Positions 1-32,000 of a stretch of DNA of 32,000 nt are shown in pieces. The notes under the pieces are model-generated. The model saw only the letters and a program-made list of their open reading frames with translations, searched no databases and had not been told where the DNA came from. The translations under genes were made by a program, and so were the position numbers. The DNA comes from an unicellular cyanobacterium SU2 (lineage in GTDB: Bacteria > Cyanobacteriota > Cyanobacteriia > Cyanobacteriales > Microcystaceae). Location of the stretch: positions 127,650 through 159,649 of the forward strand of contig NEED01000001.1 of assembly GCA_002110465.1 (NCBI GenBank), in the 5' to 3' direction. How positions within the stretch are numbered: position 1 is the first letter of the stretch; the number at the start of each line of letters is the position of its first letter.

Positions 1-1293
1 GTTTATATTGTAGTGATGGTCGTCTATAGTCCCTTATTAACTGCGGTTGCTTTAGGCATTGTTCCTATTTTTGTGGTAATGACCCTCATCTTCTCCCCCA
101 CCATCCGTCGTCAACTGCGGACAAAGGCTGAGCGCAACGCCCAAACGCAGTCCTATCTCGTCGAAGTGATGTCAGGCATTCAAACCGTTAAAGCCCAAAA
201 TATTGAATTGCGATCGCGTTGGCAATGGCAAGATAAATACTCCCGTTACGTCTCAGCAGGGTTTAATACCGTCATTACCTCCACCCTAGCCAGTTCCACC
301 AGTAACTTCCTGAATAAACTCTCCGGGCTATTGGTGTTATGGGTCGGAGCATATTTAGTGCTACAAGGAGATCTAACTCTGGGGCAATTGATCGCCTTCC
401 GAATCATTGCCAGTTACGTAACATCTCCCATTCTGCGCTTAACCCAACTTTGGCAAAACTTCCAAGAAACCGCCCTGTCCTTAGAACGGTTAGCCGACAT
501 TGTAGACACCCCCCAAGAAGCTGAACAAGACAGACAAAACATTCCGATGCCATTAATTCAAGGGGCTGTCAAGTATGAAAAAGTCTGTTTCCGTTTCAAA
601 AAACACGGCCCCTTACAACTCTACAATGTAGACCTGGAATTTCCCCCAGGAACCTTTGTCGCCGTGGTTGGGCAAAGTGGAGCCGGCAAAAGTACCCTAA
701 CCAAATTGATGTCACGGCTTTATGAACCAGAGTCAGGGCGCATCCTCATCGATAACTACGACATTTCTAAAGTGGAATTATATTCTCTGCGTCGTCAAGT
801 CGGGGTCGTTCCTCAAGATACCCTCTTGTTTGATGGTACAGTACAAGAGAATATTGCCCTAACTAACCCCGATGCTAGTATCGAAGAGATCACAGAAGCC
901 GCCCAAGTGGCAGCCGCCCACGACTTCATTATGACCCTGCCGAGTGGTTACAATACCAGAGTTGGAGAACGGGGAGCTGCTCTATCAGGGGGACAAAGAC
1001 AAAGGATTGCGATCGCTCGCTCTGTCTTACAAAGACCTCGGATTCTATTGTTAGATGAAGCCACTAGCGCGTTGGACTATGCAACCGAACAGCAAGTTTG
1101 TCTAAATTTATTGGAGGCTTTTAAGGATACCACCGTCTTTTTTATTACCCATCGTCTTGGTTCGATTAGAGGGGCTGATGTTATTGTCATGATGGATTCA
1201 GGGTCTGTGGTAGAACAGGGAACTCATGAAGAGTTAATGGCCAAGAAGGGGCGATATTACTCATTGTATCAACAACAAGAAGCAAATCAGTAA
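1..1293 (+). CDS. ABC transporter permease/ATP-binding protein, HlyB / bacteriocin-exporter type (type I secretion); 5' end cut by window edge
   Basis: Reading frame stays open back to base 1. Hydrophobic TM segments are followed by Walker A GQSGAGKST, ABC signature LSGGQRQRIAIAR, Walker B ILLLDEATSALD and H-loop FFITHRL. An HlyD-family gene lies directly downstream. Confidence 0.9.
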   Translation, partial: VYIVVMVVYSPLLTAVALGIVPIFVVMTLIFSPTIRRQLRTKAERNAQTQSYLVEVMSGIQTVKAQNIELRSRWQWQDKYSRYVSAGFNTVITSTLASSTSNFLNKLSGLLVLWVGAYLVLQGDLTLGQLIAFRIIASYVTSPILRLTQLWQNFQETALSLERLADIVDTPQEAEQDRQNIPMPLIQGAVKYEKVCFRFKKHGPLQLYNVDLEFPPGTFVAVVGQSGAGKSTLTKLMSRLYEPESGRILIDNYDISKVELYSLRRQVGVVPQDTLLFDGTVQENIALTNPDASIEEITEAAQVAAAHDFIMTLPSGYNTRVGERGAALSGGQRQRIAIARSVLQRPRILLLDEATSALDYATEQQVCLNLLEAFKDTTVFFITHRLGSIRGADVIVMMDSGSVVEQGTHEELMAKKGRYYSLYQQQEANQ

Positions 1294-1404
1294 AGAATTA
1301 ATCACATTTGAAACTGACTAGGTGAAAGTCACAACCTAGTTTAAATTGGGTAATCTAAGTTCATTGCTCATGTCATTCAAGACAAAAAGTTAAACGTTAA
1401 AACA

Positions 1405-3135
1405 ATGAATCAAAACAACGGGAATCAAAACCAGGGGGCAATCATGACCCAAGCCTCCCAAAATGGGTCAAACTCCCTTGCTAAATCCGATAACACAGAG
1501 AATTCTCTAGGTCAAAACTTTTTGAATCCTATCAACTCTGAGCAAGCAGTGATCTTGCGTCAATCTCCCCATTGGTCAAGGGCAGTGGTTTGGACGATCA
1601 TGGGAGTAACCACAGCAACGGTAATTTGGGCTTCAGTAGCGACCATTGAACAAGTCGTTCAAGCAAAAGGTCAACTCAAGCCCCAAGGAGCTACTAAAGA
1701 AATTCAAGCTCCTATTAATGGGGTGGTTGAAAAAGTCTTCATCGAAGATGGGGATTTTGTTGAGAAAGGACAAGTATTAGTGGCGATGGATTCGGAATCG
1801 ACAACCGCCGAATTAGCTTCCTTAAGGAAAGTTAAACAGTCCCTAGAACAAGAAAATAAATTCTATCGGACACTAATGGCACAATCACTCGATCCCGAAG
1901 CAGTAGAAGCGGCGATTCTTAAGCTCGATATCCCAGTAGAAGTGGCTGCCCTCGCTCGTAACCGCACCGCTTTGATTAGAGAAAATCAACTCTATCAAAT
2001 TCAATTAGGGGAATCTGTTCCAGGGGCAAATCTTACACCCGATCAAGTTGCTAGACTCCGCGCGGCTCAAGGGGAATTATCCTCTCGTGCCATGGCAGCC
2101 CGACTGGAGATGGAACAACTCCAAAAACAACTCCGACAAACTCAGAACCAGTTAAGTGATGCGAAAAATCAGCTACAAGACGATCAAAAAGTTTTAGCCG
2201 AAATTAATAATCGCAATAAAGAAGCGATGGCAGAGGCCGAAAAAGCGTTAGAAATTGAGCAGAAAATTCTCAAGGATATTGAACCGTTACTAGAAGACGG
2301 GGCATTAGCTAGACTGCAAGTTGAACGACAATACCAATCAATTGCTGAGCGTAGACAACGGTTAACGGAACTAATTTCTAACGGAACTATTGAATATGAT
2401 CGACAAAGGCAACAAGTACAAGATAGAAAGACAGAGATTGCTCGTTTGCAAGAAGAAGAAAGGCGGTTAGAGTTGGCGATTTCTCAAGCCCAGGCTCGGT
2501 TAAACAATACTATTGTTCTGAGTGAAAAAGAAGTTCGCGATAGCTTTTCAGATAATAAAGAAAGAATTGCCGAAATTGACAGTCAATTAACCAAAATTAT
2601 TGTCGAAAACAATAAACGCATCGCCGAATTAAATAGTGAAATCAGTCGTACTCAGGTTACATTAAGATACCAAGATATTAAAGCTCCTGTCAGCGGGACT
2701 GTGTTTGAGCTCAAGGCAAGTCCTGGATATGTTCCCCCTCCTAACCAAACCGAACCCCTCTTGAAAATTGTTCCTGATGATAATCTAGTGGCTGAAGTGG
2801 ATGTGACTAACGAAGATATTGGGTTTGTACGCACAGGACAAAAAGCAGACATACGGATTGATTCATTTCCCTTTAGTGAATTTGGGGATATTAAAGGAGA
2901 AGTGATTTCTATTGGTTCAGATGCCCTAGAACCTAATGAAATTCATCGTTTTTATCGCTTTCCCGTTAAAGTCGAATTAGATCAACAATTTCTGACAACC
3001 CGCGATCGCGACATTGATTTACAATCAGGAATGTCTGTAAGTGTCAACATTAAAGTCCGAGAAAATCGTACGGTTATTAGCCTAGTGACTGAACTCTTTA
3101 GTAAGAAAGTCGAAAGTCTTAAACAAGTTCGATAA
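1405..3135 (+). CDS. HlyD-family membrane fusion / periplasmic adaptor protein of a type I secretion system
   Basis: 576 aa. N/Q-rich N-terminus, single TM (AVVWTIMGVTTATVIWASVA), lipoyl-like hairpin GVVEKVFIEDGDFVEKGQVLVAMD, very long Q/E/R-rich coiled coil, second hairpin half IKAPVSGTV and a C-terminal beta domain. Alternative in-frame ATG at 1444. Confidence 0.9.
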   Translation: MNQNNGNQNQGAIMTQASQNGSNSLAKSDNTENSLGQNFLNPINSEQAVILRQSPHWSRAVVWTIMGVTTATVIWASVATIEQVVQAKGQLKPQGATKEIQAPINGVVEKVFIEDGDFVEKGQVLVAMDSESTTAELASLRKVKQSLEQENKFYRTLMAQSLDPEAVEAAILKLDIPVEVAALARNRTALIRENQLYQIQLGESVPGANLTPDQVARLRAAQGELSSRAMAARLEMEQLQKQLRQTQNQLSDAKNQLQDDQKVLAEINNRNKEAMAEAEKALEIEQKILKDIEPLLEDGALARLQVERQYQSIAERRQRLTELISNGTIEYDRQRQQVQDRKTEIARLQEEERRLELAISQAQARLNNTIVLSEKEVRDSFSDNKERIAEIDSQLTKIIVENNKRIAELNSEISRTQVTLRYQDIKAPVSGTVFELKASPGYVPPPNQTEPLLKIVPDDNLVAEVDVTNEDIGFVRTGQKADIRIDSFPFSEFGDIKGEVISIGSDALEPNEIHRFYRFPVKVELDQQFLTTRDRDIDLQSGMSVSVNIKVRENRTVISLVTELFSKKVESLKQVR

Positions 3136-3150
3136 TACATATGTAAGCTT

Positions 3151-3184
3151 CCCACGACTACCCTACGTTAACTAAAGTCGTGGG
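3151..3184 (+). terminator. Hairpin downstream of the HlyD gene (candidate intrinsic terminator)
   Basis: 9-bp stem cccacgact / agtcgtggg with a 16-nt loop, followed by gtttct. Starts 16 nt after the stop codon. Confidence 0.5.
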
Positions 3185-3277
3185 GTTTCTGTAGCCCTGC
3201 TGAATCCACATATTTAAACTTCAACAAAGGCAAGCCATTTCAGACAAGGAAAAATCAGGGTTTGTTGAAACAAGCTC

Positions 3278-3340
3278 TTGACTGTTATTGACAATTACTA
3301 TAAATTAAGTTTTAGATTATTGAGAATAATTCTTGATAAT
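3278..3340 (+). promoter_or_regulatory. Candidate flavodoxin promoter (TTGACT 3278-3283, TATAAA/ATAAAT 3299-3305) with an overlapping/downstream FurA-like iron box (3316-3340)
   Basis: 3317-3327 ttattgagaat is the exact reverse complement of ATTCTCAATAA. As I recall it, that is the core of the Anabaena FurA consensus AAATAAATTCTCAATAAAT. The flanks are AT-rich GATAAT-like hexamers (cttgataat). The site lies 57-80 nt upstream of the flavodoxin ATG. Confidence 0.55.
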
Positions 3341-3396
3341 TTACAAGTCAATCTTGACTAAAGAAAACCTAAAAAAATCAATTTTCAAGGTTAAAA

Positions 3397-3909
3397 ATGA
3401 ACAAAATAGGCTTATTTTACGGTACACAAACAGGTAAGACAGAAGCAGTAGCAGAAATGATTCAAACGGAACTTGGAGGGGAAGATACAGTAGATTTACA
3501 GGATATTTCTACTGTTGAGCCTAAAGAATTAGAAAATTATGACTATTTGATCATCGGCTGTCCTACTTGGAACATTGGTGAGCTACAAGGTGATTGGGAT
3601 GGTATTTACGATGATTTAGACGATATTGATTTTAATGGCAAAACAGTTGCTTATTTTGGGACAGGAGATCAAATCGGCTATAGTGACAATTTTCAGGATG
3701 CCATTGGTATTTTAGAAGAAAAAATTAGTGGATTGGGCGGAAAAACTGTCGGTTATTGGCCAACCGATGGTTATGACTTCAGCGAGTCCAAGGCAGTGAA
3801 TAATGGCAAGTTTGTGGGTTTAGCTCTTGATGAAGATAATCAACCAGAATTAACAGAGCAACGAATTAAGACTTGGATAGGTCAATTGAAGAACGAATTT
3901 GGCTTGTAA
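3397..3909 (+). CDS. isiB: Long-chain flavodoxin
   Basis: 170 aa. N-terminal FMN phosphate loop GLFYGTQTGKTE, CPTWNIGELQ, YFGTGDQIGYSDNFQDA and the long-chain insertion. Full-length match to the remembered cyanobacterial flavodoxin pattern. Confidence 0.95.
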   Translation: MNKIGLFYGTQTGKTEAVAEMIQTELGGEDTVDLQDISTVEPKELENYDYLIIGCPTWNIGELQGDWDGIYDDLDDIDFNGKTVAYFGTGDQIGYSDNFQDAIGILEEKISGLGGKTVGYWPTDGYDFSESKAVNNGKFVGLALDEDNQPELTEQRIKTWIGQLKNEFGL

Positions 3910-4162
3910 GTTAGATCTTTTATCAGGTTTAGTTTGGATTATGTCTAGTCCGAGATCTTGCACCTGATCTTGAAAACCTGATTGTGAATTAAATGACAAG
4001 GAATTCAAGAGGGTTTAGTGCCTCCCCAAATCAATTTTTGGGGGACTTGTTGAGAATGGTGCAAGCTCTGAGTATTCCCCTGTTGCTCCTTCTCCTTAGT
4101 TATCACTCGGAAGAAGGGGTTTTCTTCCCATTACTTACTCGATTAATTTACGGCAAAGATTA

Positions 4163-4903
4163 ATGATGTCTCAGTTTCCTCATGCTCTATGGGTAAATGT
4201 TAATCCCAATTTGCGAAGATTTGATCAACCCCTGCTTAATATCTTATCTCAGCACACAGTAATTGCTGAATGGGAGTATTGTCAAACTCCCGATGAACCG
4301 GCTTCCTTAGAAATTGCCCTAGTCTTGTTAGAGGACTATCTTAAACAATGTGACCATCCCGTTCATCTACTTGGTCATGGAACAGGTGGACTAATCAGTT
4401 GGCTTTATACTCTTCGCCATCCCAAACGAGTTAAATCCTTAACATTACTTTCTGTGGGGGCTAATCCAGCAGTTGATTGGCAAGCTTATTATTTTGAACA
4501 GCTGAATCTGCTGCCATGTTCTCGTGAAATTTTGTTAACACAGATGGTTTACAATCTTTTCGGTCGTCAATGTCCAGTAATTACCCGAAAATATCGTAAA
4601 ATTCTTGACCAAGATTTGGGTCTATCCCTATCTCCCCATAACTTGTATCAGCGACTGCACATCTCACCAAAAACTATTCCAGTACCTCTTTTGGTTTGTG
4701 GAGGAGAACATGATGTCGTTATTAGTTCTAACCTATGGCAAAAATGGAAGTCTTGGTTGAAAGAGGGTGATCGTTTATGGCAATGTTTAAAGGGTCGCTA
4801 TTTCTTTCATGCTTCTTATCCACATCGAGTCAGTTATCAAATTGAAGATTTTTGGGACTCTTTAGTTTCTGTCCCTGCTTCGACTTATGAAGAGTCCAGG
4901 TAA
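4163..4903 (+). CDS. alpha/beta-hydrolase-fold protein with atypical nucleophile elbow (GHGTGG)
   Basis: 246 aa. Elbow-like HLLGHGTGGL, later acid-position motif CGGEHDVV and a C-terminal His (FFHASYPH), as in alpha/beta hydrolases. The Ser of GxSxG is Gly. Confidence 0.6.
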   Translation: MMSQFPHALWVNVNPNLRRFDQPLLNILSQHTVIAEWEYCQTPDEPASLEIALVLLEDYLKQCDHPVHLLGHGTGGLISWLYTLRHPKRVKSLTLLSVGANPAVDWQAYYFEQLNLLPCSREILLTQMVYNLFGRQCPVITRKYRKILDQDLGLSLSPHNLYQRLHISPKTIPVPLLVCGGEHDVVISSNLWQKWKSWLKEGDRLWQCLKGRYFFHASYPHRVSYQIEDFWDSLVSVPASTYEESR

Positions 4904-4998
4904 AATGAATGAATACAATTAGGTTTTAGACTAAAGTGAAGGTCGGCTCAAGATAAAAAAATATTGGCTGATTTTTCACTTTTCTCGACAATAGTGTC

Positions 4999-6255
4999 AT
5001 GGATTTACTTGAATATCAAGCGAAAGAACTTTTTCATCGGGTGGGTATTCCCATTTTGCCATCCCAACCCATCGCTAATCTCAGTGAAATCAAACATCTC
5101 CAGATTCCCTATCCGGTCGTGTTAAAGTCACAAGTGCGTTCTGGGGGTCGTGGCAGGGCCGGAGGTATCCGCTTTGTAGAAAATACTATAGATGCGATCG
5201 CGGCTGCTCAAGCAATTTTTAGTCTGGCGATTTTAGGAGAATATCCTGAAGTAATCTTGGCAGAAGCTCGCTATGATACCCAATCAGAATTTTTCCTCTC
5301 AGTTCTTCTTGATTATCAACTTCAGCGTCCAGTTTTACTCGGGTCAACCCGAGGGGGAATTGAGGTGGAAACTCTCCTGAAGAATATTGAAAAAGTCGTG
5401 GTTGATGGAGACTTTTCCCCTTTTTACGCTCGCCGTCTAGCAACTAAAATGGGACTTAAAGGGGCATTGATCCCAACGGTAAGTTCTATTATCGAAAAAA
5501 TGTACCAAATTTTCGTAGAAAAAGATTTGGATTGGATTGAAATCAATCCTTTAGCAGTAAGTCCCACTGGAGAAGTGATGGCCTTAGATGGCAAAATCGC
5601 CGTCAATGATGCAGCATTGTTCCGTCATGAGGATCTTGTCGCATTACTAACGCCTCAGAAATCAGAAAGTTCTTTAATCAGCCTAAGAGAGGTTGAAGCT
5701 AAATCCTTTTCTGTCATTGAAGCTTCTCAAAAAGACGGTAAAATCGCTATGATTAGTAACGGCTGGGGATTGACTCTCACCACTTGGGATCTATTCGTGA
5801 ACCAAAAAGTGAATCCAGCTTGTGCTTGGATACTTAACGAACAAGAAGGGTTAACCGCTTTAGGAGAACAGCTAACGATTGCCTTAAAACAGGCCATGAA
5901 ATTAACTCATTTAAGGGTTATCCTAGTTAATGTTTTAGGTGATGCGAATACTTCTGAGGCCGTCGCTCAAGTAGTTGCCGATTGCTGTCAACCTTACCTT
6001 AACGGTGTCAACAACCTTCGGGAAGATCGCTTACCTCGACCAACAGGGACTAACGCCATTGATCGTCAACGGGGTCGTCAATCTCAAGGCTATTCAGTCC
6101 CATTCAAGGAACTTCCCCCTTTAGTCGTTCGCCTGGTTGGGGGAAATTTTGAACCGATTAAAGAAAGTCTTTGTGACTTGCCGATTGACTGGGTAGAGGA
6201 TTTAGAAGAAGCGATCGCCAAAACAATTTCTCTTATAACTCCTCAAAAGAAATAA
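4999..6255 (+). CDS. sucC: Succinate--CoA ligase beta-subunit-like ATP-grasp protein (divergent)
   Basis: 418 aa. N-terminal MDLLEYQAKELFHRVGIP, VLKSQVRSGGRGRAGGIRFV, EINPL and LDGKI match the SucC ATP-grasp half. The C-terminal half is recognisable but eroded. Confidence 0.8.
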   Translation: MDLLEYQAKELFHRVGIPILPSQPIANLSEIKHLQIPYPVVLKSQVRSGGRGRAGGIRFVENTIDAIAAAQAIFSLAILGEYPEVILAEARYDTQSEFFLSVLLDYQLQRPVLLGSTRGGIEVETLLKNIEKVVVDGDFSPFYARRLATKMGLKGALIPTVSSIIEKMYQIFVEKDLDWIEINPLAVSPTGEVMALDGKIAVNDAALFRHEDLVALLTPQKSESSLISLREVEAKSFSVIEASQKDGKIAMISNGWGLTLTTWDLFVNQKVNPACAWILNEQEGLTALGEQLTIALKQAMKLTHLRVILVNVLGDANTSEAVAQVVADCCQPYLNGVNNLREDRLPRPTGTNAIDRQRGRQSQGYSVPFKELPPLVVRLVGGNFEPIKESLCDLPIDWVEDLEEAIAKTISLITPQKK

Positions 6256-6355
6256 GTAGTCTTAACCTTAATTGAGGCAAAACTTAACAACACACAGGGT
6301 TATTTTTTGGTTTAATTCCACTAGGAATCCACTTTAACGAGACAATAGCTAATTT

Positions 6356-7258
6356 ATGAAATGGCAAGCTGACAGCAAAATTCTCATCCAAGGGATTACG
6401 AGTCCTCAGGGAGTTATTTATGGGGATCGGATGAAAGAATTTGGAATGAATATTGTGGCAGGAATTAGTCTTAATGGCGACATCTCTCAGGTAGGTGAAA
6501 TTCCTGTCTTTAATTTAGTAGAACAAGCCATCACTCAGCTTGGAGACATTGATATTAGTTTGATTTTTACCCCTCCTCATGAAGTATTAGATGCTGCTTT
6601 AGAGGCTATGGCATCAGGGATTCAACAATTGGTGATTGTGTCTGGGGGAGTTCCCCCCTTAGATATGGTCAAACTTCTTCATCAAGCACAAGTTAACAAT
6701 ACGTTTATTTTAGGGTCAGGCAGTCAAGGGTTAATTATTCCTGATAAGTTTTGGTTAGGGATTGGTGAGTATTCTTTTTATAGTCCTGGCGCGGTGGGAA
6801 TGATTAGTCGTGGCGATCGCCTTCTTGATGAAGTGGCTAGGGAATTAACTCAAGCTAAGTTAGGCCAGTCCCTCGCCGTTAGTTTAGGAACAGATTTAAT
6901 TATTGGCTCAAATTTTGAGCAGTGGTTACAAATAATTGAAGAAGATGATACCACTAAGGTAATTGTTCTCTTAGGCAAGTGCGACAGCTATGCTGAAGTC
7001 TCTGCGGCCGAATATATTGCGTCAGCTATTGAAAAACCAGTCATTGCTTATATTACCGGAATTCATGCTCCGATTGAACGAAATTTTCGAGATGCTAAAA
7101 CCATTGTGGCAGCCCAACTCTCTTCTTCTAGGGGACAGGTTTCTTCAGACCAAGCGATCATGGATGCTTTCAAAAAAGCGAAGGTTAAGGTAGCCAAACA
7201 TCCGTTTGAGATTGTTAAGCTAGTTAAAGCCTCTCTTTCTCGTAAATCTTCTAAGTAG
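6356..7258 (+). CDS. sucD: Succinate--CoA ligase alpha-subunit-like protein (divergent, no GHAGA loop)
   Basis: 300 aa, collinear by eye with E. coli SucD: ILIQGITSPQG vs VICQGFTGSQG, GMISRGDRL vs GIVSRSGTL, KPVIAYITGIHAP vs KPVVGYIAGVTAP. Confidence 0.75.
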   Translation: MKWQADSKILIQGITSPQGVIYGDRMKEFGMNIVAGISLNGDISQVGEIPVFNLVEQAITQLGDIDISLIFTPPHEVLDAALEAMASGIQQLVIVSGGVPPLDMVKLLHQAQVNNTFILGSGSQGLIIPDKFWLGIGEYSFYSPGAVGMISRGDRLLDEVARELTQAKLGQSLAVSLGTDLIIGSNFEQWLQIIEEDDTTKVIVLLGKCDSYAEVSAAEYIASAIEKPVIAYITGIHAPIERNFRDAKTIVAAQLSSSRGQVSSDQAIMDAFKKAKVKVAKHPFEIVKLVKASLSRKSSK

Positions 7259-7466
7259 TTGGTCACAAGTAACGTTAACTGTGAGGTTGGGGAACGCCGG
7301 AACAGGTAAGGGTTGTACCCTTGTTAACATAATTTGATATGGTGCTGTTTATTTATGTCCGACTGCGTAATTTTTGGGGATGAACAATTATCAATTAATA
7401 AAACCAAAAAGATTTTTATTCCTGAAGAATCTAATACAAACTTGTCTTTATTTTTAGCCCCTTAAC

Positions 7467-8690
7467 TTAATTCTTTAACGTTTCAAGCTGTGGTTCTCCT
7501 TTTTCGCTAATCCAAGCCAGATTTTTAATGCTACTTTGCACTGCATAATTACGAATTTCTTCTGGAGAACGTTCCTTCAATTCTAGGGCGACCCGTAAAT
7601 TTTCTGGAGACTGTCTGAGTTGTTGAGCATAACTAAACGCTATCGATTGAGCTTGGGGGGTTTTAGCAATGACTAACCAATCAATAAGAGGGGGAGTTTC
7701 AGGTAAAATAGACGTTGGTAATAAACAAGTGTATAGGTCTTCAAGATTAAAGGAAAATCCAATACCTGGGGCTGATTTTTGTTGAGGATGATAAACCCCA
7801 AGCAGTTTGTCATAGCGTCCTCCTTGACCTAGAATATGCAATTGATTATCTGTTTTTCCAATGGCTTTAAACACAATTCCTGTGTAGTAATCAAAGGTTT
7901 GAATCAAACTTAAGTCCAAGGTTAATGGCAAGGAAGCTGAACGACTATTCTCAACGAGTTCAACTAAATTTTTTAGATTTTCAACACTTTTTTGTCCAGG
8001 TTCATCTAACTCTAAGTCAACCACTTGTTGAAGTACCTGAGTCGGATTTCCCCGTAAATCAAATAATAGTTTCGCCCGTTTTTTTAACTCAGGAGAAGGA
8101 TAAGTAAGGGTTTCTAAGGTCACATAGTCTAGTTTAGCTAAACAGTGACGTACCTGATGTTTAAGAGAACTGGGAAAGGGATTAAGCAGCGATCGCGTCA
8201 GTCGAGCTTCCCCTAAAATTAAGTGCCAGTGGGGAATTCCTAATTGTTCGAGACAGTCAGCCACTAATAATAATATTTCTGCATCGGCTAACACTCCTCC
8301 ACAGAAAAGCAATTCTACCCCTGCTTGATAGAATTCTAGTTGTTTTCCATGATGACCCACAGGGGGATTACGAAAAACATTGGCACGGTAACAAAGGCGT
8401 TGGGGATAGGTCATTTCAGCCATGCGAGTGACGGCAGCTCGGGCAATAGAGGCTGTTAATTCTGGTCGTAGTCCTAGGTGTCCTGCTGAATTATCTTGGA
8501 GTTGAATGACCGTTGAGGGGTCAATTGCTCCTCCAGCCATCAACGTTTCTAGCCATTCAATGGTGGAAGTAACAATGCGTTGGTATCCCCATCCACCAAA
8601 GACTTGTTGAAGACGATCATTAATCCATGCTTTTCGGACAACTTCGAGGGGAAGTAAATCTCTTGCTCCGGCTGGTGGTTGATGAATCAT
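7467..8690 (-). CDS. hisZ: ATP phosphoribosyltransferase regulatory subunit (HisRS paralogue)
   Basis: 407 aa. N-terminal PAGARDLLP motif and class-II aaRS-like core (FRNPPVGHHGKQLEFYQAGVEL, GQGGRYD). No obvious anticodon-binding extension. HisS itself cannot be fully excluded. Confidence 0.7.
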   Translation of the reverse strand: MIHQPPAGARDLLPLEVVRKAWINDRLQQVFGGWGYQRIVTSTIEWLETLMAGGAIDPSTVIQLQDNSAGHLGLRPELTASIARAAVTRMAEMTYPQRLCYRANVFRNPPVGHHGKQLEFYQAGVELLFCGGVLADAEILLLVADCLEQLGIPHWHLILGEARLTRSLLNPFPSSLKHQVRHCLAKLDYVTLETLTYPSPELKKRAKLLFDLRGNPTQVLQQVVDLELDEPGQKSVENLKNLVELVENSRSASLPLTLDLSLIQTFDYYTGIVFKAIGKTDNQLHILGQGGRYDKLLGVYHPQQKSAPGIGFSFNLEDLYTCLLPTSILPETPPLIDWLVIAKTPQAQSIAFSYAQQLRQSPENLRVALELKERSPEEIRNYAVQSSIKNLAWISEKGEPQLETLKN

Positions 8691-8712
8691 GGTTTACTCT
8701 TATCCTCATACC

Positions 8713-9633
8713 TTATTTATTTTTCTTAAACCAATTAAAAAATCCACTATCACTTGATTGATCAGAAGACTTTTTATCATCATTAAGCTGTTTATTGAGA
8801 GCTTGTTTGGCTTGAATTACTATCGGGTTGTAACGGTCTCCTGTCCAAGCTTTATTGATATGAATTTTAGCCATCGTTAGTTGATTTTCTTGGAGATAGG
8901 CTAATCCGAGTAACCCATGACATAGACAATTATTGGGATCAGTCTTCAGTGCTTCTCGTAATTCTACAATGGCTTGGGATGTATTTTTTCGCTCAAGATA
9001 TTCTTGCGCTCGTCGGATAGAAGAATCAATGGGAGACACAAAAGACTTTTTTTCAGGTTCAGGCTTTTTTTCAAGTTTTTGACTTTGAGAGGTTATCTTG
9101 GCGGTGTCAGGAGCAGAGTTAACCCCTGATGGTGTCTGAACAACGCTGACTTTCTTGGACTGCATTACCAAGTAAACTAAATTTAATTCACTCAGTTGAG
9201 CGATTTTCCCAAAAACTTCTTTCAACTGTTGATATTGTTCAGTAGCTAAGGGATTGATTAACTTAAGATAAACTAAATCAATGTTCCTCGTCGCTTCACA
9301 AAGCTTTTTTGCGCTTTGACTATTTACAGTTATTTTATCTGACTCTAAAGCTAACGTTCGACCTGTTTGCCCTAAAACAATTCGGTATTCACTGCGAGAT
9401 TGCTCTTTTGAGAGAACTTCGTAAGCAGGATTCACCAATTTTGATAATAATTTATTAGCTAGTTTTTTCCCCTGCTCTGTTTTTTCCTTACAAGTATCAG
9501 GATGAAGACGATAGGCAATTTTTAGGTAACGTTGACGAATTACCTGGCTATCAGCATTAACAGGAAGCCCCAGAATTGCATAATGGTCTTCTATACTATA
9601 TTTGAATAGTCCATGTTTGATAGGAAAGCTCAT
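8713..9633 (-). CDS. J-domain (DnaJ-like) protein with C-terminal TPR-like region
   Basis: DHYAILGLPVNADSQVIRQRYLKIAYRLHPD carries the HPD tripeptide. The C-terminal segment QAIVELREALKTDPNNCLCHGLLGLAYLQENQ is TPR-like. Confidence 0.85.
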   Translation of the reverse strand: MSFPIKHGLFKYSIEDHYAILGLPVNADSQVIRQRYLKIAYRLHPDTCKEKTEQGKKLANKLLSKLVNPAYEVLSKEQSRSEYRIVLGQTGRTLALESDKITVNSQSAKKLCEATRNIDLVYLKLINPLATEQYQQLKEVFGKIAQLSELNLVYLVMQSKKVSVVQTPSGVNSAPDTAKITSQSQKLEKKPEPEKKSFVSPIDSSIRRAQEYLERKNTSQAIVELREALKTDPNNCLCHGLLGLAYLQENQLTMAKIHINKAWTGDRYNPIVIQAKQALNKQLNDDKKSSDQSSDSGFFNWFKKNK

Positions 9634-9786
9634 ATTATAAGTTTAAGCCCACTTCAGAGTGGCTGGCACCTTCTTTCTTTATATTATGTCTAAATTTTCA
9701 TAAAATAGTAAGTCTTGGCAAGATTTTGCAAAATTGTCTAAAATTTGCCTAGGGGATCCTTAAATATTCAATTGATCAATAATCTC

Positions 9787-10629
9787 TTAAACGACAGAGT
9801 TGCTATAAAAATTCTGTAACCAAGGTAATGCTTCATCTAAAGCCCGACTCAAGCTATGATGAATGTGTCCATTAGTGGCTAACAATCGTCCTGATTCAAG
9901 AATTAGAGGACTCTCGTCATAGGCAGTAATTTTACCTCCAGCTTCTTCTAAAATGATAATTCCTGCCGTGATATCCCAAGGACTTAATCCTCGTTCCCAA
10001 TAACCGTCGAGACGACCACAAGCGACATTAGCTAAGTCAAGAGATGCTGACCCTGCACGACGCACTCCTTGAGTCAGATGGGTTAAGTAACAAAATTCAG
10101 GATAGTTGGTGTCTTTAGTTTCGCAACGATCATAAGCAAATCCTGTGACTAACAAGCTACTCTTTAATTGTGTTGTTTTAGAAACTCGAATAGGACGATG
10201 ATTCAGGGTAGCTCCTAATCCTTTTGCCCCTCTAAATAACTCGTTACGAAAGGGATTATAAATTGCTCCTACTTGGGGAACGCCTTCTACCAATAACCCG
10301 ACAGATACCGCAGAAACAGGATAACTATGGGCATAATTAGTGGTTCCATCTAGGGGATCAATTGCCCAAAGATAACCACTGTCATCTATTCCCAAAAGAC
10401 CAGATTCTTCAGCTAAAATTTGATGCTCAGGAACTCGACGACGTAGAATCTCTAAAACGGTTGCTTCTGCTTTTTGATCGGCTTCGGTAACTAAATCACC
10501 AGGGCGACCTTTTTCTTCAATTTTTTCTAATTGACCACACAGATCTTGTAGTATTACCCCCGCAGTCATCACTGCTTCCGTGGCAACATCTAAGAAGATT
10601 TGTAATTCATTTTGACTAGGTTGCTGCAT
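9787..10629 (-). CDS. Inositol monophosphatase family protein
   Basis: 280 aa with the IMPase signatures EESG, WAIDPLDGTTNY and WDITAG. Confidence 0.9.
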   Translation of the reverse strand: MQQPSQNELQIFLDVATEAVMTAGVILQDLCGQLEKIEEKGRPGDLVTEADQKAEATVLEILRRRVPEHQILAEESGLLGIDDSGYLWAIDPLDGTTNYAHSYPVSAVSVGLLVEGVPQVGAIYNPFRNELFRGAKGLGATLNHRPIRVSKTTQLKSSLLVTGFAYDRCETKDTNYPEFCYLTHLTQGVRRAGSASLDLANVACGRLDGYWERGLSPWDITAGIIILEEAGGKITAYDESPLILESGRLLATNGHIHHSLSRALDEALPWLQNFYSNSVV

Positions 10630-10687
10630 AGTAAATACTTGATAGTTAAGTAAATAGAATTAACTCTAAATTCTAAATTCTCCATTC

Positions 10688-11056
10688 TTAATCGTCATCC
10701 ATAAAAATTCCTAATTGTTTTTTCCCTTTACCAAAATAACGCCCAAATTGAAGCTCATACACTTCATCTTCGTCTTGCGTCTCTACTTCTAGATCTGAAC
10801 AAGCATAACTGACACACAATAAAGCATAGCCTCGTTCTTTTAATTCGGGGGATAATCCAACTGCTTCAGGTTGATGGAGTTCTCCTGATAAGATACGCAC
10901 TGCACAGGTAGTACAAGCTCCATTCCGACAAGAAAAAGGTAATTCATAACCTTGAGCTTCTGCACTATGAAGAATGTAGCGATCATCGGGGACTTCTAAT
11001 CTATATTCTTTTCCTTCTTGGCGATGGTTGATGCGAATTTGATAATAATGGGTCAT
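10688..11056 (-). CDS. Plant-type [2Fe-2S] ferredoxin with C-terminal extension (FdC2/Fed2-like)
   Basis: 122 aa. Cluster ligands in CRNGACTTCAVRILSG and LLCVSY. About 20 extra C-terminal residues (YELQFGRYFGKGKKQLGIFMDDD) relative to about 97-aa PetF. Confidence 0.9.
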   Translation of the reverse strand: MTHYYQIRINHRQEGKEYRLEVPDDRYILHSAEAQGYELPFSCRNGACTTCAVRILSGELHQPEAVGLSPELKERGYALLCVSYACSDLEVETQDEDEVYELQFGRYFGKGKKQLGIFMDDD

Positions 11057-11206
11057 AGGGGAAGTTTAAAGTCACTAATTTTTAGTATAAACTTCCTTAC
11101 TTTTTTCGTAAATAGTTGAGTTATTAAAACAATATAATATTAACTCAATAGTCATAGCTGAATTAGCTACATTAAAATTATTATTTTTGTTTGAGTTAAT
11201 TGACGG

Positions 11207-12046
11207 TTAAGCTTTACGATACTTGTCTTGAATTGCTTTAGCTAATTGAACATGAAGCTGATGACTGGCTTTGTAGGCTAAAAAATGTCCTTGAGGAATC
11301 GTCCCTAATAAACTTAAATCTCCGACTAGATCTAATAATTTATGACGGGCAGGTTCATTCTTGAATCTCAACGGGGGATTTAACCACTTTTGGCCATCGC
11401 ACACTAAAGCATTCTCTAGACTTCCGCCCTTAATCAACCCGGCTTTTTGTAACTGTTCAATTTGGTCAGCAAAACCAAAGGTTCGAGCGGGGGCGATCGC
11501 CTCTTCAAAGGATTCTAGAGTAGAATTCCAACTATGCCACTGATTGCCAATGGCAGGGTAAGGAAAATCAATTCCATAGGTAAAACGAGTCTCAGACGCA
11601 GGTAAAGCCCCAACAAAAGCGTCTCCATCTCTAACCCAAATCGGTTCAACGATGGGAGAACCGAGGGGTAATGATGAAGAAATAATCCCCCCTTGAATCA
11701 TCGCTTTAACCCATTCTTGGGCAGACCCATCCAATAATGGCACTTCTGCCCCATCAATTTCAATACGGGCATTTTCGACCCCAATTCCAATTAACGCTGC
11801 TAACAAGTGTTCCACTGTGCGAATGGTTGCTTTTCCCTGACCTAATTCCGTCGATAAGGTCGTCTGATTAACCGAAGCTACCTCAGCGCGAATAATAGGA
11901 TTGTCAGGTAAATCTACTCTCACAAAATAGCGACCTTCTCCTGATTTTGCGGGTAAAATCCTCACCTGAGTTTTTTTCCCAGAATGTAACCCAACTCCCG
12001 ATACGGCGATCGCTTCGTTAACTGTAGAATTCATCATTCTCCTCAC
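11207..12046 (-). CDS. lpxC: UDP-3-O-acyl-N-acetylglucosamine deacetylase
   Basis: 279 aa. [25 protein letters not shown] and the C-terminal [13 protein letters not shown] pattern of LpxC. Directly downstream of Omp85, as in other cyanobacteria. The true start may be an internal Met (MMNST). Confidence 0.9.
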
Positions 12047-12166
12047 TACTATTAAACACTAAGAATACTTCAGTTATTATCAATTGTTATTTTCTGGAAT
12101 ATTTTTTACTTGTTCAATATCTAACTCCAATGCGTAACAAACGATGAAATAGGGTATCGGTTTTCA

Positions 12167-14617
12167 TTAAAATCTTTCCCCAATACCAAAGTGGAGGCGA
12201 GAATCTCCCTCATCATTAATCCCGTAGTCAACCCGAATTGGACCAACGGGGGATTGAATACGAACCCCAAGGCCATAACCATAACCATCGCCAGGTAATC
12301 CTCGAATTGTCCCTGGAAAACCCCTTACCGAACGCTGAGACTTAATAGTTGTCCCATAATCAACAAATACTGCCGCGCCCACTGCTGGAATAATCGGAAA
12401 GCGATATTCTGCCGTTGCTTGGAAGTAACTTCGTCCATTCCCAAGTTCCCCTTCGGCGTAACCCCGTACTGAGTTACTCCCTCCTAAAACAAAGGCTTCA
12501 TAGGGGGGTAAATCCTCAAAAACGGTTCCTGCTTGAACATTGAACGCTAAAGCTTGGGGTTTAGGTTGATCATCTTCAATAAAGCCTAAATCAATCCAAT
12601 CGATGGGAATATAGTGACTATAACTACCTCGTAAACGGGTAAAGAAAATACTTCCTGAACCGACAGGAATAGTTTGTTCGATCCCCAAACGCAAGAGATA
12701 ACCATCAGTAGGACGTAAGGGATTATTACGAAAGTCTTGAGAAGCCCCAAAACTAATGGTAAATAGGTCATCCCTTCCCTCATCACTAAACGCCAAGGGT
12801 TGAGAGGGAAAACCATTAAGGGGGGCTGATAATGGCGCAATATCACCATCAGCATTTTCCACCTGAACCCGTTGATAATTAAAGCCCAGGGACGTTCGCC
12901 AATCAGGTTTACTAAACACATCATCAGCTAGGGGTCGCACAAAAGTGACTCCTCCCCCCGTACGAACCACCCTCGGACTGTCAAAATCGTTGAGAGTTCT
13001 AATCGAAGAATCATCCCCATCAAAGACTAATGAAATTGTCCGTCGCCTAAACCCATTAACGGTATAAGCAGTACGGAAAGGATCGCCCGCAATCCAAGGA
13101 TCAGTAAAATTGACATCAAACAGTAATTCCCGTTCCCCGACTTGAATTTCACCCCCGATGGTTTGATTATTTCCCCCTAGGTTTTGCTCTTGATAACTGA
13201 TGGTTCCAAACAGACCACTGGTAGAACTGATTCCTGCCCCTGCGGCCAGCGATCCGGTATTTCCTTCAACTACATCCACGTTAACAACAACTTCTCGTGG
13301 ATCTTCCCCAGGACTAAAAGAAATTCTGACATCTTCAAATAAACCTAACCCAAAGACCCGTTGTAAATCCCTTTGAGCAATTCTTCGGTTAAATACATTC
13401 CCCGCTTCGAGTTGCATTTCGCGGGTCACAATAAACGGGCGTGTTCGACCATCGACAGATTCATCTTCAGCGTCAAAAAATCTCACTTGTACATCTTGAA
13501 TCACCCCTTCAGAAACAACTAGAGTGACCACCCCATCATCTCCTACTTCGGGAGAACCGATGACCTGAGCTAAATCATAACCCTGCTCTGAATACCACTC
13601 ATTGAGTTCCCGAATTCCATTTTGTAACTCTCGTAGGTTGAGGATTTTTCCATACTGATCCCCAAAAATATCATTGACCACTTCAGGGGGTAAGGCGCGA
13701 ACTTCGTCTTGTGTTCCCGTGTCTACAATGACTTCACTTAAAGTTGGGTTAGGTTGTACATCGAAGGTGATGCGTACCCCTAAAGGTGTATCGGCGGGGG
13801 TCACTTTTACATTGGAAAAGAACCCTGTGGCGTAAATTGCGTTGACATCTTCTTGGAGTTGGGAGCGGGTGGCTGTTCGTCCTGGCCTGGTTTGAACCGT
13901 ATTATAGACTAAATCTTCGAGCTCCTCATCGGCTCCACTAACCACCACTTCTACCACCAAAACCCTTGGTTCTTCCCCCGAAGTTTCTTCAATTAAAGGA
14001 CTGTCGGACGGAGGGGGTTCACTCGGACTTGGAATCTGTGTCTCAGGAATCTGTGTCTCAGGAATCTGTGTCTCAGGAATTTCTGGCTCTCCTGATGGGT
14101 CAATTTGCCCTTGAGTATCCGAAGGAAGTATAGAAGGAGCATCACCTGAAGGGTTTAAATCAGCAGCTATAACCTGTTTTAACCTCGAAACTGAGAGAGT
14201 CCCTTGTTCTAAAGATAATGAAGTCTGAAACAGGAGATCTTTTGAGGTTGAAGGTCTGATTAATCTTTGGACTTCCTGGTAAATAACCAAAGAATTAGCC
14301 GTTAAATCCGTTGTAATGATTAAATCAGTCGGGTTGTTGTTTTCCGAGGATTGTTGCTCAGAGACTGCTTCTTTTAACCTAGAAACTGAGGGAATTGCGG
14401 GGACTGATTCCCACTGAGTATTGGACTGTAAATCCTTAACCTCCACTAAATTTTCTGGATTTTTCACCTCAATGGCTGTTTCGGTTGAAGGGGTTATGGT
14501 CTCCCCCCTAACAGACTGGGCTAAGTTTAACGTAGTGGCAGTTCCTAAAAGAATCGCCACTAGGGGAGATAACGGTAAATTTCTGATCTCGTTTGACACT
14601 TCCACACACCCAATCAA
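12167..14617 (-). CDS. bamA: Omp85/BamA-family outer membrane protein assembly factor (cyanobacterial Omp85)
   Basis: 816 aa. Signal-like N-terminus, Pro-rich linker, POTRA-type repeats, and a Gly/aromatic-rich beta-barrel ending in ...RLHFGIGERF (terminal Phe). Confidence 0.9.
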   Translation of the reverse strand: MIGCVEVSNEIRNLPLSPLVAILLGTATTLNLAQSVRGETITPSTETAIEVKNPENLVEVKDLQSNTQWESVPAIPSVSRLKEAVSEQQSSENNNPTDLIITTDLTANSLVIYQEVQRLIRPSTSKDLLFQTSLSLEQGTLSVSRLKQVIAADLNPSGDAPSILPSDTQGQIDPSGEPEIPETQIPETQIPETQIPSPSEPPPSDSPLIEETSGEEPRVLVVEVVVSGADEELEDLVYNTVQTRPGRTATRSQLQEDVNAIYATGFFSNVKVTPADTPLGVRITFDVQPNPTLSEVIVDTGTQDEVRALPPEVVNDIFGDQYGKILNLRELQNGIRELNEWYSEQGYDLAQVIGSPEVGDDGVVTLVVSEGVIQDVQVRFFDAEDESVDGRTRPFIVTREMQLEAGNVFNRRIAQRDLQRVFGLGLFEDVRISFSPGEDPREVVVNVDVVEGNTGSLAAGAGISSTSGLFGTISYQEQNLGGNNQTIGGEIQVGERELLFDVNFTDPWIAGDPFRTAYTVNGFRRRTISLVFDGDDSSIRTLNDFDSPRVVRTGGGVTFVRPLADDVFSKPDWRTSLGFNYQRVQVENADGDIAPLSAPLNGFPSQPLAFSDEGRDDLFTISFGASQDFRNNPLRPTDGYLLRLGIEQTIPVGSGSIFFTRLRGSYSHYIPIDWIDLGFIEDDQPKPQALAFNVQAGTVFEDLPPYEAFVLGGSNSVRGYAEGELGNGRSYFQATAEYRFPIIPAVGAAVFVDYGTTIKSQRSVRGFPGTIRGLPGDGYGYGLGVRIQSPVGPIRVDYGINDEGDSRLHFGIGERF
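14031..14075. repeat. Perfect 3 x 15-bp tandem repeat (ggaatctgtgtctca) inside bamA, followed by a degenerate fourth unit
   Basis: Read directly. Units at 14031-14045, 14046-14060 and 14061-14075. Encodes PETQI x3 in the Pro-rich linker (minus strand). Confidence 0.95.
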
Positions 14618-14748
14618 GCTACAGCGTTTTAAATTTTATTTGTTTTTTATTATTGACCCATCATAGCTAACGGAGTGCCTAAACAACCGAGCCAAATTAT
14701 CGAATTTAGTGACTAGAGCTACGGCCAAATGTTCCTATCTCCAATAGA

Positions 14749-15474
14749 TTACCCAATTACCAATTTCTCTAAAACCCTTTGTTGAACCTCTTGATAGGCG
14801 GTTTCCACTTCTCCTAAATCACGACGAAATCGATCTTTATCCAAAACTCGATCGCTAGGATCATTTTTTTGTTGATCCCAGAGACGACAGGTATCTGGAC
14901 TAATTTCATCGGCTAAGAGAAGATTTCCTTGAGTATCTAAGCCAAATTCTAGTTTGAAATCTACTAGGGTAATCTGGCAACTTGCAAAGAATTCTGTCAA
15001 GTATGTGTTAATTTTTAGGGCAAATGATCGCAATTGTTTGAGTTGTTCGGTGGTCGCTAATTCTAAAACCAAGAGGCGATCGCGCGTTAGTAGTGGATCT
15101 CCTAGTTCATCATTTTTCAAATAAAATTCCACGAGAGGAAAGGGCAAAACGATCCCTTCTGCTAACCCTGTTTGTCGGCACAGACTCCCTGCGGCGATAT
15201 TTCTGACAACGACTTCAACGGGAATAATTTTGACGGCACGAACCCGCATTTGTCTGGGGGCTGGTTGATCTATAAAATGGGTGGCAATGCCCTTAGATTC
15301 TAGCCATTGAAACAAGGCTGAGGAAATCTGACAATTAATTTCTCCTTTTCCCTTGATGGTTCCCCGTTTCTGGGCGTTAAAGGCTGTGGCATCATCTTTA
15401 AATTGCGTTAGCAGAATGTCCTTATCATCGGTGGGGTAAAGAATTTTGGCTTTTCCTTCATAGATTTTTTCCAT
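14749..15474 (-). CDS. purC: Phosphoribosylaminoimidazole-succinocarboxamide (SAICAR) synthase
   Basis: 241 aa. MEKIYEGKAKILY start and the LADEISPDTCRLWD motif typical of PurC. Confidence 0.95.
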   Translation of the reverse strand: MEKIYEGKAKILYPTDDKDILLTQFKDDATAFNAQKRGTIKGKGEINCQISSALFQWLESKGIATHFIDQPAPRQMRVRAVKIIPVEVVVRNIAAGSLCRQTGLAEGIVLPFPLVEFYLKNDELGDPLLTRDRLLVLELATTEQLKQLRSFALKINTYLTEFFASCQITLVDFKLEFGLDTQGNLLLADEISPDTCRLWDQQKNDPSDRVLDKDRFRRDLGEVETAYQEVQQRVLEKLVIG

Positions 15475-15833
15475 GAGTCATTTATCCTTAAATTGTAGTT
15501 GGCTGTTAACTAGAGGTTAAGATTTCTATTTTTGTGAATTCATCTCAACTCTTTATGGACGATCATTAACAGCTTATATGAAATTGAAACATTCTTACCT
15601 GTAAGAGACTGTTTCTAAAATAAAACATCAAGTAGAGTGCGTTAGGCCAACTACAGTTTTTTGAATAATTTCTCTCCTTTTGTTTCGGCCGTAACGCACC
15701 AAAATCGTTTTTGTATGTATTACGCTATGCTAATATACCCTACAGTTATCTTAAGATTTACTTGATAAACAGTCTCTAAATATATGGAGTTTATCACTAA
15801 CAATTTTAAGTTACTTTATACTTTAATCAATAA

Positions 15834-15850
15834 GGTGGGTATTGCCCACC
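15834..15850 (-). terminator. GC-rich hairpin about 115 nt downstream of cupA (candidate operon terminator)
   Basis: ggtggg-tattg-cccacc. On the minus strand it is followed by the T-rich ttattgatt. Confidence 0.4.
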
Positions 15851-15964
15851 CTACACTGACTTATAAGCAACTTATCAGATACATCAAGACAGAAAGACTG
15901 ATAGTAAGGACTGAAATCTATCTAACGAATCTTTAGATACTCCTTTCGATAGTGCATAATCATC

Positions 15965-17266
15965 TTAACGATAAGATGGGTTTTGAATATCTTTTAAACG
16001 GGCTTCGGGACGTAAAAACCGATCCATTTGCGACTCAAAAAATTGACGATTTTTCAGTAAATGTTTAGGGTTTTGATCGTCTAAAGGATACAATAACGCT
16101 TGACGTAACGCTTGAATAACTGCCGAAGTTACATTATACATTGATCGCTGAAAAGTAATTCCCAACTGAATCAAAATATCTTTTTCACCGCGACAATGTT
16201 TTTGATAATATTCCTTGAGGTAATCTGGCAAAAAATGATACATATCATCCATCAATAATGTGGGGGGAATTCCTGCGGTTCCCACGGGAAAAACATCCGC
16301 ATACAAAATGCCATAATGAAAATCTTTTTGATCATCAGGAACTTGTTTAGCTTGGGCGTTATAAGACTTAGTTCCCCTAAAGGGTGCAGTGCGATAAAAT
16401 ACTGCTTCAACGTAAGGTAAAGCTGCTTCATATAGCCAAGTAAACCCCTTAGATTTAGGGATAATTTCGTAACATTCCCCTCCAATATAAACATGATGAT
16501 AAATAGGACGGCCAGCAATCGCAAAAATGCCATTAACTAGGAAATTCATGGCATCAGGAACCCCTTTAAATCCTCCTTCATCGTAAATATCAGACATTTC
16601 AAAAAAAACGGGAGCCATCACTTCCCAAAATAACCCCAGATTGGAATAATAAGAGAGTTGTCTGACTTGTTCAAAAAACATTTCAGGAAACAGTTTATAT
16701 AACCCTAACATGGCAGGATTATTCTTAAAATAGGCTTTTATTGCCTGATCTGCATTCGCTTTATATTCATCACTATCTAAGTAAGCATCAAACTTACCTA
16801 ACCCCATATTTCGACCATGCCAAAACATCGCTCGCATACAAGCTTCAGCAAATTCCATATTGATGCGATCATGCCAAAGATGATGGAACAGCTTAGGCAT
16901 TTTTTTTGTGTTACCCTTCTCGATGAAGTCTAATAATTCAGGGTGTGCGCTTGCTTCTCCTCGCCAAATTCTTAGGTCAGCATCATCACCAGCGTAATGA
17001 TTATGTAAGTCTAAATATTCTTTAGGGAGGAAATATTTAAAAAAGGGAAGCGGTTCCAAAAAAACTCTCTCAGCGATATATAATAAGTCTCGCCAATAAA
17101 AATCCATCGGGACAGCATAAGCTTTATAAATCCCAATAATTTGCATCAAGTTTTCTGGGGTATCAGGTAGCATTGATCCCCCAGCTTCTAAGCGATGAAT
17201 CACATCAGCAAAAGCATGGGTAGAAGGAGGGATTTTAGCAATAGGAGTGAGAGTTGTTTGTTCCAT
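15965..17266 (-). CDS. cupA: CO2 hydration protein CupA/ChpY of the NDH-1MS high-affinity CO2 uptake complex
   Basis: 433 aa (CupA-sized rather than CupB-sized). Immediately downstream of the ndhF3-ndhD3 paralogues. His/Cys-containing conserved blocks (HHLWHDRINMEFAEACMRAMFWHG). Confidence 0.9.
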   Translation of the reverse strand: MEQTTLTPIAKIPPSTHAFADVIHRLEAGGSMLPDTPENLMQIIGIYKAYAVPMDFYWRDLLYIAERVFLEPLPFFKYFLPKEYLDLHNHYAGDDADLRIWRGEASAHPELLDFIEKGNTKKMPKLFHHLWHDRINMEFAEACMRAMFWHGRNMGLGKFDAYLDSDEYKANADQAIKAYFKNNPAMLGLYKLFPEMFFEQVRQLSYYSNLGLFWEVMAPVFFEMSDIYDEGGFKGVPDAMNFLVNGIFAIAGRPIYHHVYIGGECYEIIPKSKGFTWLYEAALPYVEAVFYRTAPFRGTKSYNAQAKQVPDDQKDFHYGILYADVFPVGTAGIPPTLLMDDMYHFLPDYLKEYYQKHCRGEKDILIQLGITFQRSMYNVTSAVIQALRQALLYPLDDQNPKHLLKNRQFFESQMDRFLRPEARLKDIQNPSYR

Positions 17267-17302
17267 GATTAATTTTTGATTTTTGTTGATTTGTATTGTT
17301 GA

Positions 17303-18802
17303 TTACCGTTCTTCGGTTACCGAAAAAGCCACTTGTTCAATTTGATTAACATGGACTACAAATAAATCCGTAGTGGGTTCAATCCACCGCAATAACCAGT
17401 TAGGTTGAATCCCCAAAAATAAAATGATAACGGTTAAAACAAAAGCTGGAATGGTTTCAGAAGGCAAAACCGGGGGATAATAAGCCTTTTGGTTGTTCAA
17501 TTTGCCAAAACAAGTCCGATTAAGCAAAATTACAAAGTAAACGGCTGTTAATCCAGAGGCAATAATACAAAGTAAGGTTGGAATGGGAAAAGTCGCAAAA
17601 CTTCCCTGAAACACAATAAATTCCGCCGCAAATCCCACTAATCCAGGGATACCAGCACTGGCCATTCCTGCAGTAATTAGTAAGGCACTGGTGAGAGGTA
17701 AACCGCGAATAGGGTTCATTAACCCGTTGAGGACATCTAAATCACGGGTTCCCACTTTGCGTTCCACAATACCGACGAGATGAAAGAGTAAGGCGAGAAT
17801 CAAACCATGACTAATCATTTGGGCGACTGCACCCAGGATGCTTAATTGAGTTCCGGCGGCGGCAGCCACTAAAATATAACCCATGTGACCAATAGAACTA
17901 TAGGCTACCATGCGTTTAATATCTTTTTGAGCGATCGCACTTAAAGCCCCATACAACACACTCACGGTTCCAATAATAGCTAGTCCTGGGGCAACAATTG
18001 ACCAAGCATCAGGGAATAATTGTAAGCCAAAGCGAATTAATCCATAGGTTCCCAATTTCGCTAAAATTCCGCCTAAAAGGATAGTAACAGCCGAAGAAGC
18101 TTCCGTATAAGCATCAGGCAACCAAGTATGAAGGGGAACTAAGGGAATTTTAATCCCAAATCCTACCAATAAGACGGTTAACAAAATCAGTTTTGTGTTT
18201 AACGTTAACCCTTGGGTAGTGATAGTATCGTAGTCAAAACTGGTAGCACCATTGAGAAAACCAATCCCTAAAAAGGCAGCTAAAACTAATAATCCTGAGA
18301 CGGCTGTATAAATCAGAAATTTAGTTGAAGCATAACCTCTTTTTTCTCCTCCCCAAATGGCGATCATTAGGTAAAAAGGGATTAATTCAAGTTCGTAAAA
18401 AATCACGAATAACAATAAGTTTTGAGCTACTAAAGCCCCTGTTATTCCGGCATTAATCAACAGTGTTAAAGCGTAATAGAGACGAGGACGTTGAACATTT
18501 TCCCCAATACTATAGATGGCAATAATGGTGAGTAAACTATTGAGAGCGACTAAAGGCAAAGATAAACCATCAACAGCCAAACTGTAACTTAAGCCAATGG
18601 GAGTAACCCAAGGTAAATATTCTGAAAATTGCCATCCTGGGTTACTCAAATCAAACTGAGTTAATAACCAAATTGTTCCCGCAAAAATAACGACAGCCAA
18701 AAAGGTTGTCATTTGTCTTAAACGGTCTGACTCAAACTTTCCTGGGATAAATCCAATAATCATTGCTCCCAGTATGGGAAACCAAAGTAAAAAACTAAGC
18801 AT
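17303..18802 (-). CDS. ndhD3: NAD(P)H-quinone oxidoreductase subunit D3 (NuoM/NdhD family, CO2-uptake type)
   Basis: 499-aa polytopic membrane protein of the NuoM/NdhD family. Assigned to D3 from its position between the ndhF paralogue and cupA. Confidence 0.85.
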   Translation of the reverse strand: MLSFLLWFPILGAMIIGFIPGKFESDRLRQMTTFLAVVIFAGTIWLLTQFDLSNPGWQFSEYLPWVTPIGLSYSLAVDGLSLPLVALNSLLTIIAIYSIGENVQRPRLYYALTLLINAGITGALVAQNLLLFVIFYELELIPFYLMIAIWGGEKRGYASTKFLIYTAVSGLLVLAAFLGIGFLNGATSFDYDTITTQGLTLNTKLILLTVLLVGFGIKIPLVPLHTWLPDAYTEASSAVTILLGGILAKLGTYGLIRFGLQLFPDAWSIVAPGLAIIGTVSVLYGALSAIAQKDIKRMVAYSSIGHMGYILVAAAAGTQLSILGAVAQMISHGLILALLFHLVGIVERKVGTRDLDVLNGLMNPIRGLPLTSALLITAGMASAGIPGLVGFAAEFIVFQGSFATFPIPTLLCIIASGLTAVYFVILLNRTCFGKLNNQKAYYPPVLPSETIPAFVLTVIILFLGIQPNWLLRWIEPTTDLFVVHVNQIEQVAFSVTEER

Positions 18803-18850
18803 TTTTCATCCTTTTGATGTGATTAATTGTTGACTAGATAACACAAGGGT

Positions 18851-20686
18851 TTAAAACAAAAAGTTAGAAAAAACCATGCCAACAAACAGAATAACTCCTA
18901 GAAAAATGGTCAAAAAGTAAAATTGAGTTTGACCGGAAACATTGTATTTCAAGCTTTCTCCACTAAAGACAGTTGCTAAGCCAACTAAGTTAATCACCCC
19001 ATCCACGAAATACCGATCAAACCAAGCGATAATTTTAGAAATTAACCCAACGACAAAGACAATGGTGACGCGATAAAACTCAGCCGTGTATAAGTCGTAA
19101 GTGAAAAACTCTTGTATGGCTTTCGGTTTGAATTCAATGGGTTTAGCAACATTATTAGTTAAGTAAATCCAGGCTGAGGTTCCCGCACCAACGACTGTGG
19201 AAAATATTAAAGCACTAACCACCGTTAAATTCAGTGTTTTCCACTCAGGTAAGAAATTCCATTGCTGCAATAAAATAGGAACGTGCAAAGCAAATCCCAT
19301 AGTTACCATCATGGGCAATACTAAAGCCCACAACCCTTCAGGAGAACGAACGGTCATTTGTTTCGGTTTACCGCCAAAAATTAGACTAAATTCACGGGTC
19401 AGGCTAAAGGCCGTTAATCCATTGACAATCACCATAACTCCCACTAACTCAGGATGACTATCCCAGAGATGATCTGCCATTTCAGTCAGTGTCCAAAAAC
19501 AGCCTAACGGAGGAAAAGCAACGAGAGACCCGGCACCGACTAAATAACAAATACCAGAAATAGGACGACGAGACCATAAACCGCCGTATTGAGTCAAATC
19601 TTGAGTAATGTTATTCAAAACTACTCCACCAACACTCATCACCAATAAGGACATGGCGATCGCATAGGTAAACAATAATTTCAACGCTGTTTCACTTTGT
19701 TGCGTAGCCACCGCGATGAACACTAAGCCCATGTAAGCACTGACAGAATAGGAAAGCGATCGTTTAATATCAACTTGGGCGATCGCAATTAACCCTGAAC
19801 CAATCGCTGTGACAGCACCCACACCAATCATGACGGTGGAAGTAACAGGAGATAACGCCAACACAGGTTGTAGTTTAATTAATACCCATGCACCGGTCGA
19901 AACCACAATGGTATTCCGTAAAATGGTAGCCGGCATAGGACCTTCCATCGCTTCATCTAACCAAAGATGGAGAGGAAATTGAGCGCATTTGCCCAGAGGA
20001 CCTGCAATTAAAGCCAAACAAAGTAAAGTTGCGACAGTCGGCTCAAGGGTGGTGGTATTTGCCCATTGGGCTAACTCGGTATAATTCCAGGTTCCTGCTA
20101 GGGGTAACAAAGCAACCACTCCCATCAACAGAATTAAATCCCCAACCCGTTTGGTTAAAAAAGCATCTCTGGCCCCTGTTACTACCAAAGATTGATTAAA
20201 CCAAAATCCAATTAATAGATAAGTCCCTAGGGTGAGAATTTCTAAGACTACATAGCTGAAAAACAGAGAATTACATAAAACTAGCGTAGATATCCCTGCT
20301 TCAAACAAAGCTAGAAGGCAATAAAAACGCGCCCACCCCCAATCCATTTCCAAGTAACCAATGGCATAGATTTGAGCAGCTAAATTTAAACCAGCAACGA
20401 GGATGAGTGCGCCAATAGTAATTGAAGAAATTTCGAGATCGAAAGTAATATTTAAATTCGCCGCATGAAGCCACTGAAAGGATAAATAGCTAACAGGTTG
20501 ATGCCAAGTTTCTACAAGAGCGAGAGAACTATGTACTAAGGCCGCAAAGGTCATCAATATATTAATATAACCTGACGGTCTCGGTCCTGTTTTACGAATA
20601 ATTCCCGGTGACCAGGGAATAGCTAGTATTGCCCCAATTAAGGCGTACAAAGGCACTAGCCAAAGAGTTTGACTAAAATTAATCAT
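18851..20686 (-). CDS. ndhF3: NAD(P)H-quinone oxidoreductase subunit F3 (NuoL/NdhF family, CO2-uptake type)
   Basis: 611-aa polytopic NuoL/NdhF-family protein, first gene of the F-D-cupA arrangement. Confidence 0.85.
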   Translation of the reverse strand: MINFSQTLWLVPLYALIGAILAIPWSPGIIRKTGPRPSGYINILMTFAALVHSSLALVETWHQPVSYLSFQWLHAANLNITFDLEISSITIGALILVAGLNLAAQIYAIGYLEMDWGWARFYCLLALFEAGISTLVLCNSLFFSYVVLEILTLGTYLLIGFWFNQSLVVTGARDAFLTKRVGDLILLMGVVALLPLAGTWNYTELAQWANTTTLEPTVATLLCLALIAGPLGKCAQFPLHLWLDEAMEGPMPATILRNTIVVSTGAWVLIKLQPVLALSPVTSTVMIGVGAVTAIGSGLIAIAQVDIKRSLSYSVSAYMGLVFIAVATQQSETALKLLFTYAIAMSLLVMSVGGVVLNNITQDLTQYGGLWSRRPISGICYLVGAGSLVAFPPLGCFWTLTEMADHLWDSHPELVGVMVIVNGLTAFSLTREFSLIFGGKPKQMTVRSPEGLWALVLPMMVTMGFALHVPILLQQWNFLPEWKTLNLTVVSALIFSTVVGAGTSAWIYLTNNVAKPIEFKPKAIQEFFTYDLYTAEFYRVTIVFVVGLISKIIAWFDRYFVDGVINLVGLATVFSGESLKYNVSGQTQFYFLTIFLGVILFVGMVFSNFLF

Positions 20687-20726
20687 CTGTATTTTGCAAT
20701 GGTAAAAGCTAAATAAATTTGTTTTT

Positions 20727-20759
20727 ATCTATTAAAGCAGATTATAGAGTTCAGTCTAT
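20727..20759. promoter_or_regulatory. Two adjacent 4-N8-4 dyads (ATCT-N8-AGAT 20727-20742; ATAG-N8-CTAT 20744-20759) upstream of ndhF3; candidate LysR-type NdhR/CcmR operator
   Basis: Read directly. They lie 41-73 nt upstream of the ndhF3 start codon. As I recall it, ATAG-N8-CTAT is the reported NdhR motif and fits the LysR T-N11-A scheme. Confidence 0.45.
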
Positions 20760-20820
20760 GAGCAGTACAATCAAATTGTCTTATGCTTATGATAAGAAGT
20801 GTTAACAATAAATAATCATT

Positions 20821-21088
20821 ATGATGATCTCTTGTGGGAGTGCCACTCAACTAGGCAAAGTTAAGCTACCAAAACCCTTTGCAACTTTTGTCCCAAAAAG
20901 ACTACAAGTGTTTCAATTGCACCATCCCATGCTATCGTGGCTGCTACACTTCCACAGCTTCGTCTTGCACTATTAAAGATCCTTTTGACAGAATGATTAT
21001 TGCTCACGGACAAAGGCTATGTAGGCTATCGCCTATGATGAAAGCTAGAGAATATTTGAATCAATCTAATACCCTAAAAAATACTTGA
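20821..21088 (+). pseudogene. Frameshifted, N-terminally truncated PIN-domain (VapC-like) toxin remnant
   Basis: Family-typical pieces lie in three different frames: LLWE (20829-20840), QLGKVKLPKPFATFVPKRLQ, SIAPSHAIVAATLPQL, then KDPFDRMIIAHG (DPFDRMIIAHG at 20978-21010). The last matches the hallmark HHRDPFDR(L/M)(L/I)IAQA block. Confidence 0.5.
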
Positions 21089-21139
21089 AAATAAGCTCTT
21101 AAGACTGCTAAACTCTAAATTCAAGTCAAAAAATGATTA

Positions 21140-22732
21140 ATGCAATTCAACCTTAATTCTTATCCCTATCGGTCCCAACGTCGAGTGATTTTAGGTCAAC
21201 GTTGCGCGGCGGCTACCAGTCAACCTTTAGCTACTTTAGCAGGACTCGAAATGTTTCAAATGGGGGGGAATGCAGTCGATGCGGCTGTTGCCATGGCAAT
21301 TGCTTTAACAGTAGTTGAACCGACTTCTAATGGGATTGGTTCGGATGCGTTTGCGATGGTTTGGGATGGTCAATTACACGGATTGAATGCTTCTGGAAAA
21401 ACCCCTAAAACACTTTCGTTAAAAGCTTATGAAAATGTGCCAGAAATTCCCCAGTTAGGATGGTTAACTGTAACGGTTCCTGGGGCAGTTTCAGCTTGGT
21501 ATCAGTTATGGAAAAAATGGGGAAAATTAGCGTTTGAACAATTATTTAGTCCAGCAATTCGCTATGCAGAATCAGGGTTTCCTGTGTCCCCAGTTACGGC
21601 TAATAGTTGGCAACAAAAAGAGACGATATATCTACCCTTAACTGCTCCAGAATTTCAACCATTTAAACAAGTTTTTTTTTCCAAGCATCGCGCTCCAAAA
21701 ACAGGAGAAATTTGGGGTAGTTTTTACCATGCTAAAACCTTAAAAGAAATTGCTAAAACGGGAGGAGAAAGTTTTTATAAAGGAAAGTTAGCCGAGAAGA
21801 TTTCTAATTTTTCTAGTGAAACTAGAGGATATTTAAACTCCCAAGATTTAGCCAATCATCAACATTTATGGGTTAACCCAATTTCTACTCAATATAAACA
21901 GTTAAAAGTCTGGGAAATGCCCCCGAATACTCAAGGAATTGCTGCCCTCATGGCCTTAAATATTTTAGAAGGGTTTGAAATCGAAAAATATCCCCGTGAT
22001 TCAATAGAAAGTTTTCATTATCAAATTGAGGCAATGAAACTAGCATTCGCTGATGTGCATCATCATGTTGGCGATCCAAATTTTATGGAAGTCTCTATTG
22101 AGCAGCTTTTAGATAAATCTTATGCAAAACAGCGTCATAATTTAATTAATAAGCAAGCAATTCCGTTAGTAAAATCTGGAATACAACGAGGGGGAACAGT
22201 TTATTTATGTACGGCAGATGATGATTTAATGGTATCGTTTATTCAATCTAATTATGATGGGTTTGGAAGCGGAATTTTAATTCCAGAAACAGGAATTGCT
22301 CTACATAATCGTGCCTCTGGGTTTACCTTAGAAACAGGACATCCTAATCAAATTGCTCCCAACAAACGACCCTTTCATACCATTATTCCAGGGTTTTTAA
22401 CCCACGAGAATCAACCCCTGGGTCCCTTTGGCGTGATGGGTGCGCCAATGCAACCCCAAGGACACCTACAAATGGCTGTTAATCTGACTGATTATCAAAT
22501 GAATCCTCAAGCTGCCTTAGATGCCCCTAGATGGCGATTTTTAGAAGGAAACAAGGTACTTTTAGAAAAGGGTGTATCTAATAGAATTATTCAGGGGTTA
22601 CGTCAACGAGGTCATGATGTTGAAATTGCCCCAGAAACTATGTTTGGTAAAGGTCAAATTATTTTACGACACCAAGGGGTTTTAGTCGCTGCTTCTGAAC
22701 CTCGCGCCGATGGATTAGCCTTAGGATATTGA
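21140..22732 (+). CDS. ggt: Gamma-glutamyltransferase
   Basis: 530 aa. GGNAVDAAVA, the autoprocessing/nucleophile site GGTVYL, and the FHTIIPGF and GAPMQPQG blocks. Confidence 0.95.
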   Translation: MQFNLNSYPYRSQRRVILGQRCAAATSQPLATLAGLEMFQMGGNAVDAAVAMAIALTVVEPTSNGIGSDAFAMVWDGQLHGLNASGKTPKTLSLKAYENVPEIPQLGWLTVTVPGAVSAWYQLWKKWGKLAFEQLFSPAIRYAESGFPVSPVTANSWQQKETIYLPLTAPEFQPFKQVFFSKHRAPKTGEIWGSFYHAKTLKEIAKTGGESFYKGKLAEKISNFSSETRGYLNSQDLANHQHLWVNPISTQYKQLKVWEMPPNTQGIAALMALNILEGFEIEKYPRDSIESFHYQIEAMKLAFADVHHHVGDPNFMEVSIEQLLDKSYAKQRHNLINKQAIPLVKSGIQRGGTVYLCTADDDLMVSFIQSNYDGFGSGILIPETGIALHNRASGFTLETGHPNQIAPNKRPFHTIIPGFLTHENQPLGPFGVMGAPMQPQGHLQMAVNLTDYQMNPQAALDAPRWRFLEGNKVLLEKGVSNRIIQGLRQRGHDVEIAPETMFGKGQIILRHQGVLVAASEPRADGLALGY

Positions 22733-23098
22733 TGGTAAAAAAACCTAACAGTATTTAACAGTTTGTGACGCATCATTAAGAGTTTAAACAATTATCTAAA
22801 GCTTAAAAAAAGACAAAGAAAAAGCAATAAAACCTAAACCCATTGGTTGAATAGACAAGAGACGATGATTGAGGATTTATTAGTTCTATTTCTTTATAGA
22901 TAACGAGTATACGCAATGAGTAAAATTGTTGTCAAAAAATCCTAACATTTTAGCCCTTAACTCTTGACGGAATATTTAAAGATCAAAAAATATCCCCACT
23001 CAAGTGAATCATTTAGTAAGTTATTGTCCTTAAATTTAATTCTTATTAATTCTGTAGGAATTTTTAAATCTGTTGAACTGTTTTGAGACCTTAACCCT

Positions 23099-24070
23099 GT
23101 GACCATAACCTTTAGTGATGCCAACGTCAAAGCCGCTTTAGCCGCCATTGAATCTGATGAAGCAACCCTAGTCGAAAAAATCGAAATGCTAATCGAAATG
23201 GCTGCGGGACTGCAAAAAAAGCCCAAAAGTCCCCAACAACTCGAAGATGCAGTGTTTCTCTACCGTCGGGGCTTAGAATTATGTCCTCCTGACTATCCTC
23301 TGTTGAGGGCAAGATGTTTATCGGGAATGGGAACGGCATTACGGACAATTCCAACAGAGGAGGTAGACTTACTCCTAGAAGCAAAAACTGCCTACGAGAC
23401 AGCCCTTCCCATTCTTGAAGAATATGCGTCCCCTGAAGAAGTCGCCGAGGCGCAGATGAATATCGGGGTTGTCTTACAAGGGTTGGTTCCTTTTCGAGAA
23501 GCAAGAATGCAAGATGCGATACAAGCTTATCAAAAAGCAGTTCGAGTGTTTAATGGAGAGAGTTATCCCCAAGAATTTGCCATTTTACAAAATAACATTG
23601 CGATCGCTTATCTTTCGATGCCCCTAGGTCCCGATGGGGAAGGAATGCGCCAAGGGATGGCCGTACAGTCTTTTGAAGCGGCCTTGAATTGGGTAACACT
23701 GATTGATCATCCTAGCGAATACGCGATGTTACAAAATAATCTTGCTAACGCCTTGCAATACCTCCCTAGTACCCATCCGATAGAAAATAACCTCAAAGCT
23801 CTCGCTGCATACAATGAGGCGTTAAAAGTCCGTACTCCCCAAGATACCCCAATTGAATATGCTAATACTATCTCGAATAAAGCAAACGTTTTATTTAATT
23901 TACCAGATGATGTAGAGCATCCCGAAAAGGGGAATCAAAACAATCTAATGCAAGCGAAAAATTACTATCAAGAAGCCCAAGAAATGTTTATTCAATATGG
24001 ACAATGGGACCGAGTTGAAGTAGTTAAACAAGCTTTGCAAGATGTGGAAAAAGAGTTGGGGAGTCAATGA
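23099..24070 (+). CDS. TPR-like helical repeat protein of unknown function (GTG start as in ORF track)
   Basis: 323 aa with about 45-aa periodic motifs (EAQMNIGVVLQGL, FAILQNNIAIAYLSM, YAMLQNNLANALQYL, YANTISNKANVLFNL). Start codon uncertain. Confidence 0.6.
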   Translation: MTITFSDANVKAALAAIESDEATLVEKIEMLIEMAAGLQKKPKSPQQLEDAVFLYRRGLELCPPDYPLLRARCLSGMGTALRTIPTEEVDLLLEAKTAYETALPILEEYASPEEVAEAQMNIGVVLQGLVPFREARMQDAIQAYQKAVRVFNGESYPQEFAILQNNIAIAYLSMPLGPDGEGMRQGMAVQSFEAALNWVTLIDHPSEYAMLQNNLANALQYLPSTHPIENNLKALAAYNEALKVRTPQDTPIEYANTISNKANVLFNLPDDVEHPEKGNQNNLMQAKNYYQEAQEMFIQYGQWDRVEVVKQALQDVEKELGSQ

Positions 24071-24097
24071 TTAATTTATTAAAGGAGAGCAATCTTA

Positions 24098-24367
24098 ATG
24101 ACTGAAATCTTAAGTCGTTTAGGAACTAATCCTATGGTTCAGAGCTTTGTTAGTAATCTTGTGGTGGGAGAAATAACCCTACTGACGGGATTATTTTGGC
24201 TCATCATCGCTGGCATAATGTCTGTTATTGGTGGGGCCATCGGTGGAATGTTATTAGCAGGTAAAGATTTAGGTTATCAATTATCTGCCATGATGGGTAG
24301 TTTATTGGGTCCTGCTGGGGTTATTCCTGTTGCTGCGGTTGGACTTGTTGTGTTGAAATTAGTATAG
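24098..24367 (+). CDS. Small membrane protein with glycine-zipper helices
   Basis: 89 aa with two hydrophobic helices (IIAGIMSVIGGAIGGMLLAG, GSLLGPAGVIPVAAVGLVVL). Strong SD aaggag at 24082-24087, 10 nt before the ATG and 27 nt after the TPR gene stop. Confidence 0.55.
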   Translation: MTEILSRLGTNPMVQSFVSNLVVGEITLLTGLFWLIIAGIMSVIGGAIGGMLLAGKDLGYQLSAMMGSLLGPAGVIPVAAVGLVVLKLV

Positions 24368-24379
24368 GACTTACCGACA

Positions 24380-24604
24380 ATGTTAGAACTCACTTGGTAT
24401 TCTGCAAAACTATTTTTCCAAGGAAAATTAATCCGTAACCCTGGATATTTTTACCGACAGCTTTCCTTTGGCGTGATCATCGGTTTGTTGTTATTAGTCG
24501 GGTTAGGAGAAACAGGAATTAACTTAGCTATTGCTATCGGAATTTCTAGTTTAATAACAGGAATGGCTATGCCATTTTTACTTAAGGATGTGAAAATGAA
24601 GTAA
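24380..24604 (+). CDS. Small two-helix membrane protein
   Basis: 74 aa with hydrophobic segments FGVIIGLLLLVGLG and LAIAIGISSLITGMAMPFLL. Starts 12 nt after the preceding stop. Confidence 0.45.
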   Translation: MLELTWYSAKLFFQGKLIRNPGYFYRQLSFGVIIGLLLLVGLGETGINLAIAIGISSLITGMAMPFLLKDVKMK

Positions 24605-24839
24605 TTTCTGTTCAATAAATAGTAGCTAGTCCCCAACAATTCACTATGTAGGTAGGCAAAATTAAACGAAGGTGTGTCCTAAGTCCTTTAGGACAAAAAA
24701 ACTAGCCATAAAAGCTGATCCTAAAGTCCTAACTAAGAACTTTTCTATTTAATAACACCGTTCGGCTGAAATCACCGTCGAAGCCCTGTCGAAACTCACG
24801 GTAGAAGCCTACCTACTTATTAACTATTAACTATTAATT

Positions 24840-25712
24840 ATGACTCAATCTACTCCCGTATCAGAAAACCGTAAAACCTTAGAAACATTAGTAGAAGAAA
24901 TTAGTCGGTATGAACACATAATAGGACAATGGGATCAGAATCAACAAGTTGTTGTAGAAAGATTAAAAGAAGCGGTTGAAGAATTACATAAAGAAGGTTT
25001 AACTCGTCTAATTCGGAGTGTTAAACAAGAGTCTATGCGGGCATTGCGTAGTGCCGTTGAAGATGAAATTGTGTATGGATTATTACGTTATCATCAATTA
25101 ATTAAACCCCCCACCCCGCCTTTAGAAGACCGTATTCAACAAGCATTAGAAACCGTTCGACCAGGATTAAAAAGTCATAACGGGGATGTAGAATTAGTGG
25201 CGATTAAACTTCCTGATACTGTAGAAGTTCGATTAATTGGAACCTGTAGCAATTGTCCGGCTTCTACTTTAACGATGAAACAAGGAGTTGAACAAGCAAT
25301 TAAAACTTATTGTCCTGAAATCACAAAAGTTGTATCGGTTAATAATTCTTCAAAAGTTACTAATAATAACGGTCATTCTAGTAGTCCCTTTGCTTCTTCT
25401 CAAGAAATAGGTTGGGTAGCCTTAGCCAGCATTGATGAGATACCCAATGGAGGAATTTTACCCTTAGAAATTGAAGGATTAAAGTTAATTTTAACCCGAC
25501 AAGATGAGCAAGTGATTGGCTATCGTAACAGTTGTAATCATCTAGCTATGCCCTTAGATACAGGTAAAGTTGAAGACGGTATTTTAACTTGTTTATATCA
25601 TGGGTTTAAATATCGCTTAGCTACGGGAGAATGTTTGACTGCACCTGGAATGTCCCTAGAAGTTTATCCCGTGAAACGAAGTGGCGATCGCGTGTTAGTT
25701 AGAGTTTCTTAA
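24840..25712 (+). CDS. Fusion protein: N-terminal helical domain + NifU C-terminal (Nfu-type) domain + Rieske [2Fe-2S] domain
   Basis: Nfu block HNGDVELVAIKLPDTVEVRLIGTCSNCPASTLTMKQGVEQAI (CxxC). Rieske ligand boxes CNHLAMPL and CLYHGFKY. The two are separated by a Ser/Asn-rich linker. Confidence 0.8.
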   Translation: MTQSTPVSENRKTLETLVEEISRYEHIIGQWDQNQQVVVERLKEAVEELHKEGLTRLIRSVKQESMRALRSAVEDEIVYGLLRYHQLIKPPTPPLEDRIQQALETVRPGLKSHNGDVELVAIKLPDTVEVRLIGTCSNCPASTLTMKQGVEQAIKTYCPEITKVVSVNNSSKVTNNNGHSSSPFASSQEIGWVALASIDEIPNGGILPLEIEGLKLILTRQDEQVIGYRNSCNHLAMPLDTGKVEDGILTCLYHGFKYRLATGECLTAPGMSLEVYPVKRSGDRVLVRVS

Positions 25713-25902
25713 GAGAAAAGTTCGTAGTCAGGGCTTTAGCCCTAAATATCAAGCTCATAGATTAAGATCTAAATAGAGACAACAAGGAATAGTTTGATTT
25801 GAGATGTTTTAGTAGGAACATCGTATAAGCTTCCACTACTTTTCGAGTAATGCGTTAGCCTAGATAAGCAAACCCTTAAATTTTTAGGTATTGTCTAGGC
25901 TT

Positions 25903-27072
25903 ATGGTTGTGATGCGTTATAGCATTTTGGTTTCTCTACTAGCATTATTAACAGCGTGTAGTGGAATCGAAGGGTTAGAAGGTCGATTTTCGGCCAATCC
26001 TGAATTACAAAAAAATTCAGAAACTTCCCAAAATTCAGCCATTCAACTTCCCGATAGTTTCCCCTCAGAAATCCCTCAATATCCCCAAGCAACTTTACAG
26101 GAAATCACCCAAGACATTACCCCTGAAAATGGCTCAGTTCGTTGGGAGTCTAGCGACTCAACCGAGAAAATAGAAGATTTTTATCAACAGCAATTAAAAT
26201 CACAAGAATGGGAAATAATTCAACCTTTTTCCTCAGACTCTCCCGAAAGTTCATTAATTGCTCAAAAAGATAATTTAAAAATTAGACTGTCTTTATTTCC
26301 GACGAACTCAACCACAGAATTTACCCTTGAATATAAACAAGCTAATACGGCTCAATCCAATAATAATTCTTCTAATCAATCTTTAATTACCACTAACGAA
26401 ACTAATAATTTTTCTGATCTCAACCAAGTTTCTGAACCTTTGCGCCCTTATCTTGAAGATTTAGTCAACCTAGGGATTTTAACCCCTAAAGAAAACAATC
26501 AATTTAATCCTAATGAACCGATTACCCGCCGAGAATATGCACGATGGTTAGTAACCGCTAAAAATAAATTTGATCAAGATTCTCCTGAGCAACAAATTCG
26601 TTTAGGGTTAAAAAATGCCCAACCCGCTTTTAGTGATGTTCCCTCAAATGACCCTGATTTTCCGGTGATTCAAGGGTTAGCCGAAGCAGGGTTAATTCCT
26701 TCGCGTCTAACGGGAGATAGTTCAGCTTCCTTATTCCGTCCTGATGCACCCTTAACGCGGTCAGATTTAATCGTTTGGAAAGTTCCCCTAGACACCGGAA
26801 AAAGCTTACCTAAAGCCTCTATTGATGGGGTTAAAGAAACCTGGGGATTTCAGGATACTGCCCAAATTGACTCGATGGGGTTACGAGCATTATATGCTGA
26901 TTTCCAAAATGGAGAACAAGGGAATGTCCGGCGTGTCTTTGGTTATACAACCTTGTTTCAACCTAAAAAATCGGTAACTCGCGCCCAAGCCGCAGCGGCC
27001 TTGTGGTACTTTGGCTATCAAGGAGATGGTCTATCAGCCGAAGACGTTTTAAAGCGAAGGGGAAATAGTTAA
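25903..27072 (+). CDS. Lipoprotein with three C-terminal S-layer homology (SLH) domains
   Basis: Signal peptide plus lipobox MVVMRYSILVSLLALLTAC-SG. Three SLH-like units begin FSDLNQV..., FSDVPSNDPDF... and FQDTAQID.... The ORF track starts at TTG 25891; ATG 25903 is more plausible. Confidence 0.8.
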   Translation: MVVMRYSILVSLLALLTACSGIEGLEGRFSANPELQKNSETSQNSAIQLPDSFPSEIPQYPQATLQEITQDITPENGSVRWESSDSTEKIEDFYQQQLKSQEWEIIQPFSSDSPESSLIAQKDNLKIRLSLFPTNSTTEFTLEYKQANTAQSNNNSSNQSLITTNETNNFSDLNQVSEPLRPYLEDLVNLGILTPKENNQFNPNEPITRREYARWLVTAKNKFDQDSPEQQIRLGLKNAQPAFSDVPSNDPDFPVIQGLAEAGLIPSRLTGDSSASLFRPDAPLTRSDLIVWKVPLDTGKSLPKASIDGVKETWGFQDTAQIDSMGLRALYADFQNGEQGNVRRVFGYTTLFQPKKSVTRAQAAAALWYFGYQGDGLSAEDVLKRRGNS

Positions 27073-27388
27073 CAAAAGTCAAATAAAAGTAACAGTTATT
27101 GAAGTTTTTTAAAGACAATTATTCTTGACAAATCTGTCATAATTTTGGTCAAACTACCATAATAAAGCTAAAATTTATTCTTTCAAAAGAGTACCCCATT
27201 AAAATCAATTTACATATCTTAAATAAGCAAAACAAGTTTAAATAAAAGTTTAATTTAGTTTTGTAAAAATATAAGAAAAATAGTGGATCACGGCCTAGGG
27301 ATGTAAATATACTTAAACATAAGTCAGGCAACGTAGTCATTGCTACATTACCGACTTTTAATTGTTGTGATTTAGTAATTATTTTCCC

Positions 27389-28471
27389 ATGACAACCACT
27401 TTACAAACTAGAGAAAATCTTTCTCTATGGGAACGGTTTTGTCAGTGGGTGACTAGCACCAATAACCGCCTTTATGTAGGTTGGTTTGGTGTTATTCTCA
27501 TTCCCACCATTCTCACCGCGACCATTTGTTTCATTATCGCTTTCATTGCGGCTCCTCCTGTGGATATTGATGGTATCCGCGAACCTGTGGCGGGTTCTCT
27601 CCTGTATGGAAATAACATTATTTCTGGAGCGGTTGTTCCTTCATCTAACGCCATTGGATTGCACTTTTATCCCATTTGGGAAGCAGCCTCCCTTGATGAG
27701 TGGCTGTACAATGGTGGTCCTTATCAGTTGGTGGTTTTCCACTTTTTGATTGGGATTTTCTGTTGGATGGGAAGACAATGGGAACTTTCCTATCGTCTAG
27801 GGATGCGTCCTTGGATTTGTGTTGCTTACAGTGCGCCCGTTTCTGCTGCAACCGCCGTCTTTCTCGTTTATCCTATCGGTCAAGGGTCTTTTTCTGATGG
27901 AATGCCCCTAGGAATCAGTGGAACCTTTAACTTCATGTTTGTGTTTCAAGCAGAACATAATATCTTGATGCACCCATTCCATATGTTGGGAGTTGCTGGA
28001 GTATTTGGTGGTGCTCTATTTTCTGCCATGCACGGTAGTTTAGTCACCTCAAGCTTGGTACGGGAAACTACAGAAACCGAGTCTCAGAACTATGGTTACA
28101 AGTTCGGACAAGAAGAAGAAACCTATAATATTGTGGCTGCTCACGGTTACTTCGGTCGCTTAATCTTTCAATATGCGTCTTTTAATAATAGCCGCAGTTT
28201 ACACTTCTTTTTAGGAGCTTGGCCTGTCATTGGTATCTGGTTCACGGCGATGGGAGTAAGTACCATGGCCTTTAACCTGAATGGATTTAACTTTAACCAA
28301 TCAGTGTTAGATTCTCAAGGACGAGTGATTAATACTTGGGCTGATGTACTAAACCGCGCGGGTATCGGGATGGAAGTAATGCATGAACGGAATGCTCACA
28401 ATTTCCCTTTAGATTTAGCGAGTGGTGATCAAACATCCGTAGCTTTCATCGCACCAACTATTGATAGCTAA
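27389..28471 (+). CDS. psbA: Photosystem II reaction centre protein D1
   Basis: 360 aa, near-identical over its full length to remembered D1 sequences. YZ (Y161), H190, D170, E189, H332/E333/H337/D342/A344 and a 16-aa C-terminal extension are all present. Gln at position 130. Confidence 0.98.
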
Positions 28472-28497
28472 GGTTTTGACTCTAGTTGGTTTTAAGG

Positions 28498-28517
28498 TGT
28501 TCTCGGCAACGGGAACA
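28498..28517 (+). terminator. Hairpin with GNRA-type loop downstream of psbA
   Basis: 8-bp stem tgttctcg / cgggaaca (one G-U pair) with loop gcaa, followed by tctttaattt. Lies 27 nt after the stop. Confidence 0.45.
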
Positions 28518-28670
28518 TCTTTAATTTAGAATAAATATTCTGGTGCTAGTTAATAGCCAGTCTTTGATTAATGAGATTAAGGGAATAAATCCCCTGTTGG
28601 GCTTATCCCCATCAATAAAATTTAGGGGCTTGCGCCCTCTGGTGTTCGCAGTCAATGATAAGTTTTCCCG

Positions 28671-29066
28671 TCAATCTTCCCCTTCTACTTGAGCTTGATA
28701 TTCACTAGCTGATAGAGTATTGTCCAAGTCGTTATCAATATTACTAACTCGAACTTTAAGTAACCATCCATCGCCATAAGGATCGTCGGCAAGCTGTTCA
28801 GGGTTTTCAATCATCTGTTCATTGCGATCAACCACTGTCCCTGACACCGGTGTTACTAAATCCTCAGCCGCTTTGACAGATTCAATGGCACCGAAAGCTT
28901 CTTCAACTTCGATGGCATCTCCGACTTCAGGCAATTCTAAAAAAACGATATCCCCAAGCTGTTCAATAGCATAGGCACTAATGCCAATGGTGGCAATTTC
29001 TCCATCTAACCGAACATATTCGTGGGAGTCTAAATATCTGAGATCATCAGGATATTCTAAGTCCAT
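28671..29066 (-). CDS. gcvH: Glycine cleavage system H protein
   Basis: 131 aa. [23 protein letters not shown] and the lipoyl-lysine motif ESVKAAEDL. Confidence 0.95.
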
Positions 29067-29143
29067 TTTAAATCCTCAAATTCGCAGCAAACGTAAGTTT
29101 AACATCGTTAATGCTCAAGGAGATAGAAAGATTGTTACAAATT

Positions 29144-31447
29144 TTAAGACCAGGGATCAGGCATTCTTTGAAATGGGTTAAACTCTCCATCAGTATCCAA
29201 TTGTTGGGAGTCTGAAAAATCTGCTGCGATAGTTTCTTTGTCCGCGTGAAGTTCTTGCCGAAGAAGGTCCCAATCACCTGGATCAGTGAGTTCTTCATAT
29301 AAGTGGGAATCTGCTGAGATTGTTTCTTTACTCGGATCGATTTCATGTTTCAGGTGTTCCCAGTTTTGAACTTGGGTTAAAACTTCATCAGCAGGAGTAA
29401 TGGTGGGATCTGAGTCATTCAAAGAAGGAACCGTAGATTCAATGGCTTGCTTGAGGCCTTGAAACTCTTGGGTTAAGGAAATGAGAAGCTTTTGAAAATT
29501 CTCGACTCGTTCGGTCAGATTCATTGATAATTGATCATGGTTATTTGTCTGAGATATTTGTGCGAGATCTTCAGCAAATATTTGGGCAATATCTTTTAAA
29601 CTAGCTTGACCTTGCTCAACAAATTCTAGGGCGGTGGTTAGGGGAGAAAGTAAACCGTCTTGTTTAGCGGCTTGTTTAAAGACTTGGCGATCTGCTTTTT
29701 GAGTGATCGCAATTTTGACGGAGGGAGTTCCCTGTATTATTTCGTAGACTTCAAGCTGGCCACTGTACCCTTTCCCATGACATTGACGGCATAACCTTCC
29801 CCGTTCCTGGGCTTGTTTGATGGCTTCATCATTAAGAATTCGTGGTTGATAAAACGTTAATTGCTCTTTTGTGGCTGGTGCAAGACCAAATTTGGCTAAT
29901 TCAGCCGCATTGGGATCATAAACAAATTGACAAGTCGGACACAGACGAGGTAGAGAATGAGGATGGATAACGGCTACTAACGTATCAGCTAAAAGGGAAT
30001 TATCAACCATTTGGCTCAGGTCAGCTAAGGCAGTGGCTCCATCATTAGCCTGAAAACTGGTCAACATCAAGTGATTACGGGACATTTCCACGACCATACG
30101 GGCAGTGGTAGTATCTCGAACCTGATCCACCATGACAATATCTAAATCTTGGGTTGAGAGCGATCGCAATACCGACCCATAGCCCTTATCTCCCTTGGGA
30201 TCAATTTCGAGTTGGGTGATTCCTTCAAGCAGATGACCCATCAATTGTTCTACCGTTGCGATGCTCAATTGTTCTTTTTTCTTGTAAGACAATAGGCTAT
30301 ACAGCAGATTAAACGTTTCAAATTGACCGGAATTCCCTATGACAATTAATCCTGACTGATAACTCATTAAGTCTTCAATTAATTTTCGGATAGACTCTTG
30401 GGGAATTAATGTCTGTAAATTGGGAGGCTTAATAGAACTATCAAGAATACGGATCGAGGCTTTCTCTCCAGACATACTGGGCAATATGTTGACCAGAAAA
30501 TAAAGGCTACGGTCACCACCCCTTTGACAAATACGACCCTTTTGAGGCTTTTGTTGTTGGCTAATGTCTAACTGAGCCATGATTTTCAACCGTGAAAGGA
30601 TTGGTGCGGCAACCTTTTTAGGTAAGGGGTCAAACAATGGTTTCAAAGTCTCTTCTGACTTTTGACGATAACGAATGATACACTGCTGTTCGTGAGGTTC
30701 AATCTCAAGTTGGATGGCTTGTTTTTCGATCGCTTTATTCAGAATTTTATTAACTAAGACAACAATTGGGGCGGCCGTAGAGTCTTCTGAAAACATCACT
30801 GAGGGTTGCTCATAGACTTCTGTCGCATCAACTAAGGTGGCCTCCGAAGACATTTCTGGTAAATTGTTGAGAGCTTTCAACGGTTTTTCTTTGATAACCT
30901 TTTGTTGATTGCTCGGTTGATGTGTATACTGTTCCATAATTTCACTGGATAATTCATTGTAATCTTCTTGGGTAATGCCTACTCGTTGCCAAGAAATATT
31001 CTGTCCTAATGCTTGAGTGATCTTGTTTTGGGCGTTGATATCACTAGGATTTACCATTGCGACTCTTAAAGAAACACCCATCTGTGATGAGGTTTCAATT
31101 TGGTTGATCGGTAACAGTTGATAGCGACGACAAAGTTCGATGGGAATCATTGCATCGATGAGTTTGGCCATTGTTTCGGGATCTACCGATTCTGTTTCGA
31201 GATCAATAAAGTCAATCCCATGGAGAATTTTTAGGGTAAAGCGGTTGCGTTCTTTGTAATGACGCACCAACTCAGGTGGTAGAGATTGGCCGGTAATCTC
31301 TTCGAGAACGGTCATCAATGGACGGCCGGAATTTCGAGCTTCAATAAATGCTTGCTGCATCCGAGGCAGATTAATATAACCCGACTGAATTAGTTGGTTA
31401 CTAAAAGGAGATTGGGTAAATTGCTCAATATCTTTGGAGAGGGACAT
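29144..31447 (-). CDS. PilB/GspE-family (type II/IV secretion ATPase fold) protein with degenerate nucleotide-binding motifs and a C-terminal acidic extension
   Basis: 767 aa. N-terminal T2SE_N-like domain, core collinear with PilB/GspE, and tetracysteine CPTC...CRQC retained. Walker A position reads GNSGQFET, Walker B region DIVMVDQVRD and His box TSFQAN. Confidence 0.85.
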   Translation of the reverse strand: MSLSKDIEQFTQSPFSNQLIQSGYINLPRMQQAFIEARNSGRPLMTVLEEITGQSLPPELVRHYKERNRFTLKILHGIDFIDLETESVDPETMAKLIDAMIPIELCRRYQLLPINQIETSSQMGVSLRVAMVNPSDINAQNKITQALGQNISWQRVGITQEDYNELSSEIMEQYTHQPSNQQKVIKEKPLKALNNLPEMSSEATLVDATEVYEQPSVMFSEDSTAAPIVVLVNKILNKAIEKQAIQLEIEPHEQQCIIRYRQKSEETLKPLFDPLPKKVAAPILSRLKIMAQLDISQQQKPQKGRICQRGGDRSLYFLVNILPSMSGEKASIRILDSSIKPPNLQTLIPQESIRKLIEDLMSYQSGLIVIGNSGQFETFNLLYSLLSYKKKEQLSIATVEQLMGHLLEGITQLEIDPKGDKGYGSVLRSLSTQDLDIVMVDQVRDTTTARMVVEMSRNHLMLTSFQANDGATALADLSQMVDNSLLADTLVAVIHPHSLPRLCPTCQFVYDPNAAELAKFGLAPATKEQLTFYQPRILNDEAIKQAQERGRLCRQCHGKGYSGQLEVYEIIQGTPSVKIAITQKADRQVFKQAAKQDGLLSPLTTALEFVEQGQASLKDIAQIFAEDLAQISQTNNHDQLSMNLTERVENFQKLLISLTQEFQGLKQAIESTVPSLNDSDPTITPADEVLTQVQNWEHLKHEIDPSKETISADSHLYEELTDPGDWDLLRQELHADKETIAADFSDSQQLDTDGEFNPFQRMPDPWS

Positions 31448-31691
31448 GGAGGAAATGCACTCTAATGAAACAGCCTATCATCTCTAAGAATGCCCAGATT
31501 GAATTAAAAAATTACATTCTTTTAGCTTCCTCTGGGAAAAGCTTCCCACTGTAACGATGGGTTAGTATCGGGATGAAAGCAGAGCATTCCTTCACTATCT
31601 AGAAATCATCTCAATAATTTTTGGCAAGGACAAAAGCTGATTTGCTTAGAATTGCTATATTTTAAGTTGAGATACTTAAGATTTCCCAATA

Positions 31692-32000
31692 ATGAGTTTA
31701 CGTCATCTTAACTATTTAAAAGTTTTAAATTGTCTAGGAAGCGTCATTTTTTTGTCTCCTACTCAAGGAGAAAATATTCTTATTCATGACCCATCGACAG
31801 AGATTTATTTTCTCGCTCAACAATCTACTAATGTTCCTAACCTAGAAGAAATATTGATTCGAGGGATGGAAAAAGGGATTAAAGGAGATTATCAAGGAGC
31901 GATCGCTGATTTTACCCAAGTGATTCGCCTTAATGCCTATGAGGTGGAAGCTTACTATAATCGAGGCATTGCCTATTATAGAATCGACAACTATTCTCAG
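31692..32000 (+). CDS. TPR repeat protein, 3' end beyond window
   Basis: Open frame from ATG 31692 to the window end (103 codons, no stop; not in the ORF track because it is unterminated). Hydrophobic N-terminus, then the TPR consensus GDYQGAIADFTQVIRLNAYEVEAYYNRGIAYYRIDNY. Confidence 0.6.
   Translation, partial: MSLRHLNYLKVLNCLGSVIFLSPTQGENILIHDPSTEIYFLAQQSTNVPNLEEILIRGMEKGIKGDYQGAIADFTQVIRLNAYEVEAYYNRGIAYYRIDNYSQ

Follow-up and report, generated by a model that had tools for sequence, protein, structure and literature searches.

A cyanobacterial isiB-isiC cassette next to a sucCD pair without the phosphohistidine: two probably unrelated units, the second perhaps no longer a succinyl-CoA synthetase

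Does a row of three adjacent genes, each encoding a familiar enzyme fold devoid of its textbook catalytic feature, represent a single co-evolved unit? The question is raised by a 32,000-nucleotide stretch of the genome of the unicellular cyanobacterium SU2 (hereinafter, the window), in which the genes for an alpha/beta-hydrolase-fold protein, a SucC-like protein and a SucD-like protein follow one another on the plus strand. A sequence-only reading of this DNA took them for a co-evolved module. The observations behind this proposal are borne out: the three open reading frames are intact and co-oriented, with 95 and 100 nt between neighbors, and each of the three proteins retains its fold and is missing the textbook catalytic feature. 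The features of the locus, in window coordinates, are as follows.

1..1293, plus strand: ABC exporter gene, 3' part; homologues of 87% identity precede HlyD-sucC-sucD in loci L007, L009-L012 and L014
1405..3135, plus strand: HlyD-family membrane-fusion protein (Pfam HlyD_3, HlyD_D23)
3136..4998, plus strand: apparent inserted cassette of 1.86 kb, flavodoxin and isiC; segment not found in relatives
3313..3345, strand undefined: AT-rich tract GATTATTGAGAATAATTCTTGATAAT 5' of the flavodoxin gene, candidate Fur-box-like by direct reading of the sequence
3397..3909, plus strand: long-chain flavodoxin, isiB-type (NCBIfam FldA 256 bits, TIGR01752 244 bits, both above cut-off)
4056..4163, plus strand: hydrophobic mini-ORF of 35 codons, status uncertain, overlapping the isiC start (TAATG)
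4163..4903, plus strand: isiC orthologue, alpha/beta-hydrolase fold, 246 aa (Gly73/Asp184/His216)
4999..6255, plus strand: SucC-like beta subunit, 418 aa; ATP-grasp half conserved, C-terminal half unconserved and with an insertion
6356..7258, plus strand: SucD-like alpha subunit, 300 aa, without the phosphohistidine (Asp246) and without Glu208 (Lys208)

The proposal that these three genes are a co-evolved unit fails when other genomes are considered, given that a hydrolase homologue was found within 6 kb of sucD in none of the 80 related loci. Among 40 relatives, the hydrolase is present in 17 and sucD in 36 (in 3 of the 36, weakly); where the hydrolase and sucCD are both present, they are located on separate contigs or the distance between them is 110 kb to several Mb (G020, G021, G028, G029 and G034), and in no relative that possesses both are they syntenic. 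Furthermore, the hydrolase occurs without sucCD in G012 and G025, and sucCD occurs without the hydrolase in 7 of 7 congeners. Across the 80 loci, we found no third gene family that accompanies sucCD, and the spacing of about 100 nt between three same-strand genes is not above the chance expectation for a bacterial genome.

The conserved partner of the hydrolase gene is the flavodoxin gene isiB located upstream of it, and the hydrolase itself is the orthologue of IsiC (Synechocystis sll0249). It shares 48% identity over 235 aa (E = 2e-77) with the hydrolase of the isi array in a Synechocystis genome where the isiA-isiE-isiB-isiC-isiD-dfp array (isiA-59aa-isiB-isiC-DUF2555-DFP) is complete and agrees in order with the published operon (PMC8634477). 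In 7 of 12 loci, the hydrolase orthologue is directly preceded by a co-oriented flavodoxin gene; the succession of flavodoxin and hydrolase is also seen in Picosynechococcus, Chroococcus and Synechocystis, and in the first two of these a PSII-family gene precedes the flavodoxin. The co-oriented flavodoxin (3397-3909) and hydrolase (4163-4903) of the window show the same isiB-isiC arrangement, and the isiC homologue is the only one in its genome (G000). At the head of the window's isiB-isiC pair no isiA was found, the upstream gene being that for HlyD; the sole isiA-like PSII-family gene of the genome resides on another contig (G000:C17:8183-9151). Of the iron-stress operon isiA(E)BC(D) of cyanobacteria, the window has the distal part, flavodoxin-isiC, separated from isiA, and IsiC might be co-expressed with the flavodoxin under iron stress. 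Compared to isiC in the isiA(E)BCD-dfp operon of Synechocystis sp. PCC 6803/6714, the window's gene is similar in the fold and size (about 250 aa) of its product and in its position 3' of isiB, but isiA, isiE, isiD and dfp do not adjoin it.

The start at 4056 that the sequence-only reading gave for the three-gene row belongs to the 35-codon ORF, which overlaps with the start of the hydrolase gene. This ORF was considered as a remnant of a family of Cys-rich ORFs of about 100 aa that are found beside isiC elsewhere, and this possibility was rejected as there is no similarity between the two; the Cys-rich family was likewise rejected as IsiE, because it does not resemble the 59-aa IsiE-like ORF found in the Synechocystis genome.

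The hydrolase-fold protein yields partial matches to Pfam alpha/beta-hydrolase families, and its AlphaFold model (pLDDT 91.6) matches more than 1000 alpha/beta-hydrolases in the PDB at TM 0.6-0.69. The serine-hydrolase triad (Ser in GxSxG, an acid and His) is incomplete in this protein: the nucleophile elbow reads GHGTGG, with Gly73 in place of Ser, and Asp184 and His216 are retained. The replacement is widespread, the nucleophile position being occupied by Gly in 62, Ser in 57 and Ala in 1 of 120 IsiC homologues; in the family as a whole (622 homologues), the Asp is invariant, as are 22 columns of the alignment. In Synechocystis IsiC, by contrast, the Ser is kept and Gln is found at the His position. 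Hence the window's IsiC is predicted not to be a serine hydrolase and could be a binding or otherwise non-hydrolytic alpha/beta-fold protein. The structural neighbors of the model at TM 0.6-0.69 include NDRG2/3 and DAD2/D14/KAI2, which similarly keep the fold with a triad that is incomplete or a function that is non-hydrolytic, although, at 10-17% identity only, the resemblance is of the superfamily level and shows no specific kinship. The first gene of the row has accordingly acquired an identity and a partner, isiB, and the near-even division of its family into proteins with Ser and proteins with Gly at the nucleophile position bears on the role of IsiC in the iron-stress response.

The surroundings of sucCD suggest how the two gene pairs came to be neighbors. 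Crocosphaera/Cyanothece relatives have the gene order ABC, HlyD, sucC, sucD, and the four genes are contiguous in 7 loci. The distance between HlyD and sucC is 1863 nt in the window, compared to 177 nt in L014 and 24-29 nt in five relatives; in these five Crocosphaera/Cyanothece loci, HlyD homologues of about 70% identity stop 24-29 nt short of sucC. A flavodoxin homologue was detected at 0 of the 80 sucCD loci. Because HlyD adjoins sucC in sister lineages, flavodoxin-isiC is best interpreted as an insertion in this genome: the ABC-HlyD-sucC-sucD array appears to be the ancestral backbone, and flavodoxin-isiC a two-gene cassette inserted between HlyD and sucC. The ABC and HlyD genes themselves were considered as conserved partners of sucCD and rejected in this capacity, since their recurrence is confined to the Crocosphaera-like subclade and so fits synteny by descent.

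We are confident, then, that the isiC-type gene and the sucCD pair without the phosphohistidine are two unrelated units that are neighbors in this lineage only, the supposed three-gene module being an accident of the two-gene insertion. Three neighboring erosions had been taken as a sign of a shared unit; the erosion turns out to be an old, family-wide state in each unit separately.

A different possibility is that the insertion made a new unit, isiB-isiC-sucC-sucD, in this genome, so that the three genes are co-expressed under iron stress in an arrangement that is not conserved. The genes are on the same strand with short gaps, and no terminator-like site was found on the plus strand between 3909 and 7258 except for a weak one inside sucD, in a consensus scan that ran at background level; as isiC and sucC are 95 nt apart and no terminator was detected between them, read-through is possible. 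In Synechocystis, transcription of the isi operon runs on into downstream genes, including a CoA-biosynthesis gene (PMC8634477), so a link between iron and CoA is not absurd. Against this, none of the 80 loci and 40 relatives shares the isiC-sucC-sucD arrangement of this genome, and the counts of promoter- and terminator-like sites in the region 3300-7600 equal those in shuffled background; moreover, sucC closely follows HlyD in relatives, so that expression of sucCD was originally independent of the isi genes. All things considered, such a new unit seems unlikely, and we keep to two unrelated units.

The sucCD pair (4999-7258) is the only one in the genome, where no second, canonical succinyl-CoA synthetase (SCS) was found. 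Like SucCD of Escherichia coli (1JKJ/2SCU) and Thermus (3UFX/1OI7), it consists of adjacent genes for the beta and alpha subunits and keeps the ATP-grasp site, and the homology is full-length (E = 1e-40 and 1e-44); in contrast to these enzymes, it has replacements in the phosphate-cap loops of the alpha and beta subunits alike, in the CoA-thiol loop GPNCPG and in the GGGA/FGGI motifs of the beta subunit. The SucC-like protein matches TIGR01016 over the full length with 219.6 bits and does not reach the cut-off of 375.55; the SucD-like protein scores 201 bits against TIGR01019 (cut-off 353.2) and 204 bits against NF004230 (cut-off 336). In the SucC-like protein, the ATP-grasp motifs of the nucleotide site, VLKSQV in the Lys46 region, GGRGRAGG for the GGRGKAGG loop, EINPL and LDGK, are all intact, the C-terminal site-I motifs are changed (NGAGLAM to NGWGLTL, DVGGGA to NEQEGL, NIFGGI to NVLGDA), and there is an extra insertion of about 40 aa. 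In the SucD-like protein, the phosphohistidine loop MGHAGA has become FRDAKT, with Asp246 for His246, the Glu208 loop GEIGG has become GKCDS, with Lys208, and further loops are altered as well (SRSGTLTYE to SRGDRLLDE, GIGGDP to SLGTDL, GPNCPG to GSGSQG). A nearby residue, His237 (GIHAP), was considered as an alternative catalytic His and rejected, its position not being conserved. The model of the SucD-like protein (pLDDT 87.4; TM 0.84-0.87 to 3UFX_A, 1OI7 and 1JKJ_A) retains the two-domain CoA-binding/CoA-ligase fold.

These changes are not peculiar to the window. Its sucCD pair belongs to a 44-sequence clade devoid of the phosphohistidine (hereinafter, His-less) with members in Synechocystis, where the pair is sll1023/sll1557, and in Microcystis, Crocosphaera and Picosynechococcus; the respective position in this clade is D, N or S. 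Throughout the clade, the ATP-grasp half of SucC is conserved, with no variation in EINPL and LDGK and very little in VLKSQV and the Gly-rich loop, and the C-terminal half is poorly conserved. In a rooted tree, the His was lost twice, independently, among the oxygenic cyanobacteria sampled: once at the base of the 44-sequence clade and once, by replacement with Gln, in a Nostocales-like family. The dN/dS values over many pairs are 0.10-0.28 for sucC and 0.06-0.21 for sucD. The loss of the His is clade-wide and under purifying selection, with both the catalytic His and site I gone and the loops for holding phosphohistidine and succinate at this site replaced in both subunits, which makes this pair a clear case of a selected loss of the SCS phosphohistidine; no mention of the His-less state of cyanobacterial sucCD was found in the literature searched.

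The same data bear on the possibility that the three genes are mere remnants nearing loss, with the missing residues reflecting drift. The absence of the textbook residue in each of the three genes and the poor conservation of the C-terminal half of SucC would fit decay, but all three ORFs are intact, the dN/dS range for sucC and sucD combined is 0.06-0.28, and close relatives showed neither values near 1 nor frequent frameshifts. Furthermore, the sucCD pair is kept even in reduced endosymbiont genomes of 2.5-3.1 Mb, the large IsiC family is conserved as described above, and the models of IsiC and the SucD-like protein are both confident. We find decay hardly credible.

A more substantial alternative is that the pair is an active SCS in which Asp246 serves as an acyl-phosphate carrier, or direct phosphate transfer takes place, in lieu of the phosphohistidine. 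The intact ATP-grasp site and the strong purifying selection on both genes are compatible with such an activity, which reviews take as given for cyanobacterial sucCD. In addition, deletion of the His-less pair in Synechococcus 7002 lowered succinate and malate and blocked growth at high CO2 (PMC5160925), and the pair of Picosynechococcus (genome G189, recognized by a 98%-identical IsiC) is of the D type; this genome is very probably that of PCC 7002, the strain of the published knockout. However, Asp246 as a substitute carrier was rejected on account of the D/N/S variation within the clade and the Gln of the second His-less lineage, given that Asn and Gln are unable to carry phosphate. Glu208, the helix-cap loops SGT and NGAGL and the succinate-site motifs FGGI/GGGA are all replaced as well, His237 offers no conserved substitute, and the scores are far under the curated cut-offs. 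Finally, of 5 canonical producers and consumers of succinyl-CoA that were sought, 0 were found in this genome: OGDH E1, methylmalonyl-CoA mutase, DapD and MetA were not detected, and DapL is present. On this evidence, an active SCS is quite improbable, and in the literature searched we found no enzymology of His-less SucCD for or against this activity.

The reading that we prefer, albeit with some reservation, is that sucCD, which carries the SCS annotation in most model cyanobacteria, is in Synechocystis, Microcystis, Crocosphaera, Picosynechococcus/PCC 7002 and the Nostocales-like family a repurposed ATP-binding heterodimer rather than an SCS. The heterodimer would still form and bind ATP/ADP, would be incapable of the phosphohistidine-coupled interconversion of succinate and succinyl-CoA, and might perform another role, either regulatory or dependent on nucleotides, with a bearing on the metabolism of succinate and CoA thioesters. 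The idea of a repurposed complex derived from SCS, which was part of the original proposal, accordingly survives for the sucCD pair, with its intact ATP-grasp site and purifying selection, and is abandoned with respect to the hydrolase as a member. In Anabaena, the effects of an engineered module that produces succinyl-CoA are suppressed when sucCD is deleted (PMC12508105); the deletion phenotypes of both Synechococcus 7002 and Anabaena would equally fit residual activity on succinyl-CoA.

If the pair is indeed repurposed, metabolic maps and flux models of cyanobacteria are wrong in showing an SCS step for the His-less lineages, and the published delta-sucCD phenotypes reflect the function of the repurposed pair. 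The loss of the His covers strains where sucCD is usually taken for SCS, and the His-less pair allows a direct and cheap biochemical test of a step on which metabolic models of cyanobacteria draw. The H-type SucCD of Oscillatoriales, Leptolyngbyales and Chroococcidiopsis belong to the same orthologous family, with the same gene order and 45-50% identity to the window's proteins; they keep SRSGTLTYE, GEIGG and GHAG, which the window's clade lost once, at its base, and may for this reason still be enzymes. A canonical SucD above the cut-off is encoded in 31 of 251 genomes, all of them outside the window's class.

Three ORFs on the + strand of the window, separated by 95 nt (4903/4999) and 100 nt (6255/6356), were identified with Pfam and NCBIfam models; SucC and SucD are the beta and alpha subunits of succinyl-CoA synthetase (SCS).

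4163-4903, + strand, alpha/beta-hydrolase-fold protein (Pfam, NCBIfam)
4999-6255, + strand, SucC-like protein (Pfam, NCBIfam)
6356-7258, + strand, SucD-like protein (Pfam, NCBIfam)

Both SCS-like proteins match the respective models over their full length, with scores far under the curated cut-offs (219.6 bits versus 375.55 for the SucC-like protein and 201-204 bits versus 336-353 for the SucD-like protein). When aligned to solved SCS structures, the SucD-like protein shows FRDAKT (Asp246) at the phosphohistidine motif MGHAGA and GKCDS in place of GEIGG (Glu208), and the SucC-like protein has intact ATP-grasp residues, changed C-terminal motifs and an insertion. The nucleophile elbow of the hydrolase reads GHGTGG, with the Ser replaced by Gly73 and with Asp184 and His216 retained. 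The structure model of the hydrolase (pLDDT 91.6) matches alpha/beta-hydrolases at TM 0.6-0.69, and that of the SucD-like protein (pLDDT 87.4) matches SCS alpha at TM 0.84-0.87, with low confidence confined to residues 255-262 and to the loop 239-246, of which Asp246 is the last residue. Given this ORF layout, the motif losses and the confident models, the sequence-only reading was therefore correct in observing three + strand neighbours that keep their folds and each lack a catalytic feature.

The further claim of that reading, that the hydrolase, sucC and sucD form one co-evolved unit, failed when synteny was compared across genomes. In 80 named cyanobacterial loci, each comprising a SucD homologue and its 6-kb flanks, SucC is encoded immediately upstream of SucD in about 75, a hydrolase homologue was found in none, and clustering of all ORFs yielded no third gene family accompanying sucCD. 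Of 40 relatives searched genome-wide, 17 have the hydrolase and 36 have SucD, three of the SucD matches being weak. In all relatives with both, the hydrolase and sucCD reside on separate contigs or far apart, at 110 kb in genome G029, 320 kb in G034 and Mb-scale distances in G020, G021 and G028; two genomes (G012 and G025) contain the hydrolase and lack sucCD, and all seven same-genus genomes (7/7) contain sucCD and lack the hydrolase. The hydrolase is thus not syntenic with sucCD in the loci and relatives compared, and the three genes do not form a module; of interest after this rejection are the sucCD pair devoid of the phosphohistidine (hereinafter His-less) and a cleaner picture of the hydrolase, identified below as IsiC. 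In G007, a same-genus genome of 4.8 Mb, sucC (C1:543392-544627) and sucD (1237231-1238106) are some 690 kb apart, and at a Synechocystis salina locus (L023) the 6-kb flanks of sucD contain no sucC; the two genes are therefore commonly adjacent but need not be.

The gene that recurs beside hydrolase orthologues, in the 12 loci examined, encodes a long-chain flavodoxin homologous to that encoded at 3397-3909 of the window; in seven of the loci it immediately precedes the hydrolase gene on the same strand. In Picosynechococcus sp. PCC 11901, a PSII-family gene (isiA) comes first, then the flavodoxin and the hydrolase; Chroococcus sp. FPU101 has several paralogues of isiA, followed by the flavodoxin, a 100-aa ORF and the hydrolase. 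In a genome that we assign to Synechocystis because its SucD and a named Synechocystis protein share 94% identity, a 342-aa PSII-family gene (GTG start), a 59-codon Cys-rich ORF, flavodoxin, hydrolase, DUF2555 and DFP genes match, gene for gene, the published Fur-regulated iron-stress operon isiA-isiE-isiB-isiC(sll0249)-isiD-dfp (PMC8634477). The window hydrolase, the sole homologue in its own genome, is 48% identical to the IsiC of this array (235 residues, E = 2e-77). Unlike in the Synechocystis operon, isiB-isiC of the window is not accompanied by isiA, and the isiA-like gene of this genome is on a different contig.

Across 120 IsiC homologues, the nucleophile column contains Gly in 62, Ser in 57 and Ala in one, the acid Asp is invariant and 110 have the His; the Ser-Asp-His triad is complete in 52, and 57 have Gly-Asp-His. 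Judging from this split, the missing Ser of the window IsiC is therefore an old family polymorphism rather than local erosion. The Synechocystis IsiC (L148:1673-2449) keeps the Ser (GHSTSG) but carries Gln in place of the catalytic His (YFFQF); IsiC lineages thus differ in which member of the triad they lack.

A family of ORFs of about 100 aa adjoins isiC in 8 of the 12 loci (L084-L091) and in Chroococcus (L096:5702-6004), where the two overlap by 4 nt at the start of isiC. These proteins combine an N-terminal hydrophobic helix with the conserved motif KLHQIPCxxCxFFTGDYRLKCTVxP...C.DFE, have no Pfam hit on record and are absent from the window; they show no similarity to the 59-aa IsiE-like ORF, and their identification as IsiE was rejected. 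The window has, at 4056-4163, a 35-codon hydrophobic ORF, MVQALSIPLLLLLLSYHSEEGVFFPLLTRLIYGKD, with no detectable relatives, which ends in TAATG across the isiC start.

Seven Crocosphaera/Cyanothece loci (L007, L009-L014) share the order ABC exporter-HlyD-sucC-sucD, the exporter being 87% identical to that at 1-1293 of the window and HlyD about 70% identical to that at 1405-3135. The HlyD-sucC gap is 24-29 nt in five of the seven versus 1863 nt in the window, where it contains exactly the flavodoxin gene and isiC. The simplest reading is insertion of a two-gene isiB-isiC cassette into the ABC-HlyD-sucC-sucD backbone. A terminator-like hairpin (3151-3184) lies 3' of the HlyD gene, and between it and the flavodoxin start is an AT-rich tract, GATTATTGAGAATAATTCTTGATAAT (3313-3345), containing a 5-1-5 palindrome as well as the hexamer GATAAT, a candidate Fur-box-like element. 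Given the short gap in the five loci, one may ask whether sucCD and the type I secretion pair share a transcript there.

The genes at 4999-7258 are the only SCS-like genes of the source genome (100% complete); homologues in Rippkaea, Crocosphaera, Gloeothece, Synechocystis and diatom endosymbionts are annotated as SucD or merely 'CoA-binding protein'. Of 251 genomes surveyed across the phylum, only 31 have a SucD above the curated cut-off (412-464 bits), none of them from the window's class, in which the best score was 322 bits and no match was obtained in 11 small genomes, all of one family. The 30 sequences from other classes have fully canonical motifs. SRSGTLTYE, GEIGG and GHAG are retained in an H-type group, with the phosphohistidine (Oscillatoriales, Leptolyngbyales, Chroococcidiopsis and others), and all lost in the group of the window's SucD. 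In the eight genomes of family f7 (L130-L137), the SucD His is replaced by Gln and GEIGG by GQPGG, and SucC has a degraded Gly-rich ATP-grasp loop (AERAKAGG) and has lost the Mg-binding Asp (LNGK).

In a tree of 106 SucD sequences rooted with canonical outgroups, the H-type forms comprise a paraphyletic base. One loss of the His maps to the base of a clade of 44 sequences (support 99), where the position is now D, N or S, and a second, independent one to f7 (support 100), which is sister to Chroococcidiopsis, the position expected for Nostocales, so f7 probably belongs to this order.

Some homologues are peculiar in other respects. Family f19 (L144-L146) has hyper-divergent SucD-like genes (89-110 bits) with all motifs of the phosphohistidine/succinate site (site I) unrecognisable and no SucC inside the fetched flanks. 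A contig labelled Candidatus Gracilibacteria (L017, JAAUUT010000007.1) carries a cyanobacterial sucCD, 62% identical to that of the window and clustering with Hydrococcus, and is probably mis-binned. SucD matches in two same-genus endosymbionts (G001, G003) contain one internal stop (TAA or TAG), whose position would fit an alignment overrunning the natural C-terminal stop rather than a pseudogene.

Within the His-less clade, dN/dS is 0.06-0.21 for sucD and 0.10-0.28 for sucC; the ATP-grasp half of SucC is conserved at least as strongly as in canonical enzymes, and conserved residues in the C-terminal half are almost nil. None of the five canonical succinyl-CoA partners searched for was found in the source genome; OGDH E1, methylmalonyl-CoA mutase, DapD and MetA are absent, and the genome uses DapL. 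The phosphoryl-carrier position has no histidine, nor is there a conserved one nearby, and both subunits have replacements for the site-I loops; the nucleotide site is kept, and both genes are under purifying selection. The canonical three-step SCS mechanism most likely cannot run in such a pair. Residual SCS-like activity is improbable. Asp is an unlikely replacement carrier, since relatives have Asn, Ser or Gln at this position. We favour the reading that the His-less pair would be a heterodimer that binds nucleotide and acts in succinate/CoA-thioester metabolism, either as a regulator or as the catalyst of a reaction other than that of SCS.

According to reviews, SucCD 'probably' interconverts succinate and succinyl-CoA. 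The delta-sucCD mutant of Synechococcus 7002 does not grow under high-CO2 sparging, and its succinate and malate are at about 60% (light) and 40% (dark) of wild type (PMC5160925). In Anabaena 7120, for which the second His-less lineage, f7, matters in reading the result, the effects of an engineered module that produces succinyl-CoA are suppressed when sucCD is deleted (PMC12508105). We found no further sucCD phenotypes in the literature, and no mention of the missing SucD histidine in its searchable part. Genome G189 is a Picosynechococcus, with an IsiC 98% identical to that of PCC 11901, and we take it to be probably PCC 7002; its SucD reads CYDAGT and so is of the Asp type. It is therefore very probable that the phenotype published for PCC 7002 arose from deletion of a His-less pair; this phenotype is the main evidence that the pair still does something connected with succinate, and against its inertness.

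Follow-up and report, generated by a model that had tools for sequence, protein, structure and literature searches.

The locus described here raises the question of what a succinyl-CoA synthetase (SCS) pair does when its alpha subunit has no histidine to phosphorylate. The window analysed, that is, the whole stretch of 32,000 nucleotides from the unicellular cyanobacterium SU2, carries the two genes concerned:

4999..6255, + strand: SucC-like beta subunit (P0270), 418 aa, 100 bp upstream of the SucD-like ORF and on the same strand
6356..7258, + strand: SucD-like alpha subunit (P0001), 300 aa, with the CoA_binding plus Ligase_CoA fold and without the catalytic His

The SucD-like ORF at 6356-7258 matches Pfam families PF02629 (2.4e-15) and PF00549 (9.4e-07), and also PF13607. 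Its AF2 model has an overall pLDDT of 88, with low confidence (about 52) in the loop of residues 240-262, and Foldseek aligns the model to solved SucD chains with TM scores of 0.85-0.94. By this model, the SucD fold of P0001 is retained; the two-domain CoA_binding plus CoA-ligase criterion for a SucD is met by Pfam, AF2 and Foldseek alike. The initial annotation had described an intact fold-length ORF, to be checked against PF02629 and PF00549 and by structure prediction. Both domains are matched, the model superposes on solved SucD chains, and the 300-aa translation is not only intact but also under purifying selection, as the dN/dS values given below indicate. The curated cut-offs of the NCBIfam SucD models NF004230 (336 bits) and TIGR01019 (353.2 bits) are not reached, since P0001 scores 204.3 and 201 bits, respectively; many of its orthologues carry only the NCBI name 'CoA-binding protein'. 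The closest relatives of P0001, at 70-75% identity, belong to the Rhopalodia/Epithemia endosymbionts and to Rippkaea orientalis PCC 8801, and SU2 itself belongs to the Rippkaea / diatom spheroid-body genus. That this genome might also encode a canonical SucD paralogue was considered and ruled out: its 5.24 Mb hold a single CoA_binding match and no second SucD-like gene.

The residue on which the question turns is the following:

7091..7093, + strand: codon GAT of Asp246, at the phosphohistidine position (equivalent of E. coli His246-alpha) in phmmer and profile alignments

Searched against the PDB with phmmer, P0001 places 'ernFRDAKTIV' opposite 'ekrMGHAGAII' of 2yv2, 3ufx and 1oi7. With a profile built from 89 relatives, the consensus 'sfgDaatii' falls opposite 'MGHAGAII' of five solved chains of SucD, E. 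coli 2nu7 among them. Position 246 is Asp in 78 of the 89 close relatives and in 148 of the 269 proteins collected; as far as these alignments can tell, Asp246 in this genome is not a chance event. P0001 does contain histidines, at residues 75, 109, 237 and 282, and these positions hold His in only 1, 6, 23 and 10 of the 89 relatives, respectively; in the family alignment of these relatives, no column rises above about 30% His. The SucD criterion of a phosphorylatable His in a GHAG loop is not met. An Asp at the phosphohistidine position and the absence of GHAG from the entire protein had both been proposed from a by-eye alignment; phmmer, profile and fold comparisons agree on the former, and the latter holds for P0001. 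The same annotation had named a His236 in GIHAP, or any other His found in the loop position, as what would refute it. The GIHAP histidine exists, although its number is 237, and the refutation does not materialize, given that the alignments put Asp in the loop and no His is conserved.

Could the absence of the His nevertheless be an artefact of misalignment, with another His, such as His237 of GIHAP, filling the catalytic loop in three dimensions? His237 lies only 9 residues before Asp246, and the AF2 model defines the loop of residues 240-262 poorly, both of which speak for this explanation. However, at least five solved chains of SucD, aligned either pairwise or by profile, give the same ungapped match around the loop, His237 is among the unconserved histidines just listed (23 of 89), with no conserved His column to replace it, and Synechocystis and Picosynechococcus carry other residues at position 237. 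We regard an artefact of this kind as scarcely credible.

Other signature motifs of the alpha subunit are changed as well:

6389..6412, + strand: QGITSPQG (residues 12-19), at the N-terminus, where the glycine motif GxTGxxG is without its middle Gly
6713..6730, + strand: GSGSQG (residues 120-125), in place of GPNCPG on the CoA-thiol side of site I
6815..6820, + strand: Asp154-Arg155 in SRGDRL (residues 151-156), in place of the Gly-Thr with which SRSGTL caps the N-terminus of the alpha 'power helix'
6977..6979, + strand: Lys208 in GKCDS (residues 207-211), in place of Glu208-alpha of GEIGG; Gln in most relatives

In addition, SLGTD stands at residues 176-180, where canonical SucD has GIGGD. 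These five motifs are the ones that the initial annotation had listed as eroded, and each is found so in P0001. The TEG glutamate is also lost, with VSGG at the I-T-E-G site. Two further criteria for a SucD are consequently not met, namely Glu208-alpha with the SRSGTL helix cap (here Lys208 and Asp154) and the CoA-site motifs GxTGxxG, I-T-E-G and G-P-N-C-P-G (here GITSPQG, VSGG and GSGSQG), the latter being judged on motifs without any CoA-binding data. The loss of the middle Gly of GxTGxxG is common to all photosynthetic cyanobacterial copies examined.

Positional conservation was then compared between 72 canonical and 180 His-less relatives. Structural Gly and Pro positions are common to the two sets, and the positions conserved in the canonical set only are Pro121, Asn122, Ser153, Glu208, Gly210, Gly211, Gly245, His246, Gly248 and Lys268; by this comparison, what is conserved in canonical SucD alone are the active-site positions. 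At residues 154, 208 and 246, the combination Gly/Glu/His occurs 59 times, Asp/Gln/Asp 98 times, and other combinations of the form Asp154/x208/Asp246 about 25 times, such that the canonical triad Gly154/Glu208/His246 gives way to Asp154/(Gln, Arg or Lys)208/Asp246. On these counts, the three positions switch together and the change is a coordinated one. Asp154 is present in 77 of the 89 relatives and co-varies with Asp246, and Trp190 is, like these two residues, a conserved feature specific to the Asp-type clade. In the E. coli SCS structures, Gly154 caps the N-terminus of the alpha 'power helix', a cap with which the canonical enzyme holds the phosphate, and Glu208 sits next to the phospho-His at site I. 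An Asp at the power-helix cap should be expected to repel phosphate.

The beta subunit is divided between a conserved and an altered part, for which three features are relevant:

4999..5628, + strand: ATP-grasp nucleotide-binding half of beta, with Lys43, GGRGR (49-53), Glu89, Glu97, Glu181, Asn183 and Asp197 kept
6001..6117, + strand: extra stretch of about 40 aa inserted into the C-domain of beta, predicted to be disordered (AF2 pLDDT below 50)
6022-6048, + strand: conserved motif E-[ED]-R-x-x-R-[PA]-T-G, here EDRLPRPTG, inside the beta insertion

P0270 matches Pfam ATP-grasp_2 at 1.4e-37 and SucC in the PDB at 1e-40. Its ATP-grasp nucleotide and Mg residues match those of E. coli and Thermus SucC and are invariant in 94 relatives, and Glu181, the equivalent of Glu197-beta, is kept; the SucC criterion that asks for the ATP-grasp/Mg residues and Glu197-beta is met. 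Two other criteria are not. Against TIGR01016, P0270 reaches 219.6 bits (cut-off 375.55) in an alignment over residues 1-330 of 418 only, and thus does not qualify as a curated full-length SucC (TIGR01016 / NF001913). The C-domain glycine motifs, which form site I on the side of succinate and phosphate, are replaced by NGWGLTL (for NGAGLAM), NEQEG (for VGGGA) and LGDA (for FGGI). Within the insertion motif, Arg344, Arg347 and Thr349 are conserved in 84, 83 and 88 of the 94 relatives, respectively, and the motif may serve for docking or be a target of modification. Among the diatom endosymbionts, the beta copies have a degraded version of it (QDLFPIATK), yet their alpha subunits keep Asp246.

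The surroundings of the pair in the window include the following genes, the names of the last four being taken from a reading of their translations only:

3397-3909: flavodoxin gene, inserted here together with the hydrolase, relative to loci L073 and L074
4163-4903, + strand: alpha/beta-hydrolase-fold ORF, 246 aa, with the nucleophile elbow GHGTGG, in which Gly takes the place of the Ser of G-x-S-x-G
7467-8690, - strand: HisZ-like protein
8713-9633, - strand: DnaJ/TPR protein
9787-10629, - strand: inositol-monophosphatase family protein
10688-11056, - strand: plant-type ferredoxin

Upstream of the pair, positions 16-3135 (+ strand) encode a C39-peptidase/ABC exporter, cut by the window start, and a 576-aa HlyD-type membrane-fusion protein. 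The order exporter-HlyD-SucC-SucD recurs in two related genera (L073 and L074), without the flavodoxin or hydrolase genes. Downstream, the genes at 7467-11056 (- strand) are ordinary housekeeping ones, and adjacency of HisZ to the pair was seen at one other locus. Homologues of the hydrolase are present in 78 of the 131 genomes of the order. A hydrolase-SucC-SucD module was considered and rejected, given that, in every other genome for which both could be placed, the hydrolase is either on a different contig or separated from the pair by 25 kb to hundreds of kb; across 20 loci, no hydrolase is found among the conserved neighbours of the pair. The SucC-like and SucD-like genes themselves adjoin in most genomes and are unlinked in some, e.g. 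Synechocystis. At 8 of 21 loci, from 6 families (L075, L076, L079, L080, L082, L086, L087 and L089), the SucC-like gene has a divergently transcribed neighbour encoding a protein of 530-620 aa with one membrane span and a coiled coil or long helical Q-rich region, for which Pfam returns no family. The copy of this neighbour in the SU2 genome is on another contig (G000:C5:8779-10026, L092).

To place these changes in the phylum, the gene was read in 69 genomes. Non-photosynthetic lineages have a fully canonical SucD, and some families of photosynthetic cyanobacteria keep GHAG and GEIGG. Asp246 occurs in about 12 GTDB families, in which a few copies have Asn, Ser or Glu; altogether, Asn, Ser, Glu and Lys are seen at this position in otherwise intact members. 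The 29 His-less rows of Asp type group together in a maximum-likelihood gene tree, and because of this clustering a single old His-to-Asp change fits. When 50%-identity representatives were searched, the nearest 40 or so clusters proved almost all His-less. The Asp form is found in sll1557 of Synechocystis sp. PCC 6803 (BAA18380.1), which reads KRHFGDSLT, and in the Picosynechococcus proteins, which read SC[HY]DAGT and whose cluster includes ACA98894.1; the accession series of the latter suggests that it is the PCC 7002 protein, and we assume so here. As aligned, the Asp state is clade-wide and not peculiar to this genome. All 13 of the 13 Nostocaceae genomes read (loci L055-L064, L068, L069 and L035) have W[HRQ]-Q-TG, with Gln at the His position, and GQPGG for GEIGG. 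Since the sister family keeps WGHTG, this His-to-Gln loss is an independent one. The pair has no match in 212 of the 401 genomes of the phylum sample, including all 29 of family f25, and is kept in diatom-endosymbiont genomes of roughly 3 Mb.

Both genes are under purifying selection: dN/dS lies at 0.04-0.22 in alpha and at 0.09-0.27 in beta, and the pairs compared include recent ones with unsaturated dS (0.15-0.45). Deletion of sucCD in PCC 7002 leaves succinate and malate at about 60% of the wild-type level in the light and about 40% in the dark, and the mutant shows no growth at 2% CO2 (PMC5160925). In Anabaena, which has the Gln type, an introduced module that produces succinyl-CoA alters morphology, and deletion of sucCD suppresses these effects (PMC12508105). 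These mutant data show a C4-acid-linked function, not SCS chemistry. Neither do they show that the pair has no action on succinate or succinyl-CoA, given that the phenotypes are linked to one or the other of these compounds.

As for the metabolic context, the SU2 genome has no DapD, HTS/MetA, methylmalonyl-CoA mutase, 2-OGDH E1 or family-I CoA transferase, while the DapL bypass is present; hence, it contains no tested maker or user of succinyl-CoA. HTS/MetA and methylmalonyl-CoA mutase are absent from all 48 photosynthetic genomes tested, those of His type included. These two enzymes do not explain which genomes keep the His, since the comparison gives no separation of His type from Asp type and is uninformative. 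In current reviews, engineering papers and genome-scale models, sll1023/sll1557 and their orthologues figure as an ordinary succinyl-CoA synthetase (PMC7133116, PMC5160925, PMC12508105, PMC9855186). In the searchable open-access literature, we found no remark that cyanobacterial SucD misses the catalytic His, and no enzyme assay of any Asp-type pair.

What, then, does the pair do? That the canonical phospho-His ping-pong cannot run as described is well supported by the alignments, because the phospho-His and the residues of the phosphate, CoA and succinate pockets have been replaced. The initial annotation had concluded that the canonical SCS mechanism cannot operate, and the Asp at the His position, the lack of any other conserved His and the missing pocket residues support it. 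What is annotated as a "TCA-cycle enzyme" in this genome, and likewise in Synechocystis 6803, very probably departs from the textbook mechanism. It is a matter of observation which residues have been substituted, that these changes are coupled, how old and widespread they are, that selection on the genes is purifying, and that the ATP site is retained. Beyond these, we lean towards a conserved SucCD derivative in which the phospho-His cycle is impossible and a changed, ATP-linked activity is tied to succinate/malate metabolism, with the reservation that there is no biochemistry for any Asp-type pair.

In this derivative, a descendant of succinyl-CoA synthetase, assembly of the alpha/beta complex would still occur, as inferred without a heterodimer model, and ATP-Mg would be bound, and probably turned over, at the beta ATP-grasp site. 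Asp has replaced the swinging-loop His. The holders of the phospho-His at site I, i.e. two helix caps and Glu208, have been exchanged for Asp154-Arg155 and Lys/Gln208 in alpha and for NEQEG instead of GGG in beta, and the residues on the CoA-thiol side (GPNCPG, TEG) and on the succinate side (FGGI) have been replaced too. The route presumed lost is ATP -> His~P -> succinyl-phosphate -> succinyl-CoA, and Asp246 would most likely be a fixed structural or charge element rather than a phosphate carrier. The resulting function is inferred to be a changed one that is still ATP-linked. It probably still touches C4-dicarboxylate metabolism, since deletion of the Asp-type pair in PCC 7002 lowers succinate and malate. 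Its origin may be placed after the cyanobacterial loss of 2-oxoglutarate dehydrogenase, and hence of the need for substrate-level phosphorylation from succinyl-CoA.

Several points count against this preferred reading. The loss of SCS activity is deduced from sequence alone, and the genetics of the PCC 7002 and Anabaena deletions are compatible with residual action on succinyl-CoA. Moreover, a loop still able to reach the ATP site is likewise compatible with how strongly Asp246 and the Glu197-beta equivalent are conserved, and neither the assembly of the complex nor the geometry of Asp246 has been demonstrated, the AF2 loop at residues 240-262 being of low confidence. One alternative is accordingly that the pair remains a succinate/succinyl-CoA enzyme with altered chemistry, in which the swinging loop bears an aspartyl (acyl) phosphate at Asp246, or transfer is direct, or the chemistry is confined to the half reaction of site I (succinyl-CoA + Pi -> succinyl-phosphate + CoA), with the in vivo link between succinyl-CoA and succinate kept. 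The maintenance of Asp246 across about 12 families is in line with this, as are the invariance of the ATP/Mg ligands and of the Glu197-beta equivalent, which contacts the phospho-His at the ATP site in canonical SCS, the lowered succinate and malate in the PCC 7002 mutant, and the suppression of the succinyl-CoA-producing module by the Anabaena deletion. However, the phosphate pocket of site I has been dismantled (Asp at the power-helix N-cap, loss of the beta GGG cap and of Glu208), the CoA-thiol residues and the TEG glutamate are gone, and the own genome offers no tested producer or consumer of succinyl-CoA. Furthermore, a strict phospho-acceptor would forbid the Asn, Ser, Glu or Lys that stand at position 246 in otherwise intact members. 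We hold altered chemistry of this kind to be rather unlikely, though still to be reckoned with.

Much harder to maintain is the notion of an inert, dead enzyme that drifts towards loss and is kept by chance or as a passenger. The genes are indeed missing from many cyanobacteria (the 212 of 401 without a match, with f25 at 0/29), and erosion of the active site comes in degrees among the cyanobacteria, affecting even some His-retaining copies. Nevertheless, both genes have a dN/dS within 0.04-0.27 and are found unbroken throughout about 12 families as well as in the reduced genomes of endosymbionts, the ATP-grasp residues are invariant, conserved features specific to the clade have newly appeared (Asp154, Asp246, Trp190 and the beta insertion motif), and deletion in PCC 7002 has a phenotype. 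On this evidence, a mere relic is highly improbable. A bolder proposal is that the Asp-type pair forms a functional enzyme that depends on ATP and has no described counterpart in the superfamily, with either Asp246 as a swinging aspartyl-phosphate arm or an ATP-grasp ligase/kinase activity exerted directly on a C4 acid; in the ligase/kinase version, the alpha subunit and the ERxxRPTG loop of beta would have been recruited for a new substrate or partner. We consider it unlikely and advance it as a speculation. If it were true, the 'SucCD' reaction in cyanobacterial TCA maps and models, including those of Synechocystis 6803 and PCC 7002, would be wrong, and a new reaction would feed the succinate/malate pool.

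Debate over the TCA cycle of cyanobacteria goes back decades. A large cyanobacterial clade, with two main model strains among its members, carries an orthologue that lacks both the phosphohistidine and its pocket. If the pair is the conserved SucCD derivative that we favour, flux maps, engineering designs that use the native SucCD and interpretations of sucCD mutants would need re-examination. The intact ATP site, the strong selection and the mutant phenotypes point to an activity that is still unassigned.

With bacterial SucCD (E. coli 1SCU/2SCU/1JKJ; Thermus 3UFX/1OI7; TIGR01019/TIGR01016), the window pair shares the two-gene alpha/beta layout, the fold of the alpha subunit at about 30-32% identity, and the ATP-grasp domain of beta, including the Glu197-beta equivalent. 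It differs in alpha by the replacements His246->Asp, Glu208->Lys/Gln, SRSGTL->SR(G/C)DRL, GPNCPG->GSGSQG, TEG->SGG and GxTGxxG->GITSPQG, and in beta by the extra insertion of ~40 aa with its conserved ERxxRPTG motif; both subunits score far under the curated SucCD family cut-offs. A precedent for the lack of the His exists in the superfamily: the N-terminal NDP-forming acyl-CoA-synthetase-like domain of Pat/YfiQ is without the catalytic His, is not known to have synthetase activity and acts as a ligand-binding/regulatory module. Unlike the window pair, Pat/YfiQ is a single polypeptide fused to a GNAT domain, without a separate ATP-grasp partner that has an intact nucleotide site, and its domain is not close to the pair in sequence.

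Nearer to the window pair are two groups of cyanobacterial homologues. In the SucD homologues of Nostocaceae (Anabaena, Nostoc), as in P0001, both the catalytic His and Glu208 are missing; unlike P0001, they largely keep the site-I motifs, in the form of GPNSPG, SRSSTL and SIGSD. The His-retaining cyanobacterial homologues (Oxynema P0116; L026, L033, L044, L046 and L070) are of the same cyanobacterial gene lineage, at 45-50% identity, and share with the window pair an N-terminus, QGI(T/x)EPLG, from which the middle Gly is missing, as well as a conserved N-domain of beta. They keep GHAG, GEIGG, SRSGTL and GIGGD, and often TEG and GPNxPG, whereas the clade of the window has replaced them all.

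What the first reader, a model, noticed from the sequence alone, without database searches (positions are those of the whole stretch)
29144..31447. PilB/GspE-family protein in which every ATPase signature is degenerate (candidate conserved pseudo-ATPase)
The 767-codon ORF is intact and collinear with type IV pilus / type II secretion hexameric ATPases, and it has a T2SE_N-like N-domain. At the canonical motif positions:
- Walker A GPTGSGK(S/T) reads GNSGQFET (30314-30337), with no P-loop Lys.
- The Asp box EDPVE reads VEQLM.
- The Walker B/catalytic Glu block MVGEIRD reads MVDQVRD (30113-30142).
- The His box STLHTN reads TSFQAN (30044-30061).

The zinc-binding tetracysteine (CPTC, residues 503-506; CRQC, residues 553-556) is retained.

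No pilC, pilT or pilM-Q genes are nearby. The neighbours are gcvH and a divergent TPR gene.

An uninterrupted long ORF with selective loss of all catalytic residues suggests a non-catalytic scaffold, regulator or hetero-oligomer partner rather than a decaying gene. I know of no described function for such a protein.
Basis: partly seen in the sequence, partly recalled or inferred. Interest (0 to 1): 0.78.

Follow-up and report, generated by a model that had tools for sequence, protein, structure and literature searches.

The report
Catalytically dead PilB2 pilus-ATPase paralogue
This intact cyanobacterial gene is an orthologue of PilB2, a duplicate of the type IV pilus extension motor; it has lost every ATP-handling residue but is kept by selection and carries a conserved acidic tail ending in Asp-Pro-Trp, which suggests that the long-unexplained PilB2 acts as a docking or regulatory protein and not as a motor.

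Summary
ORF 29144-31447(-) encodes an intact 767-aa PilB/GspE-fold protein. Profile, PDB-sequence and fold alignments place GNSGQFET, TVEQLMG, MVDQVRD and TSFQAN at the Walker A, Asp-box, Walker B and His-box positions. Both zinc CxxC pairs are retained.

It is not decaying. At least 56 non-redundant cyanobacterial relatives form one NJ clade that is distinct from canonical PilB1. About 40 positions invariant in real PilB/GspE, including the whole nucleotide pocket, are unconstrained in the clade. The N2D and RecA-like core nevertheless evolve at dN/dS about 0.06-0.21.

- an invariant Asp that replaces the Walker B Gly;
- a long helix after the CTD;
- an acidic tail ending N-P-F-K-S-[IV]-x-D-P-W.

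The clade contains the positional orthologue of Synechocystis slr0079 (pilB2). That gene is already named. Its knockout stays motile and piliated and transforms at about 37% of wild type. Reviews still list its function as unknown, and I found no paper that describes its dead active site or its tail.

[quoted passage not shown] Interest is moderate: a new variant of a known kind.

The parts
29144..31447 (-). pilB2-type gene, 767 codons plus stop (stop codon 29144-29146)
   Evidence: ORF list; Pfam T2SSE and MshEN; exact match to database protein P0001.
30923..31414 (-). N-terminal PilB1-like region (aa 12-175). It includes the Pfam MshEN/T2SSE_N hit at aa 76-166 (30950-31222).
   Evidence: Pfam. 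The sequence is nearly collinear with the cyanobacterial PilB1 N-terminus, 'SPFxNxLIQSGY...ITGxxLPP'. AF2 pLDDT is about 80. The relaxed MshEN c-di-GMP motif is absent.
30773..30922 (-). Disordered, poorly conserved linker (aa 176-225)
   Evidence: pLDDT below 50. dN/dS of the equivalent N-terminal linker in Crocosphaera is 0.25-1.1.
30413..30772 (-). N2D domain (aa 226-345). The conserved RxPQDGR reads QKPQKGRI (30530-30553), and the DxR arginine is lost.
   Evidence: Foldseek match to the PilB/PilF/GspE core; conservation table; dN/dS 0.06-0.15 in Crocosphaera orthologues.
29546..30412 (-). RecA-like C-terminal ATPase-fold domain (aa 346-634) with a dead nucleotide pocket
   Evidence: pLDDT about 85-95; Foldseek E about 1e-35 to 5tsh, 5oiu and 5zfr; dN/dS 0.08-0.21 for the core.
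30314..30337 (-). Walker A remnant GNSGQFET (aa 371-378). There is no P-loop Lys.
   Evidence: HMMER alignments to PDB PilB/GspE; family table.
30236..30256 (-). Asp-box remnant TVEQLMG (aa 398-404). Only the first Glu (E400) is kept.
30113..30142 (-). Walker B remnant DIVMVDQVRD (aa 436-445). The Gly is replaced by the family-invariant Asp D441, and the catalytic Glu is replaced by Gln.
   Evidence: D441 is 100% conserved in 61 family sequences, against Gly in 100% of the canonical sequences compared.
30044..30061 (-). His-box remnant TSFQAN (aa 463-468). The His is replaced by Gln.
29930..29941 (-). First zinc CxxC pair, CPTC (aa 503-506)
   Evidence: Invariant in the family and in canonical PilB/GspE.
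29780..29791 (-). Second zinc CxxC pair, CRQC (aa 553-556), within the family signature RLCRQCxGxGY
29435..29530 (-). Long predicted helix (aa 640-671), coiled-coil-like, with family-conserved R647..LE..EKLL.ALT.EF..LKQ
   Evidence: AF2 secondary structure; alignment A1.
29147..29434 (-). Acidic, predicted-disordered tail (aa 672-767) carrying conserved short motifs: IDPSKETISAD (29309-29341), LYEELTDPGDWDLLRQEL (29249-29302), HADKETIAAD (29219-29248), and the terminal FNPFQRMPDPWS (29147-29182).
   Evidence: Alignment A1. Tail consensus over 56 members, with median net charge -14 over the last 100 aa. Tail dN/dS is about 0.1-0.4.

Best explanation
The gene encodes the PilB2 (Slr0079-type) paralogue of the cyanobacterial type IV pilus extension ATPase PilB1.

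Shown:
- It keeps the whole PilB architecture: the PilB1-like N-terminal domains, N2D, the RecA-like CTD and the zinc tetracysteine.
- The residues that bind and hydrolyse ATP are gone. These are the P-loop Lys, the Asp-box acids, the Walker B Glu, the His-box His and the conserved N2D/CTD arginines.
- This loss is ancient, clade-wide and maintained under purifying selection.
- The Hfq-binding Cys4 finger of PilB1 is replaced by a helix plus an acidic tail with conserved [DN]P-aromatic motifs ending ...NPFxSxxDPW.

Inferred:
- The protein cannot be a motor.
- It acts as a nucleotide-independent structural mimic of PilB1. It would use its conserved N-terminal and N2D/CTD surfaces to engage the pilus base (PilC/PilM) and/or PilB1 itself, as its own ring or as a subunit in mixed rings.
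- Its C-terminal tail would recruit a so far unidentified partner.
- In this way it would tune pilus-dependent functions such as DNA uptake without driving pilin polymerisation.
For: - Register of the dead motifs.
- Fold: AF2 pLDDT 85-95 in N2D/CTD, and Foldseek E about 1e-35 to PilB/PilF/GspE.
- Clade-wide loss: about 40 canonical-invariant positions are lost, while the fold residues and the four Cys are kept, and D441 is 100% family-specific.
- Monophyly: 56 DPW-tailed proteins form one NJ clade apart from PilB1.
- Selection: eight intact Crocosphaera orthologues have dN/dS 0.16-0.30. By region: N2D 0.06-0.15, CTD core 0.08-0.21, tail about 0.2, linker about 0.3-1.1.
- Tail: it is conserved across the family.
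- Origin: the N-terminus is nearly collinear with PilB1.
- Identity with PilB2: Synechocystis members sit in the slr0079 slot, PTPS-gene-rnhA-RR-rimO-crhR, downstream of sufBCDS. slr0080 = rnhA (PMC10989914), slr0082/83 = rimO/crhR (PMC6693541), and slr0079 = pilB2 (PMC7690421).
- Link to pili: the Synechocystis pilB2 mutant is motile and piliated but transforms at 37% of wild type (PMC7690421, PMC4390875).
- Paralogy, not replacement: canonical PilB1 co-occurs with PilB2 in Microcystis (P0019/P0406 against P0017).
Against: - No interaction, localisation or biochemical data exist for any family member.
- A two-hybrid test of Synechocystis PilB2 with Rre6 was negative (PMC7656254). That says nothing about other partners.
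- The gene is never next to pil genes, so the link to pili rests on homology and on one mild knockout phenotype in a 30%-identical orthologue.
- Twenty-three of 56 members keep a GxxxxGK[ST] P-loop, so nucleotide binding may matter in parts of the family. In that case 'nucleotide-independent' would hold only for the window's subclade.
- The Crocosphaera subclade and one Snowella subclade lack the whole N-terminal region, so N-terminal docking cannot be essential for the family's core function.
- The trees are neighbour-joining without support values, and long branches could inflate the apparent monophyly.
- The slr0079 orthology is positional. It was shown in Synechocystis PCC 7339, not in the PCC 6803 sequence itself, and the PTPS = slr0078 and sufBCDS = slr0074-0077 tags rest on my memory.
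Confidence: 0.6

Rival explanations
1. The protein has been recruited to a process unrelated to type IV pili. The PilB fold would serve only as a stable oligomeric scaffold, and the DPW tail would bind a non-pilus partner, for example in photosynthetic-antenna or carbon metabolism.
For: No pil genes are adjacent in any genome examined. There are recurrent but inconsistent neighbours: apcA-apcB-apcC directly upstream in Crocosphaera and Aphanothece, a CpcD-domain gene nearby in Microcystis, and gcvH downstream in the window and in Rippkaea. The Synechocystis knockout phenotype on pili is mild (PMC7690421).
Against: Neighbourhoods differ between genera, so none looks like a functional operon. 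The only phenotype on record, reduced transformation, depends on pili. The PilB1-like N-terminus, which in PilB/GspE homologues contacts the machine's base, is retained in most members.
Confidence: 0.2
2. It is a cyclic-di-GMP receptor. The N-terminal MshEN-type domain would bind c-di-GMP, and the dead ATPase body would transmit the signal.
For: Pfam MshEN domain hit. MshEN domains of MshE and some PilB proteins bind c-di-GMP (PMC5013675).
Against: The window protein matches neither the strict tandem motif nor even the relaxed 24-residue motif. Eighteen of 19 family members tested lack it, whereas canonical PilB1 keeps one relaxed half-motif. A review notes that no Synechocystis MshEN domain has the full tandem motif (PMC10124867). 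Two subclades have lost the N-terminal region entirely.
Confidence: 0.07
3. It is still an ATPase that uses non-canonical residues, for example the invariant Asp441 as the catalytic or Mg-binding acid.
For: D441 is 100% conserved, which makes the motif hhhhD, like a classical Walker B Asp. E400 and Q412 are retained. Some relatives keep GxxxxGK[ST].
Against: In the window protein and its subclade the P-loop sequence is unconserved (GNSGQFET, SSADKLGL, SSANQRMI, TGATSKNL and others) and has no Lys in either alignment register. The His-box His, the Asp-box acids and at least five conserved arginines are also lost. Free drift of a P-loop is not compatible with nucleotide binding.
Confidence: 0.04
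4. It is a pseudogene in slow decay that happens to remain open.
For: Long branches and low identity between orthologues (30-55%); motif loss.
Against: Full-length intact ORFs occur in dozens of genera and MAG lineages. dN/dS is well below 1, and lowest in the ATPase-fold core. There is a conserved family-specific Asp and a conserved terminal motif.
Confidence: 0.01

Closest known systems
PilB2 (Slr0079, 'GspE/PulE') of Synechocystis sp. PCC 6803
   Same: They share an NJ clade and the same domain order. Both have the same Walker B Gly-to-Asp change, loss of the catalytic Glu and of the His-box His, and retained tetracysteine. Both lack the PilB1 Cys4 finger and end in ...NPFKSVIDPW / ...NPFQRMPDPWS. 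The Synechocystis PCC 7339 member sits in the slr0079 genomic slot.
   Different: Identity is only 30% over 662 aa. Synechocystis-type proteins keep a P-loop Lys (GAAYGGKT[ST]) and are 798-815 aa long with Pro-rich inserts. The window protein has lost the P-loop completely and keeps Asp-box E400, which the Synechocystis proteins lack. The genomic neighbourhood differs.
Cyanobacterial PilB1 (Slr0063), the type IV pilus extension motor
   Same: The fold is the same, the N-terminal 100 residues are nearly collinear, and the zinc tetracysteine is present. Identity is about 36% over 80% of the length. It is evidently the parent of the duplication.
   Different: PilB1 has all catalytic motifs intact, a C-terminal Cys4 zinc-finger-like domain that binds Hfq (PMC4390875), short branches in the tree, and usually lies in a pilB-pilT-pilC locus. 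None of these applies here.
Accessory or second ATPases of type IV filament systems (PilU with PilT; TfpB with PilB in Acinetobacter baylyi)
   Same: These are paralogous ring ATPases that cooperate with a primary motor on one machine, and mixed or interacting rings have been discussed for them (PMC11656802, PMC6762196).
   Different: Those partners are catalytically competent. Here the paralogue is catalytically dead and carries a distinct C-terminal docking tail.
Degenerate-domain regulators of pilus motors, such as FimX (degenerate GGDEF/EAL) acting on PilB
   Same: The principle is the same: an enzyme fold that has lost catalysis is kept as a regulator of pilus extension (PMC11656802).
   Different: The fold and the ligand logic are unrelated. 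No ligand is predicted here.

Membership tests
PilB/GspE secretion-ATPase superfamily (Pfam T2SSE PF00437) | N2D plus RecA-like CTD fold, with a significant profile match | tested here: met
   PF00437 at E=1.7e-53, 182 bits against a cut-off of 24.9. Foldseek E about 1e-35 with TM up to 0.77 to PilB/PilF/GspE.
PilB/GspE secretion-ATPase superfamily, as a functional ATPase | Walker A GxxxxGK[ST] | tested here: not met
   GNSGQFET has no Lys in either the HMMER or the MAFFT register. The P-loop is unconserved in the subclade.
PilB/GspE secretion-ATPase superfamily, as a functional ATPase | Asp box (E-D-P-x-E) | tested here: not met
   TVEQLMG keeps only the first Glu. D401, P402 and E404 are lost.
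PilB/GspE secretion-ATPase superfamily, as a functional ATPase | Atypical Walker B hhhhGE with the catalytic Glu, followed by IRD | tested here: not met
   MVDQVRD has Gly-to-Asp and Glu-to-Gln changes. The Glu is present in only 1 of 56 family members.
PilB/GspE secretion-ATPase superfamily, as a functional ATPase | His box (T-L-H-T-N) | tested here: not met
   SFQAN. The His is kept in only 4 of 56 family members.
PilB/GspE subgroup with a zinc-binding CM subdomain | Tetracysteine (CxxC...CxxC) | tested here: met
   C503, C506, C553 and C556 are invariant.
NCBIfam equivalogs PilB (TIGR02538) and GspE (TIGR02533) | Score above the curated equivalog cut-off | tested here: not met
   237 bits against 675.65, and 233 bits against 630.25.
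Cyanobacterial PilB1 | C-terminal Cys4 zinc-finger-like Hfq-binding domain (C..C...CPYC..PRF) | tested here: not met
   It is absent. The tail is a helix plus an acidic DPW module instead. The feature is described in PMC4390875.
Cyanobacterial PilB1 | Location in a pilB-pilT-pilC locus | tested here: not met
   I recognised no pil genes in the 32-kb window or beside the orthologues.
Cyanobacterial PilB2 (Slr0079) family | Same clade as the gene occupying the slr0079 position in Synechocystis | tested here: met
   The NJ tree puts the window protein with P0322, P0325 and the other Synechocystis members. P0325 lies between PTPS and rnhA-RR-rimO-crhR, downstream of sufBCDS (locus tags from PMC10989914, PMC6693541, PMC7690421). 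Caveats: the tree is NJ only, and the PCC 6803 sequence itself was not available.
Cyanobacterial PilB2 (Slr0079) family | Additional PilB homologue that lacks the PilB1 C-terminal domain and is highly sequence-variable (the description in PMC4390875) | tested here: met
   (long branches, no Cys4 finger).
Cyanobacterial PilB2 (Slr0079) family | Knockout keeps motility and piliation but has reduced transformation | not testable with these tools
   The phenotype is known only for Synechocystis PCC 6803 (PMC7690421).
MshEN-type c-di-GMP receptors | Tandem 24-residue motif RLGxx[LVI][LVI]xxG[LVI][LVI]xxxxLxxxLxxQ, or its relaxed form | tested here: not met
   There is no strict or relaxed match in the window protein, and none in 18 of 19 family members tested. 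The motif is taken from PMC5013675.

The most novel reading that the evidence does not exclude
PilB2 is a nucleotide-free mimic of the PilB1 hexamer. It would compete for, or alternate on, the single cyanobacterial PilC/PilM platform and use its multivalent [DN]P-aromatic tail (...DPGDW...NPF...DPW-COOH) to bring in a dedicated client. This would switch one pilus machine between motility, DNA uptake and secretion. It would be the first 'pseudo-motor' adaptor described for any type IV filament system, and its terminal DPW peptide would be a new bacterial docking motif.
Probability: 0.2. Interest if true: 0.8.

Novelty: new variant of a known kind. Interest (0 to 1): 0.55.

Why it matters
Cyanobacteria run motility, phototaxis, natural transformation, protein secretion and biofilm control through a single type IVa pilus machine. 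How one machine is shared between these tasks is an open question. PilB2 has been listed as 'function unknown' since 2001.

This analysis shows three things about the PilB2 family:
- It is a selectively maintained pseudo-ATPase.
- Its ATPase-fold core is its most constrained region.
- It has a conserved acidic C-terminal tail ending in DPW.

That turns an uninformative annotation ('GspE/PulE family protein') into concrete experiments: tail-peptide pull-downs, tail-deletion alleles, and mixed-ring assays with PilB1. It also warns against counting these genes as functional extension motors in genome surveys, and it adds a ring-ATPase example to the list of bacterial pseudo-enzymes.

Tried and rejected
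- **Genome-collection scan with the 16-sequence alignment.** It failed because no stretch was conserved enough. The tighter alignment returned only 9 cyanobacterial loci, limited by its two peptide patterns. It is therefore not a census.
- **Source genome.** Its closest named relatives are Rippkaea orientalis and Cyanothece, at 52-55% identity.
- **Annotated-database profile search with A1.** It added nothing new. Only the subgroup alignment A3 reached Synechocystis.
- **Names for deep-branching representatives.** They were uninformative: MAGs labelled only 'Cyanobacteriota'.
- **Missing resources.** The afdb50 fold library was unavailable. Yoshihara et al. 2001 is not held in the library, so I could not check whether the original paper commented on the motifs.
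- **Literature probes.** Searches for 'pseudo-ATPase' with type IV pilus, for a degenerate Walker motif in cyanobacterial PilB, and for cce_2912 found nothing relevant.
- **Promoter and terminator scans.** Hits around the gene are at background level, so the operon status with gcvH is undetermined.
- **TPR-partner idea.** I considered that the acidic tail might dock on the divergently transcribed TPR protein, by analogy with EEVD-TPR pairs. I rejected it because the TPR neighbour is not conserved in any orthologous locus.
- **Functional link to gcvH or apcABC.** I rejected it as unsupported, because each linkage is confined to a few related genera.
Full report
**1. What is there.** The minus-strand ORF 29144-31447 is intact and encodes 767 aa. 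The window is cyanobacterial chromosome: psbA at 27389-28471, ndhF3-ndhD3-chpY at 15965-20686, and gcvH at 28671-29066 directly downstream on the same strand. A TPR gene starts divergently at 31692. I recognised no pilus gene in the 32 kb.

**2. The motif register.**
- Pfam finds T2SSE (E=1.7e-53, aa 224-620) and MshEN/T2SSE_N (E=1.2e-10, aa 76-166).
- The NCBIfam PilB and GspE equivalog models score only about a third of their cut-offs.
- HMMER alignments to solved PilB and GspE chains put GNSGQFET opposite GPTGSGKT, TVEQLM opposite TAEDPV, MVDQVRD opposite MIGEIRD, and TSFQAND opposite STLHTND.
- MAFFT shifts the P-loop by one residue, but neither register offers a Lys.
- An AlphaFold2 model is confident for aa 12-175 and 226-634. 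It predicts a long helix at 640-671, a disordered linker and a disordered tail.
- Foldseek matches the core to PilB, PilF and GspE at E about 1e-35.

**3. Not an isolated oddity.** The closest database relatives (32-55% identity over the full length) come from Rippkaea, Cyanothece, Aphanothece, Crocosphaera, Snowella, Microcystis and Pannus. All have degenerate motifs. The next-best hits, at about 36% identity, are canonical cyanobacterial PilB1 proteins with perfect motifs.

An exhaustive profile search of 1.84 billion representatives found 28 clusters at 50% identity that share a C-terminal ...DPW ending. After a further search reached Synechocystis, 56 non-redundant DPW-tailed proteins were in hand. 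They form one neighbour-joining clade, with one tail-less sequence nested inside, separate from the short-branched PilB1 clade. Within the clade:
- the Walker A Lys survives in 23 of 56;
- the Walker B Glu survives in 1 of 56;
- the His-box His survives in 4 of 56.

The window protein belongs to the subclade in which the P-loop has drifted freely.

**4. What was lost and what was kept.** I compared 61 family sequences with 19 PilB1 and 28 other PilB/GspE sequences.
- About 40 positions that are at least 90% invariant in real ATPases are unconstrained in the family. They include all of Walker A, the Asp-box D, P and E, the Walker B Glu and the following Arg, the His box, and the conserved arginines of the RxPQDGR, DxR and CTD segments.
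- Fold-defining residues and all four zinc cysteines remain invariant.
- A few positions are family-specific. The clearest is Asp441, which replaces the Walker B Gly in 100% of members.

**5. Selection.** Eight independent Crocosphaera orthologues are all intact and all end in PDPW(S). Pairwise Nei-Gojobori dN/dS is 0.16-0.30. By region:
- N2D: 0.06-0.15
- RecA-like core: 0.08-0.21
- acidic tail: about 0.1-0.4
- N-terminal linker: 0.25-1.1

The catalytically dead core is thus the most constrained part. That excludes simple decay and implies that the shape or surface of the core is what is used.

The N-terminal 100 residues are nearly collinear with PilB1, so the family arose by duplication of PilB1. 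Canonical PilB1 ends in a Cys4 finger, reported to bind Hfq (PMC4390875). This family instead has:
- a conserved helix;
- one or two ...KE(T/A)(I/T)... motifs;
- LYEELTDPGDW;
- a terminal consensus N-P-F-K-S-[IV]-x-D-P-W, optionally followed by Ser.

The last 100 residues carry a median net charge of -14. This looks like a disordered tail with several short docking motifs. The relaxed MshEN c-di-GMP motif (PMC5013675) is absent from the window protein and from 18 of 19 family members tested, whereas PilB1 keeps one half-motif.

**7. Identity with PilB2.** The Synechocystis members P0322 and P0325 carry the same Gly-to-Asp change, lack the catalytic Glu and the His-box His, keep a P-loop Lys, and end in NPFKSVIDPW. 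In Synechocystis PCC 7339 the gene order is sufB-sufC-sufD-sufS ... PTPS - gene - rnhA - response regulator - rimO - crhR. In PCC 6803, slr0080 is rnhA (PMC10989914), slr0082-slr0083 are rimO-crhR (PMC6693541), and slr0079 is pilB2 (PMC7690421). The gene therefore occupies the pilB2 slot. The window protein is 30% identical to P0325 over 662 residues.

Reviews describe additional PilB homologues (PilB2) as sequence-variable, lacking the PilB1 C-terminal domain, and of unknown function. The Synechocystis mutant keeps pili and motility and transforms at 37% of wild type (PMC4390875, PMC7690421, PMC12288463, bioRxiv 10.1101/2021.06.11.447907). Neither these reviews nor a 2024 review of PilB cofactors (PMC11656802) mention catalytic-site loss or the tail. 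My searches found no paper that does.

**8. Genomic context.** The gene stands alone.
- gcvH follows it in the window and in Rippkaea.
- apcABC precedes it in Crocosphaera and Aphanothece.
- Other neighbours are found in Microcystis, Pannus, Snowella and Synechocystis.
- Promoter and terminator scans are at background level.

**9. Mechanism.**
- Shown: a PilB1-derived fold without a working nucleotide site, under purifying selection, with a conserved docking-type tail.
- Inferred: it cannot power pilin polymerisation. It most plausibly acts as an adaptor or regulator at the pilus motor, either as its own ring or within mixed rings with PilB1, and brings in an unknown partner through the tail. 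This fits the mild, pilus-dependent phenotype in Synechocystis.

I rate the pseudo-ATPase and PilB2 assignments at about 0.9, and the pilus-adaptor mechanism at about 0.4-0.5. Rivals: a scaffold recruited to a non-pilus process (0.2), a c-di-GMP receptor (0.07), a cryptic ATPase (0.04), and decay (0.01).

**10. Verdict.** The gene family already has a name and a phenotype, so this is not a categorically new system. The new contributions are the family-wide dead active site, the gradient of P-loop loss, the invariant Asp441 and the conserved DPW tail. As far as I could determine these are undescribed, and they make PilB2 directly testable.

Caveats:
- The trees are NJ without support values.
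- Orthology to slr0079 is positional, and the slr0078 and sufBCDS tags rest on memory.
- There is no biochemical evidence.
- The original 2001 paper could not be read.

Noticed in passing
window 24840-25712 (+): A 290-aa ORF fuses a NifU-like domain (aa 99-165) to a C-terminal Rieske [2Fe-2S] domain (aa 192-277). This is an uncommon fusion of two Fe-S domains.
   Followed up: no
window 15965-20686 (-): An ndhF3-ndhD3-chpY (CO2 hydration protein, ChpXY E=1e-166) operon of the inducible high-affinity CO2-uptake NDH-1 complex. A gamma-glutamyltranspeptidase-like gene lies divergently at 21140-22732. The gene names other than ChpXY are read from the translations only.
   Followed up: partly
proteins P0147, P0155-P0157, P0176, P0178, P0181, P0182, P0185, P0187, P0189, P0190, P0195, P0199, P0202, P0247, P0374: Outside the DPW/PilB2 clade there is a larger radiation of long-branched PilB paralogues with partly or fully degenerate motifs and other C-terminal endings. 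Several end in '...AQVEVAV...'-like sequences. Only P0147 (Cyanothece sp. SIO1E1) and P0374 (Coleofasciculus sp.) carry organism names; the taxonomy of the rest is unknown. Non-catalytic PilB paralogues may therefore be more diverse than the one family studied here.
   Followed up: partly
protein P0372 (738 aa): This PilB has fully canonical motifs but a coiled-coil C-terminal end instead of the PilB1 Cys4 finger. It nests within the PilB1 clade. It could be an independent tail replacement or a hint at how the PilB2 tail originated.
   Followed up: no
L015 4266-7791 (Crocosphaera subtropica ATCC 51142) and L016 4351-8295 (Aphanothece sacrum); L013/L014 7042-10292 (Microcystis): The pilB2-type gene lies immediately downstream of apcA-apcB-apcC (two Phycobilisome-domain genes plus a CpcD gene) in two genera, and near a CpcD-domain gene in Microcystis. 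This may be conserved ancestral gene order or co-expression with allophycocyanin; it is unexplained.
   Followed up: partly
L016 8741-13409 (-) (Aphanothece sacrum): A four-gene cluster lies convergent to the pilB2-type gene and includes a weak GspH (minor pseudopilin) hit. This is the only locus examined with anything pilus-like nearby.
   Followed up: no
L002-L009, L015 (Crocosphaera); P0057-P0068 (Snowella subclade): Two subclades (590-653 aa) have lost the entire PilB1-like/MshEN N-terminal region but keep the dead core and the DPW tail. The N-terminal domains are therefore dispensable for whatever the core plus tail does.
   Followed up: partly
window 4999-7258 (+): Adjacent ORFs of 418 aa (ATP-grasp_2, succinyl-CoA-synthetase beta-like, with a long C-terminal extension) and 300 aa. 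The 300-aa ORF looks sucD/CoA-ligase-like from its translation only. The pair looks like a divergent SucCD-type ligase.
   Followed up: no
window 24098-24604 (+): Two tandem small ORFs (89 and 74 aa) encode very hydrophobic, Gly-rich, membrane-type peptides between the TPR gene and the NifU-Rieske gene. They are uncharacterised.
   Followed up: no
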